64,000 nt of DNA, from contig CAWBMP010000004.1 of the NCBI GenBank assembly GCA_963790025.1, positions 896,001 to 960,000 of the forward strand, written 5' to 3'. The notes beneath the pieces are model-generated. The model did no database searches. It worked only from the letters and a program-made list of their open reading frames with translations, and was not told where the DNA came from. Origin of the DNA: Nitrospirota bacterium (GTDB taxonomy: Bacteria > Nitrospirota > Thermodesulfovibrionia > Thermodesulfovibrionales > Dissulfurispiraceae). Below are positions 1 to 64,000 of the stretch, one piece after another; the first letter of the stretch is position 1, and each line of letters begins with the position of its first letter. Both the position numbers and the translations under genes were made by a program.

Positions 1-570
1 GCTATTGCTGCATGGCCCTGGGGGGCCTATCTGGGTGAGGATGGTCTGGAGAACGGCATTCGGGTCAAAGTCTCTTCTTTCATCAGAAATCATGTGAACT
101 CAAATATGTCGCGCGGCAAGATCTGCGGCTATTATGTCAATTCACAAATTGCCAAAAAGGAGGCAATTTCCTGCGGATATGATGAAGCTCTGCTCCTCGA
201 TACCGAAGGCTATGTCTCCGAAGGCAGCGGTGAAAATATCTTCATTGTAAGGAACAATACTCTCAAGACAACGCCTCTGACCTCAATTCTGGAAGGTATT
301 ACGCGTGACAGCATTCTGACATTTGCCGAAGAGATCGGCATAGAAACTGCCGAAACCCGTTTTACCCGTGATGAGGTCTATATTTCGGACGAGGCATTCT
401 TTACCGGGACAGCGGCAGAGATTACTCCCATCCGTGAACTCGACGGCAGAATCATCGGAAATGGAAAAGCGGGCAAAATAACGAAGAAATTGCAGTCGGT
501 CTTTTTTGATATTGTTAAGGGCAAAAATAAGAAATACCAATCGTGGCTTACCTATATAAAAAGCCAATAG
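1..570 (+). CDS. ilvE: Branched-chain amino acid aminotransferase (5'-truncated by window edge)
   Basis: Frame is open from base 1 ([12 protein letters not shown]...); class IV PLP motifs [33 protein letters not shown]. Confidence 0.95.
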
Positions 571-592
571 CTAAGAGTTAAAAGTTAAAAGT

Positions 593-629
593 TAAAAAAA
601 AAGGGCGACCTGAACAGTCGCCCTTTTTT
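593..629. terminator. Bidirectional intrinsic terminator between convergent genes
   Basis: A-run + GGGCGAC-loop-GTCGCCC + T-run. Confidence 0.85.
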
Positions 630-680
630 CGGCTTAAACTTTAGCTCTTAGCTATTGTCTCTTGGCTCTTAGCTTTTTTA

Positions 681-1016
681 CTATTTCTTGTGGCACTTTG
701 TGCAGTTAGCCTTATCATTGGCGTCGAAAGACTTTGTGCCGTTATGGCAAGCGCCGCAAAACTTGCCTCCCTTAATGTCAGCCATGGTAATTTTGGCCGA
801 TCCTTCCTTGCCCGGGCCCTTCATAGGGAAGAGCTTCGGGTTCACATGGCAGTCAGCGCATTTCAAGCCTTTATCGGCGTGAACTTTGCCTTGAAAAACA
901 ACCTTTCCGGCATCACCACCCGCAAACTCAACAGTTTTTCCGGAAGGGACCGCCATTGCGCTGCCGACAAAAACAATGGCAACGATTACTACTAATAATG
1001 CTGAAAGATATCTCAT
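681..1016 (-). CDS. Periplasmic triheme c7-type cytochrome
   Basis: Signal peptide plus three CxxCH motifs (CADCH, CGACH, CTKCH). Confidence 0.9.
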   Translation of the reverse strand: MRYLSALLVVIVAIVFVGSAMAVPSGKTVEFAGGDAGKVVFQGKVHADKGLKCADCHVNPKLFPMKGPGKEGSAKITMADIKGGKFCGACHNGTKSFDANDKANCTKCHKK

Positions 1017-1160
1017 TTCTTCACCCCCTTTCCTCCATTGTAAGCATTTAGTGTACCAAAATCAATGATTTTGATTATACAACAAAAAAAACTTTTCAAA
1101 AAGCATTTCCTTTCCCATTAGGGGAAAGGTCTTTGTTTTTGGGGAACTATAGCCTGGCTG

Positions 1161-1511
1161 CTATTTTTTATGGCACCTCGAACAATTTGCCTTGTCGTTC
1201 GCAGAAAAGGCAGCTTTCCCGTCATGACAGGCGCCACAAAGCTTCCCCTCGGACATCTCTTTCATGGACATCCGGCTGGGCGGACTCCCTGACTTCATGT
1301 TTGCAAACACCCGCGTATGACAGTCATGGCATCTAAATCCCTTTTTTTTATGCAAAGTTCCATCAAACACAACTCTGCCTTCCCCGCCGCCTTCCCATAC
1401 AACGGTCCTACCCGGGGCTATAGCAAAAGCGTTATTACAAAAAAATCCCGTCAGTGCAGTCAAAGCCATCACTGAAAATAGTGCATACCACCATCCTCTC
1501 CAGACTGTCAT
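1161..1511 (-). CDS. Periplasmic triheme c7-type cytochrome (paralogue of 681..1016)
   Basis: Signal peptide plus CHDCH, CGACH, CSRCH; shared GxVVF and C-terminal ANDKANC motifs. Confidence 0.9.
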
Positions 1512-2971
1512 GACAATTTCCTCTTCAGCAGGTCGCTCAGCAGTTGAGGATTTGCCTTGCCTTTGGTAGCTTTCATTACCTGGCCCACAAAAAAACCTAT
1601 AAGCTTTTCATCTCCGGACCTGAAACGCTCCAGCTCTTTTGTATGCTTAGACAGGACTTCATCTACTGCTTTCTCTATTGCGCCCTCGTCGCTTATCTGC
1701 ACCAGTCCTTTTTCCCTTACCACCGTATCTGCATCTTTGCCGCTCCTGAACATCTCTTCAAAAACCGTTTTTGCTATTTTCCCGCTTATTGTTCCGTTGT
1801 CGATAAGGCGGAGCATGCCTGCAAGCTGCGCGGGCTGCAATGGACACTCTTGAATTGACCTGCCGTCCTCGTTAAGCAGTCTCATCATGTCACCCATCAT
1901 CCAGTTAGACACCGCTTTGGGCTGTCCCCCCTCCCTGACTGCACTCTCGTACCAATCAGCGATTACTATTTCCGAAGTAAGCAGGTCTGCATCGTATCCA
2001 GGGAGATCGTATCGTGCCGCAAACCGTTCGCGCTTGGCATCGGGCAATTCCGGAAGACAGGCTTTTATCTCATCGATTGTTTCCGCTCCTATTGCCATAG
2101 GAACAAGATCCGGTTCCGGAAAGTAACGGTAGTCGTGAGCTTCTTCTTTTGACCTCATGGACAGAGTTATCCCGGCCCCTGCATCCCAAAGCCTTGTTTC
2201 CTGAATGACATTGCCGCCATCCTCAAGTATCTTTATCTGACGCTTTATCTCATATTCCAGCGCCCGCTCGACAAACCTGAAAGAATTCATGTTTTTAAGT
2301 TCAGCCTTGACCCCCAATGTCTGCTGCCCCGCGGGGCGAACAGACACATTGGCGTCGCATCTGAGGGAACCCTGCTCCATGTTACCGTCACATACCCCGA
2401 GATACCTGAGAATGCTTCTGATTTTCTTCATATACTCTGCAGCTTCTTTCGGACTTCTGATATCGGGCTCAGAAACGATTTCCATAAGTGGTACGCCTGC
2501 TCGGTTCAAATCAACAAAACTGTGACTTCCTTTTCCCTCATGGATATTTTTGCCCGCGTCATCTTCCATATGTATTCTGGTGATGCCGATTCTCCTCACC
2601 TCACCATCCACCAGGATTTCGATAAAGCCCCCTATACACAGCGGGAGTTCGTACTGACTTATCTGGTAACCTTTCGGAAGGTCGGGATAGAAGTAATTTT
2701 TCCTGGCAAACCTGCTGTAAGAGGCGATGCTGCAATGCATGGCAAGCCCGGTTTTAATTGCAAGATTAACCGCTTTTCGGTTAAGCACCGGAAGAACGCC
2801 AGGCATGCCGATGCAAACAGGGCATGTCTGCGTATTGGGTCCAGAGCCGAATTTGGTGGAACAGCCGCAAAACAGCTTTGAATCAGTCAGCATCTGGGCA
2901 TGAACTTCAAGCCCTATGACCGCCTCAAAGCGTTCAGCGTTCAGCGCACCGCGTTCAGCTTCCGACTTCAT
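1508..2971 (-). CDS. gatB: Asp/Glu-tRNA amidotransferase subunit B
   Basis: [36 protein letters not shown]; start placed at the ATG overlapping the gatA stop (ATGA). Confidence 0.97.
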
Positions 2972-4422
2972 AACTGCGGTCTCCTGAGGTGCCAATCAGT
3001 ACTCTGCTCATATGCATAAGCAACCTTAAAAATGGCCTCTTCGTCAAAATGCCGTCCGATAATCTGGAGGCCGACCGGCAAGTTGGCATTTGTAAAACCG
3101 CAGGGTATGGACATTGCCGGAACACCCGCAAGATTTATTGAAATGGTGAAAATATCAGAGAGATACATCTGGAGAGGATCGGTTGCTTTCTCCCCGATTC
3201 TGAATGCGGCACTCGGCGAGGTGGGGGTAACAATTACATCCGCCTGCGTAAAGGCATTGTCGAAATCCTGCTTTATCAGTGTTCTTACTTGTTGGGCTTT
3301 CTTGTAATATGCATCGTAATAGCCGGCCGACAAGGCATAGGTGCCGAGCATTATCCGCCTTTTGACCTCAGAACCGAACCCCTCTGCACGCGTGTTCATG
3401 TACATATCGAGAAGATCTTTTCCTTCGGACCTATGGCCGTATTTGACACCGTCATACCGCGCGAGATTTGATGATGCCTCGGAGGTGGCAAGAATATAAT
3501 ACGAGGCAATTGCATAGCCGGTATGTGGAAGAGAGACTTCCACGATAACTGCTCCGAGCGATTCAAGCTTTTTTATAGCCGCACGTACCGCATTCTCTAC
3601 ATCTCTGTCCATTCCCTCGACAAAGTATTCCTTCGGGATGCCTATCTTTAGCCCATTGATGTCCCGGCCGAGCACCAGAGCAAAATCTGGTACGTCAACC
3701 GGCGCCGAAGTTGAATCGCGCGGATCATGGCCACCGATAACGTTCATCATAATAGCAGCATCAGTAACATTCTTGGTAATGGGTCCTATCTGATCGAGGG
3801 ACGATGCGAAGGCAACGAGTCCGTACCTCGACACACGGCCGTAAGTCGGTTTGAGACCGACTATCCCGCAGAGCGCTGCGGGCTGCCTTATCGAGCCCCC
3901 GGTGTCCGAACCAAGTGCAGCTATGCACTCGTCTGCGGCAACTGCGGCAGCGGAACCGCCGCTGCTGCCTCCTGGCACGCACTGCAGATTCCAGGGGTTT
4001 CTTGTAGTGTGAAATCGTGAATTTTCTGTAGAGGACCCCATAGCAAACTCATCAAGGTTCGTCTTACCAATCATAATATAGTTCTGCCCTGCCAGCCGTC
4101 CCGTAACAGTGCTCTCATAAGGTGGAATAAAATTATGAAGCATTTTGGAAGCGCAGGTGGTCAGTATTCCCTTAGTGCACATATTGTCTTTGACCGCAAC
4201 CGGAACGCCTGTGAGGAGGAACGCCTTACCGGACACAATGGCCTCTGCGGCGGCATCAGCCATCCTGTATGCATCATCCTGAGTGAGCGTTATGAACGCC
4301 CTGACACTGTCTTCAACCCTTTTGATGCATCCATAGGTATCATCAAGAATTTCCCTGGGCGTAATCTCCCGGTTGTCAAGCAACCTTCTCACGTCTGAAA
4401 TGGTGAGTTCGTTAAGCTTCAA
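2968..4422 (-). CDS. gatA: Asp/Glu-tRNA amidotransferase subunit A
   Basis: Amidase signature [27 protein letters not shown] start after GGAGG. Confidence 0.97.
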
Positions 4423-4570
4423 AACAACGCCTCCCGAATATAACTCCAAGATAGTGTCAAAGCATCAAAGTGTCTTAGAATTCAAGGCTTTGATACTTTG
4501 ATGCCTCTATACTCTTAAATAAACAAACCAAAAGCTAATATTATCATTCTGATATAATATTTGCAAGGCT

Positions 4571-5500
4571 ATGAAAGAGATTATAAGGGTTTCCCAGTCC
4601 GGCCATTCACAAAGGCTCGATGTCTTTGCTGCTGATAACACCGGGACTACACGCTCCCAAATCCAGATATTGATTAAAGAAGGCAATGTCCTTGTTAATA
4701 ATATGAGAGCAAGTCCGGGTTACCGGTTACAACCGCGCGATATCATCGAAATAGTGCGCCCTGAACCGGCAACTGACGAACTCATACCCGAAGATATACC
4801 GATTAATATTCTCTATAGTGACGAGCACATTGCGGTAGTAGACAAGCAGCCAGGGATGGTCGTGTACCCATCAGCCGGCCACAAACAGGGCACGCTGCTT
4901 AATGCGCTGGCATACCACTTCAAAAAAATTGCTAGTATCGGAGGGCCTTTGCGCCCCGGCGTAGTCCACCGCCTAGATAAAGATACATCGGGCGTTATGG
5001 TCATAGCACTCGACGATCCGGCCTATTACGGCCTGGCCGACCAATTTAAAAACAGGACGATACAGCGGCGCTACCGTGCGATCATATACAACAACATAGT
5101 GAAAGACTCTGGAGAAATTGTTATGGAAATAGGACGCTGCACTTCTGACAGAAAGAAGATGTCTACGCGGACAAAGCATGGTAAAGAGGCAGTCACCCGA
5201 TGGAAGGTAATCAGCAGGTTCGGCGTAGCCACGTTAATCGAGGCAAAACTCGGCACTGGGAGGACCCACCAGATAAGGGTGCATTTTGCAGCAATAGGAC
5301 ATCCGGTGCTGGGCGATTCAACATACGGCAAAAAAACCTCAGTCGACGTAAAACATGGCCGGATTACTTTTCCACGTCAGATGCTCCATGCCGAACTGCT
5401 CGGTTTCACCCACCCCGTCACAGGACACTATATCGAATTTTCAAGCCCGCTGCCGGATGACATGCAGGACTGCATCGCAAAGCTTTCCGTTGCTTTCTGA
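4571..5500 (+). CDS. rluD: RluA-family pseudouridine synthase with S4 domain (RluD-like)
   Basis: HRLDKDTSG, TGRTHQIRVH, LHA motifs; N-terminal S4-like segment. Confidence 0.88.
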   Translation: MKEIIRVSQSGHSQRLDVFAADNTGTTRSQIQILIKEGNVLVNNMRASPGYRLQPRDIIEIVRPEPATDELIPEDIPINILYSDEHIAVVDKQPGMVVYPSAGHKQGTLLNALAYHFKKIASIGGPLRPGVVHRLDKDTSGVMVIALDDPAYYGLADQFKNRTIQRRYRAIIYNNIVKDSGEIVMEIGRCTSDRKKMSTRTKHGKEAVTRWKVISRFGVATLIEAKLGTGRTHQIRVHFAAIGHPVLGDSTYGKKTSVDVKHGRITFPRQMLHAELLGFTHPVTGHYIEFSSPLPDDMQDCIAKLSVAF

Positions 5501-5680
5501 ATTAAAAGCGAGTTAAAAGATCCGTCAACTAATTATATCCGCCATGCCTGTTGCAATTAAGGGGATAAAGTTATAAAATTCATCACATGATCTTTCATCA
5601 TAAGCCGTAGCAACGAAGGATTTTTTGTTGACTGCTAAATAAGATTTTAAAAAAATTGTTACTGAGGACGGAGGTATGCC

Positions 5681-6490
5681 ATGGCTATAATTACCATTTC
5701 AAGAGGTTCGTACACCAGAGGGAAAGAAATAGCTGAAAAAGTCGCCAAGAGACTGGGTTATGAGTGTATTGCCAGGGAAGCTGTGATTGAAGCTTCCAAG
5801 GAATTTAATATACCCGAGGTCAAGCTGGTGAGGGCGCTTCACGATGCGCCATCTGTTTTGGACAGATTTTCTTATGGAAAAGAAAAATTCATAGCGTTCT
5901 ACCAGCTTGGGTTCCTGAAACATCTTCATAAAAACAACGTGGTTTACCATGGACTCGCAGGGCATTTCCTGCTCAAAGGGGTCTCTCATGTGCTCAAGAT
6001 CCGTATCATTGCCGATATGGAAGAGCGCGCTAAATTTGAGATGGAACGTGAAAAAATATCTGAGAAAGAAGCATACAGGCTTCTGAAGAACGATGATGAG
6101 GAAAGAAGAAAATGGAGCCAATATGTTCATGGAGTCGATACTAACGACCCTTCACTCTACGACCTTTTAATCAAGATTAGAAAAATAACTGTTGATGATG
6201 CCGTTGACATTATATGTCATACAGTCGGTCTTGAAGATTTCAAGACCACGAGACAGTCTCAGGCGGCATTTGACAATTTGCTCCTTGCTGCCAATGTTAA
6301 GGTTGCCATAATCGAGCAGGCCCCCGATGCTGAAGTTTTTGCCAAGGACGGTATTGTTCGTATCAAGACAAGCGCTACCGAGTATCGTGAAGATGCAGTT
6401 GTCGAAGCCCTAAAGCTGGCTGCCAAGAGTGTAGCCGGCGTTAGGGAAGTCGAAATATACGTCGTACCTGTATTGCCCTTTGGCGTTTGA
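5681..6490 (+). CDS. Cytidylate kinase-like family protein with C-terminal BON-like domain
   Basis: IITISRG..G.EIA..VA..LGY start, YDL motif; C-terminal VAGVREVE. Confidence 0.75.
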   Translation: MAIITISRGSYTRGKEIAEKVAKRLGYECIAREAVIEASKEFNIPEVKLVRALHDAPSVLDRFSYGKEKFIAFYQLGFLKHLHKNNVVYHGLAGHFLLKGVSHVLKIRIIADMEERAKFEMEREKISEKEAYRLLKNDDEERRKWSQYVHGVDTNDPSLYDLLIKIRKITVDDAVDIICHTVGLEDFKTTRQSQAAFDNLLLAANVKVAIIEQAPDAEVFAKDGIVRIKTSATEYREDAVVEALKLAAKSVAGVREVEIYVVPVLPFGV

Positions 6491-6578
6491 CAGTTGTGCA
6501 GATCCTAAGCTTGGGCAATAATAGAGCGATATGTTAGAATATTTAGTAATACCTGCTAACTCATTGATTTTATTGCCT

Positions 6579-6652
6579 GCGCCCATAGCTCAGTTGGATA
6601 GAGCGACGGACTACGAATCCGCAGGTCGGGGGTTCGAATCCTCCTGGGCGCG
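6579..6652 (+). tRNA. tRNA-Arg(ACG)
   Basis: GCGCCCA...TGGGCGC acceptor stem, TAGCTCAGTTGGATAGAGC D arm, CT-ACG-AA anticodon loop, GGTTCGAATCC T arm; CCA not encoded. Confidence 0.97.
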
Positions 6653-6745
6653 TTTCTCACAGGCGCATTGATGTTATCTCACTCTTTTGTATCCATGATG
6701 CGAACGGCAACGATGGCATTTTTAACATAAGGAGCATCACCGGGC

Positions 6746-8077
6746 ATGTCCAGCGGGATACCGTTAAAGAAACTTACCGCTATCAAGATAGCCACTACCT
6801 ATGCGCTGATTGCCGGGCTATGGATACTGTTTTCCGATCGCTTAATAGCGGAACTCTACAGCAATATTGGTACACCTACCAAAGTAAGTATCTTTAAAGG
6901 CTGGTTCTTTATAGGTGTTACCTCCTGGTTGCTATATTTCTTAATACAGCGCAACATTGGGTTAATTCAAGGCTCCGAGAAAGCCCTTAAAGAGTCGATT
7001 GCCAGATTAGAAGATGAAAAAGCCAAGTCGGAGGCTATACTGGCAGCTATTGGAGACGGCATTTGCATTTTTGACACTGATTTTAAAATACTCTATCAGA
7101 ACCAGGCCCACCAGAATTTCCTCGGCAGTCATGCGGGTAAATATTGTTATAAGGCATATGCAGGGAATGACACCATCTGCGAAGGTTGCACGGTAAATAT
7201 GACTTCTCGAGACTGGGGGACCGGCGTAGTCGAACATTCCGTTCCGGCGGGTGATGGAATTAAGGATTTTGAAAGCGCTGTCTTCCCGCTCAAAGACTCC
7301 GCAGGCAAGATAGCTGCGGGGGTTGAGGTGGTCAGGGAAATAACCGCCCGCAAAAAAGCTGAGGGCGATTTACTCAGGACAAAAAAACTGGAATCAATAG
7401 GGGTCCTTGCCCGCGGCTTCTCTCATGATTTCAATAATCTGCTGACCGGCATTCTCGGCAATATTTCACTCGCAAAAACGTCCGTGTCACCCGAAGACAA
7501 CTTGTTCGGTTTTCTCACAAAGGCGGAAAATGCCTGTCTCCGTGCAGAGCATTTGACCAATCAATTGCACGCGATCGCAAAAAGCAGTGAGTCCAAAAAA
7601 AAGTCCCTCTCCATCAGCGGTCTCATAAAAGAGTCTTCAGCATTTGCGCTTAACGGCTCCGCAATCAAATGTACTTATCAGCTTCCCGATCATCTTTGGC
7701 CTGTCATGGTAGACGAAGGTCAGATTAGCCAGGCTATCTATAACATAGTAGCCAATGCCTGTGATGTTATGCACGGTAACGGGCACATTAAAATCGGTGC
7801 TGAGAATGTCGTTATCGGGTCCCATAACAGCTCCATGTTAAAGCGGGGCAACTACATCAGAATATCGATAGAGGACGAAGGCGCCGGCATCGAGAAAGAG
7901 CTGCTCCACAAAATATTCGATCCCTATTTTACTACTAAAGAGTTAAGCAGTGATACGGGGACGGGGCTAAGTCTGGCCGCGAGCTATTTCGCAGTTAAAA
8001 ATCACCAGGGCTATATTTTTGCCGAGTCAACAGTCGGGGAAGGTACCAACTTTTGCGTTTACCTGCCCTCCGCTTAA
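6746..8077 (+). CDS. Membrane PAS-domain sensor histidine kinase
   Basis: Two TM helices, PAS region, HDFNNLL H-box, DEGAGI and FDPYFTTK boxes. Confidence 0.9.
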   Translation: MSSGIPLKKLTAIKIATTYALIAGLWILFSDRLIAELYSNIGTPTKVSIFKGWFFIGVTSWLLYFLIQRNIGLIQGSEKALKESIARLEDEKAKSEAILAAIGDGICIFDTDFKILYQNQAHQNFLGSHAGKYCYKAYAGNDTICEGCTVNMTSRDWGTGVVEHSVPAGDGIKDFESAVFPLKDSAGKIAAGVEVVREITARKKAEGDLLRTKKLESIGVLARGFSHDFNNLLTGILGNISLAKTSVSPEDNLFGFLTKAENACLRAEHLTNQLHAIAKSSESKKKSLSISGLIKESSAFALNGSAIKCTYQLPDHLWPVMVDEGQISQAIYNIVANACDVMHGNGHIKIGAENVVIGSHNSSMLKRGNYIRISIEDEGAGIEKELLHKIFDPYFTTKELSSDTGTGLSLAASYFAVKNHQGYIFAESTVGEGTNFCVYLPSA

Positions 8078-8101
8078 ACTAAAGCAATTCCGGGAGATCT
8101 T

Positions 8102-9469
8102 TTGTTTTCAGATGAGGGACGCATTAATCTGACCGCAGGAAATTTGTGGCTATCAATATGGCAGCTTTCATGGCCCATGATGCTCATCATGATCTTGAAC
8201 TTTTTAGTGGGGCTGACTGATGTTTACGTAGCTGGATTCATCAGTCCCGAGGTGCAGGCGGTTGTAGGCTTCGTCGGCCAGATATTTTTTCTCAACATTA
8301 TCATCGCAAATGCAATCAGTGTCGGCACTATTGCACTGCTTTCGCGCTCCATAGGAGCCGGCGATTTTGGAAGTGCGGTAAAAATTGCGAGGCAGTCGCT
8401 CATATTCGGTATTCTGGCTGCCGTAGTGCTGACTACGGCAGGTCTGGTTTTTTTCCGGGAAATAGCCTTTATTGCCGGATTTCCGGGAAATATTCAAGAA
8501 ATTGCCGGACGCTTCATCAGAATTTTTGCCCTGTCGCTAGGGCCGAATTATATCCTGATTATTTCTAACGCCGTATTTCGGGCAAGCGGTGAGGTCAAAA
8601 AAATCATGTTTACCATGTTCGTGGTAAGCGCCGTGAATATTGCGGGCAATTTCGTGTTTGTCTTCGGCATTCCGCCTTTTCCAAGGCTGGGGTATATTGG
8701 TATCGCTATCTCTACAGCGCTCGCTGTAACAGCGGGGATGACTATAAACTTCACTCTATTTGCCTTCAGCAGATGGCGTGCCATCTACCGGGCGCCGATG
8801 GCCCTCTCGGTCGACACTATCAGAAAGGTCATGAGTCTGAGCTGGCCGGCCGCTTTACTTCAGATCGCCTGGAATGCCGGTAGCATTGCTCTTTTCAACA
8901 TACTGGGAAGACTCGGCAGCGCAAGCATCACCGCGCTCGCTTCGCTAACGAACGGTCTCAGAATAGAAGCTATTATCTATCTCCCGGCATTTGCCCTGAA
9001 TATGGCTGCGGCAGTGATCATAGGGCAAAGCCTGGGGGCAAAAGACTTTGCCAGGGCGGAAGAGGCCGGATGGAAGATGGTTTCAGCCGGCATAGCTCTC
9101 GTCAGTGCAATGGCATTCATTATTTTCGTCCGGGCAGAAAACTTTGCGTCAATAATTACCAGCGACCCCTCCGTGCTAAAAGAAACCGCCCGATACCTGA
9201 GATTTAACATGGTATCCGAGCCCTTCATGGCATTAAGCGTAATACTGGGAGGAGGACTTCAGGGAGCAGGGGACACCAGGGGGACTATGAGAATAATTGT
9301 CTTAGCCATGTGGGTCATCAGGATTCCCCTGGCCGGTCTGCTTGCTCTTGTTTTCGGCTACGGGGCTTTGGGGGTCTGGACAGCAATGGTCACTTCCATG
9401 ATCATTCAAGGTATACTTATGGCATATAGATTTCATAACGGACTATGGAAAAAACTAACTCTTGAATAA
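8102..9469 (+). CDS. MATE family efflux transporter
   Basis: ~12 hydrophobic helices, LSWPMM, GQSLGA, GAGDTR motifs. Confidence 0.9.
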   Translation: MFSDEGRINLTAGNLWLSIWQLSWPMMLIMILNFLVGLTDVYVAGFISPEVQAVVGFVGQIFFLNIIIANAISVGTIALLSRSIGAGDFGSAVKIARQSLIFGILAAVVLTTAGLVFFREIAFIAGFPGNIQEIAGRFIRIFALSLGPNYILIISNAVFRASGEVKKIMFTMFVVSAVNIAGNFVFVFGIPPFPRLGYIGIAISTALAVTAGMTINFTLFAFSRWRAIYRAPMALSVDTIRKVMSLSWPAALLQIAWNAGSIALFNILGRLGSASITALASLTNGLRIEAIIYLPAFALNMAAAVIIGQSLGAKDFARAEEAGWKMVSAGIALVSAMAFIIFVRAENFASIITSDPSVLKETARYLRFNMVSEPFMALSVILGGGLQGAGDTRGTMRIIVLAMWVIRIPLAGLLALVFGYGALGVWTAMVTSMIIQGILMAYRFHNGLWKKLTLE

Positions 9470-9489
9470 GCCTTTATAAAGGAGATAGC

Positions 9490-10728
9490 ATGCTGAAATT
9501 GTTTAATACCCTGGGGCGCAAGCTCGAACCGTTCAATCAACGCAAGACCGGGACGGTAACCATGTTCACCTGCGGACCTTCTGTTTACCAGAAGTCCCAT
9601 ATAGGGAATTTCAGGACCTTTTTATTCGAGGACATCCTTCTGCGGTATCTGGAATATCTGGGCTACACGGTGGAGAGAGGCATGAACTTTACCGACGTCG
9701 AAGACAAGGCGATTGCTGAAGCCAGAGGTCGAAAGACCGGCCTGAAACAGCTTACCGGGCAGAACATAAAAATCTTTCTGAAGGAAATGAAACTCCTTGC
9801 CATGAAGGTTCCCGATTTCCTGCCCAGGGCTTCGGAGAGCGTCGAGGAAGCTGCCGAAATCATAGAGCACCTTCTCAACCGCCATGTTGCCTACTGGCAC
9901 CAGGGGAGTGTCTATTTTGATCCACTGATGTTCCCCGGGTTCGGAAAGCTCTACGGGCTAGACATGTCACACTGGCCAAAGAAAAAAATACGTTTCCATA
10001 AGGACACATATCCGGGCATTCAGTGGAACCTCGGAGATTTTATTCTATGGCACGGTTATAAAGAGGGCGATGGCATTTACTGGGATACAAAAATAGGCAG
10101 GGGAAGACCATCCTGGAATATCCAGGACCCGAGCATGATCGTCAGATATTTCCATGAGACACTCTCGGTCTACTGTGGAGGCATCGATAACCTTTATCGT
10201 CACCACGATTACAACCTGGCCATACTCGAATCGCTAAAGGATGATCCAAGATACCGGTTCCGGCCCATGTCCAGGTTCTGGCTGCATTGCCATCATCTCC
10301 ACGTAAACGGCCGGAAGATGTCAAAGAGCAAGGGGAATATTCATTACATCGAAACGCTTCAGGCATTGGGCTATACGCCGTCTGAAATCCGGTTTTTCCT
10401 CATATACTGCCATTACCGCCGGACACTCAATTTCTCGGAGAGCGCCATTGCGGCTTCCGCTGAAAAGCTCAGGCGACTTAAAAAGACCATCGAGGCTTTA
10501 ACAAAGAAAATGCACAGCGGGCAGAAGAGTACCGACAGCGTCATGTCGCGTACCATAAAAAAACGCTTTGAAGATCATATGGATAACGACCTCGATGTCA
10601 GGCAGGCTTTTGATGAAGTATACAATACGGTTATTCAGATTGATCCGACCGCGACAGGATCCGGCGACGGTGCGGCTATTGTACTTGCGCTCAAAGAAGT
10701 GGATCAGGTACTGCAGGTGCTTTTCTAG
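9490..10728 (+). CDS. Degenerate cysteinyl-tRNA synthetase-like protein (class I ligase paralogue)
   Basis: CGPSVY..SHIGN, NFTDVEDK and KMSKS present; Zn-ligand motifs altered; 412 aa, lacks distal anticodon-binding domain. Confidence 0.85.
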   Translation: MLKLFNTLGRKLEPFNQRKTGTVTMFTCGPSVYQKSHIGNFRTFLFEDILLRYLEYLGYTVERGMNFTDVEDKAIAEARGRKTGLKQLTGQNIKIFLKEMKLLAMKVPDFLPRASESVEEAAEIIEHLLNRHVAYWHQGSVYFDPLMFPGFGKLYGLDMSHWPKKKIRFHKDTYPGIQWNLGDFILWHGYKEGDGIYWDTKIGRGRPSWNIQDPSMIVRYFHETLSVYCGGIDNLYRHHDYNLAILESLKDDPRYRFRPMSRFWLHCHHLHVNGRKMSKSKGNIHYIETLQALGYTPSEIRFFLIYCHYRRTLNFSESAIAASAEKLRRLKKTIEALTKKMHSGQKSTDSVMSRTIKKRFEDHMDNDLDVRQAFDEVYNTVIQIDPTATGSGDGAAIVLALKEVDQVLQVLF

Positions 10729-10810
10729 ACCTTAATAAGCAGTGCGTGACAGGTTGCCGAGAAAAATTCATTGGCAACATGGCGTAGAATGTGGTATTTT
10801 ATAGGATATT

Positions 10811-10883
<73 letters not shown>

Positions 10884-10916
10884 CTTTGAATTTCAATAAG
10901 TTATGCCATTCCATTT

Positions 10917-11993
10917 TTACCCTGAAATCCCGACTGTAGCAGAATTGTAGCAGATTTCTTTTTTTACCATTCCGCCGTTCAGGGTATTGTCCAAAATATC
11001 TACTGCTTTTACTTTGTGACTCGGTGCAAGATGAGCATATCTCAATGTCATCTTGATATCCTTATGCCCTAACAATTCTTTGACCGTGGTAATATCCACC
11101 CCTGCCATAACAAGATGTGATGCGAAGGTATGCCGCAGGTCATGAAACCGGAAATCTTTAATGCCTCCTTTTCTACATGCTGTAGAAAAGCTGTTCTTAA
11201 CGTCCTTATACGGTCTTCCGGTTGCATTGTCAAAAAAGACATAAGGAATATCGAGTCTCCTCGGTACGCTCTGAAAAACAGCCTTTAGAGTAACGTTAAT
11301 TGGTATCTCCCTGCGCTCTCCGTTCTTTGTCCTATCCAGAAGGATAAAACCGTGTTTCAAATCGATGTGAGCATCCCATCTCAGAGAGAGTATTTCACCT
11401 TTACGGCACCCCGTATTCATAGCTGTTGTTACGATGGGCTTCAGATGCGTATCACATGCATCAAGAAGTCTTATGCATTCTTCTTGTGAGAGATACCGAA
11501 GGCGCTTGTTATTCTCAGGCAGAAGTTTTACCCTGCGTATGCTTTTCAGGGCCGCTTCATCAATCATGTTCCAGTCAAGGGCCTTGGTGAACATATGAGA
11601 AAGTGTAGCAAGCAAACGGTTGGCAGTAGAAGGTTTATTCCCCTTCTTCAGTCTTTCCGTTTGAAACTCTTCAACCGTGCTTGTGTTGAAGTATGCCAGA
11701 TCACAATTCATATACCGCCTTGCCAATTGTTTCACCATATACCCTTTAGAAGTTCTCCATGATCGTTGTCTGCCTTCAGCCCATGCAGAATACTTCTCTA
11801 CAAGCTCGTCAAAAATATGGTGCTGTTTAATCTGCGACTTGTCAGAGCAAGCACCTTCCTGCATGTCAACAAGCGTTTTAGCATAGACTTTTTCAGCAAG
11901 CTTTTTGTTATCCGTTTTTGTGGATAACTGAATTCTCTTGCAGTCCTGCGTTATTGTAAACCAGAAGATTTTACCTCGTCGGTAAAGTCCCAT
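10917..11993 (-). CDS. Tyrosine recombinase / site-specific integrase
   Basis: TGCRKGEIL, FHDLRHTFAS, LLGH..I.MTLRYAH catalytic motifs. Confidence 0.96.
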   Translation of the reverse strand: MGLYRRGKIFWFTITQDCKRIQLSTKTDNKKLAEKVYAKTLVDMQEGACSDKSQIKQHHIFDELVEKYSAWAEGRQRSWRTSKGYMVKQLARRYMNCDLAYFNTSTVEEFQTERLKKGNKPSTANRLLATLSHMFTKALDWNMIDEAALKSIRRVKLLPENNKRLRYLSQEECIRLLDACDTHLKPIVTTAMNTGCRKGEILSLRWDAHIDLKHGFILLDRTKNGERREIPINVTLKAVFQSVPRRLDIPYVFFDNATGRPYKDVKNSFSTACRKGGIKDFRFHDLRHTFASHLVMAGVDITTVKELLGHKDIKMTLRYAHLAPSHKVKAVDILDNTLNGGMVKKEICYNSATVGISG

Positions 11994-11996
11994 AGG

Positions 11997-12221
11997 CTAC
12001 GATCCTCCTTTCTTGGGACTTCCGGTCTGGACAAGAGGATTATAACCTGACTGCGCCTGTATCTTGCAATCCTGTATCCATTGTTTGATGTCGTCGAGGT
12101 CGAACCGCAGGGAGCCGTTAAGCTTCATATGCGGTATCTGATTCAGTTCTGCCCATTGATATATGGTCTTTGTCTTTACGCCTATCATGTCCGAAAGTTT
12201 CTTTACGTCTACTATCTGCAT
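11997..12221 (-). CDS. Excisionase-like HTH protein
   Basis: TIYQW....IP..K..GSLRF pattern of the HTH_17 type; directly upstream of the integrase. Confidence 0.85.
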   Translation of the reverse strand: MQIVDVKKLSDMIGVKTKTIYQWAELNQIPHMKLNGSLRFDLDDIKQWIQDCKIQAQSGYNPLVQTGSPKKGGS

Positions 12222-12230
12222 GAATGCACT

Positions 12231-13037
12231 CTAAAATGGCTCTACAGCCTCATTAAGCCAGTTCTGAACACCGGCTATGTACTTATCCTTAATCTTTTCT
12301 ACGAGGGCATTATCACAGTATTTTTCCAGTTCAGCACGGAACTTCCTGTTGATGTATTTATAGAGCACTTGCAAAACCCCTGAATCGCCGTTAGTTTGAA
12401 AATCAAAAAACTGAAGTCTGTCATAGTGAGAAGCAAAGCTTTCCGGATTTGTTAAAATTTCCTGCAAGTTCTTTTTTACGCTTCTAATTTGAATCTCAAA
12501 CCTTGTGTGACTCTTTCCCGTGCCAAGAAGCTCTTTCTCATAATCTGTTATCTGGAATCCCTTTTTAAGACGAGATTTAATTTCCTGCGTCTTATCATAT
12601 ATCCTGATTTTCGGATCAGAACCCGCATATATAGTCCCCCTATAGAAACTGAGGCTAGTTGAACGGATATTCTTGACTCTCAACATAGAAAGGAGGGCAT
12701 CAATCGGAAAGTCCTCAATATCTACAGCTATATCCAGCCTTGATGTATTCAACTCCTGAATATTCAGACTCGAACTATTGAAAATGCAGAAAATATAAGA
12801 AAGCATGAAATCAGAGCAACTGAAATATTTAGGGTTAATATCTATCTTAGTAAAGGGGATATTTGCGTTCCGAGACTCTCCAAATTTATGAGGATAATAA
12901 AAGACTACCGCTCTATCCAGCCTACAGATAAATTTATAAATATGACTACGGGACGTGTCTTCAGTAATTGTTCCATGATTCTCTAGATATTCCCTGTCAG
13001 GGGGCCTATAAGTAGTGAGGCTTAATTTATCAATCAT
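12231..13037 (-). CDS. Rolling-circle replication initiator (Rep_trans/CRI-like)
   Basis: SRLDIAVD, TIYAG, RIYDK and RFEIQ motifs in the order typical of this superfamily. Confidence 0.75.
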   Translation of the reverse strand: MIDKLSLTTYRPPDREYLENHGTITEDTSRSHIYKFICRLDRAVVFYYPHKFGESRNANIPFTKIDINPKYFSCSDFMLSYIFCIFNSSSLNIQELNTSRLDIAVDIEDFPIDALLSMLRVKNIRSTSLSFYRGTIYAGSDPKIRIYDKTQEIKSRLKKGFQITDYEKELLGTGKSHTRFEIQIRSVKKNLQEILTNPESFASHYDRLQFFDFQTNGDSGVLQVLYKYINRKFRAELEKYCDNALVEKIKDKYIAGVQNWLNEAVEPF

Positions 13038-13176
13038 GAGTTAGTAACGTATTTGCTGGTGATTACACATATCCAGCAAATCCTCTGCGTGAGCTTCGGA
13101 GGCTACGCATGCTCTTGCTCCCCCGCTGTCCGCTGAGCAGCTCCGCTTTCCGCCATATATAGCAACTTTATCTATC

Positions 13177-13473
13177 CTATTTCTTACTTTCATTTCCAGT
13201 ATCCTTTCTCAGATCAAATTCCATACGATTAATCAAGTAATCCTCTACCTTTTGCTTTCTGATGAACCGTTTAATTTCAGATTTTGACATCGACTCCTTC
13301 TCTTCTTCTATGTCAGCCCGTCCTTTTGCTATACGGTCTTCTTGATCTGTAAAAGGGCCTAGACAGAGTGCTATTTGAGACCCAAAGAGCATACAGGGGC
13401 CTTCCTGTTTCCAGAAACAAGAATTGCACTTGCCTTGTGATGCCGATTGATCTATGCTTTCGTTTTCCAACAT
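13177..13473 (-). CDS. Hypothetical Cys-rich small protein
   Basis: 98-aa ORF co-oriented within the element; CNSC...C...C. Confidence 0.6.
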   Translation of the reverse strand: MLENESIDQSASQGKCNSCFWKQEGPCMLFGSQIALCLGPFTDQEDRIAKGRADIEEEKESMSKSEIKRFIRKQKVEDYLINRMEFDLRKDTGNESKK

Positions 13474-13482
13474 AAGGTCATT

Positions 13483-13734
13483 TTAGGCGGAAAGATTGTT
13501 ATCCTTTTCTTGTTCTGGAATTTCAGCGCCGCACTTCAAGCAAAGATCATAATTCCCTGTATCATCTCCAAAGCCGGCCATAATTGGAGTATTACATCGA
13601 GGGCAACAGGGAAGGCCCAACTCCTTCAACTGTTCCGCAAATGCAGTATCATTCAGGCGTTCTGCATTCCTTTCCATGACTTTAAAAAAATCCTTTTCCT
13701 TATTCCGTCTTGCTATTCTTTCTGCTCGTGACAT
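13483..13734 (-). CDS. Small zinc-ribbon protein
   Basis: GGAGG RBS before MSRAER; CPRC...CLKC. Confidence 0.65.
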   Translation of the reverse strand: MSRAERIARRNKEKDFFKVMERNAERLNDTAFAEQLKELGLPCCPRCNTPIMAGFGDDTGNYDLCLKCGAEIPEQEKDNNLSA

Positions 13735-13771
13735 ACAACACCTCCATAAAGTTATTTTTTGGCGAAGCGCC

Positions 13772-13818
13772 AAATAAAAAGCCGAGAATCTACGGAATAA
13801 TTCCGCAGAAACCCGGCT
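13772..13818 (-). terminator. Intrinsic terminator/attenuator within the element's operon
   Basis: Minus strand AGCCGGG..TCTGCGGAA-TTA-TTCCGTAGA..CTCGGCT followed by TTTTATTT. Confidence 0.7.
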
Positions 13819-13855
13819 CTCTTGCCCCTAAAGGCCTATTAGCCCTATCTTAAGT

Positions 13856-14053
13856 TTATAATTCTATGTATTGCTTACAATAACGACATCGAATCAAATA
13901 AATATTCATTCCCCTGTCTATTTTCAAACCTCTAACAAGATAGAACACACAGTTGTCGTCCTCTCTGTCTATTTTTCTTATAATTTTTCCGCAATGAGGA
14001 CACGTACCGTTTGCATAAATCCTGAGATAAGTTTGAGTTGTCGTTTGTTCCAT
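13856..14053 (-). CDS. Small zinc-ribbon protein (possibly Com-like regulator)
   Basis: CPHCGKII...IRCRYCK in 65 aa; GAGG upstream. Confidence 0.65.
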   Translation of the reverse strand: MEQTTTQTYLRIYANGTCPHCGKIIRKIDREDDNCVFYLVRGLKIDRGMNIYLIRCRYCKQYIEL

Positions 14054-14087
14054 CGTTTATCAGACCCGCCTCTATAACTCATAACAA

Positions 14088-14399
14088 CTATGTTATCCGT
14101 CTATATTGCCTCTTCCCTTTCAATGTTAATTTATCCTTAATCTTATTTATTTTTTCATCTATTTTCATAGTTTTAGGTTTTAAATGCTTTCTTATTCTCG
14201 CCCTTAGTGCCGCGTCTTCAGGGGTTCTATTAAAAAGGTCGTCAAACTCCTTGTCGGTGAGCTCTCTTCCCTTTTTAAACTCCTCAAGGAATGCCTTGTA
14301 GTAAAAAGTAGCTACATCTGACAAAGAAAGTTCTTTAGGCATCTCCTGCAACTTATCATAAACATCTTCATCAATCGTCAGCGTGATTTTCTTTCTCAT
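14088..14399 (-). CDS. Ribbon-helix-helix (CopG-like) regulator
   Basis: MRKKITLTIDEDVYDKL...LSDV beta-alpha-alpha pattern; GGAGG RBS. Confidence 0.7.
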   Translation of the reverse strand: MRKKITLTIDEDVYDKLQEMPKELSLSDVATFYYKAFLEEFKKGRELTDKEFDDLFNRTPEDAALRARIRKHLKPKTMKIDEKINKIKDKLTLKGKRQYRRIT

Positions 14400-14420
14400 G
14401 CCATAGCCTCCATTTCTCAG

Positions 14421-14466
14421 CGTATACGTATACGTATACTTTATCAAAGGTTAAATAGCTTGTCAA
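14421..14466 (-). promoter_or_regulatory. Sigma70-type promoter with overlapping palindromic operator
   Basis: Minus strand TTGACA-17 nt-TAAAGT running into GTATAC x3. Confidence 0.7.
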
Positions 14467-14539
14467 GAGTTTTTTTTGCATAATGGGTAGCAAAAATTCC
14501 GGAAACTCAGCTATGAGGCTGTCTGTCTAAAGGTGAAGC

Positions 14540-15373
14540 CTACGGGGAGTTGTTTTCTTTCGTCACATGTCTCACATAATCTTTGGACAAATATTTTTGC
14601 CAATTCGGAACTGCTAAAACGGGAGCCTTCTGTTCTGCATTACGATCCCATTCATGATCGGGGCTATACGGATAAAGACTGATATTATAGCTCTGAGCAC
14701 CATCAGATGCCTTAGTCTCTTTTATTGCGATAATATAAAGCTGGCTAAATTTATACCAATACACTTTCTTAGTACGAGATCCGGTATAAGAAATCACGGC
14801 TGCAACATAGAGCATCTTAGGTCTCGGATTTAGAGAGGATATCAAAGGGTGACAAGGTACACTCGCATCTTCCTGACCTGGGAATACGGTCTTTATATCT
14901 GGAAAATCGCCGTAAGCTTCCTTAAACCACTTGACGAAATCGATTTTACCTCTAATGTCGCTAGCAACCATATAATCAGTCTGCAAAATCGTAGCAGGCT
15001 CTTTGCCGACGTTAATAAATTGAAGATCACCACCACCAAACCACCCGCCTTCCGACTGATTAGGGGTAACAGATAGTTTATTAAGTTTAAGATACACGTA
15101 TGGCCGCTGTTCCAAATCAAATTTCGTGGATTCAATTGTATTCTGTGTACTCTGTATATCTACACTTCTTTTTAGTTGCATAGTCTGATAACCTAAGAAA
15201 AACAATGTCGGAATACCCACGATTGCAAGAAGAATCGAGCCAATAGCAGAATATTTCTCCGCATTTTGTTTTGTGATTCTCGTATATAAGAAAATAAGTG
15301 GGAGTACAACAAAACAGATAATGAGACCAGAAATTGATATTAACAACTTATAATTCGACCAGAACCCGCCCAT
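14540..15373 (-). CDS. Hypothetical membrane-anchored protein (two N-terminal TM helices, beta-rich soluble domain)
   Basis: Two hydrophobic segments followed by EQRPYV...FINVGKEPA; start uncertain (ORF open to 15553). Confidence 0.7.
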   Translation of the reverse strand: MGGFWSNYKLLISISGLIICFVVLPLIFLYTRITKQNAEKYSAIGSILLAIVGIPTLFFLGYQTMQLKRSVDIQSTQNTIESTKFDLEQRPYVYLKLNKLSVTPNQSEGGWFGGGDLQFINVGKEPATILQTDYMVASDIRGKIDFVKWFKEAYGDFPDIKTVFPGQEDASVPCHPLISSLNPRPKMLYVAAVISYTGSRTKKVYWYKFSQLYIIAIKETKASDGAQSYNISLYPYSPDHEWDRNAEQKAPVLAVPNWQKYLSKDYVRHVTKENNSP

Positions 15374-15607
15374 ATTACTCGAAGACAAAAAGCCCCCCTT
15401 TTTGGCTCGAATTGTTCTACTTCTAATGTCCACAATCTTACCACAACAATACTCGCTTTTTACAGAAGAGGACTGATTAATCCAATTCCGCGTCTTCACT
15501 CCAACATCCCTAACAGTCGCGTATTTCCAATATATCTCTTGATATCTTTTCAACAGGTCAATCTTGGTATAAACTCGACATTGAAACTGTCTGCCTAATG
15601 GGGAAGC

Positions 15608-18511
15608 TTACGATATTTTCTTTGCAAGATCATTTTCTGAGAAACCATGCATTTCTAATCCTTTTTTATGCATCCAGATGACTTGGTTGTCTCCCTTCGC
15701 TATTTCGACGATATCATTGTAATCTATATAATCATTACATTTGGGACAATATATGCCCAGATCGCTAAGTCTTATCCTTAAGCCTATATCGCCTGTCAAA
15801 CACTTCCACGAATTTTCAAAGATTCCATTAAAATAGGCCGCAAATATTTCACGTTTACTTTTAAGTTCTTCTTCAAATTCAGATATTACTGCCAATTTTC
15901 TCAGACCTTTCTCTTGAACGTCATTAAGAAAATTACGTAGTCCATGAAAACCTAGATGTGAATGTTTTTTTGAAATAATTTGTCCATCTTCAGTTTGGGG
16001 GGATCTCGAAAATTCTACCTCGGGGTCTACCGTGCCGAGATGAGGGACTAAAAGCTGACACTTTAAATATTGTACAGAAATGCTTTTATCATAGCTTGTA
16101 TCGTTCGGCATCCCTATACACAACGGCCTTCCCTTGTACTGAAAAGGGTTATCTGCTTCATGCATTTCAAAAAGCAAGCCCGTCGAAAAGCCTTCGCTGA
16201 AGAGTTCCTTATGTTCCGCTTTCATTACTTTTAATATAAAATCAAAACCTTTTCGTTTTATAGAATCGCCATGATTTAAAATAATGACATCACTTAACGA
16301 TTTATGAAATGTGGTCCAACTCATAAATTTTGCCGCTGCTCCGCGGTTCATGAATAATACCAACCTCTGCGGCGCATAATCTATCTGGTAGCCTGTTTTC
16401 TTTTCAAGTTCTTCTCTTTTGGGATTGCCTTTCTCCGACTTATCCAAAAGATCGTTAAGTTCATAAATTAAAGTTAATACTGCTTCAAGGTCGTGCGTAT
16501 GGTCGAAATGTGCGTGTGTTAATATTATGGCATCAAGATCCCTCAGAGTGAACCCTTGCTCTATAAAATTATCAATAAATCCAATCCCAGGATCAATGAC
16601 GATTCCCTTACCGTTCCATGCTAAAAAATACCCTCCGCCTCTACTGCCTTCTTTGTAATACATCGATGGAGTATAAGAATTAAATTTCCTTAATATACAC
16701 AGAAACTTATCATCTTCCTTTAACGTCCGAGGGGCTAGTAGAAATTTCCAGAAATCTGATTGTTCCTTCTCTCTAATTCCAAATAGATCATTAAGTACTT
16801 CGGTTACCGTATCGACTGGTGATGATACCCTTATAGGTGTTTTCTCTATATCTGCAATTTTTTTGGTAATCCTTGATTCCCAGATATCAAAGTCTTTAAG
16901 TCTGTCGTCACCGCTCTCAAAATGCTTTTTAGCTTTATGAAACATGCCAAGTGATTCTCTAAATAGAGAAGCATCATTCTTCAATTCAGCCAAATTAAAC
17001 AAGGCATAACCACAGTTATAGTATGCTTGGTGATAATCCTCTTTATACTTCACAGCCAGGGCATATTTCTCAAAAGACTCCCTGAAAAGAGCCTCGTCAT
17101 TTCTTATCCTCGCAAGGGCTGATAATGCATTGCCCCAATTATTGTATGCTTTGTGATAATCCTCTTTATACTTCACAGCCAGGGCATATTTCTCAAAAGA
17201 CTCCCTGAAAAGAGCCTCGTCATTTCTTATCCTCGCAAGGGATGATAATCCAGTGCCCCAGTTATAGTATGCTTCGTGATCATCCTCTTTATACTTCACA
17301 GCCAGGGCATATTTCTCAAAAGACTCCCTGAAAAGAGCCTCGTCATTTCTTATCCTCGCAAGGGCTGATAATGCATTGCCCCAATTATTGTATGCTTGGT
17401 GATAATCCTCTTTATACTTCACAGCCAGGGCATATTTCTCAAAAGACTCCCTGAAAAGAGCCTCGTCATTTCTTATCCTCGCAAGGGCAAGTAATGCATT
17501 GCCCCAGTTATAGTATGCTTCGTGATAATCCTCTTTATACTTCACAGCCAGGGCATATTTCTCAAAAGACTCCCTGAAAAGAGCCTCGTCATTTCTTATC
17601 CTCGCAAGGGCTAGTAATGCATTGCCCCAATTATTGTATGCTTGGTGATAATCCTCTTTATACTTCACAGCCAGGGCATATTTCTCAAAAGACTCCCTGA
17701 AAAGAGCCTCGTCATTTCTTATCCTCGCAAGGTCTGATAATGCATTGCCCCAGTTATAGTATGCTTCGTGATAATCCTCTTTATACTTCACAGCCAGGGC
17801 ATATTTCTCAAAAGACTCCCTGAAAAGAGCCTCGTCATTTCTTATCCTCGCAAGGGCTAGTAATGCATTGCCCCAATTATTGTATGCTTGGTGATAATCC
17901 TCTTTATACTTCACAGCCAGGGCATATTTCTCAAAAGACTCCCTGAAAAGAGCCTCGTCATTTCTTATCCCCGCAAGGTCTGATAATGCATTGCCCCAAT
18001 TATTGTATGCTTGGTAATAATCCTCTTTATACTTCACAGCCAGGGCATATTTCTCAAAAGACTCCCTGAAAAGAGCCTCGTCATTTCTTATCCCCGCAAG
18101 GTCTGATAATGCATTGCCCCAATTATAGTATGCTTGGTGATAATCCTCTTTATACTTCACAGCCAGGGCATATTTCTCAAAAGACTCCCTGAAAAGAGCC
18201 TCGTCATTTCTTATCCCCGCAAGGTCTGATAATGCATTGCCCCAGTTATAGTATGCTTCGTGATAATCCTCTTTATACTTCACAGCCAGGGCATATTTCT
18301 CAAAAGACTCCCTGAAAAGAGCCTCGTCATTTCTTATCCCCGCAAGGTCTGATAATGCATTGCCCCAGTTATAGTATAAAACCGATTTGCTTTGGGCTGA
18401 TTTGGCCTCATCGGTCAAACTTTGAAAAAACTTGTTAGCATCTTCTAATTGACCCTTTTTCGCAAGGTCACGCGCTTTCTTAATCTGCGCTCGAAACTCT
18501 TTGTCTTGCAT
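15608..18511 (-). CDS. TPR-like tandem-repeat protein fused to an MBL-fold metallo-hydrolase
   Basis: 11 near-identical 41-aa repeats plus one degenerate; GGGYFL, IVIDPG, THAHFDH (HxHxDH), later conserved H/D; GGAG RBS before MQDKEF. Confidence 0.92.
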   Translation of the reverse strand: MQDKEFRAQIKKARDLAKKGQLEDANKFFQSLTDEAKSAQSKSVLYYNWGNALSDLAGIRNDEALFRESFEKYALAVKYKEDYHEAYYNWGNALSDLAGIRNDEALFRESFEKYALAVKYKEDYHQAYYNWGNALSDLAGIRNDEALFRESFEKYALAVKYKEDYYQAYNNWGNALSDLAGIRNDEALFRESFEKYALAVKYKEDYHQAYNNWGNALLALARIRNDEALFRESFEKYALAVKYKEDYHEAYYNWGNALSDLARIRNDEALFRESFEKYALAVKYKEDYHQAYNNWGNALLALARIRNDEALFRESFEKYALAVKYKEDYHEAYYNWGNALLALARIRNDEALFRESFEKYALAVKYKEDYHQAYNNWGNALSALARIRNDEALFRESFEKYALAVKYKEDDHEAYYNWGTGLSSLARIRNDEALFRESFEKYALAVKYKEDYHKAYNNWGNALSALARIRNDEALFRESFEKYALAVKYKEDYHQAYYNCGYALFNLAELKNDASLFRESLGMFHKAKKHFESGDDRLKDFDIWESRITKKIADIEKTPIRVSSPVDTVTEVLNDLFGIREKEQSDFWKFLLAPRTLKEDDKFLCILRKFNSYTPSMYYKEGSRGGGYFLAWNGKGIVIDPGIGFIDNFIEQGFTLRDLDAIILTHAHFDHTHDLEAVLTLIYELNDLLDKSEKGNPKREELEKKTGYQIDYAPQRLVLFMNRGAAAKFMSWTTFHKSLSDVIILNHGDSIKRKGFDFILKVMKAEHKELFSEGFSTGLLFEMHEADNPFQYKGRPLCIGMPNDTSYDKSISVQYLKCQLLVPHLGTVDPEVEFSRSPQTEDGQIISKKHSHLGFHGLRNFLNDVQEKGLRKLAVISEFEEELKSKREIFAAYFNGIFENSWKCLTGDIGLRIRLSDLGIYCPKCNDYIDYNDIVEIAKGDNQVIWMHKKGLEMHGFSENDLAKKIS
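17024..18376 (-). repeat. Coding tandem repeat, 11 x 123 bp
   Basis: Unit YxNWGNALxxLAxIRNDEALFRESFEKYALAVKYKEDYHxA, directly visible in DNA and protein. Confidence 0.97.
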
Positions 18512-18756
18512 AAGCTCTCCTTCGCATATCGCCACCAAAAAGCTACATTACTATATCACAAAATACTAATGTCTATTAAAAAATCATGAACGTTTTGACG
18601 ATGGGAGACTGTAGTAAAATTGTAGCAGAACATATCGAAAAGGCGGTATCAGACAGAAAATACCGAACAATGCAGAAAGAAAATCTTTGTCATTAATTCA
18701 ATAAGATAGCTAATTGTCCAGACCAGAAGCCACTTTGTCTAAATTAACCCTGTAGC

Positions 18757-18804
18757 GAATGGCATTCAAGAGGTCGACGGTTCGATCCCGTTCAGCTCCA
18801 CTTT
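18757..18804 (+). repeat. attR: duplicated 3' part of tRNA-Ala
   Basis: GAATGGCATTCAAGAGGTCGACGGTTCGATCCCGTTCAGCTCCACTTT identical to 10840..10887. Confidence 0.97.
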
Positions 18805-18958
18805 AAACTTCTCATTCATTTGCTCGTCATTAACCCCTCCAGAAAGAATAAATAAAGAGGACAGTTCTTTTAATTGCTGTTTGTTATTAAATCGTTAAGT
18901 AATGGAAAGAGAGAGCCTAATTGCATTATAATTCAACTATGAGGAAAGGAGGTTCATT

Positions 18959-19156
18959 ATGTCTGTTAAAGATATGATCAAAAACGAGATCGATAAGCTG
19001 CCTGAGAATCTTCTTGCAGAGGTTTTTGACTTTATCCAATTTTTAGAAACTAAGAAAGAAAAAACTCTCCTCGCCAAGGCATCACAGGAACTTTCAAGTC
19101 TAGCATTTGAGAAAATATGGAATAATGACGAGGATGCAGTCTATGACAGCCTATGA
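18959..19156 (+). CDS. DUF2281-like antitoxin
   Basis: LPENLLAEVFDFIQFLE and IWNNDEDAVYD patterns; overlaps a downstream PemK-like gene. Confidence 0.8.
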   Translation: MSVKDMIKNEIDKLPENLLAEVFDFIQFLETKKEKTLLAKASQELSSLAFEKIWNNDEDAVYDSL

Positions 19157-19337
19157 AAAGGGAGATGTTGTCCTTGTCCCTTTCCCCTTCAGCAACCAGA
19201 CCGATCTTAAGAAGCGTCCGGCAGTAATCATAAGCGCGAACTCCTATAACAATGCTTCCCATGATGCGGTCATTATGGCGATCACAAGCCAGATTGGAAA
19301 AACTATCGGCATCGGAGAATGCCTCATAACGAAATGA
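19143..19337 (+). pseudogene. Truncated PemK/MazF toxin
   Basis: KGDVVLVPFPFS....KKRPAVIIS...AITS, but stops after 64 aa with no recognisable C-terminal half. Confidence 0.8.
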
Positions 19338-19525
19338 CTCTTTCCACATTACGTCCCGGCCATGCTACTATAATCAGCTGATCGGACTATGCAGTTTTTA
19401 TGCAGTTCATATCTGCAAAGATATGCAAGAAAAGCAGTCCGTTCTTCTTCTGTGATACGCTGAAATGCAAGTATTTGCAAAGACTTGCCAGTATTTGAAA
19501 GGTAAGTCATTGAAAAAGAACATAC

Positions 19526-19570
19526 ATGGCATTCAAGAGGTCGACGGTTCGATCCCGTTCAGCTCCACCA
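19526..19570 (+). repeat. Third copy of the tRNA-Ala 3' part (att of an older island), ending in CCA
   Basis: ATGGCATTCAAGAGGTCGACGGTTCGATCCCGTTCAGCTCCACCA. Confidence 0.95.
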
Positions 19571-19595
19571 TTTATTTTCAAGCACTTGCATGTCT

Positions 19596-19724
19596 TTAAA
19601 TCTCTCCTCCAACCGCCTGATTGTAAGGTTTTTGTTTAGTCGGTTTTCCTGACGGCACATTGTCCAGAATATCAACCGCCCTGGCCTAGTGCGCCGGTGC
19701 AAGATGAGACGCAAAGGTGCGTCT
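19596..19724 (-). pseudogene. Integrase C-terminal relic
   Basis: Translates RRTFASHLAPAH*ARAVDILDNVP...; matches the intact integrase ends RHTFASHL and HLAPSHKVKAVDILDN. Confidence 0.85.
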
Positions 19725-19830
19725 GGCCTGATATGCCTGTTACTGTTATAATAACTCTTCTCTTGATAATTTAATTTTTAGATGATATTCTAAACTGTAT
19801 GTTAAAAAAACAATTCCCTGTCGGCCTATT

Positions 19831-20298
19831 ATGGACGTAAGAGATAACACTTTCAATTTAAAGTGCGAGATGCTCAAGAAAACCAAGTGGGTGAGCGATT
19901 TCACATTGCAGGAGATTGAGGAGTTTGCCGACTACCTGCATATTGTAAATGCGATAAAGGATACACATATATTCAATGAGGGCGACGAAGACTCCTTCAT
20001 GTGTCTTATCGTAGAAGGCAGTATCTCAATAGTGAAAGAGGCTTACAGTGGCATGAAGAAGACCGTAACTATTCTGTACAACGGAACCTTCGGGGAGATG
20101 GCTCTCATCGACGGAAATCCCCGCTCCGCTTCCGCCTTAGCCGTTGAAAATAGCATCCTTCTGACGCTGAACAACTTGCATTTCAAGCAACTCCTTGCCA
20201 ATAGCCCGAACTTGGGAATAAAAATCCTGTTAAAACTATCACAGCTCATGAGCCAGCGGCTCCGCTCAACCACAGACATGCTGATTGATTACCTGTAG
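19831..20298 (+). CDS. Stand-alone cyclic nucleotide-binding domain protein
   Basis: IFNEGD, FGEMALIDGNPRSASA; no HTH. Confidence 0.9.
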   Translation: MDVRDNTFNLKCEMLKKTKWVSDFTLQEIEEFADYLHIVNAIKDTHIFNEGDEDSFMCLIVEGSISIVKEAYSGMKKTVTILYNGTFGEMALIDGNPRSASALAVENSILLTLNNLHFKQLLANSPNLGIKILLKLSQLMSQRLRSTTDMLIDYL

Positions 20299-20364
20299 CA
20301 ACTGCCACTTCTTGCCTCTGAATGGGTCAGGCTTTTTAGGTTTCATAGATTTTTAAATTATAAA

Positions 20365-20398
20365 ACCCCTAAGTCAGGCTTACCTAACTTAGGGGTAT
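20365..20398. terminator. Hairpin between convergent genes
   Basis: ACCCCTAAGT...ACTTAGGGGT with A/T-rich flanks. Confidence 0.7.
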
Positions 20399-20497
20399 AT
20401 TTTTTTATTTTATAACATCCTTCAAAGATCACAGCTGTGCGTATTCCAAGCCACTGCCACATTTGTTTATTAAGCATTCAGTTACCTTAAGCTTTCA

Positions 20498-21418
20498 TTA
20501 ACCGTCTTTCTTAATAACAGCTATCAGTTCGTCTCTGACCTTCTCCCATTGATCTATGGGAACCTGACAGGTCCCGACAACTGCGTGGCCCCCTCCACCG
20601 TATTTGAGCATCAGAGATCCTACATTTGTTTTTGAGGTCCGGTTAATTATGCTGTGTCCGCAGGTAATTACCATGTTCTGTTTTTTAAACCCCCATATGA
20701 TTCTCATCGAAATATTCTGATCAGGGAACAGAACGTATTCCTTGAACCGGTTTCCGCAAAGAATTTCTTCTACATTGTGAAGATCGATAATCAGTACATT
20801 CCCATCCGCCTTGCTGTTTGCATTGATCATCGCTTCGTACGCTTTTTCCTGTTCATAATACCGTTTAATGCGTTCCTGCACATCCGGCTTGCTGAGAATC
20901 TCTTCCACATCCATTTCACGACAGTATTTTATCATGTCTTCCATGAGATTATAATTTGAGATCCTGTAGTCCCGATATCTTCCCAATCCTGTGCGGGGAT
21001 CCATTATAAATGAAAGCAATATCCAACCTTTCGGATTTGTAATGTCTTCTGCCGTCAAATTCCCGCTGTCACTCTTATCAACCGAAACCATCAATCCGTT
21101 TTCATCATATCTGGCAAATTTTGCAGCACCGCCATAATAATCGTATATGACTCTGGCACAACTGGGCGCAACTTCAGACTTGCCTTTAAATTCGAGTCTC
21201 GATTCCAGCCGTTCTTTTTCGCTGGAATGATGATCAAACCACAAACCGCAACCGGAGACATATGGAATGTTCGCAAGAACGTCATTTTTGGTAACAGTAA
21301 CCTTTCCGTCCTGAATATCCTTGGGGTGAACAAACGTATATTCATCCACCACACCAGCTTCCACGAGTAAAACCGCACACACAAGACCGTCGTAGTCCGA
21401 CCGGGTTAATAGCCTCAT
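20498..21418 (-). CDS. DHH-family phosphoesterase (exopolyphosphatase/nanoRNase-like)
   Basis: TRSDYDG, FDHH, GGGGH motifs. Confidence 0.88.
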   Translation of the reverse strand: MRLLTRSDYDGLVCAVLLVEAGVVDEYTFVHPKDIQDGKVTVTKNDVLANIPYVSGCGLWFDHHSSEKERLESRLEFKGKSEVAPSCARVIYDYYGGAAKFARYDENGLMVSVDKSDSGNLTAEDITNPKGWILLSFIMDPRTGLGRYRDYRISNYNLMEDMIKYCREMDVEEILSKPDVQERIKRYYEQEKAYEAMINANSKADGNVLIIDLHNVEEILCGNRFKEYVLFPDQNISMRIIWGFKKQNMVITCGHSIINRTSKTNVGSLMLKYGGGGHAVVGTCQVPIDQWEKVRDELIAVIKKDG

Positions 21419-21439
21419 AATTTGATCCTCCTATAACAA

Positions 21440-21573
21440 TTTGTCGTCAAGAACGCCAAAAGATCCGGCTGATCTTTACCCATAGCAAGCATCTATTTAT
21501 TTGCCCTGGACAGACTATAATCGGCAACCGCATGCCAGGTTTTCTCTACGAATTCTTCTGATATGGGTTCCAT
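21440..21573 (-). pseudogene. Fragment of a hypothetical gene with an internal stop
   Basis: GGAG RBS, then MEPISEEFVEKTWHAVADYSLSRANK*MLAMGKDQPDLLAFLT reading through a TAG and breaking off. Confidence 0.5.
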
Positions 21574-21997
21574 CTTACAAATCTCCCCGTTAGAACTTTT
21601 ATTCGAACCATCCATATTATACCTGATTTTGTGGCCCTGATAAATGAAAGGCACTTTGCCGACCTCATAAAGGGACCGGTAAACCCGTAAGCTTCCCCTC
21701 CAAGTAGACAGCATATAAGTAAAGCTTGCTGAAGCAGTGTGAATGCCATATTTACTGTAGTAAAAATGTAGCAGAACATATCGAGAGCACAAAAAATACC
21801 GAACATACCGAATGGTGAATGAGGTCATCCCTTAGTTATTGACATTCTCAATTAAAGAATTCCCTGAATATCAAATATCAATGTGTTTAACCCTAGCGAC
21901 CCTGATGACCCGTAATAATATCCCCACTCTTGATAATTTACTTTTCAGGTGATATTCTTAATAGTATGTTTAAAAAACAATTCCCTATCGGCCTATT

Positions 21998-22468
21998 ATG
22001 GACTTAAGAGGCGACGCTTTCTATCTAAAGTGCGAGATGCTCAAGAAAACCCAGTGGGCAAGCGACTTCACATTAGGTGAGATTGAACAGTTTGCCGACT
22101 ACCTGTTTGTTGTGCATGCGCTAAAGGATATGCCTGTTTTCAGTGAGGGCGACGAAGACGCCTTCATGTGTCTTATCGTAGAAGGCAGCATCTCCATAGT
22201 AAAAGAGGATTACAGCGGCATGAAGAAGACCATAACTACTCTGCACGACGGAAATACCTTCGGAGAGATAGCACTTATCGACGGAAGTCCCCGCTCCGCT
22301 TCCGCCATCGCCGTTGAAAATAGCACTCTTCTTACACTCCACAACATGTATTTCAAGCAACTCCTCGACAATAGCCCGAACCTGGGAATAAAGATCTTGT
22401 TCAAACTCGCACGGCTCATGAGCCAGAGGCTTCGCGTAACCACAGACATGCTGATTGATTACCTGTAG
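21998..22468 (+). CDS. Stand-alone cyclic nucleotide-binding domain protein (duplicate of 19831..20298)
   Basis: FGEIALIDGSPRSASA; near-collinear with the first copy. Confidence 0.9.
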   Translation: MDLRGDAFYLKCEMLKKTQWASDFTLGEIEQFADYLFVVHALKDMPVFSEGDEDAFMCLIVEGSISIVKEDYSGMKKTITTLHDGNTFGEIALIDGSPRSASAIAVENSTLLTLHNMYFKQLLDNSPNLGIKILFKLARLMSQRLRVTTDMLIDYL

Positions 22469-22496
22469 CAATCGTATGGCGCTCCGCTGTTACAGA

Positions 22497-22871
22497 TTAT
22501 ATTCTATCAATGCGTATCTTTTTAGCTCCCTGTGCTTTTTTTAGGACGGTCGGGTCCCCGTTAATTTTCCCTACAAGGTTCACCGCGCTTGCAGGCACGG
22601 GGTCGGGACCGCTGCTCATAGGTGTAGGGCCAAAGAATATGGCGAGTGCGTTGCCGGGAGGCCAGTAGCCTATATCTCCGGCCTTGACCTTGGTTGTTGC
22701 TGTTCCGTCCAGAGGCATTTTGACCGCTATTTCAAAATAAAACTCATCGCCCCATTCATTAGGGCATGTCACAATGGGCAGAGCTTCTGAAATAGCCTTT
22801 GCACAGGAGGTATCGAAGAGTTCAGCATCCACCCTGATGTTGTGAACGGCTATCCTGATTTTTTCAGACAT
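22497..22871 (-). CDS. Cyclophilin-like fold protein (DUF369-like)
   Basis: WGDEFYF, GDIGYWPPGNALAIFFGPTP. Confidence 0.85.
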   Translation of the reverse strand: MSEKIRIAVHNIRVDAELFDTSCAKAISEALPIVTCPNEWGDEFYFEIAVKMPLDGTATTKVKAGDIGYWPPGNALAIFFGPTPMSSGPDPVPASAVNLVGKINGDPTVLKKAQGAKKIRIDRI

Positions 22872-22984
22872 TTCTGTTACTCCTCCTATCATATAATGAA
22901 ATTATAGCCTAAATAGGGTTGGCTGTGATAATATTCCATCCATTAACTGTAAGTCTTTGCGTGAAATTCTTATGGGAGGGGAAA

Positions 22985-24601
22985 ATGCAAAAAGAAAATG
23001 GGAAAGTGGCCTTATTATCTGTGTATCAAAAGACAGGCATCGTTGAGTTTGCCAAAGCGTTAGTGGGTCTCGGCTGGAGGATACTGGCTTCGGGAGGAAC
23101 AGCCAAATCAATATCTGAAGCAGGCATACCGGTCCAGGATGTGGCCTCACTCGTAGGCGGCCAGGCTATACTTGGGCATAGAGTTGTCACCCTGTCCCGG
23201 GAAGTGCATGCCGGGTTGCTGGCGAGAGAAACTGAAGAAGATGCAAAAGAGATGGAACAACTCGGGATTCCCTATATCGATCTGGTGTGCGTTGATCTAT
23301 ACCCGTTGTACGATGAAATCAAAAAGCCGGGAAGTACGTTAGAATCGGTAATCGAAAAAACTGATATCGGCGGACCGACCATGCTGCGTTCCGCGGCCAA
23401 GGGACGAAGAATTGTCATCTGCGACCCTGCCGATAGAAAATTAGTAATCGAATGGTTAAAAAAAGGTCAGCCGGATAAGGACAAAGTCATTACAAGGCTT
23501 TGCGCAAAGGCAGAATTTATAGTTTCCGAGTACTGCCTGGCTTCGGCAAGATATCATAGCGCCGGCGAACTTGACGGCTTGGTTGGGACCAAAATATTGA
23601 CTTGCAAATACGGCGAGAACGGCTACCAGACCCCCGCCGGGCTGCATAGCTGCGGGACAGACGACCACCTGGCATTGAACAGGTTTGAACAGGTTGCCGG
23701 AGATTCGCCAAGCTACAATAATCTTTGCGATATCGACCGGCTGCTGCAGACAGTTACTCATATTGCTGCCGCCTTTAAGTTCAACATGACAACTATGCCT
23801 AATATTGCGGTCGCAGTCAAGCATGGCAATCCTTGCGGGGCCTCGGTCGGGAAAAAAATAGACGATACTTTGAAAAAAATGATTGTTGGAGATAGGCGGG
23901 CTATTTTCGGCGGTCTGGTGATGACTAATTTTCATATCGGCGTCAAAGAAGCAAAAATTTTACTGACCTATCAGATGGATAAAGGAAAAAGACGTCTTCT
24001 CGACGGCATAATAGCGCCATCCTTCGATCATGAGGCAGTGAAGATGCTCGAACGAAAAGGAGACAAATGCCGGTTCATATCTAATTCAGCCCTGGCGCAT
24101 TTAGACCAAAGCAGTCTCGATCTTGCTCCTCGTTTCCGTTATGTGCGCGGCGGTTTCTTAAAACAGCCGAACTACTCGTTCGTGCCTGATCTTAATGCTA
24201 CCGAGTTGGAGAAGATGGGGAAAATAACGGACCGCGACTATTCCAACGTTCTGATAGCATGGGCCATCGGATCAACCAGTAACAGTAATACGGTTACCCT
24301 GGTAAAGGATGGATACCTTATCGGCAACGGTACCGGACAGCAGGACCGTGTAGGAGGTTGCAAGTTGGCCGTAAGTAGGGCTAAGGATGCAGGACATGAA
24401 ACAAAAGGGGCGGTTGCATATAGCGACAGTTTCTTCCCTTTTACAGACGGACCGGCAGTTTTGGCCAAGGCAGGCATAAAAACAATTTTCGCCTCCGGCG
24501 GGTCGGTCATGGACAAGGATGTCAAGGCTTTTTGTCTAAAAAAGAATATATCTTTGGTCCTTATTCCCGACAGAATCGGCCGCGGTTTTTTTGGTCACTA
24601 A
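22985..24601 (+). CDS. purH: Bifunctional AICAR transformylase/IMP cyclohydrolase (divergent)
   Basis: ALLSV, SGGTA, DIGGPTMLRSAAK, YGEN, VKHGNPCG, SDSFFPF. Confidence 0.9.
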   Translation: MQKENGKVALLSVYQKTGIVEFAKALVGLGWRILASGGTAKSISEAGIPVQDVASLVGGQAILGHRVVTLSREVHAGLLARETEEDAKEMEQLGIPYIDLVCVDLYPLYDEIKKPGSTLESVIEKTDIGGPTMLRSAAKGRRIVICDPADRKLVIEWLKKGQPDKDKVITRLCAKAEFIVSEYCLASARYHSAGELDGLVGTKILTCKYGENGYQTPAGLHSCGTDDHLALNRFEQVAGDSPSYNNLCDIDRLLQTVTHIAAAFKFNMTTMPNIAVAVKHGNPCGASVGKKIDDTLKKMIVGDRRAIFGGLVMTNFHIGVKEAKILLTYQMDKGKRRLLDGIIAPSFDHEAVKMLERKGDKCRFISNSALAHLDQSSLDLAPRFRYVRGGFLKQPNYSFVPDLNATELEKMGKITDRDYSNVLIAWAIGSTSNSNTVTLVKDGYLIGNGTGQQDRVGGCKLAVSRAKDAGHETKGAVAYSDSFFPFTDGPAVLAKAGIKTIFASGGSVMDKDVKAFCLKKNISLVLIPDRIGRGFFGH

Positions 24602-24612
24602 TATTATGGGTT

Positions 24613-24646
24613 GCGGGGGTTATTTTATTTATATATAACCCCCGCC
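24613..24646. terminator. Hairpin between convergent genes
   Basis: GCGGGGGTTAT...ATAACCCCCGC. Confidence 0.7.
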
Positions 24647-24648
24647 CT

Positions 24649-25119
24649 TTAACTTATGGCAACTTTTATCACTACCTTAAATACTTTAGACGGTGTTGTG
24701 ACGGCCAATCTTGGGGCATGACCGTCGTCGGGATAAAGTATAGCCAACTGGCCTGCCTGCAAGTAGACTGATGCAATTTGATTTTTGGGCGCCTTACCGA
24801 AAGAAATATCTCTTTCCACATTATATGCTTCAAGATCCGTCATCAGGGCGGCAGGGGCCCAGCCGATAATCTCTTCGCCGGACACGATATACTGAATGTC
24901 GATGTACTTTTGATGGCATTCGAATTTTGGAACATCCGCAATTACCGTCTCATAGCTTTGAAACAGAGCATAAACACTTTGTCCCTCGATTTCTACCTTG
25001 CCGTCAGTCCACCTATCAGGACTAAAGGTATCCAATCTCCGCAGGAAGTCAATCCCTTTATTCAGGGGGCCTGTCATTAAAACCTGCTGATCAATATGAT
25101 TAAGGTCGGTAGCAATCAT
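24649..25119 (-). CDS. YhcH/YjgK/YiaL family protein
   Basis: ECHQKYIDIQY..SGEE, YPDDGHAP, KVVIK. Confidence 0.9.
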   Translation of the reverse strand: MIATDLNHIDQQVLMTGPLNKGIDFLRRLDTFSPDRWTDGKVEIEGQSVYALFQSYETVIADVPKFECHQKYIDIQYIVSGEEIIGWAPAALMTDLEAYNVERDISFGKAPKNQIASVYLQAGQLAILYPDDGHAPRLAVTTPSKVFKVVIKVAIS

Positions 25120-25236
25120 CTTTTCTCCTTTTCCGTTTAAAAATAGTCGTGAGCAGACTTAATTGTATCAGGTGGAAATCTACGAGGTCAAGGATTGGAT
25201 TGTCAACAGTCAGATTGTTCTGGTATCATTTGGATC

Positions 25237-25638
25237 ATGACAAAAAAAGTGGTCTGCGCAGGAACATTTGATCATTTTCACCCCGGGCATAGAGACTTTC
25301 TCAAGCAAGCCCGGAGCTTGGGCGATGAGTTGACGGTAATCGTGGCGAGAGACGAGACTGTAAAAAGGATTAAAGGTTTTTTGCCCACCCATGATGAACA
25401 AATGAGAAAGCATAATGTCGAGGAGTCGGGCATACCGGAACTCGTGATTCTGGGAAATCTCGACACCGACCTCTTCCAGATCCTTCAGGAACTCAGGCCC
25501 GATATTATAGCGCTCGGCTATGACCAGCGAGTTTCCGAGGAGGAAATAGCAAAGAGGTTCCCCTCCTGCACAATAATAAGGCTCTGTTCATTTGAACCCG
25601 ACCATTACAAGTCATCCTTCTACCGCCAGAAAAGCTAG
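25237..25638 (+). CDS. Cytidylyltransferase-family protein (RibL-type FAD synthase-like)
   Basis: GTFDHFHPGH, VIVARD, PDIIALGYDQ, YKSS. Confidence 0.8.
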   Translation: MTKKVVCAGTFDHFHPGHRDFLKQARSLGDELTVIVARDETVKRIKGFLPTHDEQMRKHNVEESGIPELVILGNLDTDLFQILQELRPDIIALGYDQRVSEEEIAKRFPSCTIIRLCSFEPDHYKSSFYRQKS

Positions 25639-25651
25639 CAGAAAATAAAAT

Positions 25652-25674
25652 GGGGATCCCGAAAGGGGATCCCC
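25652..25674. terminator. Hairpin after atpE
   Basis: GGGGATCCC-GAAAG-GGGATCCCC with T-rich tail on the minus strand. Confidence 0.75.
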
Positions 25675-25694
25675 AAGGTAGTAAAGGTGTGAAA

Positions 25695-26048
25695 TTAAAT
25701 CTTTAAAGGATTAACAAAGAGAATAATAAGCACAACAACAAGCGCGTAAATAGCAAGAGACTCGATCATCGCAAGACCGATAATAAGGGTTGTGGTAATC
25801 TTGCCTGATGCACCGGGGTTCCTTGCGATACCTTCGGCTGCACCCTTTAAACCAAGACCCTGACCAATTGCTGCCCCGAAAGCGGCAATACCGATGGCAA
25901 GACCAAGGCCAAGCACTACAACGCCGTTGTACAACGGTTTTGCGCCTGCGGCTGCTGCAGGAGCGGCCTCTTCAGCAGCGAGTGCAAGAGGTGCAAACAC
26001 TGCGAGTGCAATAAGTACTATAAGAGTGAGAGAGATCAGCTTCTTCAT
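25695..26048 (-). CDS. atpE: ATP synthase F0 subunit c with N-terminal signal-like extension
   Basis: GxxxGxG helix, ARNP loop, [17 protein letters not shown]. Confidence 0.95.
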
Positions 26049-26076
26049 TGTCCATTCCTCCTTTCTACGAGATAGT

Positions 26077-26757
26077 TTAATGTGCCTCTTCAACCGCACC
26101 TGCCAAATATAGGCAGGTAAGGAGAATAAACACATATGCCTGAATTACACTAACAAGCACGCCTAGTCCCAGAATAACGCAAGGCACTATAATCGGTGCC
26201 AGAATGCCCAGAATCACGAGAATCATATGCTTTGCTATCATGTTGCCAAAAAGCCTGACAGAAAGCGTTAAAGGGCGCACCAGGTGGCCTATGAGTTCAA
26301 TAAAAAACATGAGAATCATTAGCGGCAATGCAACAATGGATCTGACAGGTCCGAGAAAATGATATAAATACTTGGGCCCGTGGACTTTTATACCGTAATA
26401 ATGCGTGGCCAAAAATACCGGGATCGCCATTGAGGCGGTCATGTTGATATTGCTAGTCGGAGATTCAAACCCCGGGATGAGTCCCATTAAATTACAGAGC
26501 GCAATGTAGAGGAACAGAGTGCCGATAAGAGGATAAAACGTCCCGGCCCAGTGGTGGCCGATGGTCGAATTCGACAGGTCAAGCGAGAATTCAGCAGCCG
26601 ACTCCATCACATTCTGCAGCCCGGAAGGGACCAGAGTGATTTTGTTTCTCAATGCCAATGCGAGACCGATAAGAATGATCATCGCAAGCCAGGAATACGA
26701 GACATAAGGGGGTATAGAGGGCAATAACATTTCTAAAAATGGGGGTGTTTCATGCAT
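26077..26757 (-). CDS. atpB: ATP synthase F0 subunit a
   Basis: [27 protein letters not shown]. Confidence 0.95.
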
Positions 26758-27014
26758 ACTCTTCTCCTTCTGGCCTCCTTCTGCTAAATATACAGGCAGC
26801 CACTACGATATGGATTAGTACCGAATAAAAGATAAACGTAATGGCTATATTAAATTTAAAGCTATTTAAAAGTCAATGCTTAAAGCAGTTAAGTTTTTTA
26901 ATTCTGATATAAGATTTTGTAATTGAATAATAGGCTAAAGGGAAAAAAGGCAAATGTTTTTTTGTTCTGTATTTTGCCTTTAGCCCCGATTTTTTAGCCT
27001 TTTACCTTATTATT

Positions 27015-27878
27015 TTATAGTAACAGCATGGAACCCCTTGAGAGTCCAAGCTCTTTTGATACCACATCGCACTTTGCCTGTAAAAGGAAAAAGATTTCCT
27101 TACTCTCATTATTGCCGTCGCTGGGACCATGACAGTCCAGGGTCTCGAAATTGCCCTGACCCTTGCTTATAATAAAATCGGCCTCGCTGAACCTGCGGTT
27201 AAAATCCGGAGATGTCATGTCCAGAATCGTACCGATACAATCACACCCGTTATCAATAACCTCACATAGTTCCGTCAATCCGGCTTCAGCAGCATCCTTC
27301 GCTGTCGAGTCGTTCAGCACCGCAGAGCCTTTCACCACTGCCGTTACTTTTTTACCCAGAGCCAGCAGAACCTCGATCAGCAGCCTGTCAAAAACTATCT
27401 CTCCGGAGTTATCCAGGAGGTAAAACACGCTGTCATGCCTGTCCACCGCACGCCTTAACCGGTCGTAATGGTCTATGGTAATAGGATTGTTCAAAGCTCG
27501 TTCGACAGTGCCGCTAACGTCGACCGAACTGAATATGCCGAAATCGATAATATTGCCCGCTATGGCAAGGCGCGCGGCGGTCCAAAGGGGATCGCCGCTC
27601 TTAAGTACGAGCGTCCTGAGTTCAGGATAAAGGCTGAGCGCCGCCCGGTTGTATTCGGATTTTATATCCTTGAACGGGTCTTTTCCGAGGAGTTGCCGTA
27701 TCTTCCGGTGCATAAAGGTAGTCGAATACGCCGGTGATTTAGACATATCAGTCGCCCTTATTTCGTCAGTAACGCCCTTCAGCACTGCTGCTTGCAGCGC
27801 TTCGTCTTTTGTGCCGAGCCTGACCGCAATTAATGTCTGTTTGAAAAAACAGGGAAAGCAATCTATATGAACTTTCAT
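27015..27878 (-). CDS. DUF89/ARMT1-like damage-control phosphatase
   Basis: CFPC, GNIID, DNSGE..FD, LND, KGQGNFE, AKC. Confidence 0.9.
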   Translation of the reverse strand: MKVHIDCFPCFFKQTLIAVRLGTKDEALQAAVLKGVTDEIRATDMSKSPAYSTTFMHRKIRQLLGKDPFKDIKSEYNRAALSLYPELRTLVLKSGDPLWTAARLAIAGNIIDFGIFSSVDVSGTVERALNNPITIDHYDRLRRAVDRHDSVFYLLDNSGEIVFDRLLIEVLLALGKKVTAVVKGSAVLNDSTAKDAAEAGLTELCEVIDNGCDCIGTILDMTSPDFNRRFSEADFIISKGQGNFETLDCHGPSDGNNESKEIFFLLQAKCDVVSKELGLSRGSMLLL

Positions 27879-27916
27879 TGCCTTTAACCTTTAGCCCTTT
27901 GCCTCTTGCCCATGTT

Positions 27917-29188
27917 TTACCTGTTAAGTGCTCTGTCTGCAATATCTTTTCTATAGTGCATGCCCTCAAACTTTATCTGCACGGCCGCTTTATACGCTTG
28001 CTCTTTTGCCTCCTTTATGTCTCTGCCGGTAGCCGTAACCCCCAGCACCCTGCCGCCGCTGGTGACAATATCGCCGTCATTGAATGTTGTGCCTGCATGA
28101 AACACGAAAACATTCTCCACCCCGTTGGCCTTTTCGAGTCCGCTTATCACCTTTCCCTTCTCATATATCCCGGGGTACCCTCCTGAGGCGAGTACAACAC
28201 ACACCGCCGCATCTTTTTTCCATTCGACCTTTATATCGGAAAGCCGTTCGTCCGCTATTGCCAGTGCAATATCCACAAAGTCCGTATCAAGTCTCGCAAG
28301 CACCGGCTGTGTCTCGGGGTCGCCCAGCCGGCAATTGAACTCCAGCACCGACGGTTTCCCGTCCTTGATCATCAAGCCGGCATAGAGAATGCCTTTGTAT
28401 TTTATTCCATCTTCCCTGAGCCCGTCGATTGTCGGTTGCATGACCTTTTCCATTACGAGGGTTTCCAGTTCTCCGGTAAGAACAGGAGCAGGGCTGTAGG
28501 CCCCCATCCCACCTGTGTTGGGACCCTTGTCATCATCAAAAACCCGTTTATGGTCCTGAGAACTTACCATCGGCACTATGGTACTGCCGTCGGTAAACAC
28601 CATGAACGACGCCTCCTCGCCTTGCAGACATTCCTCGACAATTACCCTGTTGCCCGCATCGCCGAATTCCCTGTCTTTCATAATGCGCTTTAGCGCCAGG
28701 ACCGCCTCATCCGTCGTGGCGGCGACAATAACTCCCTTGCCCGCGGCAAGGCCGTCGGCTTTTATTACAATAGGGGTGCCTTTCATCCTGACATAATCTT
28801 CGGCATGAAGATACGATGAAAAAACTTTGTATTCGGCACTCGGAATACGGTGTCTCCTCATAAATTCCTTTGAGAAAACCTTGCTCGCTTCGAGTTGGGC
28901 AGCAGCCTTTGTGGGCCCGATTATCTTCCTCCCTTCCCTCTCAAAGACATCGACAATCCCCCTGGAGAGGGGCTCTTCAGGTCCGACTATGGTGAGGTCT
29001 ATCCACTCATATCTGACAAGGTCGACCAGTTCATCAAAATTATTGCTGCTGATACCTATACACTCGGCCATTTCAGCGATTCCGGCATTGCCGGGAGCAC
29101 AGTAGATCTTGTCCACATGTCTTGATTGAGCGAGCTTCCAGACAATCGCATGTTCCCTTCCTCCGCCACCTATAACAAGAACCTTCAT
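27917..29188 (-). CDS. purD: Phosphoribosylamine-glycine ligase
   Basis: GGGGREHA, KADGLAAGKGV, GPNTGGMGAYSP, RLGDPETQ. Confidence 0.97.
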   Translation of the reverse strand: MKVLVIGGGGREHAIVWKLAQSRHVDKIYCAPGNAGIAEMAECIGISSNNFDELVDLVRYEWIDLTIVGPEEPLSRGIVDVFEREGRKIIGPTKAAAQLEASKVFSKEFMRRHRIPSAEYKVFSSYLHAEDYVRMKGTPIVIKADGLAAGKGVIVAATTDEAVLALKRIMKDREFGDAGNRVIVEECLQGEEASFMVFTDGSTIVPMVSSQDHKRVFDDDKGPNTGGMGAYSPAPVLTGELETLVMEKVMQPTIDGLREDGIKYKGILYAGLMIKDGKPSVLEFNCRLGDPETQPVLARLDTDFVDIALAIADERLSDIKVEWKKDAAVCVVLASGGYPGIYEKGKVISGLEKANGVENVFVFHAGTTFNDGDIVTSGGRVLGVTATGRDIKEAKEQAYKAAVQIKFEGMHYRKDIADRALNR

Positions 29189-29260
29189 TTTCCCCTCCCA
29201 AAAAGAAGTCAGCAAACAGTAAGCAGTATGAAGCAAGCAGAAAAAAATTACAAAAGTGTC

Positions 29261-29286
29261 GTCATTCCCGCGTAGGCGGGAATCCA
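29261..29286. repeat. REP-like palindrome
   Basis: GTCATTCCCGCGTAGGCGGGAATCCA (ATTCCCGC/GCGGGAAT stem). Confidence 0.75.
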
Positions 29287-29330
29287 TTCTTTCATAGAAT
29301 TTACTGCTTACTGCCTGCTGCTTACTTTTT

Positions 29331-30014
29331 TTATAGAATTCCTTTTTCCCTGAGGCTTACATAACTGCCGTCTCCGATAATTATGTGATCAAGTACCTGT
29401 ATGCCTATAATTTCACCTGCGCTTTTAAGCCGCCCTGTAACAGCGATGTCATCGCGGCTCGGGGCTGGATCACCGCTGGGATGGTTATGCACAAAAATGA
29501 CAGAGGCGGCAGATTCTCTTATCGCCTCCTTGAAGGCCTCACGGGGATGGATAAGAGAACCGGTCAACGTCCCCTCGGAAACCTTATGCTCGCGCAAAAA
29601 CCTGTTTTTCGCGTCTAGCAGCACAGCAATGAACAGCTCTTTTTTAAGGTTTTTGAATAGCGGGGAGAAGTGTTCATGTATCGAATGGCTTGATGAGAAT
29701 ACCGGCTCACCGTCTGAGGATTCACCCATCAGACGCTTGCCCAGCTCAAATGCCGCTTTGATCTGGGCTATCTTGGCCGTCCCAAGTCCTTTTATAGAGG
29801 ATAGTTCCGCAGCAGAAGCGGCATGAATGCTTCTTAACGATTTGAACTTTTCAAGTAGCGCTATGGAGAGGTCCAATACTCCTTTCTCACCGCTGCCCGT
29901 CCTCAGGATGATGGCAAGCAGTTGTGCGTCAGAAAGGTTCCCGGCGCCGTATTTGATAAGTCGCTCTCTCGGACGCTCGTTCTCGGGCCAGCTTGTCATC
30001 TTCAGCTCCGGCAT
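29331..30014 (-). CDS. radC: RadC/JAB domain protein
   Basis: RPRERL, LLAIILRTG, HPRE, HNHPSGD, LDHIIIG. Confidence 0.95.
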   Translation of the reverse strand: MPELKMTSWPENERPRERLIKYGAGNLSDAQLLAIILRTGSGEKGVLDLSIALLEKFKSLRSIHAASAAELSSIKGLGTAKIAQIKAAFELGKRLMGESSDGEPVFSSSHSIHEHFSPLFKNLKKELFIAVLLDAKNRFLREHKVSEGTLTGSLIHPREAFKEAIRESAASVIFVHNHPSGDPAPSRDDIAVTGRLKSAGEIIGIQVLDHIIIGDGSYVSLREKGIL

Positions 30015-30017
30015 TTT

Positions 30018-31982
30018 TTATTTCACCCGTGCACCCTGGAGCACGTCCCTGTCCAGGCCCAGCACCGACATCGTCCCGCCTTCGTCCGTGGCCGCAAGAA
30101 GCATACCCTGCGATTCTATGCCCATGAGCTTTGCGGGTTTCAGGTTTGCCACGACAACGATTTTTTTCCCGACAAGGTATTCAGGATCATATGCCTTTCC
30201 TATTCCCGCTACTATCTGTCTTTCTTCACCGGTATCTACTTTCAGTTTTATGAGTTTCTCCGATTTCTCTACCCGCTCTGCGCTGAGCACCAGCCCCACC
30301 TTGAGTTGTATCTTTACAAATTCTTCCATACCGATTAATTCGGTCGCCGCGGCTACACCCTGTTCAGTCACTTTAATTTTCTCCTTTGTCTTTTCCGCTT
30401 TCTGTTCCTTCTCTTCGGGTTTTTCGATCCTCGGGAAGAGATGCTCCCCTCTTGCGACCTTTATAGGGTATGCTGGTTTCCAGTCCCAATAGATAATAGT
30501 GCTTTGCCGGACTTCTTCAACCAATGATTGAAGTCCTAATTGCTTCCATATATTCTCTGCTGTCCAGGGCATAAAAGGATACAGCGAAAGAGCAGTCAAT
30601 CTCAATGCATTCCAAAGATTAGAAATAACTATCTTAAGTTCAGATGGATCGCTTTTGGCAAGCTTCCAGGGTTCCTTTTGCGCAATATGGTTATTAGCTT
30701 CACTGATGATATGCCAGATATTATCAAGGACCGCGTTGAACTGCAGCCGCTTCCAGTATTCCTCTTTACGTGCATTCAGACATGCATCACTGCACTGCCT
30801 TGAAAACTCGCCGTTCCCGCGCCCAACTTTATCATCCGCCTGCGGCAAATTGATATGCCCTCCAAAGTATTTTTCGGCCATGGTCAGAAACCTGCTGAGC
30901 AGGTTTCCCAGGTCGTTTGCCAGATCGGTATTTATACGCCGTATCAATGCATCTTCAGAGAAGTCACCATCAAGGCCGAATGACACCTCTCTGAAAAGAA
31001 AATATCTGAAGGCATCAACACCATATTTATCAGCCATATCATTAGGATCAACCACATTGCCCACGGACTTGGACATTTTCTTTCCATCGACGGTCCACCA
31101 GCCATGGGCAAAAATATTTCCGGGAAGGTCCATCCCCAATGCCATGAGCATAGTGGACCAATAGACTGCATGAGTGGTAAGGATATCCTTTCCCACCAGG
31201 TGGTGCGACGCCGGCCACCAGCTACCGGACGAGACAGGCGGAGCAAGGTATTGCGTTGCGGAAAAATAATTTACCAGTGCGTCGAACCAGACATATGTTA
31301 CGAAATTCTCGTCAAAAGGAAGGGGTATCCCCCAGGAAAGCCTGCTTTTCGGTCTTGATATGCAGAGGTCTCCAAGGGTATTGTTCTGGAGGAAGCCCAG
31401 CACCTCATTTTTGCGGGTATGCGGGAGTATATAATCAGGATGTACCTTATCGATATACTCGATCAATCTATCCTGATATTTTGACATAAGAAAGAAATAG
31501 TTCTCCTCGTATATCTGTTCAACAGGTCTGCCGCAATCGGGGCAGTTGCCTTCAATGAGATCTTTCTCGGTCCAGAACCGCTCGTCAGGAACACAGTACC
31601 ACCCTGAGTAGCTCCGCTTTTCAATTTCTCCGCGGTCATACAATATCTGCAGGAACTCCTGGACCGATTTTATATGCCTGGTATCGGTGGTACGTATAAA
31701 AGCGTCATTTGAGATGTTTAATTTGTGCCAGAGCAGCTTGAAATTCTGCACCATTATATCTGCATGCTCTTTGGGAGACTTGCCCCTCTCTGCCGCGGCC
31801 TTCTCAACCTTTTGCCCGTGCTCATCCGTGCCGGTCAGAAAAAATACCTCATCTCCTTTCAGGCGGTGATAGCGGGCAAGGATATCCGCCGCAATAGTAG
31901 TATATGCATGTCCAATATGAGGTATGTCGTTCACATAATAAATGGGCGTAGTAACATAAAAACTCTTGCCGCTTAAACTCAT
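30018..31982 (-). CDS. metG: Methionyl-tRNA synthetase with C-terminal tRNA-binding domain
   Basis: TTPIYY, HIGH, GTDEHG, YVWFDAL, KMSKS, SQGMLLAA. Confidence 0.97.
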   Translation of the reverse strand: MSLSGKSFYVTTPIYYVNDIPHIGHAYTTIAADILARYHRLKGDEVFFLTGTDEHGQKVEKAAAERGKSPKEHADIMVQNFKLLWHKLNISNDAFIRTTDTRHIKSVQEFLQILYDRGEIEKRSYSGWYCVPDERFWTEKDLIEGNCPDCGRPVEQIYEENYFFLMSKYQDRLIEYIDKVHPDYILPHTRKNEVLGFLQNNTLGDLCISRPKSRLSWGIPLPFDENFVTYVWFDALVNYFSATQYLAPPVSSGSWWPASHHLVGKDILTTHAVYWSTMLMALGMDLPGNIFAHGWWTVDGKKMSKSVGNVVDPNDMADKYGVDAFRYFLFREVSFGLDGDFSEDALIRRINTDLANDLGNLLSRFLTMAEKYFGGHINLPQADDKVGRGNGEFSRQCSDACLNARKEEYWKRLQFNAVLDNIWHIISEANNHIAQKEPWKLAKSDPSELKIVISNLWNALRLTALSLYPFMPWTAENIWKQLGLQSLVEEVRQSTIIYWDWKPAYPIKVARGEHLFPRIEKPEEKEQKAEKTKEKIKVTEQGVAAATELIGMEEFVKIQLKVGLVLSAERVEKSEKLIKLKVDTGEERQIVAGIGKAYDPEYLVGKKIVVVANLKPAKLMGIESQGMLLAATDEGGTMSVLGLDRDVLQGARVK

Positions 31983-32992
31983 TTTTTGGAACCTCTCCTT
32001 CTATGCCTGCGATAGCCATGCTTTCTTTCCTGCTGGCCCGGTTGACCCGGCTGGCCTGGTTGACCCAGCTGGCCCGGTTGACCCTGCTGGCCCGGCTGAC
32101 CCTGCTGGCCTGGTTGACCCTGCTGGCCCGGCTGACCCTGCTGGCTTGGCTGACCCTGCTGCCTGACGGCCGCATTCCTGTCACCTGAGTGTTGGCCCCA
32201 GTGCTTCCTTTCCCTGCGCTGCTGCGAGGGCCTCTCACTGGAAGTCGTCTTTGGGGACTCTTCAGCTTTCGGGGCGATCGTCGATATTTTATCTTCAATA
32301 ATAGCAATGGGAACATCTTCTACGCCGATGGGAATTTCATCATCAGAGGCAATAGTTTTCAGGTCACCTTCATATTCGTATCTCAAACAACACATAAGCC
32401 TGCTGCACAACCCGGAAAGCTTGCCGACATTCAGCACCAACTCCTGCCGCTTGGCCATTTTTATTGATACGGGGTCGAAAGAGGACAGGAAAGTGTTGCA
32501 GCATAATTCCCGTCCGCAAATCCCCACCCCTCCAACAAGCTTAGCCTCGTCCCTGACTCCGATCTGCCTCATTTCTATCCGGGTCTTGAATTTGGCGGCA
32601 AGGTCCTTTACAAGTTCTCTGAAATCTATTCTGCCATCAGCAGTAAAATAAAAAATAATCCTTTTTCTGTCGAGGGTTGATTCGGCGCCGACAAGCTTCA
32701 TGGGTAGCCCCCTAGCCATGACCCTTTCAGCGCAGAAGGCGCGAGCTTCTTTCTCAAGCCTCTCGTTTTCCTCCCTGGCCCTGAAATCCTCCTCGCTTGC
32801 CGGTCTAAGAATTTTTTTCAGTTCCCTTTCCGGAGCGTTGACAGAACGCTTTCCTCTAACCACTGTCCCTATGCTGAGACCGAAATCGGATTCAACAATC
32901 ACCGAATCTCCCTCTTTCACCTCTGATCCATCGATCTCGAAATCGTAAACTTTCCCGCAACGTTTGAATTTTATCCCAACCACTTCAGGCAT
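31979..32992 (-). CDS. PSP1-domain protein (YaaT/RicT-like) with Gln/Gly/Pro-rich tail
   Basis: [29 protein letters not shown]. Confidence 0.9.
32031..32163 (-). repeat. Coding 9/18-bp tandem repeat (QQGQPG)n
   Basis: About seven 18-bp units visible in DNA and protein. Confidence 0.9.
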
Positions 32993-33938
32993 CCCTGTGT
33001 CCTCCGCATCCCCTAATTAAGGCTGATACATAATTCCATGTTATTGACTTGTTGAGATTAAAATCAAGCAGACCTCTCAGCTTATGGAGAGACTGATAAG
33101 TATCAAAAATTATCTTAACATCTGTTTTTCTGCTGAAATTTATACTTTCTTTTCCGTAGAGCAGGTCCGACTCGTTTCCGGTTGTTTTATATATAACTAA
33201 ATCTCTCAAAAAAATAAACGCCATGTCAAGCCAGGTCCGTATCGCCTCTTTATCAGCCCACGCCTCTTTTGACTCCTTATGTACCATGCTCCCGAGCAGG
33301 CCTCTGAACCACTCCAGATCTTTCACAAAATCGCGGGACAATGCAAGGCCGGGCCTGCCCATTGACAATTTGCTTACAAAACCTATTCGCTCTTGTCCCA
33401 CCGAGTGAGAAACCGTCTTTCTGAATGCTTCCCCAGGCAGGGGATAGAACCGTATCGCTATGCAGCGGGACCGTATAGTATCAGGCAGGCTGTCCGGATT
33501 CGACGATACAAGTATGATAAGACTATCCTGCGGGGGCTCTTCAAGTGTCTTTAAAAAGGCATTTACCGCATTTATGTTCATCGTATCTGCATCATCGATG
33601 ATGGCAATCTTCTTGCCGGCCTCAAGCGGCTTTAGGAAAAGCGTTTCCTCCAGCTTTCTGATCGCGTCAATTTTGATTTCGTCCTTTTCGGGAAAGGTGA
33701 ACGTAATGTCAGGGTGCGTTCCGGCATCGATCTTTTTGCATGAGCTGCAGATATCACAGCAATCAAAAGCAGCCGGCTTCAGACAGTTGACTGCCTTTGC
33801 AAAACCGACGGCAGCCAGCCTCTTGCCGATACCCGTGTCGCCGGAGAACAGCATAGCTGAAGGGACCCTGTCCCTCTTCAGCATGCCGAACAAAATTCTC
33901 AACGCTCTTTCCTGACCCGCTATATCGTTAAGTGCCAT
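32985..33938 (-). CDS. holB: DNA polymerase III subunit delta'
   Basis: G..GIGK, C..C..C zinc module, NAFLKTLEEPP, TIRSRC; follows tmk. Confidence 0.93.
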   Translation of the reverse strand: MALNDIAGQERALRILFGMLKRDRVPSAMLFSGDTGIGKRLAAVGFAKAVNCLKPAAFDCCDICSSCKKIDAGTHPDITFTFPEKDEIKIDAIRKLEETLFLKPLEAGKKIAIIDDADTMNINAVNAFLKTLEEPPQDSLIILVSSNPDSLPDTIRSRCIAIRFYPLPGEAFRKTVSHSVGQERIGFVSKLSMGRPGLALSRDFVKDLEWFRGLLGSMVHKESKEAWADKEAIRTWLDMAFIFLRDLVIYKTTGNESDLLYGKESINFSRKTDVKIIFDTYQSLHKLRGLLDFNLNKSITWNYVSALIRGCGGHRDA

Positions 33939-33952
33939 AAAATAAACCCTGG

Positions 33953-34585
33953 CTAAAGGCCCTTCTCCTTCAGCCTGTTATTGACGATTTCCCATACCTT
34001 TGCATGGACCTCATCTGGGGGCAACGAGGCATCCACTATGCTGACTCTACCCGGATCCGCCTTTGCAATCTCAAGATACCCCTCACGGACCCTCCGGTGA
34101 AATATGATATCTTCCAGTTCGAGTCTGTCCGTTTTATTTGCGCCCCTGTTTCTCTCGAGCCCTGCCTCAACATCAAGATCAAGAAGGACTGTAAGGTCCG
34201 GCAGCAGCCCGCCGGTCGCCAAGCGGTCGAGAGACATGATGAGAGCCCTGTCCAGACCCCGCCCGCAGCACTGATAAGCTACTGTCGAGTCGCTGAACCG
34301 GTCGGTAATGATTATTCTACCTTCATTAATTGCCGGCAATATCTTTTCCGCCAGATGCTGTGCCCGGGCGGCATTATAGAGCAGAAGCTCTGTAACTGCG
34401 GACATCTCCTGGTGTTCTGGAAGAAGGAGTATCTCCCTTATCTTGCTGCCGATAACGGTCCCCCCCGGCTCAAAAGTCAGGAACACCTCATGTCCCTCAC
34501 CTGAAAGCCGTTCGGAAAGAAGCCTCGCCTGGGTAGTTTTCCCCGTTCCGTCTATTCCCTCAAAGGAGAGGAAGAAACCGTTCAT
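33953..34585 (-). CDS. tmk: Thymidylate kinase
   Basis: EGIDGTGKTTQ, EPGGT, DRF.DST.AYQ. Confidence 0.95.
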   Translation of the reverse strand: MNGFFLSFEGIDGTGKTTQARLLSERLSGEGHEVFLTFEPGGTVIGSKIREILLLPEHQEMSAVTELLLYNAARAQHLAEKILPAINEGRIIITDRFSDSTVAYQCCGRGLDRALIMSLDRLATGGLLPDLTVLLDLDVEAGLERNRGANKTDRLELEDIIFHRRVREGYLEIAKADPGRVSIVDASLPPDEVHAKVWEIVNNRLKEKGL

Positions 34586-35595
34586 CCCAATGCTTCTTTA
34601 AGCCGCATAAGCAGTTGACATATCTTCGTGGTTTCCTCAATGCTCCTTAAAGCTGTGCCGCACGAGGGGGTAATAAGAATATTCTCCTGCACCAGTCCTG
34701 CAGGCAGGTGCTTGTAAAGTTCCTCAAAATGAGCACGCATTAATTCCATCAATTGCACGTCGTCCACTGTTTCAATGACATGCGAGGTCGGCACAATCCC
34801 CCACGCAAGATAGCCCCCGCCGCTCAAGAACTCCTTCAGGTCTTTGTGGTAGATTGCGAGTGTATCAAAATAATCAAATGCGTCAAAATTGATAATTTGT
34901 GCACCGGTCTCCATAACTATTGGCCAGTCAGCCCTTCCACAGCAATGGACGCCCGATATGCCGCCCGCATCTCTGACAGCTGACACCATATCCTTTAGCA
35001 ATCTGAACGCCTCGTCAGTATCCACGCCGATGTAGGATGAACCGCCCAAAGCCGAAAGTATCGGCTCATCGATAAAAATAATGACCTCTTCAGCGTGCTG
35101 TTTCAACGCGTCTATTTGCCATCGCATCTTTGCCTTCAGGAGCATCGCGGCTATTTCACGCAACTCCTCATCAAAGAAAATAAGTTTGCCGTCCTCGTCC
35201 TTGAGACCGAGAGTAAACGTGACAGGTCCGGTAACATGCCCCTTAAGAACCTTGAACCTCCTGCCCTTTACCTTCTTCAGGAATGCATGGAGACCGGCTG
35301 CATAATCTTCAGAAATAGAAATCCTGGAGGAGTCGGTACAGGACTCGTAAAACCGCTCAAGTTCGTCGCTTTCATCTCTCCTGACCCATGTTTTCCCTTC
35401 ACGCTCTTCAAATTTCATATAAGGCATGCCTTCTGTATACTGGGCGATCATCGACTCTCTGAAAGATTTATTGGGCAACTGCGGCCAGAAGGGGATATCG
35501 AAAGTCCTGAGCACAAGCTCGCAGGCGTCCCCGGCATTTCTATGGGGAAGACTGCCAATACCTGTTGTAGAAAAAGGTTTGATACGAAAAGACAT
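34582..35595 (-). CDS. Single-barrel 'core' methionine synthase-like protein
   Basis: TGIGSLPH, TGPVT, DEP, VHCC, AWGIVPT, TPSCG (Zn ligands HxC...C). Confidence 0.75.
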   Translation of the reverse strand: MSFRIKPFSTTGIGSLPHRNAGDACELVLRTFDIPFWPQLPNKSFRESMIAQYTEGMPYMKFEEREGKTWVRRDESDELERFYESCTDSSRISISEDYAAGLHAFLKKVKGRRFKVLKGHVTGPVTFTLGLKDEDGKLIFFDEELREIAAMLLKAKMRWQIDALKQHAEEVIIFIDEPILSALGGSSYIGVDTDEAFRLLKDMVSAVRDAGGISGVHCCGRADWPIVMETGAQIINFDAFDYFDTLAIYHKDLKEFLSGGGYLAWGIVPTSHVIETVDDVQLMELMRAHFEELYKHLPAGLVQENILITPSCGTALRSIEETTKICQLLMRLKEALG

Positions 35596-35639
35596 ATCGT
35601 ATTATAGCAAATGGCAAAACGAAAAATGTAAAATAAGGA

Positions 35640-36401
35640 GTGTTGAAAAACTCCGGCTTTGTTCATTGTTTTCTTTTCGCCATTATGATATTCATGTTTT
35701 CCGGCACGGCCTTCGCGCTTTCAGACGAGAAAGTGGCGGGACTTCAAAATACCCTGAAAGGCAGACCGACCGGTGAGCGGATCGCTCTTTTTGCGGAACA
35801 ATTTGTGGGTACTCCCTATGACCCCGACCCCCTCGGGAGGTATGTCACACAATCTGTGATTGTGGCGGACGAAAAAGTCGACTGTATGTATTTGGTCTTC
35901 AGGGTGGTTGAACTTGCCTTAAGCTCGACACCGGAGGAGGCGGTCAATACAGCATTGGAGAGACGCTTCCGCTCAAAAGGGATTGTAAGCAACGGTAAGG
36001 TAATCAATTATGAAGACCGGTTCGCTTATGGTGAAGACATGGTCTCCAGCGGCAAATGGGGGAAAGAGATAACGGCGGAAATCGGCAAGACGGTGTCGAT
36101 ACAGGGACGAATTTCAGGGGAGAGTATCGATATGCTCCCACCGTATGAATTGCTCAAACATACAGAAAAGCTCAAGAGCGGCGATCTCCTGTTTTTCATA
36201 AAACCTCCCTATAAAATGGCCTCGGACGAAATCGTGGGACATTTAGGTATTATTGAAAGGGCCCAATCCATGGGCGGGGACATCTACCTGATTCACGCGA
36301 GTGGCAGGAAAGGCAAAGGCGGTATAGTAAAGAAAACAGTATTGAGAGATTATATAAAAACTATGCCATTTATAGGAGCCAAAATCACGCGGTTCCCTTA
36401 G
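35640..36401 (+). CDS. Secreted NlpC/P60-like (DUF1460-like) amidase
   Basis: Signal peptide, FVGTPY, VDCM, GHLG, IHAS. Confidence 0.7.
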   Translation: MLKNSGFVHCFLFAIMIFMFSGTAFALSDEKVAGLQNTLKGRPTGERIALFAEQFVGTPYDPDPLGRYVTQSVIVADEKVDCMYLVFRVVELALSSTPEEAVNTALERRFRSKGIVSNGKVINYEDRFAYGEDMVSSGKWGKEITAEIGKTVSIQGRISGESIDMLPPYELLKHTEKLKSGDLLFFIKPPYKMASDEIVGHLGIIERAQSMGGDIYLIHASGRKGKGGIVKKTVLRDYIKTMPFIGAKITRFP

Positions 36402-36451
36402 GCCCTAAAGGCCTTCTGCAATACTATATTATCTTTCAAGGAAAGCACCTT

Positions 36452-36544
36452 TTATCTTCTCCTTGATGCCTTTGTTTGTTTTAGAAGTTTTTTATGTTTA
36501 TGCTTGCGCATCTTCTTCTTGCGCCATTTTACAACGTTACCCAC
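36452..36544 (-). CDS. 30-aa basic AURKAIP1/COX24-domain (bS22/mS38-like) protein
   Basis: AAGGAGGTG RBS then GTG: MGNVVKWRKKKMRKHKHKKLLKQTKASRRR*; too short for the ORF track. Confidence 0.88.
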   Translation of the reverse strand: MGNVVKWRKKKMRKHKHKKLLKQTKASRRR

Positions 36545-36651
36545 ACACTCACCTCCTTCTTATCAAGAAAAAAGTACAAAGTGAGAAGTAAAAAGTTAAA
36601 GGAATAAAAGAAAACGTAATCTATTTGCCCTTACTTTTTACTTTTAACTTT

Positions 36652-39600
36652 TTACTTCTTGCCTGTCTTTTCCGTTATCGTCTGCATAAATGCCTCAACC
36701 TGAAGTACTAAAGCATGCGACTCAGTGCCGTCATAAGGAATGCTGATACTCGCAATGCCGGATTTTCTGCTTACGGCTTTTAATAATGAAGTAACTATGG
36801 TCCCAGGCATACAACCAAACGGCATCGCATTAATAATGCCTTCTGCGCCTTTTGCAGCCAGGTTGATTACCTTTCCAATGCTTAATACCGTTTCCCCCTC
36901 GAATGAATCAGAAACGAAGGGTGATGCATTGTCCAATATCTCACTCGTCACCGGTTCCTCAAGCGTCTTCAAAAACCCCCTGAAGCAGCGGCCATATCTG
37001 TGTTCTATTCGCTTCTGGAGAAACCTTTTCAGAGAGATATTCATCATATCAGACCAGCGCCTTTTAATCAAGGCCTTTCTAAACGTCATAGCATTGACAT
37101 AATATATCCATTCTTCGACCGGGGCCAGCCATACTTCTCCGCCGAGGGACTCGATCTTACGTACCAGGTCCTCGTTGGAGAACTTATGCGTTCTGACGAA
37201 AATCTCACCTACAACACCGATGAGAGGACGCTGCTCTCTGCGGCGCGGGACCGATCTGAAATCAGCGCGCATGGCCCTTAAGAGGTGTTCCATGTCCCCG
37301 TTGCCGTTCTGACCCAGGGCCCGGTATATCTTGTCCCGATACCCCTCGTAAAGCTGCCCGGCGTCCCCAGCTTCACGCTCATAGGGCCTTGTCTCATGCA
37401 AACACTTGATCAGCAACTCATAAGCGACAATCCCTTTCCACGCCGTCATCGAAAAATCGCGTCCGGCCATACTGAGTTCACGGTAAAACGTCACATCCTG
37501 TGAAGGTGCAAATATGGGCACATCGTCGAATCCCAGTTTTTCGAGCAAAAGTTTATGTGAGATGTTGTATTGTCCGAACCTGCAGGGACCGGTCCCCGAA
37601 GGCATAAAAAAAGCCGACTTCCCGGGTTCGAAATCAGGGGAGAATACCTTCCTGAGCATATCTCCGGTCGTAACCAGGTAAGGATAACATTCCTTTCCCG
37701 ATACATACTTCCTGCCCACGTCTATAGTTGTTTTATCCGATTCCGGCAAAACCTCGGCCGGTATGCCGCACCGTTCAAATGCAGCTTTTATTGCAAAGGA
37801 GTGATCAGACATCTTCGGTATATAAACAGTTCGTTTCCTAGAAAAGATGGCGGCAGGCCGCAGGCCGCGGGCACGTTCCTTTTTGCTTGCTCCGAACTGC
37901 CTGCTATTCTGCTGTTGTATGCTGTCCAAAAAGGCCTCGCACCGGGTTATCGCTCCGGCGTCCGCACTGTGCTCGTCTATCTCTATGTGCAGGAATGGCT
38001 TGCCGGCCATTTCCTCCTTAAAATATTTGAGTATATACGAATCAGGACCGCAGGAAAAGTTTCCGATATAAATAGCGTAAAGATTAGGGGTATTTCTGAT
38101 AATACGGGCCGCCTTCAGTATTCTTTGTCCCGATCTCCAGTACATGTCCGGCCATGCATCCCGCATATCGACCTCTTCGAGCGGCAACATATCCATAGGG
38201 ATGGACATAGTGTCGATAGCAGCGAGTTTCCCCGGGATCCCCAAATTGACCTCGGGATCAAACGCATTATAAGCACGTCCTATTATCACTACTATTGGCT
38301 GGGTCCCTGAAGCATACTGTGCCAATAGTTCTTTGCCTTTCTGTCCTATTGCAGCTGAAAACGCTGCCTGCGACGTCGTGCCATGGCGGATAGCCCGGTC
38401 GATGTCCTTTTTTCCGACACCAAACTGCTTAAGGCACCTGAGTAGTTCTCTCTTCAGGTGCTCCATGCCCCTGCTGAAATCCACAATGGGCGTGATAGGC
38501 CGTATGCCCCTGATAGCAGCTTTAGATACATACGGAATGGTCTGAGTATGAGGACATGCTACCCCGTTAGGGTAGTCCTGTTCACTTTGATTAACGTCAA
38601 TGAAGCTTGGGATGAAGAGAGCATCAATCCCTGCATCGACCAGAAATTTAATATGCCCGTGTGCTACCTTTACAGGAAAACAGGCCTCGGAAAGAACATT
38701 CTCAACGCCCAGATGTATGATTTCCTTATTAGTCTTCGGGGATACGATCACCTCAAAACCGAGTTCCCGCAGAAAAGCCGACCAAAAGGGCAGATAATCA
38801 TGAAAAAAGAAAATATAGGGGATCCCTATTTTAACAAGGGCACGTTGACCGGAAGGCAGGAAATGATCGCGCCATAGCATCTCCTGCCTGAAAGCAAAAA
38901 GGTCCGGCAATGTCAGGTTCCTGGACCGCCTTACATCATAGCGTTCGCACCTGCCTCCAAAAAAAAGATGCCCATCTTCACCTTGTATTTTCACCTTGTT
39001 TATCTCACATACATTGGAACACCCTTTGCATTCAAACGAAGCAATATCATACGTAAGCTCCGACAGTGAAAAACCTTTGAATTTGGTCTTCCGTTCAGCC
39101 ACAGGCATCTGTTTAATGTGTCTCATTGCAATAAGGGCCATACCGATGGCACCGGTAACGTCATGATTGGGGGGTACTGTAATACCGGTGCCGAGGTAGT
39201 TCTCAAAAGCAGCTACCACAGCACTGTTGAAGGCCACTCCACCCTGAAAGAAAATATTCTTGCCGATAGGTTTTCCTGCAATGACCCTGTTCACGTAATT
39301 CTGCACAATTGAGTAAGAAAGGCCTGCCAGGAGATCGTCTTTTGCGGCCCCTTTCTGCAGGTTAGCCATGAGCGAATTTTCCATAAAAACTGTGCACCGT
39401 TCGCCAAGCCTGCAAGGCCGTCTCGAACGGAATGCGAGCGCCGCAAATTCATCCTTTACCGGAATGCCCAGTTTTTCAGCCTGTTCCTCCAAAAATGAGC
39501 CTGTTCCCGCCGCACACGCCTTGTTCATTTCAAAGTCAACGATAATGCCATCTATTATCGAAATATATTTAGAGTCCTGCCCGCCGATCTCAAAGATTGT

Positions 39601-40842
39601 ATCAACGGCGGGATTAATAAAAATCGCGGCTGTCGCCTGTGCCGTGATCTCGTTCTTCACAATATCGGCGCCCACGAAATCAGCGATCATGTATCGCCCT
39701 GAGCCGGTAGTGCCCACGCCAAGGATTTTAATGCTGTCCCCCACTTCCGCATAAAGCTCTCTGAGACCCTGTCTGACTGCATCAATAGGCCTTCCGGCAG
39801 TCATAAGATACCGCTTGGCAATAAGAACACCATGCTCGTCGACCAGTGCAAGGTTCGTGCTTATCGAGCCTATGTCGATACCCAAATATGCAGAACGCGG
39901 ATGGCAAAAAAATGTTTGAGGTTTGAGGTTGGAGGTTGGAGACTCAGACCTCAAACCTCCAACCTCAAACCTCCTTCCTCCCTCCTCCTTCAAACAGAGT
40001 GGTTCATGACCCTGATCATCGAACCTGGCTGATGCGAGGAAAGATTCGAGGCCATCGGGATCGTAATCGTTGACAGTGCCCTCATCCATGTCCTTGAGCG
40101 CGGCGCCGAGGGCTCCCATAAAGACAAAGTCACCTGGGACGAATAGTTCCTCGAGCCCAAAAACCTCTTTATAGGCCCGGACCATGCCCTCATTTGCCGC
40201 TACGCCGCCCTGGAATGAAACAGGCATTTTAAGTTCCCGGCCTTTCACTATACTGCTCTTGAAATTCCGGGCCACAGCAAAACATAAACCCGCTACAATG
40301 TCCTCCATCGGCGTCGCAATTTGCTGAAGATGTATCATGTCCGATTTTGCAAAAACACTGCATCGTCCCGCTATTTTTGAGGGTCTTGCCGATAGCACCG
40401 CCATTTCGCTGAATTCCTCTATATTCAATCTCAAACGTTCGGCCTGCTGTTCGAGGAACGAGCCCGTCCCTGCCGCACAGACAGAGTTCATGGAAAAATC
40501 CCTGATATGTCCGCCCTCCAGCAAAATAAGCTTCGAGTCCTCCCCGCCCATCTCTATAATGGTATTGATGTGGGGGAATAATTTCCTGACAGAATATGCT
40601 TGCGAGACTATCTCGTTGAGGTGCTTTATTTTTAACACGGAAGCGATCACCTTGGCCGATGAACCGGTAAGGGAAAGTCCGCTTCGGGGATACAGTTTTT
40701 TTGCCTCTCTCAAGAGGGTCAAAGCAGTGCTCAAGACATGGCCGTAATGCTTTATATACAGTCCACTGAGCTTATTGCCGTGCGCATCGAGGACGACGAG
40801 TTTAACAGTGACAGATCCCGCATCAAGACCGATGAAATACAT
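36652..40842 (-). CDS. Acyl-CoA dehydratase activase-like multidomain protein (two ASKHA domains + DUF2229-like region)
   Basis: GLDAGS/GIDIGS, two CAAGTGSFLE, RCSVF/RCTVF, CGPDS, DEHS, CRFGQY, PFGCMP. Confidence 0.9.
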   Translation of the reverse strand: MYFIGLDAGSVTVKLVVLDAHGNKLSGLYIKHYGHVLSTALTLLREAKKLYPRSGLSLTGSSAKVIASVLKIKHLNEIVSQAYSVRKLFPHINTIIEMGGEDSKLILLEGGHIRDFSMNSVCAAGTGSFLEQQAERLRLNIEEFSEMAVLSARPSKIAGRCSVFAKSDMIHLQQIATPMEDIVAGLCFAVARNFKSSIVKGRELKMPVSFQGGVAANEGMVRAYKEVFGLEELFVPGDFVFMGALGAALKDMDEGTVNDYDPDGLESFLASARFDDQGHEPLCLKEEGGRRFEVGGLRSESPTSNLKPQTFFCHPRSAYLGIDIGSISTNLALVDEHGVLIAKRYLMTAGRPIDAVRQGLRELYAEVGDSIKILGVGTTGSGRYMIADFVGADIVKNEITAQATAAIFINPAVDTIFEIGGQDSKYISIIDGIIVDFEMNKACAAGTGSFLEEQAEKLGIPVKDEFAALAFRSRRPCRLGERCTVFMENSLMANLQKGAAKDDLLAGLSYSIVQNYVNRVIAGKPIGKNIFFQGGVAFNSAVVAAFENYLGTGITVPPNHDVTGAIGMALIAMRHIKQMPVAERKTKFKGFSLSELTYDIASFECKGCSNVCEINKVKIQGEDGHLFFGGRCERYDVRRSRNLTLPDLFAFRQEMLWRDHFLPSGQRALVKIGIPYIFFFHDYLPFWSAFLRELGFEVIVSPKTNKEIIHLGVENVLSEACFPVKVAHGHIKFLVDAGIDALFIPSFIDVNQSEQDYPNGVACPHTQTIPYVSKAAIRGIRPITPIVDFSRGMEHLKRELLRCLKQFGVGKKDIDRAIRHGTTSQAAFSAAIGQKGKELLAQYASGTQPIVVIIGRAYNAFDPEVNLGIPGKLAAIDTMSIPMDMLPLEEVDMRDAWPDMYWRSGQRILKAARIIRNTPNLYAIYIGNFSCGPDSYILKYFKEEMAGKPFLHIEIDEHSADAGAITRCEAFLDSIQQQNSRQFGASKKERARGLRPAAIFSRKRTVYIPKMSDHSFAIKAAFERCGIPAEVLPESDKTTIDVGRKYVSGKECYPYLVTTGDMLRKVFSPDFEPGKSAFFMPSGTGPCRFGQYNISHKLLLEKLGFDDVPIFAPSQDVTFYRELSMAGRDFSMTAWKGIVAYELLIKCLHETRPYEREAGDAGQLYEGYRDKIYRALGQNGNGDMEHLLRAMRADFRSVPRRREQRPLIGVVGEIFVRTHKFSNEDLVRKIESLGGEVWLAPVEEWIYYVNAMTFRKALIKRRWSDMMNISLKRFLQKRIEHRYGRCFRGFLKTLEEPVTSEILDNASPFVSDSFEGETVLSIGKVINLAAKGAEGIINAMPFGCMPGTIVTSLLKAVSRKSGIASISIPYDGTESHALVLQVEAFMQTITEKTGKK

Positions 40843-40939
40843 AGTTCTCCTACGGCACCTGGAAATAACTGAAAGGTTTCTACAAGATGCTTACTTAATT
40901 AAATATACCACACTATACTGCGACATGCACTCATCGCGG

Positions 40940-42235
40940 TCATATTTTTTTCCTTGCGGCGGCAATAAGCCTGACGATATCTGCAAACTTTCTTTTTGTC
41001 GCCACGCTCAACGCGGTCTCGCCGCTGTCATCCTCCGCATCAGGGGTAACTCCCTCCTTGCGGAGCAGCATTTTAACAATGTCCGTGTATCCTTTATCTG
41101 CGGCAATAATCAGGGGAGTCCTGCCGTTTTCGTCAGCAACATTTGTATCGGCCTTCTTACTCAAAAGGAGTTTGACAATATCGATGTTATTCCCTTCAAC
41201 GGCAACGGTCAGGGGCGTCCTGTCGATAATGTCGGTATCATTGACGGGCGCCCCTTTCTTTATCAACAGAGTTGCAACTTCCGTATTGCCCTTGACGACG
41301 GCCAGCAGAAGCGGAGTCACCCCGTCATCGTCCCCGGCCTCCAGATGTACACCCTTGCGGAGCAGCTTCTTCACCACATCGGTATTGCCTTTATCAATTG
41401 CCAGAAGAAGCACGGTAGTGCCGTTATCATCGGCAGCATTGATGTCTGCCCCCTTATCAATCAAAAAACCGGCCAGATCGGTGCCGATATCTTCGGCAGC
41501 GCTGCTATACATCAAGGACCCAGCCATTTTATTCTGGCCGCCTGCCTCTGCCGTCATAAGGACCGTTACGCCATTGTTATCCGCACTGTTCACTGAAGCT
41601 CCACGACTGATCATCGTCTTTGCCAGTTCTGCGTAACCATAACTGACAGCAACAGTAAGAGCTGTCCTCCCCATCTTGTCCTTTATATCCAGAGCGGCGC
41701 CCTTTTCAATGAGCAGCCGGGCTACAGCCAGGCGTAACTTTACTTCAGTGTCAGCCCTATCTTTATCCGCTATATGCCTGCGATCGGGTTGTTTTACAGG
41801 AATATCAAGTACTCGTACCAGAACAGTTCTATCAGCATTGTCAAGGGCGTTTATATACGCTCCTCTGTCGAGCAGTATACTTATACTCTCAATATTTCCC
41901 TTGTCCGCCGCAAGCATCAGCGCCGTGTTGCCGTTCTTATCAATATCGTTGATCCCGGCGCCCCGCTCCAACAATAATTTTAGTGCCTCTGTGCGATTAA
42001 ATGAGGCCGCAACCATCATGGGGCTCATGCCATTTAGGCACATCTTAAGATCAAGATCGGCACCCTTGTCCAAAAGACTTTTCAACTGTGATACATTTCC
42101 ATTAAGTGCCTCATCGCAAATCCTCGGATTGATGACAGTGCCGGCAACACAAGGCAAAAGGTTAAAGGCTAAAAACAAAAGGTTAAAAAAGATACAACTA
42201 ATAGAAAAAAAGACCCTATGTTTTATTCTGGTCAC
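40940..42235 (-). CDS. Exported ankyrin-repeat protein
   Basis: Hydrophobic N-terminus; multiple G.TPL..A...G repeats. Confidence 0.9.
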   Translation of the reverse strand: MTRIKHRVFFSISCIFFNLLFLAFNLLPCVAGTVINPRICDEALNGNVSQLKSLLDKGADLDLKMCLNGMSPMMVAASFNRTEALKLLLERGAGINDIDKNGNTALMLAADKGNIESISILLDRGAYINALDNADRTVLVRVLDIPVKQPDRRHIADKDRADTEVKLRLAVARLLIEKGAALDIKDKMGRTALTVAVSYGYAELAKTMISRGASVNSADNNGVTVLMTAEAGGQNKMAGSLMYSSAAEDIGTDLAGFLIDKGADINAADDNGTTVLLLAIDKGNTDVVKKLLRKGVHLEAGDDDGVTPLLLAVVKGNTEVATLLIKKGAPVNDTDIIDRTPLTVAVEGNNIDIVKLLLSKKADTNVADENGRTPLIIAADKGYTDIVKMLLRKEGVTPDAEDDSGETALSVATKRKFADIVRLIAAARKKI

Positions 42236-42286
42236 GGTAACTAGCTTTTAACCTTCTGTCTCGTAGAGCGGCAACGTAAAGGCGAA

Positions 42287-42505
42287 TTATTTGTTTTTCC
42301 ACTCCTGCCGGTTATAATCATTGACAATCTTCAATATTTCCTTTGCTTCCTTGTGTATGCCCCGGGACCTTTCGCCGCGCTTGTATTCCCCTTCGTACAC
42401 GTCCCAGTTGCCATGCTGGTTTGCCACGTATTTGATTCCATCGACCTCATAGCATGTTACCAGGACATCGTTGTAAAATGATTTTACATGTGTCTTTTTA
42501 ATCAC
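42287..42505 (-). CDS. Hypothetical protein
   Basis: 72-aa ORF with GGAG RBS. Confidence 0.65.
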   Translation of the reverse strand: MIKKTHVKSFYNDVLVTCYEVDGIKYVANQHGNWDVYEGEYKRGERSRGIHKEAKEILKIVNDYNRQEWKNK

Positions 42506-42627
42506 TCTCCGGCTCCTTTACTTTTGGCTCTCTATAAAGTACTTATTGCATTATATGTTATTGAAAATACATCTGTAAACAAGTCAAACCACCTTTACCC
42601 TTATCCCCATCCACTCATTCACACTTT

Positions 42628-45600
42628 TCACTTCCCATCGCACCACTTACGGGCATTGAGGAACAGCTTCAGCCATGGGGAGGCTTTAAGCATCTTCTTC
42701 ATTTGCTCCGGCATCCAGGGCCATTGCCATGTGAGAAAGGTCCTTTCAGGATGGGGCATTAGAGCAAGATGCCTGCCGTCGGCAGTGCAAAGGGCTGCAA
42801 TGCCCGACGGAGACCCGTTTGGATTGAAGGGATATGTTTCAGTTATTTTACCGTTGTCATCTATGTACCTTATAGGTGCAAGATTTTTTCTCAGAACTTC
42901 ATCGTATATTTTTCTGTCGGGGAAGTGGGTCTGCCCTTCGCCATGTGAAACCCATATGCCGAGTGCAGAGCCTTCCATGCCCTTCAGCATCACTGCAGGG
43001 CTCTTCAAAATCCTGACTGTAACAAAACGTGATTCAAATCTTCCGGACCTGTTCTGGATGAACCTCGGCTGTAACCTATCGGAAATCCCCTGCCAGGGGA
43101 CCCAACCCAACAGTGCAGCAAGCTGGCATCCGTTACATACGCTGAGACTGAATGTGTCCCGCCTATGATAAAAATTATTGAACTGATCATAGAGTTTCTT
43201 ACTGAACCGTATAGTGCCGGCCTGTCCCTTCCCCGAATCCAGGACATCCGCATAACTGAACCCACCGACAAAAGCTATCCCCTTGAACCGCGATAGAGTT
43301 ATCCTGTCGCAGAGCAGGTCGGTCATAGCTACATCCCAGGGCTCAAAGCCCGCCTGATAAAAGGCGGAAGCCATCTCGCGGTCACCGTTGCTTCCTTCCT
43401 CCCTGATAACTGCGACTGCCGGTTTTGTTTTCTTTTTGATGAAAACAGCTGGGGTCTGCTTAGGGGCAAAGGATAGATGGTATGAGGGGCCGGGCCTGTC
43501 ATAAATTGCAGCCTTCTCTTCAAGAACACACTCAGGGTTTGCCTGAAGCATATCCAGCCGATGGCTGGTCTCTTCCCAGACTGACCTGAGTTCCTGCATG
43601 TTTTTATCAAGTATCAGCTCTCCGTCAAGACTTATCCTGATGTTATTTTCCGCCAGGCTGCGGCCTATGATCTGGTAAGGCACTTTATTCTTTAGCAATA
43701 TAGTGGTAATCTCCTTCTCCGCCTTTTTCTCATATTCAATGACCAGCCCCAGTTCCTCGGAGAAAAAGACCTGCATGGCATTATTCAAACGACCACAGGA
43801 AAGGTTGACTTCCAGCCCGCAATTGCCGGCAAAGGCCATTTCAAGCAATGTAGTGATAAGCCCCCCGTCGCTCCTGTCATGGCCTGCCAGCAACAAGCCC
43901 CGTTCTATCAGTATTTGAACCGCGTTAAAGGAGTCCTCCAGCACCCGGCTGTTTTCCACATCAGGCGCTTCGGTCCCCACCTGCTTATAGCACTGGGCAA
44001 GCGCCGAGCCTCCCAGCCTGTTTTTCCCCGATCCGATATCAATATAGATAAGTCTGCTTTTGCCGGGGGCTTTCAGGTCGGGGGTCACCACCTTTGTAAT
44101 GTCAGGGCACGGCGCATACGCCGATATCACCAGCGCGCCCGGGGACTTTACCATTTCAGTTTCGCCGGTGGGATATTTTACAATTGAAGCCATCGAGAGA
44201 CTGTCCTTGCCCCCATCGATTGCAATGCCCAGTTCCAGCATTATGTCCCTCATGGCTATAGCTGCATCGTAAAGCCGCGCGCCTTCACCCGGAAGTTTTG
44301 GCGCCCACATCCAGTTCGCTGAGCACTTGATATCACTGAGTGCGCTTATACGGGCCCAAACAATATTGGTTAAAGCTTCTCCGACAGACATCCTCGCCAT
44401 AGCTGAGGGATTGATGAGCCCTTTGACAGGCTGCTCACCTATAGCTATAGCTGCTCCCGTCAAACCAAGATGGCTCTGTGCAATGACCGCTACATCAGAG
44501 ACAGTCAACTGCAGCGGACCGGCGCATTGCTGCCTGGCGATGAGACCGGTAACCGACCGGTCCACCTTGTTTGTCAGGAACCTCTTTGACCCTACAGATA
44601 CCAGCCTGAGCACCCGGTCGAGCGCATCTCCAAGTGTAATGCCCTCAGGCAAATCAAGCGGTTGAGTATGACTCGGAACACGTTCCATTCTGAACACTTT
44701 CCTCGGCATATCACCCAGCACCTTATCGAGACTCAACTGCTCTGCAACGCTACCGTCAATGCCGTCATAAACAACAATTTCTCCGTCGCCTGTTATTTCG
44801 CCTATTACCGCAACGGGTACCTTTTCTCTGCCGCTCAGCATTCGGAACATTTCGATTTTTTCAGGGCTTATGAGAAGGGCATCCTGTTCCTGGTATTCTG
44901 CGCCCCATATTTCAAGCACGGACAATGTATGATCACCGACAATTACCTTCCGTATGTCGATTTTTGCGCCCGCAGGATGGACGATTTCCTTAACCACGTT
45001 GCAATTGCCCCCCGCCCCCTGGTCATGAATGCTTACAATCGGATTGTCAGCCCCGAGTTCAACGCAAGCCCTGATTACCCTGTTGAGCTTTTGCTCCATT
45101 TCCGCATCACCGCGCTGCACTGCATTGAAATCGAGTTCCTGTATGTTTTCCCCTTGTATCATACTCGAAGCAGCGCCGCCTCCCATGCCTATACGGTATG
45201 CAGGACCGCCGATCTTCACTACTGCCATTCCCCGTTTCGGCTCTCTTTTCTCCGTGTGGCGCTCATCAATCTGCCCTACCCCGCCGGTAAACATAATAGG
45301 TTTAATCCATTCACTCCTCTCGCCGGCAGGGAGTCTCAGCCCGAACGACCTGGTAAAGCCCTGAATGACCGGTTCGCCAAACTTGTTCCCGTAATCCGAT
45401 GCTCCGTTGCTTGCCTGAATTTCGATTTGGAGCGGAGAGGCCAGGTTGCCAGGATAGCTGAACGAACCGTGCTCCCATGGGAGTGGGTATCCAGGTATTT
45501 GCAGGTTACCCACACAGTAAGCTGCCGTTCCGGCAACAAAAAGACTTCCCCTCCCGGTTGCGTGCACATCCCTTATCCTGCCGCCTGTGCCCGTTTCAGC

Positions 45601-46581
45601 ACCGGGAAACGGCGCAACTCCTGAGGGGAAATTATGCGTTTCCGCCGTGAAGATAATATGATAAACACATTTATTCTTCCTGAACAAGGAAGGGGCCAGC
45701 GGGTTTTCAGGCATAACAGACGAGATTTCATACCCCCTGATGGCACTGGAGTTATCTCTGAATGCAATAATGCTGTTGTTGGGGTTTCTCTTGTAAGGCT
45801 CCTTGACAATCTGCATCAGGCTCTCGGGCATTGCCTTGCCGTCAATAACCAGCCTGCCCCTGAAAAACCAGTGACGCGAATGTTCGCTGTTCGATTGGCT
45901 CAGATCGAAACACTCCACATCGGTCGGGTCCCTTCCAATCTCATCTTTAAACAACCTGTAATAAAAATCGATGTCCCATGCATCAAAGCCAAGTCCCAGT
46001 TCTCTGTTGATCCTCGCCAGCGCCTCTTCTCCCTCTTCCATTACAGGAACGATCCTGACCCGCTGCGGCCTGGTTCCCGTCTCAAAAGTAAGGAGCTGTT
46101 CAGGATAGAGGCATTCCGTCATCCGGTCATGAATCAACTCCAAAAAAGGCTGGGCAAGCGAGCCGGCTTTTGCCTTTTGCCTTCCGATTAACTTATATCT
46201 TCTTGAGCGCTCTATGCGCCGTACTTTCAGCAGACCACACGAGTGACAAATCGAAACTGCATTGGCAGACCAGGCAGTAGTAAAGCTCAAACGCGGGCCC
46301 ACCTCAAAGATATTGCAATGCTTAATGCGTGATACGTTACGTGTTAAAAAACTTTCGGAAGAAAAGTTTCGAGGTTCGAAAGTTTCGGCCAGCAGCCACC
46401 GGAGCACTCTCAGTTCTCTCTCAGTGAAGGGTTCCGAAGCATCTATGTTAAAGCAGAATTCTGTTTCGATTTCTGCGATATCAGGCCAAATCCTGTCTTT
46501 TACCGTGTTAAGGAGAACATTCCGCTTATATGGCGAGAGAGCAGGGGTGCGATAGAAATGAAGAAGTTTTTTATCTGACAT
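42628..46581 (-). CDS. purL: Phosphoribosylformylglycinamidine synthase, large single-chain type
   Basis: SNSEHSRH, ETHNFP, HDQGAGG, GGKDSLSM, glutaminase VCNGCQ and MPHPER. Confidence 0.97.
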   Translation of the reverse strand: MSDKKLLHFYRTPALSPYKRNVLLNTVKDRIWPDIAEIETEFCFNIDASEPFTERELRVLRWLLAETFEPRNFSSESFLTRNVSRIKHCNIFEVGPRLSFTTAWSANAVSICHSCGLLKVRRIERSRRYKLIGRQKAKAGSLAQPFLELIHDRMTECLYPEQLLTFETGTRPQRVRIVPVMEEGEEALARINRELGLGFDAWDIDFYYRLFKDEIGRDPTDVECFDLSQSNSEHSRHWFFRGRLVIDGKAMPESLMQIVKEPYKRNPNNSIIAFRDNSSAIRGYEISSVMPENPLAPSLFRKNKCVYHIIFTAETHNFPSGVAPFPGAETGTGGRIRDVHATGRGSLFVAGTAAYCVGNLQIPGYPLPWEHGSFSYPGNLASPLQIEIQASNGASDYGNKFGEPVIQGFTRSFGLRLPAGERSEWIKPIMFTGGVGQIDERHTEKREPKRGMAVVKIGGPAYRIGMGGGAASSMIQGENIQELDFNAVQRGDAEMEQKLNRVIRACVELGADNPIVSIHDQGAGGNCNVVKEIVHPAGAKIDIRKVIVGDHTLSVLEIWGAEYQEQDALLISPEKIEMFRMLSGREKVPVAVIGEITGDGEIVVYDGIDGSVAEQLSLDKVLGDMPRKVFRMERVPSHTQPLDLPEGITLGDALDRVLRLVSVGSKRFLTNKVDRSVTGLIARQQCAGPLQLTVSDVAVIAQSHLGLTGAAIAIGEQPVKGLINPSAMARMSVGEALTNIVWARISALSDIKCSANWMWAPKLPGEGARLYDAAIAMRDIMLELGIAIDGGKDSLSMASIVKYPTGETEMVKSPGALVISAYAPCPDITKVVTPDLKAPGKSRLIYIDIGSGKNRLGGSALAQCYKQVGTEAPDVENSRVLEDSFNAVQILIERGLLLAGHDRSDGGLITTLLEMAFAGNCGLEVNLSCGRLNNAMQVFFSEELGLVIEYEKKAEKEITTILLKNKVPYQIIGRSLAENNIRISLDGELILDKNMQELRSVWEETSHRLDMLQANPECVLEEKAAIYDRPGPSYHLSFAPKQTPAVFIKKKTKPAVAVIREEGSNGDREMASAFYQAGFEPWDVAMTDLLCDRITLSRFKGIAFVGGFSYADVLDSGKGQAGTIRFSKKLYDQFNNFYHRRDTFSLSVCNGCQLAALLGWVPWQGISDRLQPRFIQNRSGRFESRFVTVRILKSPAVMLKGMEGSALGIWVSHGEGQTHFPDRKIYDEVLRKNLAPIRYIDDNGKITETYPFNPNGSPSGIAALCTADGRHLALMPHPERTFLTWQWPWMPEQMKKMLKASPWLKLFLNARKWCDGK

Positions 46582-46779
46582 TTCTTCTCCTTTATTACTT
46601 ATGCTGTTTGTCATTTTACCATAACATACGACAGAAGTTGGAATTTAGAGGTTTGAGAGTAGAGGTTAGAGGCAACAACAAAGCACTTTTTTTGCTTTTG
46701 CCTCAGACCTCTAACCTCCAACCTTTTATTATATATGTGGTAAAATACCCCGTTAATTAAGATTTTCGGGGTGTGGTTG

Positions 46780-48663
46780 ATGGAATTGCGTTTGACTTCA
46801 GATGAAGTGGTGCAAACTAATGAGGGAGAAAGCCTTTACACTGCTCTGAAAAAAGCCGGCATTTACCTTGTCGCTTCCTGCGGAGGGAAAGGCGTCTGCG
46901 GAAAATGCAAAATAAAGGTCCTGGACGGGCCCAGCGAGTCTGTCTCTCACACGAAACTGACGGCGCAAGAGCTTGAGGAGGGCATGGCACTTGCGTGCCA
47001 GACCTTCCCCAAAGGCGATCTGCTTCTTGATATACCGAAAGAGTCAAAACTTGTCATCGGAGACAAGATTGCGCTTGCCAAAACAAAAAACCTTGCCTCA
47101 TATCTTGAGTCTTATGGAGTTGTCATCAATCTTCCCATTAAAAGAATCCACCTTCAACTGCCGCCGCCGACAATCAGCGATAACATAAGCGATCTTGAGC
47201 GTTTGAAGAGGGCACTCCATGAAAGAGGCCTAAGGGACATGCGTTTCTCTCACGGGTTCGTATCCACAATGGGCACTATTCTGAGAGATGCGAAGTGGAT
47301 TGTTGACCTTATCTATGTGCCTGGAGACGCAATGAGCAGCGAAGCCATTTATCTGGCTTCTCCGGGATATTGCAGCAGGCGATACGGCCTTGCCATAGAC
47401 ATCGGCACCACAACTGTTGTGGTATATCTAGTAAATCTATTAGATGGATCAATCGTGGACATCGGTTCCACCTATAACTCCCAGATACGTTTCGGAGATG
47501 ATGTCATAACAAGGATAGTCCATGCAACTGAAGGCGGGGGACTCAATGAGCTCAGAAATGCCGTAGTCGCGGATATCAACACAATCACCTCCTCGTTCAT
47601 CGAGCGCCATGATATTCACTCTTGCGAAATAGATTCCGCGACTGTCGCGGGTAATACAACAATGTCACATATCTTCTGGGGAATGAATCCGGGCTCTATC
47701 AGGGAAGAACCTTACATTCCCACGCTCAACTTCTTCCCCCTCTGGAAGGGCGGCTCCGCGAAACTATGCATTAATGCGCAAGCGCCGGTTTATACTGTCC
47801 CGTCCATAGCCAGTTATGTCGGAGGCGATATTGTTGCAGGGGTGCTTGCCTCAAAAATGCACCGCCATACCGAAATTGCCCTTTTTATGGACATAGGCAC
47901 CAACGGCGAAATCGTTGTCGGCAACAATGAGTGGCTTATGACAGCCGCCTGCTCTGCAGGGCCCTGTTTCGAGGGCAGCGGGATACGCTGCGGAATGCGC
48001 GCCACATCAGGGGCAATCGAGGCGATCAAAATCGACAAAGAAACTTTCAAACCTGAAATATCTGTCATAGGCGGCGGCACGCCGATGGGGATATGCGGAT
48101 CGGGAATGATCGATGCAGTATCTGAAATGTTCCTTACTGGAATTCTCGACCTGAAGGGCAAGTTTATTTCAGACAAAACAGACAGGGTCCGGAACGGCGA
48201 GGAAGGCCTGGAATACGTGTTCTTCTCCGGTAGTGCTCACCGCAGGGACATTGTACTTACGGAGGCCGATATCGAAAACCTGCTCCGGGCCAAGGCCGCA
48301 ATCTATGCCGGAGTTACGACGCTCCTCGGCGAAGTCGGCCTGACCATTGATTCAATTGAACGGATATATATAGCGGGAGGTTTCGGCAATTACATCAATG
48401 TCGAGAGGGCGATCACACTGGGCATGCTCCCCGATGCGCCCTTGGAGCGGTTTATATTTATGGGCAACACTTCCATCACCGGTGCATACCTCTGCCTGCT
48501 TTCAGAAGAATTAAGAAACGAGGCGGAAAAAATAGCTTCGCAAATGACTTACGTCGAACTGTCCGTTTCCCACAGCTTTATGGACCAGTATATGTCCGCA
48601 CTTTTCCTGCCTCACACAGATATCAACCAGTTTCCCACAGTTGCAGCGATGTTGCATAAATAG
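46780..48663 (+). CDS. Corrinoid protein reductive activator (RACo/AcsV-like; 2Fe-2S + ASKHA)
   Basis: [10 protein letters not shown]...[36 protein letters not shown]. Confidence 0.88.
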
Positions 48664-48667
48664 GATT

Positions 48668-50803
48668 ATGGGCTTTTTGCATGCCATAAAGCGGGATTTT
48701 GATGTTGTTTTCGAGCGCGATCCTGCCGCAAGGAATTATGTCGAGGTACTGTTGACCTATCCCGGACTCCATGCCATTTTCATGCACCGCATAAGCCATG
48801 CCCTTTGGGACCTGCGAATCCCCGTGTTGCCGAGGTTCCTTTCCCATGTAGCACGCTTACTGACCGGGATCGAAATCCATCCTGCGGCAAGCATAGGGAC
48901 CGGTTTCTTTATCGATCACGGCATGGGAGTCGTTGTCGGGGAGACCACCGATATAGGAAATGATTGCCTCTTGTACCAAGGTGTGACACTTGGAGGCACA
49001 GGGAAAGAAAAGGGGAAACGCCACCCCACATTGGGAAATAATGTAGTAGTAGGCGCGGGCGCAAAGATACTCGGCCCGATACTCATAGGCGATTATGTTA
49101 AAATAGGCGCTAATTCCGTTGTCTTGAAACCTGTCCCTGATTATTCCATTGTAGTGGGTGTGCCGGGCAGAATCATAAAAAAAGAAGTGGTGCGGATGGC
49201 TGCGGAAGGGCCTGTTGAGGCCCTCGATCATGTGAGACTTCCGGACCCTGTTGATGAAACACTGCATGAGTTCGCCGAACATCTTGCAAGAATTGAAGCG
49301 AGGATCGATAAAATGGAAGGTAAAAAAGCGGGCATGAAACTATTTAATACTATGACAGGAAAAAAAGAAGCTTTTATTCCTATCGAGAGGGACAAAGTGG
49401 CCATCTATGCCTGCGGGGTTACCGTGTACGACTATTCACATATAGGCCATGCCCGGAGTGCCGTGGTTTTTGACGTCATCAGACGGTATTTCAAATACAA
49501 GGGCCTTGCAGTCAAATACGTCAGGAACTTTACCGATATCGACGATAAAATAATTAATAGGGCACATCAGGACGGTATTGCGTGGGACGAGGTAGCGCGA
49601 AAGTATATAGCCGAATATTATGCGGATATGGACAGGCTCGGCGTTGCACGGGCCGATGTGGAGCCGAAAGCAACCGACCATATACAGGAAATGATCGGGG
49701 TGATAAAAGGGCTTATTGATAAAGGGCACGCCTATGTCTCGGAGGGAAGCGTGTATTTTGGCGTCGATACATTCTCGGACTACGGCAAACTCTCGAAGAA
49801 AGAGCAAAAAGACCTCCTTGCAGGCGCGCGCGTCAATATAGAAGAAAAGAAGAGGAACCCGTCCGATTTTGCACTCTGGAAGGCCTCAAAGGAAGGCGAG
49901 CCGTGGTGGGAGAGTCCCTGGGGCAAGGGAAGGCCGGGATGGCATATTGAATGCACGGCGATGGTAATCCGGCATCTCGGTGAATCCATCGACATTCACG
50001 GTGGCGGAGCTGATCTTATCTTCCCCCACCATGAGAATGAGATCGCCCAGTCCGAGGCGTTTACCGGTAAGCCCTTTGCAAAATATTGGGTGCATAACGG
50101 TTTCATTACTATCGATAAAGAAAAAATGTCAAAATCCCTGGGGAACTTCTTCACCATCCGTGAAATCCTCGATAAGTACGATCCCGAGGTCATCAGGCTC
50201 TTCCTGCTCTCAAGCCATTATCGCAGCCCCATCGAGTTTTCCAACGAACAGTTGCACGATGCGGAATCTTCTTTGGACAGGTATTACAGCACCGTTGCAC
50301 GGATCGAGGAATTTTTAACAGGCGTCGGGACAACTTCTTCGAAGACACCTAAGAATGCGAACACAGTGTCAGATGAACTTACCGCTGTGCTCGCTTCATT
50401 TCAGGGGCGCTTCGAAGAAGCAATGGATGACGATGTTAACACTGCACTCGCCACCGGGCATGTTTTTGAGCTTGTCAGAATAATCAATAAATACCTCGAT
50501 GCAAAACCCTCCGGTGAGTATGCCTATAAAATGATCGGGCAGGCTCTGGATGCCCTGCACATGGCAGGCAGCGTCCTTAATCTCTTTCAAAGGACGCCGG
50601 CAAAGTGGAACGTCGGTCTGTTGGCTACCAGGAAGATTCCCCTTACCGAGGTCGAGATAGAACAGAAGATAGAGCACCGGCAGAAAGCGAGACAGAACAA
50701 AGATTGGGCGCTGGCCGATTCAATCAGGAAAGAACTTGAGGACAAGGGTATACTGCTTGAAGACAGAAAAGACGGGAGCGGGTGGAAGGTGAAGATAGTT
50801 TAG
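48668..50803 (+). CDS. cysS: Fused serine O-acetyltransferase / cysteinyl-tRNA synthetase (CysE-CysS)
   Basis: DPAA, GIEIHP, FIDHGMG, KRHPT, then in frame [37 protein letters not shown]. Confidence 0.93.
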
Positions 50804-50850
50804 CTGTTGCTCCATCATTATGTGTTGGCGGATTACGGGCTTGAGCTGAC

Positions 50851-52642
50851 TCACTCCATCAAAGAGGGAAACAACGGGTCTTTTTTCAGGAGATCATGAA
50901 ATTCTTGGGTGCTTAAAGGCTTGCTGAAGTAATAGCCTTGTACCTCATCGCACTTGTTTGAGCACAGGAACTCGAACTGTTTCAGCGTTTCGACGCCTTC
51001 GGCCACGACTTTGTAGTTGAGTCCATGAGCTAATGCTATTATTGTTTCTACAACTTTGCAATTGTCGGGTCTTTCCAGGCCTGAGATGAAAGATTGATCT
51101 ATCTTGAGTTCGTCTACGGAGAATTGGTTCAGGTAATTCAGGGATGAGTAACCGGTTCCGAAATCATCTATGGAAATGCCTACGCCGGCATCTCTTAGAT
51201 TATTCAGCATAATTATGGTGCCAGGAATGTCCTCGATAAGAGTGGATTCGGTTACCTCCAGCATCAAACAACTGGGATCAAGGTGGGTTTCAGCGAGAAT
51301 ATCCTTAACGACCTGCAAGAAATCGTGATTACGGAACTGCCTGACCGACAGGTTAACCGAGAATCTGCAAAGGTCTGAGTCCCCTGTCCTGCCATTCCTT
51401 ATTCTGTCGGCAGGCCTCTTTCAGGACCCATTCTCCAAGTTGAATGATCAGTCCTGTCTCCTCGGCAAGCGGGATGAAAAGAGCCGGTCTAACCTGGCCC
51501 TGATCGGGATGATACCAGCGTAACAGTGTCTCAATTCCGGCAATACGTCTCGTCTTTATGTCTATCTTTGGCTGGTAATTCAGATGAAACTCCAGTTTGT
51601 CGAGGGCTTTTCTGAACCGCGTTTCAAGAACAAAGCGTTCTACGGTGCTTTTGTTTATATCTTCAGTAAAAAACTTGAAATTATTTTTACCCTGGGCCTT
51701 GGCGTGGTACATGGCGGTGTCGGCATTCTTCAATAAAACGTCCGGGTCATTGCCATCATCGGGGAACATAGTAATGCCGATACTTGCCGAGATATGAAGC
51801 TCGTGACCTGACAGTGAGAACGGATTGGCAAGCAGAGAGTTGAATTTATAGGCTAAATGGGCGGCGCTGTTGGCACTACCTACATCGGGCAGTATAACTA
51901 AGAATTCATCGCCACCCAACCGGGCCACAGTATCGCTTTTGCGAACCACCGATAAAAGCCTCGCGGATGTTTCAACTAGAAGCTGGTCGCCTACGTGATG
52001 GCCGAGCGTGTCATTGATATCTTTGAAGCGGTCAAGGTCAATGAGCATAACGGCTATCAAGTGGCGATACCGAATTCCCAATGCAACTGCCTGTCTCAGT
52101 CGGTCAAACATTAGAGAACGATTCGGAAGTTTTGTGAGCATGTCAAAATGAGCCATGTGCTGCAGCGTCTTTTCGGCATCTTTAAATTTTGTGATATCCC
52201 GAAAAGTTGCAGCATATCCTTTTATTTTGCCGTTTTTATCTTTAAACGCCTCGATTGCAAACCAGGCCACAAAGAATTTATTGCCTTTCTTGCGACACAT
52301 GACCTCACCCTGCCAGATTCCGTCTTTGTTTATGGCATTCCTAATTTTTTCTATTTCGCTTTCCCCCTCTGCATCCAGGAGAAGATCGAACAAGCCAAAT
52401 TTCAGCGTCTCCTTCTTTGAATATCCGGTAAGATTTGAAAATATTTTGTTGAGGGCGGTTATACGCCAAGCGGCGTCCATGCCGGTATAGGCTATTCCGG
52501 CCAACTGAATTGCCCGAAATTCATTTTTGTGGCGGGTTGCTAATTGCTTGAACGCATCAAGTCGGAGCTGCAATTTCAAAAGAAGATTCAGGAGTTCCGA
52601 TTTATTAAGTTTTTTGTATCTGTTGTTAACAGCATCTTTCAT
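50851..52642 (-). pseudogene. PAS-GGDEF-EAL protein split by a +1 frameshift near 51361
   Basis: GGDEF and ETLLRW in 51353..52642; SVNLS.RQF, EVTES, DDFGTGYSSL continue in another frame. Confidence 0.85.
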
Positions 52643-52826
52643 AGATTGCCTATATTAACATGTTTGATTAAGCCAACATAACAGTTAAATGATCAGCACA
52701 GTTAAATGATCAGCGAAGGAACTATTCCCTTGAAGAAGACTGGGCCAGGCATCTCCGGAGCCACTTATAATTCCCGCAATAACTGTAACATTAATATTTC
52801 TTCATCAAAATGGAGTAATATAAATT

Positions 52827-53618
52827 ATGAGGTCAGGTGTTGCTTTTATAGTTTTGTTGGGGCTTGCAATAGTGACTGCTATGCTGGTCATTCTTGGAGG
52901 AGGTAAAAATATGTCTATGCGACATAATTATACTGAAGCAGGCATTGGTCTGCCACCATCAGACCGTCTTATTTCAGGCAAATCCGAAACAGCTACCTTT
53001 GCCCTAGGCTGATTCTGGGGGCCGGACTCCCAGTTTGGGAGCTTGCCAGGAGTTATCCGGACCAGGGTGGGATACGCCGGTGGCACTACGAAGAATCCAA
53101 GTTATCACGATCTTGGAGATCACTCTGAGTCAATCCAGGTTGATTTTGACCCCTCTCGCATCTCGTATAGGGAATTGTTGGATATTTTCTGGAAGAGTCA
53201 CGATCCGACAAGAAATTCATGGTCCCGCCAGTATAGGGCGGCAATATTCTATCACAACGAAGAACAAAGGCTTGCTGCAATGGAAACTAGAGGTCACTTT
53301 GCTTCTGAAACCAAAGGAAAAGTTGCTACTGCCATAGAACCGTATTCAGGATTCAATATTGCCGAAGATTATCACCAAAAGCATAGTTTAAGATTGTATC
53401 CCGAAATAATTAAGGAGTTCACGGCGCGATTTCCTGACGTAAAGAGTCTGATCAATTCAACGGCTGTGACACGTGTCAACGGTTACATCGGCGGATACGG
53501 CTCGTGCGAGTCTCTAAAAAAAGAGATAGAGGAGTTCGGACTTTCACACAGCGCGACGGACCTATTGACCTCTGTAGTTTGCGGTCGCAAAACACCAATT
53601 GTTTGTCCGGTTCGCTAA
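52827..53618 (+). CDS. msrA: Peptide-methionine (S)-S-oxide reductase with in-frame TGA at the catalytic position (probable selenoprotein)
   Basis: ATFALG-TGA(53010..53012)-FWG continues in frame to GYAGG, HSE, QYR..IF, AEDYHQK. Confidence 0.88.
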
Positions 53619-53623
53619 AGGAA

Positions 53624-53869
53624 TTACCCTTTGTCAACATTTAACAGCTCCTTTTGGTCAGGCATTTGCTCCTGCGCCTTCCTGAGAAGCTCAACAAGGT
53701 CCTCAATTTTGTTAGGTGAAATTGCAATGCCCTTTTTTGTTGGCACCCACTCCCCCATGTCATCCTTATAGTGCGCCCGCACGTCAAGAAAGCAGACGCC
53801 CTTGTATGTCTCCCATCTGATCCGTATTTTCTCCTTCGAGTTTTTATCAATCTCCCCGACTAACGTCAT
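53624..53869 (-). CDS. PC4/YdbC-like ssDNA-binding protein
   Basis: YKG..FLDVR......W.PTKKGI. Confidence 0.88.
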   Translation of the reverse strand: MTLVGEIDKNSKEKIRIRWETYKGVCFLDVRAHYKDDMGEWVPTKKGIAISPNKIEDLVELLRKAQEQMPDQKELLNVDKG

Positions 53870-53916
53870 TCCTCAACCTCCCCATTGTACGAAGTATAAT
53901 GAAAGTTAAACCTATA

Positions 53917-53999
53917 CCGGCGGTTTTATCAATCAGAAAAATAGAAGCATGAAATCAGGAAATTCCCGATACAGACAATTGATGGTCTGAAATGTGTCG
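53917..53999 (-). promoter_or_regulatory. Regulatory module, inverted copy of 57143..57226
   Basis: Contains ATCAGGAAATTCCCGAT; lies upstream of the PC4-like gene. Confidence 0.7.
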
Positions 54000-54020
54000 C
54001 CAACAGTAGTTCGACGGGTA

Positions 54021-54671
54021 TTAAAGCGAGGTTAGTCCCTCTTTTATGGCATATCTGGTAAGTTCGGCCACGCTGTGAACGTTAAGTTTGTTGAAAATAT
54101 TCTGCCGTTGTGTCTCAATGGTCTTCGGGCTCACCTGCAGAAGTGCTGCAATCTCCTTTATGGACTTCCCTTCCGAAATAAGCTGTAATACTTCGCGCTC
54201 CCTGTTTGTAAGAATGGAAAAGGCCGAGGGCGGAGTTTCCTCCCCGGATTGCTGGAGAAAGTCTTTCATGAAAAAGGTTGCCACAATGGGGCTTAAATAT
54301 ACCTGATCTTTTAAAACCGCATGAATGGCATAAACCAGCTCTTCCGAAGCGCAATCCTTGATGATATAGGCTGAGGACCCTGCATTGAACATTTCGGTCG
54401 CAAAATTCTTATTGGAAAGCATTGACAGCGCAATAACCTTAGTGTGAGGATTATTGGCGATGATCATTCTCGTTGCTTCTATTCCATTTAATTCAGGCAT
54501 ACTTACATCCATGATCACTATGTCCGGAGAGAGTTCTTGAGAGAGCCCTACAGCTGTCCTTCCGTCACCCGCCTCGGCAACAACTTCAAAGTCATCTTGC
54601 TTCTCAAGCAGTGCGCGAAGGCCCTCACGCATGATCCTGTGGTCATCGGCAATTAGAATTTTTGTAATCAT
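54021..54671 (-). CDS. NarL/LuxR-family response regulator
   Basis: ADDH, MDVSMP.LNG, LTNREREVL, SPKTIE. Confidence 0.95.
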   Translation of the reverse strand: MITKILIADDHRIMREGLRALLEKQDDFEVVAEAGDGRTAVGLSQELSPDIVIMDVSMPELNGIEATRMIIANNPHTKVIALSMLSNKNFATEMFNAGSSAYIIKDCASEELVYAIHAVLKDQVYLSPIVATFFMKDFLQQSGEETPPSAFSILTNREREVLQLISEGKSIKEIAALLQVSPKTIETQRQNIFNKLNVHSVAELTRYAIKEGLTSL

Positions 54672-54683
54672 ACCATCTCTCTT

Positions 54684-55763
54684 TCATAAAGGAACGACTA
54701 CGGTGCAACAGGTCCCACATTCAGGTTCAGAAACTATCTCAAACTTACCTCTGAGATAATTTATTCGCTCCTGTATGATAAATAATCCAAGGCTTCCTTT
54801 TCTACTATAATTATCATTCGAGGTATCCATACCGACTCCCTCGTCTTTGACCTCGATTCGCAGGCTGTTGCCATCGCTTGTCATAGTGATTCGAGCCATC
54901 CGTGTATTCGCATGTTTGACAATATTTATTAACAGCTCATGTATCGTTTTGAAAAGAAGAATACTTGTTTCACTGTCCAACTGCCTGTGTATTTTATCGC
55001 AGGTAAATTCAATCACGGTCCCATGCTTTTCTTTAAAATGTTCGCAGAGCCAGTTTATGGCCGCAATCAAACCCAATTTATGCAGGATGGGAGAACTGAG
55101 CTCAAAAGATAATGATCTTGTAAATTGTATCGACTGCTCAATCAACTCTCTGATCTCGTTCAATTCATTGGAGATATGGACGCCGGAAGTGGATTGTTGC
55201 AGCGAAATTAGTTTGATTTTTGACAGAGCTAGGGTTTGGCCGATATTATCGTGCAGTTCCTCGGATATTTGTTTTCTTTTTTGTTCTTCCAGTAATGATA
55301 ATCTTTGCATAAGCATTTGGAGGCTTTTTTGATACGTGAGAATTTTTTCCTCGACCAGTTTGCGTTCGTTCACTTCCGCAATTAAAGCGGTAGTTCTCTC
55401 TTCTATCTTTTCTTCCAGATGTTCGTTGAGCATTTTGACATTTGAAAGAAGAAAGACAATACTAATAAAAACGCTCAATTTAAGCACTGCATTTAGATAG
55501 GGGATACCGGGGCTTGAATAGTGTACGTTCCACAGTAACTCGGCGCAAAGCCATGTAAGTGTGCCGGCAACGGCTATTAATATCCCGGCCCTTTTCCCAA
55601 CAAACCAGACCGCAAAGGCAACGGGCAGCATATAAAAAACTGCTAAACTAATCTCTGTGCCTGTTATGTAATCAATGAAGCCGATGAAAAAAACCCAAAC
55701 TAATGACAGAAACGTGAGAAATGCAGCGCTTTGTCTGATGAGATATTTTAATAAACGTTTCAT
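54684..55763 (-). CDS. Membrane sensor histidine kinase (HisKA_3 type)
   Basis: TM helices, ELHDNIGQ, NIVKHA, DEGVG, GLF.I.ER. Confidence 0.92.
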   Translation of the reverse strand: MKRLLKYLIRQSAAFLTFLSLVWVFFIGFIDYITGTEISLAVFYMLPVAFAVWFVGKRAGILIAVAGTLTWLCAELLWNVHYSSPGIPYLNAVLKLSVFISIVFLLSNVKMLNEHLEEKIEERTTALIAEVNERKLVEEKILTYQKSLQMLMQRLSLLEEQKRKQISEELHDNIGQTLALSKIKLISLQQSTSGVHISNELNEIRELIEQSIQFTRSLSFELSSPILHKLGLIAAINWLCEHFKEKHGTVIEFTCDKIHRQLDSETSILLFKTIHELLINIVKHANTRMARITMTSDGNSLRIEVKDEGVGMDTSNDNYSRKGSLGLFIIQERINYLRGKFEIVSEPECGTCCTVVVPL

Positions 55764-55924
55764 AAGAAATTAGTCGGTATATCGCACTTATCTCTTAGTA
55801 TCATGCTACTTTATAATACTACAAATCCGGCCCTTTCTCCTGCACGACCTTATTCACACTTCGAATTATCAATTGACCAAAGCATTGCTAGCCCCTGTTT
55901 TGTTACAATGACAAAGCAGGATAG

Positions 55925-56671
55925 ATGAGAGGCATGGAGACTAAATACGATTGGATATACGGCGTTAATCCCGTTACGGAAGCGATTAAATCGGGGCGGA
56001 AGATCGATATGTTATATGTCCAGCTTCAGAGTCAGAAGCACCTCAGCACTATCATTGAGGCGGCAAAATCTAAAGGCACTCCGGTGAAGCTCGAAACAAA
56101 AGAGTTTTTCGATGGCAGATTTCAAAAAGGCCATCAGGGTATCGCCGTCATAACGCGCAGGAAGGAAAAACTGCACATTGAGGAATTATTGGACATCCCC
56201 GGCAAAAAAGGCGAAGTACCCTTTTTTATCATCCTTGACACGATAGAGGACCCGAGGAATTTCGGTGCGATACTCAGGGTTGCGGATGCAGCGGGGGCAC
56301 ATGGGATTGTTTTTCAGTCGCGCAGGTCAGCGAGCATTACCCCTGTGGTGGCAAAGGCTTCGGCAGGAGCGATTGAACACGTAAACCTCGCTGAGACAGT
56401 CAACATAAAGCATGCCATGGAAAAAATGAGAAAGGCCGGCATCGTTTTAATCGGTGCAGAAGCTGGGGCAGGCAGAGCGCCCTGGGTCATAGATATGCGG
56501 GTCCCGCTGGCCCTTATTGTCGGCTCTGAAGGAGAAGGCTTGCGGCGTACTGTGCGTGAGATGTGCGATATGACGGTCAGCCTCCCCCTGAAAGGCACAG
56601 TCAACTCACTTAATGTATCGGTTGCTACGGGCATCCTCGCCTATGAGGTTATGCGTCAAAGGAAAGCCTGA
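55925..56671 (+). CDS. rlmB: 23S rRNA Gm2251 methyltransferase
   Basis: HQGI, DPRNFGAILR, GSEGEGL, SLNVSVA. Confidence 0.92.
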   Translation: MRGMETKYDWIYGVNPVTEAIKSGRKIDMLYVQLQSQKHLSTIIEAAKSKGTPVKLETKEFFDGRFQKGHQGIAVITRRKEKLHIEELLDIPGKKGEVPFFIILDTIEDPRNFGAILRVADAAGAHGIVFQSRRSASITPVVAKASAGAIEHVNLAETVNIKHAMEKMRKAGIVLIGAEAGAGRAPWVIDMRVPLALIVGSEGEGLRRTVREMCDMTVSLPLKGTVNSLNVSVATGILAYEVMRQRKA

Positions 56672-56685
56672 GAGGAGGTTTATAC

Positions 56686-57033
56686 ATGTCTGTGGAATAT
56701 TATATTCACCGCGTACCCGGCAGGTTAAGAATACGGACGCCTTTGTTGCACGGCAATCCGCAAAAGACCGATGAGTTTACAAAAAACATGAAGAATGTAA
56801 GTGGTATTCTGTCCCTTAAGATCAATCCTCTCACGGGCAGCGCCCTTTTGCTGTATGATGAAAAGACAATAAACTGCGAACAGCTCATCGGCATTCTTGA
56901 AAAATACGGCTACTTTGATCTCGCCAAATCTACGACCAGCGATCAACTTGTCGAGCACATTTCGGAAAAAGCGCTCGGAGTAGCGGAAGAAATAATAGTC
57001 ACGGTCATGGATGGCGGCGTTCCCGAGGGATAA
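56686..57033 (+). CDS. HMA2-like domain protein
   Basis: H.VPGRLRIR, NPLTGSALLLYD. Confidence 0.8.
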   Translation: MSVEYYIHRVPGRLRIRTPLLHGNPQKTDEFTKNMKNVSGILSLKINPLTGSALLLYDEKTINCEQLIGILEKYGYFDLAKSTTSDQLVEHISEKALGVAEEIIVTVMDGGVPEG

Positions 57034-57142
57034 GTTCGATATGCCGACAAATTTATTATGAAAAGTTTAATAAAATATATCAATAGACGAAACGCTGCAT
57101 TTCTCACGTATCTGTAATTAGTTTGAGCTAATGTATCATTTC

Positions 57143-57226
57143 CGACACACTTCAGGCCTATCAATTATCTGTATCGGGAATTTCCTGATCTCAGGCTTCT
57201 GTTTTCCTGATTGATACCTGCCCCGG
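57143..57226 (+). promoter_or_regulatory. Regulatory module, inverted copy of 53917..53999
   Basis: ATCGGGAATTTCCTGAT plus second TTTTCCTGAT site; upstream of 57310. Confidence 0.7.
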
Positions 57227-57309
57227 AATAGTTTTATTTTAAAATTTTACGTCTCATGATCAAAAAGATATTATTAATGCCGCATAAAATACGATTTGGG
57301 GAATAAGGC

Positions 57310-58218
57310 ATGGGAATAACAAGAGGCGCGTCAAAATTACTGGCAATAACGCTTAGAGACAAGGTTTTGTCCGGCAGTGTTATTACCTTAGGAGTTCTTG
57401 GCATCCAAAACACATATGACGAACTTGTAAAGACTTTTAGTGCAACAAATTTTAATTATACGGCGCTGAGACCGGATGAGATTATAGCTGACAATCTCAC
57501 ACAATGGAAAGATACCGTCCATCAGAGTGTTTTTTTTAAAATGCTGGGGTTCAATAACATTGACAGCATCGACTATTTTCCCGATGAAAATCCAACCTTT
57601 GTGTATGATCTGAACAAACCCTTGCCTCCGGAATTATACGGCAAATACGATTTGGTATACGATGGCGGAACAACCGAACACTGTTTTGATGTAAAGCAGG
57701 TCTTGACCAATGCCGTCAATTTGGCGAAAGTGGGTGGAATGATCATACATCATTTGCCCATGAACAAGTCGATAGATCATGGTTTTTATCAGTTTTCACC
57801 CACATGGTTTTTTGATTTTTATGGAACTAATGGTTTTACTGACATGGAAATGAAGATACACTTCCAGAATTCGGCAAAGGAGCTTTATTTCACCTATGAC
57901 CCGCGAAAAGACAGGGCGCTTCCTTTTTCATTTGGCTATGACGCTGTTTATGCATTCTTCAGCGCCAGGAAAAAATCTGACCAGCCGGTCATTAATCCAA
58001 TACAAAGTACCTACAGGAAAGCGTTTGGTGATCTAAAACCTGTTACGACTGGAAAAGAGATCAAAAAGTCCCCCTGGAAGAGACTTAAGTATCAGGTCTT
58101 AAAGGCGATATTCGCTGAAAATCATGTCGCAATAAAAAAGAAAATAGACTATTGGGTGGACAAAAGAAGGCTGCGCCGAAGAGTTGCAAGGATCAAACGG
58201 AATGCCATACCCCTTTAA
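57310..58218 (+). CDS. Class I SAM-dependent methyltransferase-like protein
   Basis: DLNKPL, YDLVYDGGTTEHCFD, KVGG.IIH, HGFYQFSP. Confidence 0.7.
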   Translation: MGITRGASKLLAITLRDKVLSGSVITLGVLGIQNTYDELVKTFSATNFNYTALRPDEIIADNLTQWKDTVHQSVFFKMLGFNNIDSIDYFPDENPTFVYDLNKPLPPELYGKYDLVYDGGTTEHCFDVKQVLTNAVNLAKVGGMIIHHLPMNKSIDHGFYQFSPTWFFDFYGTNGFTDMEMKIHFQNSAKELYFTYDPRKDRALPFSFGYDAVYAFFSARKKSDQPVINPIQSTYRKAFGDLKPVTTGKEIKKSPWKRLKYQVLKAIFAENHVAIKKKIDYWVDKRRLRRRVARIKRNAIPL

Positions 58219-58223
58219 AACGC

Positions 58224-59369
58224 TCAGCGGCAGAGCGTTGCCAGTGACAAAAATGCGACCGCAATAGAAGCAAAACATGCGACCAGTACTCCCGGCCAGC
58301 CGTAAGCATCCCATAAAAAACCCGGCAAAAGGGCCCCGGCGCTTCCTCCGATGTAGTATGAAAACAGGTACAGCGACGTGGCCGAGCCCTTGCTCGACGT
58401 TGCATTGTCGCCTATGAAAGCGCCGGCAGCGGGTTGTATGGAAAACAGGCCCGCACATAGCAGCAGCAGACCGAAAATGATTACCGGCAGGGAATGGATT
58501 ATGGTAAGGGAAATGCCCAGCGCAGCTATAAACAACCCGGACCCCATAACCGCCCTCCGGCCGAATCGCCCGGAGAGCGAGCCGGCAACAGGTGAAAGTA
58601 CTCCCGAAACATATACGGTGAAAATGAGCCCGAGGGCAACCGTTGAGAGATTGAATGGCGGAGCGCTGAGATAAAACGTGACGTAAGTAAAGGCACCCGT
58701 AAATGTGAAGAACAACATAAAGGCTATTATAAAGGCCCCTGTCAATCTCCTGTTTTTGAAATGTTTGAACATTTCCCTATAGGCGTTATGCAGACCGGCA
58801 CTGCGTTTGAAGTTTTTGGATGCCGGCAGAAAACGAAACAGCAGCCATGATCCCAGTAAATTCAATATACCGAATACAATGAAGGTAATTCTCCAGTTGA
58901 AAATCCCTGCCAGCACGCCGCTCAGTACCCTTCCCAAAAAACCTGCTGTAACCATGCCACTGACATACACTCCCATCATTCTGCCCACTATTGCCGACGA
59001 AAATTCTTCATTTATATAGGCCATTGCAATGGCAGCTATTCCGGCCACGAAGAGTCCCTGTATGGTCCGCAGCAATAAAAAAGCAGTAAAATCATGGGTA
59101 AATGCAATTGCTAGTGTAGGGACCACCAGCAAAAAGCCGGTTGCAACCATTACAGGTTTACGTCCAACATAGTCGGAAGCGGGGCCATAGACGAGCAATG
59201 CAAGAGCGAGTGCAAGGATGTTGAGAGATACCGCCAGACTCGCAACGGTGTGACTCACGCCAAAACTGACGCTTAAAAGCGGCAGAATAGGCTGGGCGAC
59301 ATATATATCGGATATAATCGCCACAGTTGCAAACCAGAGCGTAGCGATCGCCACCTTGCCTTGATTCAC
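58224..59369 (-). CDS. MFS transporter (YnfM-like)
   Basis: QPILP, SDYVGRKP, AYINEE, YYIGGS; 12 TM pattern. Confidence 0.9.
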   Translation of the reverse strand: MNQGKVAIATLWFATVAIISDIYVAQPILPLLSVSFGVSHTVASLAVSLNILALALALLVYGPASDYVGRKPVMVATGFLLVVPTLAIAFTHDFTAFLLLRTIQGLFVAGIAAIAMAYINEEFSSAIVGRMMGVYVSGMVTAGFLGRVLSGVLAGIFNWRITFIVFGILNLLGSWLLFRFLPASKNFKRSAGLHNAYREMFKHFKNRRLTGAFIIAFMLFFTFTGAFTYVTFYLSAPPFNLSTVALGLIFTVYVSGVLSPVAGSLSGRFGRRAVMGSGLFIAALGISLTIIHSLPVIIFGLLLLCAGLFSIQPAAGAFIGDNATSSKGSATSLYLFSYYIGGSAGALLPGFLWDAYGWPGVLVACFASIAVAFLSLATLCR

Positions 59370-59478
59370 ATCATTTATATTCAGCGGTGTATCACAGCAA
59401 GTTTATTGTTCATTTTATTACTGTGTCCTTTTTGATCTGCAGAATGCTTCGCACCCTTATTATAACCAATCTAAGTAC

Positions 59479-59652
59479 TGCAGAACATGGCATGTCCGTT
59501 TTTCGGCAAAATATCACGGGTCTATTGTAACGGGGACGAGTAACGCCGAGTCCCAACACCTGCATTACTGCTCATTAGTCTGCAATAAAATTATTTGGAT
59601 TGGAAGGATGGTAGTTTTATTTTGCTGAAAAACTGACATGCCATGTTCTGCA
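59479..59652. repeat. 35-bp inverted repeat pair (2 mismatches) enclosing 104 bp
   Basis: TGCAGAACATGGCATGTCCGTTTTTCGGCAAAATA (59479..59513) vs TATTTTGCTGAAAAACTGACATGCCATGTTCTGCA (59618..59652). Confidence 0.92.
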
Positions 59653-59770
59653 CCACCCCTGACGTAACATTGTCTATATTAATACTATTTTGTTAGTTTT
59701 AATTCATTATTGTCGTTAAGCCAAAAAGCCTCTCTTATTTTTTTCTCTTAATTTCAAGCAGTATCGCTGC

Positions 59771-59786
59771 TGGCATGGTGATTGCT
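59771..59786 (+). promoter_or_regulatory. Sigma54 (-24/-12) promoter of nifH
   Basis: TGGCATGGTGATTGCT, GG-N10-GC. Confidence 0.9.
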
Positions 59787-59806
59787 TCTATGGGAATCAA
59801 TTGTAA

Positions 59807-60667
<861 letters not shown>

Positions 60668-60676
60668 GGAGGAACT

Positions 60677-62137
60677 ATGAGCTCGGCAATTAAAGATACA
60701 CAGAAAATGATAGAGGAAATTCTGGATGCCTATCCGGAGAAAGCGAAAAAGGACAGGGCGAAGCATCTGGCTGCCAACGATCCGACCGGCCAGTGCAGCA
60801 CCTGCCAGGTCAAGTCGAACGTAAAATCGAGACCGGGCGTCATGACAGTCAGAGGATGCGCTTTCGCGGGCGCGAAAGGTGTGGTCTGGGGTCCGGTAAA
60901 AGACCAGATCACTATCAGCCACGGCCCCATCGGCTGCGGACAGTACAGTTGGTGGGCCAGGAGAAACTACTATAACGGACAGACCGGCGTAGACACCTTC
61001 GGCACTATGCATATCACTACGGACTTCCAGGAAAAAGACATAGTGTACGGTGGAGATAAAGGACTCGACGGTGCACTCCATGAGCTGAAAGAGCTTTTTC
61101 CCCTTGCCAAGGGGATAGGTATCCTCTCCGAATGTCCTGTAGGCCTCATCGGTGACGATATTGAATCGGTCGCAAAAAAGGTGCAAAAGGAATTCAAGAT
61201 ACCTATTGTGCCGGTGAGATGTGAGGGATTCAGAGGGGTAAGCCAGTCACTCGGTCATCACATTGCCAACGATACTATAAGAGACCACGTGCTCGGCAAA
61301 GGCCGCCTGGAAAAGAAAACGCCCTACGATGTGGCGCTGATCGGCGACTACAACATAGGAGGCGACGCGTGGGCATCACGGAAGATGCTGGAAGAGATGG
61401 GGTTGAGGGTAATCGCGCAGTGGACAGGCGATGCATCTGTCAATGAGATGGGTATAGCACACATGTCAAAACTTAACCTTATCCACTGCTACCGTTCCAT
61501 GAACTACATATGCAGGCACATGGAAGAGCAGTACGGCACCCCGTGGGCCGAGTTCAACTTCTTCGGCCCGACCAAGATATACCAGAGCCTGAGGAAGATC
61601 GCCTCTTATTTTGATGATACGATCAAGGAAAATGCGGAGAAAATGATCGCTAAATACAAACCTATTATGGATAAGGTCATCGAGCAATTCAAGCCGAAGC
61701 TCGAAGGCAAAAAAGTAATGCTTTATGTAGGGGGCTTGCGGCCGAGACACACGATCGGCGCCTATGAAGACCTCGGCATGGAGGTCATTGCCTCGGGATA
61801 TGAATTCGGGCACAATGATGATTACAAAAGGACCTATCCCGATCTGAAGGAGGGCGCCGTAATAATGGATGACGCTACACTTTATGAAATGGAGGAATTC
61901 ACCAGAAGACTCAAACCCGATATGGTCGGTTCCGGAATAAAGGAGAAATACTCTTACCATAAGCTGGGAGTACCATTCAGGCAGATGCACTCCTGGGATT
62001 ACTCGGGACCCTATCACGGCTTTGACGGCTTTCCGGTTTTCGCCCGGGACATGGACATGACGGTGAACAGTCCGACATGGAAATTAATAAGAAAACGCGG
62101 GGTCCCCAGGAAGTCCGGGGACTTAGTGGGGAGGTAG
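60677..62137 (+). CDS. nifD: Nitrogenase MoFe protein alpha chain
   Basis: [33 protein letters not shown]. Confidence 0.98.
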
Positions 62138-62142
62138 TTAAA

Positions 62143-63657
62143 ATGAAAGCACTAAAAATACTTGACCATAACGAACTCTTTCGGGACAAGGAGTACCAGG
62201 AACAGTTCGACCGCAAGAAAGAGTTTGAGGATTCCTGGCCCGCGGAAAGAGTGAAAGAGGTGGCAGAATGGACAAAGACGGAGGACTATAAGGAAAAGAA
62301 CTTTGCCCGGAAGAACATAAAGATCAATCCTGTAAAGGCTTGTCAGCCCCTCGGAGCGCTTTTATGTTCCTCCGGTTTCGCGGATACCATGCCCTTTGTT
62401 CAGGGGGCCCAGGGCTGTGTTGCCTATTTCAGAAGTCATCTGAACCGGCATTTCAAGGAGCCGCTGGCCGCCATCTCCACGTCCATGACCGAAGATGCAG
62501 CGGTCTTCGGCGGGCTTAACAACATGCTGGAAGGGCTGGAAAATGCATATTCGCTGTACAAGCCGAAGATGCTGGCCGTCTTCACCACCTGCATTGCCGA
62601 AGTTATCGGCGACGATCTGAATGCTTATGTAAAGACGGCACGGGAAAAAGGCCTCATCCCCGCTGACCTTCCCGTACCGCAGGCACATACGCCGAGCTTC
62701 GTAGGCTCACAGATAACCGGGTACGATAACGAGCTGAAGGCAATACTTTCGACTATCACAACTGGAAAAAAAAGCACACCGAACGGCAAGGTGAATATGG
62801 TTCCCGGCTTTGACACCTATACGGGGAATTACCGGGAGTTGAAAAGAGTCCTTGACATCATGGGAGTTGAACATACCATCCTGGCCGATGTGACCAACAC
62901 ATTCGATTCGCCCAATACGGGTGAGTATAAGCTTTATCCCGGTGGCACTCCGCTTGCCGATGCAGCGGATTCGATCAATGCAATGGCCACCGTCGCTCTC
63001 CAGAGGTATTCAACTTTAAAGACCCTGGAGTATATAGAAAAAGAATGGGGGCAGAAGACAGCAGTGCTGCCGCCTCTCGGCATCAAGAATACCGATGCCT
63101 TCTTTGAGGAAATAAGCAGGATAACCGGAAAACCCATTCCCCAGGAGATCGAGGATGAGCGGGGCAGACTTGTTGATGCGCTGGTAGACTCCCATCCGTA
63201 TGTCCACGGAAAGAGATTTGCATTGACCGGAGACCCGGATCTCCTGCTCGGCCTTGTAAGTTTCATTATGGAAATGGGGGGCATACCGGTGCATATAGTC
63301 TGCACCAACGGCGACAAGAAGTTCGAAGAGGAAATGAATGCAGTCTTGAGCGAGAGCACCTTCGGCTCCGAGGGTAAAGTGTATATCAACAGGGACATGT
63401 GGCATCTGAGGTCATTGTTGTTCACCAATCCGGTTGATCTGCTAATCGGGAATTCCTATGCAAAATTCCTCTGGAGGGACACCGGGACCCCATTAATACG
63501 TATTGGGTTTCCCCTGTTCGACAGGCACCACCTCCACCGGTATCCCATTATCGGATATCAGGGGGCACTCAATATGTTTACGCAGATAGTAAACACGGTA
63601 CTTGATGAGATGGACAGAAAGACAATAGACACAACAAGCTTCGACGTAATAAGGTAG
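62143..63657 (+). CDS. nifK: Nitrogenase MoFe protein beta chain
   Basis: KACQPLGA, QGCVAYFR, TTCIAEVIGDD, FDRHH; GGAGG RBS before MKALK. Confidence 0.97.
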   Translation: MKALKILDHNELFRDKEYQEQFDRKKEFEDSWPAERVKEVAEWTKTEDYKEKNFARKNIKINPVKACQPLGALLCSSGFADTMPFVQGAQGCVAYFRSHLNRHFKEPLAAISTSMTEDAAVFGGLNNMLEGLENAYSLYKPKMLAVFTTCIAEVIGDDLNAYVKTAREKGLIPADLPVPQAHTPSFVGSQITGYDNELKAILSTITTGKKSTPNGKVNMVPGFDTYTGNYRELKRVLDIMGVEHTILADVTNTFDSPNTGEYKLYPGGTPLADAADSINAMATVALQRYSTLKTLEYIEKEWGQKTAVLPPLGIKNTDAFFEEISRITGKPIPQEIEDERGRLVDALVDSHPYVHGKRFALTGDPDLLLGLVSFIMEMGGIPVHIVCTNGDKKFEEEMNAVLSESTFGSEGKVYINRDMWHLRSLLFTNPVDLLIGNSYAKFLWRDTGTPLIRIGFPLFDRHHLHRYPIIGYQGALNMFTQIVNTVLDEMDRKTIDTTSFDVIR

Positions 63658-63678
63658 TCCGTTTATAGGAGGATTACA

Positions 63679-64000
63679 ATGATAACAAACATGGACAAAT
63701 TAACAGAGATCGGCTGCGCCTCAGAAAAGAAAGACAAGGTCTGCCGCTCCCGGGGCGGTGAATCATGCGCCTTTGACGGCGCCATGATAGTGCTCCAGCC
63801 TATAGCGGATGCAGCGCATATTGTCCATGGCCCTATTGCATGTTGCGGTAACACATGGGAGGGAAGAGGCACCCTCTCCACAAATGGGGCCCTTCATAAA
63901 ATGGGGTTCACTACCGATATGAGCGAGATCGATATAGTGTACGGTTCTGAGGAAAAGCTGTACAACGCCATTGTGAAGACCTGTGAAACAGTCAGGCCGA
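63679..64000 (+). CDS. nifE: FeMo-cofactor scaffold NifE (3'-truncated by window edge)
   Basis: AGGAGG RBS; GGESCAFDGAMIVLQPIADAAHIVHGPIACCGNTW; open to the window end. Confidence 0.9.
   Translation, partial: MITNMDKLTEIGCASEKKDKVCRSRGGESCAFDGAMIVLQPIADAAHIVHGPIACCGNTWEGRGTLSTNGALHKMGFTTDMSEIDIVYGSEEKLYNAIVKTCETVRP

Follow-up and report, generated by a model that had tools for sequence, protein, structure and literature searches.

A TPR-like repeat array joined to a metallo-beta-lactamase-fold hydrolase on a tRNA-Ala island: a candidate sensor-effector without an NTPase

Within the window (the whole 64,000-nucleotide stretch of Nitrospirota DNA that was analysed), one minus-strand gene encodes eleven near-identical 41-residue TPR-like units, a degenerate twelfth, and a hydrolase domain of the metallo-beta-lactamase (MBL) fold, all in a single chain. 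The gene is cargo of a small integrative island. Taken together, the findings below have led to the tentative hypothesis that it specifies an NTPase-less single-chain sensor-effector, in which a peptide-binding array would be joined to an RNase Z/ElaC-type hydrolase, with a role in mobile-element conflict.

The gene and its island

The features are as follows.

10811..10894, plus strand: tRNA-Ala(GGC), with the left attachment repeat (10840-10894)
10917..11993, minus strand: tyrosine integrase of the island (Pfam Phage_integrase, E=1.9e-32; phrog_1, E=1.2e-65)
14540..15553, minus strand: downstream ORF of 337 aa with two predicted membrane helices, after a 54-nt gap
15608..18511, minus strand: TPR-array/MBL gene, 967 aa from ATG
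15611..16708, minus strand: MBL-fold hydrolase domain (Pfam Lactamase_B, AF2, Foldseek)
16499..16516, minus strand: HAHFDH, the HxHxDH metal-binding motif (aa 675-680)
16709..16903, minus strand: helical linker from array to hydrolase (aa 546-610; helices H31-51 and H59-86 of the C-terminal model)
16904..17026, minus strand: twelfth, degenerate unit (aa 505-545; helical in both AF2 models)
17027..18379, minus strand: 11 near-identical 123-bp (41-aa) TPR-like units (aa 54-504)
18380..18511, minus strand: N-terminal cap, two helices, basic (aa 10-53 of the 976-aa reading)
18757..18811, plus strand: right attachment repeat, which copies 55 nt of the tRNA-Ala 3' end at 96% identity

The ORF list gives the reading frame as 15608..18538 with a TTG start. 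Because a GGAG (18517-18520) lies 5 nt before the ATG at 18511 and the protein is 967 aa long in its database copy (P0002), the likely gene is 15608-18511, the extent given in a preliminary description of this DNA. The frame is intact across its 2.9 kb. The protein is alone in its sequence cluster, on a single contig, and its next relative shares 39% identity.

The same description had placed the gene on a mobile element. Indeed, it lies with an integrase between direct repeats of the tRNA-Ala 3' end, the right one closing a 7.9-kb island, in DNA of low GC content (0.38-0.40 inside versus 0.45-0.51 outside). The 337-aa ORF is possibly co-transcribed with the gene. No family was found for it in Pfam, PADLOC, NCBIfam or PHROG, the atlas gives only 'hypothetical protein' clusters, and it is not among the 15 largest neighbour clusters of the relatives, which were those inspected. 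The island ORFs include no protease, radical-SAM or RT gene; genes for cNMP-binding domains lie just outside. No system model in PADLOC-DB 2.0 fits the window protein, the sole hit being a repeat-driven match to PrimPol (19.6 bits) in which no stretch passes alone. The protein was correctly said to be free of an NTPase, since it has no NTPase family in Pfam, NCBIfam or PADLOC and no Walker A motif; membership among NLR/STAND proteins (Avs, bNACHT, NB-ARC), for which a P-loop NTPase family or Walker A was sought, was rejected.

The repeat array and its variable positions

TRF places a single array at 17016-18377, with a period of 123, 11.1 copies, 96% matches and no indels, which corresponds to the 11 repeats of 123 bp first described: eleven in-register units and a degenerate twelfth that differs from them at 54-58 of 123 nt and is probably a C-terminal capping repeat. 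Compared pairwise, units 1-11 differ at 0-8 of 123 nt and so pass the identity threshold by which highly internally conserved repeats are defined in fungal NLRs (85% or more over 100 aa or more). Ten of the eleven are distinct, units 5 and 7 being identical, and all eleven unit codes originally listed agree with the translation. Furthermore, the half-unit described as invariant at the DNA level is constant in 11/11 units over columns 41-114 (74 nt), covering IRNDEALFRESFEKYALAVKYKED; given 13 variable columns, simulation assigns such a run a probability of 4.5e-5.

A canonical TPR is a 34-residue helix-turn-helix with the pattern W4-L7-G8-Y11-A20-F24-A27-P32. Matches to Pfam TPR_11 (35.0 bits, cut-off 26.8) and TOM20_plant (34.2 bits, cut-off 20.6) place the array in the TPR-like superfamily. 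Assignment to the canonical 34-residue TPR was rejected: the period is 41 aa, HMMER opens a 7-residue gap per unit against the TPRs of OGT, and P32 is replaced by Glu. No match to Pfam TPR-S (PF20308, 'Tetratricopeptide Repeats-Sensor', cut-off 27.6 bits) was seen at E<=0.1. The AF2 array model has 12 helix pairs (pLDDT 79.5), and in each unit helix A (17 residues) and helix B (15 residues) are separated by a turn of 3 residues and followed by a loop of 6; the N-terminal cap (net charge +3) is modelled as helices H3-18 and H22-38.

Of the 123 nt columns, 15 vary among the 11 units, and 2 of these are the array's first codon. Substitutions had been called mostly non-synonymous, and 11 of 13 columns are, though this share is as expected under neutrality (P=0.50); the two synonymous columns are AAC/AAT at codon 4 and CTA/CTT at codon 10. 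The variable sites fall at TPR positions 1, 2, 5, 9, 10, 12, 13 and 16, and the 9 codons of the 41 that vary include all five canonical ligand positions (hypergeometric P=1.7e-4). The variable helix-A positions also fall together on one face of the helix (resultant 0.62-0.83, P=0.0001-0.006). Thus, the suggestion that the variable sites share one face of helix A is borne out, both by these statistics and by the AF2 helices onto which the residues were mapped, a check that the preliminary description had itself proposed. In addition, pN is 0.177 at the 9 codons and 0 at the other 32, while pS is 0.036 array-wide. A crude column test against neutrality at the 9 codons gives P=0.006, a value that rests on only 13 variable columns in units that are not independent; positive selection at the ligand-face codons is only suggested. 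For the whole unit, pN/pS is 1.10.

Recent expansion of the array, or its homogenisation, with exchange between units is supported by the pS of 0.036 and by four-gamete violations between columns 7/12 and 28/32/40. To this extent the proposed intragenic recombination stands. Units 5-11 alternate the boundary haplotypes GAA..TAT-AAC and CAA..AAT-AAT and therefore have a 246-bp superperiod, so that the 'mosaic' of alleles is partly inherited from a duplicated two-unit block. The combinations E2-Y5 and Q2-N5 are likewise linked, and because the Y/N linkage includes the synonymous site AAC/AAT, it points to the common descent of two unit types, not to a code selected time and again. The longest exact repeat in the array, 233 bp, is above short-read length, and unit number and order are given as assembled. 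A DGR target was considered and rejected, since there is no RT among the island ORFs and the changes involve all four bases.

The hydrolase and the relatives of both halves

The C-terminal domain matches Pfam Lactamase_B at 40.4 bits (cut-off 22.7), and its AF2 model has a pLDDT of 86 and a pTM of 0.81. The metal-binding motifs are complete, with D649, H675, H677, D679, H680, H776, D813, H833 and H861 in conserved columns; H160, H162, D164 and H165 are invariant in alignment A1. This D, HxHxDH, H, D, H series, with the alpha-beta/beta-alpha fold, makes the domain a member of the metallo-beta-lactamase superfamily. Foldseek matches it to ElaC, YhfI, RNase Z and Apyc1 with probability 1.00 (E=2.7e-14 to 1e-8, TM 0.7-0.8 on targets) and, as modelled, it is a complete MBL fold of this phosphodiesterase type. 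It is not assigned to a named family: the RNase Z equivalog (TIGR02651/ElaC) was rejected at 24.3 bits against a cut-off of 292.95, and Apyc1 (PF23023) at 12 bits (E=0.15) against 50, the protein having 967 aa versus about 250 aa for stand-alone Apyc1. No ComEC-type entry is named among the best 50 fold matches listed. Of the early claim that the HxHxDH domain is a defence-type nuclease, the complete metal site remains; the domain is of RNase Z/ElaC type and not the ComEC-like DNase described in the available part of PMC12799240.

A first search found 83 proteins at E<=1e-3, the window's own copy included, and a genome scan confirmed at least 124 loci in the scanned species genomes, mainly MAGs of anaerobic lineages. 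HxHxDH is present in 80/80 kept loci. Of these, 68 carry an N-terminal extension of 200 aa or more. Self-comparison scores best at period 34 in 50 loci, and in 23 loci neighbouring repeats share 70% identity or more. These TPR(34-aa)-MBL proteins (P0003-P0061, L004-L080), annotated only 'tetratricopeptide repeat protein' or 'MBL fold metallo-hydrolase', are homologous to the window protein at 24-39% identity in the linker (an equivalent Lys/Glu-rich segment), MBL core and C-terminal subdomain. They share its family motif ('VLRRWNSYTP' in them, 'ILRKFNSYTP' in the window protein) and, like it, carry an N-terminal array, often internally conserved, and no NTPase. A clear Walker A occurs only in P0073, an NLR-like relative with the order NB-ARC, TPR, MBL, and one weak mid-protein match in P0072.

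The relatives differ in that their repeats are canonical 34-aa TPRs or have periods of 30, 36, 43 or 46, and in that their arrays are old at the DNA level. In 18 arrays of 34-aa TPRs, positions 2, 12, 13, 5, 34 and 9 are the most variable, and pN/pS is 0.82 at positions 2, 5, 9, 12 and 13 versus 0.39 elsewhere, a pattern that relaxed constraint fits as well as diversifying selection does. Because between-unit pS is 0.11-0.75, repeat conservation in these proteins is largely due to purifying selection, not recent shuffling. A search of homologue neighbourhoods had been proposed as a check. No conserved partner and no defence-island signal were found among the neighbours, and of 99 nearest-neighbour ORFs, 41 are without a family, about 10 are of mobile or defence type, and most others are housekeeping. 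Members that consist of the MBL domain only are found in operons of DGQHR/DndB-like, radical-SAM and SNF2 type. The RT beside one relative (L013) belongs to a group II intron.

The repeat itself has other relatives. In SIR2-, STAND(AAA_16)- and ParA-like proteins (P0085-P0233), repeats of 41-44 residues are 33-64% identical to four window units (64% in P0161), with the same period, hypervariable positions and Asn6-Trp7-Gly8 core. In 34 arrays of this class, entropy is highest at positions 41(=34/0), 9, 13, 2, 16, 12, 5 and 1; Asn occurs at position 6 in 33 (mean entropy there 0.62), position 5 includes Y in 24 arrays and N in 24, and position 12 is mostly S or L. The internally conserved array architecture is shared by 90 of 149 class members. 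Among the 34 scanned relatives, SIR2_2 is found in 7, AAA_16/STAND in 3 and a ParA-like domain in 2, and 13 exceed the TPR-S cut-off. The SIR2 parts match models for pAgo-associated SIR2, ThsA and PDC-S65, and the ParA-like parts match PDC-M28B. Unlike the window protein, the class has HxHxDH in 0/149 members, and in the proteins inspected the array is C-terminal to the partner domain, whereas here it is N-terminal to the hydrolase. Literature searches found no experimental study of these array proteins. Since its hydrolase belongs to the TPR-MBL family and its repeat to the SIR2/STAND/ParA-like class, the window protein joins two known module types.

Possible functions and known systems

In the model that is tentatively preferred, the twelve repeats would form a superhelix with helix A building its inner face, which would bear the invariant Asn6 and the array's only variable residues (positions 1, 2, 5, 9, 10, 12, 13 and 16) and may bind an extended protein or peptide ligand. 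The helical linker would connect this array to a binuclear-metal RNase Z/ElaC-type phosphodiesterase with all catalytic residues, which ligand binding might switch or target; RNA (tRNA-like) or nucleotide phosphodiesters would be the likeliest substrates. The array, young at the DNA level, would have grown by tandem duplication, partly of two-unit blocks, plus unit exchange, with persisting differences concentrated at the ligand face. As cargo of the tRNA-Ala island, the gene would most likely act in conflict with phages or other mobile elements and an immune sensor-effector role would be plausible. Counted against this model are the lack of a PADLOC match, of a TPR-S match and of a conserved partner, the housekeeping-rich neighbourhoods, the radical-SAM/SPASM genes next to or fused with some relatives, the relatives' arrays (conserved largely by purifying selection, and with ligand positions that relaxed constraint would also explain), the length of the exact repeats, and the neutral-looking whole-unit pN/pS and non-synonymous share.

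A rather unlikely alternative is a substrate-recruiting enzyme, in which the superhelix feeds a protein or peptide to the MBL domain, as in OGT or SPINDLY. The task of the domain would be to take off or cut a group of phosphodiester or sulfate type on that substrate, or else to process a ribosomal peptide that a radical-SAM/SPASM maturase helps to make. Among solved structures, the repeats are closest in sequence to the peptide-binding TPR superhelix of OGT (E=6.4e-10), with whose Asn the invariant Asn6 aligns; OGT and SPY are among the top array fold matches and have the highest identities (18-21%), and the best fold match of the hydrolase is an MBL-type arylsulfatase. A radical-SAM/SPASM peptide-maturase-like gene is the nearest neighbour in 6/66 N-extended loci (L017, L031, L034, L036, L070, L073), and P0043 is an MBL + radical-SAM fusion; such genes point to peptide chemistry rather than immunity. 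However, these neighbours are of several types, all below NCBIfam equivalog cut-offs, and the window island has none. Moreover, the other partners of the repeat class are SIR2 and STAND modules, and a housekeeping enzyme would be unexpected on a 7.9-kb integrative island or with a young array.

It is less probable still that the array has no special meaning, being a tandem repeat that slipped recently or was partly mis-assembled, within an ordinary TPR protein whose least constrained positions vary. Exact repeats longer than short reads, the pN/pS of 1.10, the neutral non-synonymous share and the low constraint at positions 2, 5, 9, 12 and 13 in the relatives' arrays would all be compatible with this. 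Nevertheless, ten distinct units in an intact frame within a 1.74 Mb source contig argue against it, as do the zero non-synonymous changes at 32 codons and the recurrence of the architecture in 23/80 independent loci and 90/149 class members.

Little credence is given to counter-defence or signal quenching, in which the MBL domain would degrade cyclic (oligo)nucleotide signals like phage Apyc1, with the array as scaffold or localiser. The fold match to the Apyc1 structure 7u2s is confident (E=3e-10, TM 0.70 on target), cAMP-binding MBL proteins and yeast PDE1 match as well, and the setting (island cargo, with cNMP-binding-domain genes nearby) would suit such a role. On the other hand, the Apyc1 family score is far below its cut-off, Apyc1 proteins are small and stand alone, the MBL family is mostly found in chromosomal, non-mobile contexts, and a scaffold leaves the hypervariable ligand face unexplained. 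Finally, the TALE/PPR-like nucleic-acid binder entertained in the preliminary description, in which positions 2 and 5 (or 12 and 13) of each repeat would read one base and guide an RNase-Z-like nuclease, is very improbable: the small recurrent alphabet, the E2-Y5 and Q2-N5 linkage, the RNA-processing nuclease fold and the HAT-repeat RNA-binding proteins among the array fold matches would favour it, but the array is acidic (net -13, pI 5.46), no PPR or TALE model matches the protein at E<=0.1, the closest solved sequence relative binds peptides, and the linkage reflects shared descent.

A bolder and highly speculative reading is that the 41-residue units constitute a readable peptide-recognition code. 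An Asn6 ladder would hold the extended backbone and each unit would recognise one or two side chains through a small alphabet (Y/N, S/L, D/A, G/R/K/E) at positions 2, 5, 9, 12, 13 and 16; unequal recombination between near-identical units would rewrite specificity quickly, and the cassette would be swapped among SIR2, STAND, ParA-like and MBL effectors. If so, this would be a natural reprogrammable protein-binding array with an RNase-Z-like killer or processing enzyme. If the sensor-effector model is correct, prokaryotic repeat sensors of very high identity would not be confined to NLR-type proteins but would be portable cassettes, placed here on a hydrolase without an NTPase switch, and an RNase-Z-like phosphodiesterase would join the list of effectors. 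A young array with differences only at the predicted ligand face would also offer a clean case for specificity set by unit order and alleles, which bears on the design of repeat-protein binders. For the family of at least 124 loci, the TPR fusions, radical-SAM neighbours and DGQHR/SNF2 operons need a joint explanation.

Among known systems, the RNase Z/ElaC/YhfI/Apyc1 group has the fold and complete metal-binding motifs of the window hydrolase, which scores far below its family cut-offs (24 versus 293 bits for RNase Z, 12 versus 50 for Apyc1) and adds N-terminal strands with the family motif and a C-terminal CPKC-containing beta subdomain. HamM and trypsin-MBL modules also have an MBL-fold hydrolase, there as effector; in the available text they are ComEC-like DNase proenzymes beside a fused protease (PMC12799240), and the HamM type was rejected here, since the island has no protease and the fold matches are of RNase Z/ElaC type. 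A precedent is Dsr1, in the accessible portion of its source an NTPase-less TPR sensor with an effector; the same paper names MBL as one of the effectors joined to this Avs7-type TPR sensor (PMC13581612). As there described, such fusions resemble the window protein in having one chain, an alpha-helical TPR-like sensor with an enzyme, and no STAND NTPase. The Avs7/Dsr1 sensor is, however, a bilobed, sharply bent TPR domain and not a run of near-identical units, and the window effector, unlike theirs, is C-terminal and RNase-Z-like; the likeness is one of description, with no PADLOC model matched.

The array itself can be compared with the highly internally conserved TPR, ANK and WD repeats of fungal NLRs, as set out in part of PMC4986451. 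In both, repeats are more than 85% identical over stretches exceeding 100 aa, the sites that vary lie on the concave ligand face, units show signs of exchange, and a long TPR variant occurs (42 aa in fungal NLRs, 41 aa in the window protein). The window protein differs in having no NACHT or NB-ARC, and positive selection in it is only suggested. Highly conserved internal repeats have also been noted for bacterial NLRs, according to the accessible text of 10.1101/2020.01.06.895854.

Gene and repeat array

The TPR-MBL gene lies on the minus strand, and a TTG start in the ORF list gives 15608..18538 (976 aa, the numbering used here). A GGAG at 18517-18520 stands just ahead of an ATG at 18511, and the protein's database entry has 967 aa; the likely gene is therefore 15608..18511, the coordinates of the preliminary description. 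Tandem Repeats Finder places a single array at 17016-18377 (period 123, 11.1 copies, 96% matches, 0 indels), which encodes 11 near-identical 41-aa units in register (aa 54-504); unit 12 is degenerate, with 54-58 mismatches in 123 nt against the other units. The codes assigned earlier to the units are correct in 11 of 11 cases. Only 15 of the 123 nt columns vary, 2 of them in the first codon of the array and 2 synonymous, and columns 41-114 are without any variation, as had been claimed for one half of the unit at the DNA level. Given 13 variable columns, a 74-nt invariant run has P=4.5e-5, and the 9 variable codons (out of 41) take in all five canonical TPR ligand positions (P=1.7e-4). This pattern of variation is not chance.

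The alleles had also been described as mosaic. The codes do recur, but boundary haplotypes GAA..TAT-AAC and CAA..AAT-AAT alternate across units 5-11 and also differ at a synonymous site, so that some of the mosaic was inherited from a two-unit block that had been duplicated. All four allele combinations are present between columns 7/12 and columns 28/32/40, which indicates that units have exchanged sequence, or that mutation has been recurrent. Between units, pS is 0.036 and pN 0.039 overall, with pN at 0.177 in 9 codons and 0 in the remaining 32. DGR-type mutagenesis was rejected, since the island carrying the gene is without a reverse transcriptase and base changes hit all four bases, without adenine bias.

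A single-sequence AF2 model of aa 10-560 (pLDDT 79.5) has a two-helix cap and then twelve helix pairs, each unit consisting of a 17-residue helix A, a turn of 3, a 15-residue helix B and a loop of 6. When Trp-Gly is set at TPR positions 7-8 and helix A taken as positions 1-17, helix A holds all variable residues but one loop site, and helix B is invariant throughout. A helical wheel puts the variable positions on a single face (resultant 0.62-0.83, P=0.0001-0.006); thus, model and wheel agree with the earlier proposal that variation occupies one face of helix A. In a fold search, the array matched generic superhelical TPR/HAT proteins alone, at low TM.

The hydrolase domain and its family

The protein scores 40.4 bits against a cut-off of 22.7 for Pfam Lactamase_B, and its PHROGs annotation is 'metal-dependent hydrolase' alone. 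In an alignment of aa 516-976 with 43 of 82 relatives, the columns of metal ligands H675, H677, D679, H680, H776 and D813 show no variation, and those of H833 and H861 reach 90% conservation or more; the family motif VLRRWNSYTP is also aligned, the window version being ILRKFNSYTP. PDB fold matches of the hydrolase model (AF2; pLDDT 86, pTM 0.81) are 8gyg (an MBL-type arylsulfatase), 1zkp (a Bacillus ElaC homologue), YhfI and Apyc1, together with RNase Z, ELAC1/2, PDE1, a PhnP-family diphosphatase and PqqB. The family-specific models all fall far under cut-off (RNase Z, 24 vs 293 bits; Apyc1, 12 vs 50). From these fold matches and low scores, the hydrolase is, by predicted fold, a divergent RNase Z/ElaC-type phosphodiesterase.

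Searching with aa 546-976 returned 83 proteins, one of them the window's own copy; the best of the others has 39% identity, and no population variants of the array were among them. When one genome from each species was scanned, 175 stretches matched and 124 loci were confirmed, of which 80 were kept for analysis; these span Altiarchaeota, Methanophagales, Bathyarchaeia, Nitrospirota, Desulfobacterota, Planctomycetota, Bacillota and others. HxHxDH is present in 80/80 of them and an N-terminal extension of at least 200 aa in 68/80. The best-scoring self-match has period 34 in 50 of the 80, with clear repeats also at periods 30, 36, 43 and 46, and adjacent-repeat identity reaches at least 70% in 23 of these loci and in 21 of the 82 database relatives. 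One Altiarchaeum relative (L002, 8879-11242) carries three 30-aa non-TPR-like units of 95% identity and then two longer repeats; thus, the family recruits further repeat types. A Walker A motif was found in none of the 80 loci. The only clear one is in the database protein P0073, in the order NB-ARC, TPR, MBL, and another, P0072, has one weak mid-protein match.

In 18 relatives' arrays of at least 4 units each, between-unit pS is 0.11-0.75, so that these arrays are old at the DNA level; judged by sequence divergence, none is nearly as young as the window array. Their pN/pS is 0.82 at positions 2, 5, 9, 12 and 13 vs 0.39 elsewhere and exceeds 1 in 6 of the 18, values that would fit purifying selection outside the ligand face and, on that face, either weak constraint or diversification.

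The island and the neighbourhoods of relatives

The TPR-MBL gene had been thought to travel on a mobile element, and it is in fact the outermost cargo of a 7.9-kb island with an integrase, a GC content of 0.38-0.40 within vs 0.45-0.51 outside, and tRNA-Ala 3'-end copies as its bounds:

10811-10884, tRNA-Ala, with the tyrosine integrase next to it
18757-18811, copy of the tRNA-Ala 3' end, 55 nt, 96% identical

A third, more diverged 3'-end copy (19524-19578, 87%) bounds a 0.7-kb islet, whose ORFs are a DUF2281/VapB-like antitoxin (18959-19156) and a short PemK/MazF-like ORF (19107-19337; 76 aa, covering profile positions 1-49 of 109). The segment 19659-19708 has 76% identity to the integrase 3' end, and 18757-19708 as a whole looks like tandem remnants of older insertions at the same tRNA-Ala.

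A 337-aa ORF with two membrane helices lies 54 nt downstream of the TPR-MBL gene; it has no known family, and the atlas returned unnamed clusters only. The promoter/terminator scan gave counts not above those of shuffled sequence. Upstream of the gene (18608-18669), stretches of 31 and 17 nt recur 3.1 kb off (21754-21805; 97% and 94%), with a weaker copy at the integrase 3' end (10933-10963, 68%) and a terminator-like hairpin inside the upstream copy (18665-18644). A 268-aa island ORF (12231-13037, minus strand) without Pfam or PHROG family resembles Rep_trans rolling-circle initiator clusters (language-model features, score 0.95; recognition of 1689 is low), which offers a lead only that the island may replicate. 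Within 19745-22471, paralogous cNMP-binding-domain genes (19831-20298 and 21998-22468; 155/156 aa, 84-87% DNA identity across ~560 bp) enclose 306-aa and 111-aa ORFs of no family; only their cNMP-binding part matches Pycsar-type effector models (PADLOC, E=3e-12).

As to a known defence family for the TPR-MBL protein, PADLOC gave one repeat-driven PrimPol match and nothing else. Clustering of 2166 ORFs from the 80 loci and the window found no conserved partner gene, the largest neighbour cluster being spread over at most 11 loci; among the 15 largest, the integrase cluster alone includes the window. A family scan of nearest neighbours covered 99 of 115 ORFs, from 66 loci. Of these, 41 had no family, ~10 were of mobile/defence type (group II intron RT, DUF559, S24, DUF3368, D5_N, DNA methylase, Trypsin_2, SIR2_2, two transposases), 2 were radical SAM, and most others were housekeeping; by this crude tally, there is no clear defence-island signal for the MBL family. 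At one locus (L013), a 14-unit TPR-MBL gene is directly preceded by a complete group II intron (5920-7815; Rfam D1-D4 and D5/6 matches, RVT_1 ORF), and the RT there, considered as a DGR component, belongs to this intron. At eight loci (L018, L030, L032, L061, L063, L068, L071, L075), MBL-only relatives of ~420 aa, at ~8.8-12.6 kb, directly follow a DGQHR/DndB-like gene, with radical-SAM and SNF2-helicase genes in the same operon-like cluster. These clusters look like an undescribed DNA-directed system that shares the family's MBL domain.

A proposed sensor-effector and its alternatives

An exhaustive search with four window units returned 6694 representative proteins at E<=1e-3, 404 of them at E<=1e-30. 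Among the best 149 matches, self excluded, the period is 41 in 75 and 44 in 50, adjacent-repeat identity is at least 0.7 in 90, and HxHxDH occurs in none. A Pfam scan of 34 proteins of this class (the top 26 and 8 others) found SIR2_2 in 7, AAA_16 in 3, ParA-like in 2 and DUF2971 in 1, and 13 passed the cut-off of the TPR-S 'sensor' model. A literature search on 'TPR-S' found nothing relevant; TPR-S, lactamase and SIR2 are all unmentioned in PMC7159879. In PADLOC, the SIR2 parts match pAgo-associated SIR2, ThsA and PDC-S65, and the ParA-like parts PDC-M28B. The top variable positions within the 34 arrays, 41(=34/0), 9, 13, 2, 16, 12, 5 and 1, are the window's set; position 5 is Y in 24 arrays and N in 24, and Asn is among the position-6 residues in 33. 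By its sequence, the window protein is a SIR2/STAND-typical sensor cassette joined to an effector family usually bearing 34-aa TPRs.

The anatomy and the associations of both modules agree and would fit a single-chain, NTPase-less sensor-effector. The observation in the preliminary description is thus real and statistically non-random, and its interpretation holds in part: the protein combines known module types in a new way and is an unusually young example of them, one for which we infer the ligand, the coupling of sensor to hydrolase, the substrate and the immune role. No published description of a TPR-array/MBL fusion was found in the literature searched; supplements, outside its scope, could list such architectures.

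The chief alternative is an enzyme that recruits its substrate as OGT does and may be tied to radical-SAM peptide chemistry. The closest solved structure by sequence is the TPR superhelix of O-GlcNAc transferase (OGT; E=6.4e-10), in an alignment with a 7-residue gap in each unit, and the Asn6 that never varies among the window repeats pairs with an OGT Asn. The Asn ladder of OGT holds peptide backbones. In addition, a radical-SAM/SPASM peptide-maturase-like gene is nearest to 6 N-extended family members, and the database relative P0043 is a fusion. The array may also reflect trivial slippage or mis-assembly: it contains exact repeats of up to 233 bp, so that copy number and order hinge on long reads, and its non-synonymous share is unremarkable under whole-unit neutrality (P=0.50); when the null is 'neutral at those 9 codons, synonymous changes anywhere', a crude column test has P=0.006. 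Less likely are an Apyc1-like signal quencher, which the hydrolase resembles in fold and not in family-model score, and a nucleic-acid code reader, the array being acidic (net -13, pI 5.46).

The hydrolase had been linked to the MBL nuclease effectors of defence systems, a link that was not sustained. In the HamM and trypsin-MBL modules, the MBL is described as of ComEC-like DNase type, whereas that of the window is RNase Z/ElaC-type (PMC12799240). In a single case (L052), a TPR-MBL gene is immediately preceded, on its own strand, by a Trypsin_2 peptidase gene (8092-8946), an arrangement reminiscent of the protease-MBL pairs in known defence systems. For an NTPase-less sensor-effector, Dsr1 provides a precedent, with MBL listed among the effectors fused to its sensor type (PMC13581612). 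Furthermore, repeats of high internal identity whose concave-face residues vary are described as a hallmark of fungal NLRs (PMC4986451), and the same hallmark is noted for bacterial NLRs (10.1101/2020.01.06.895854).
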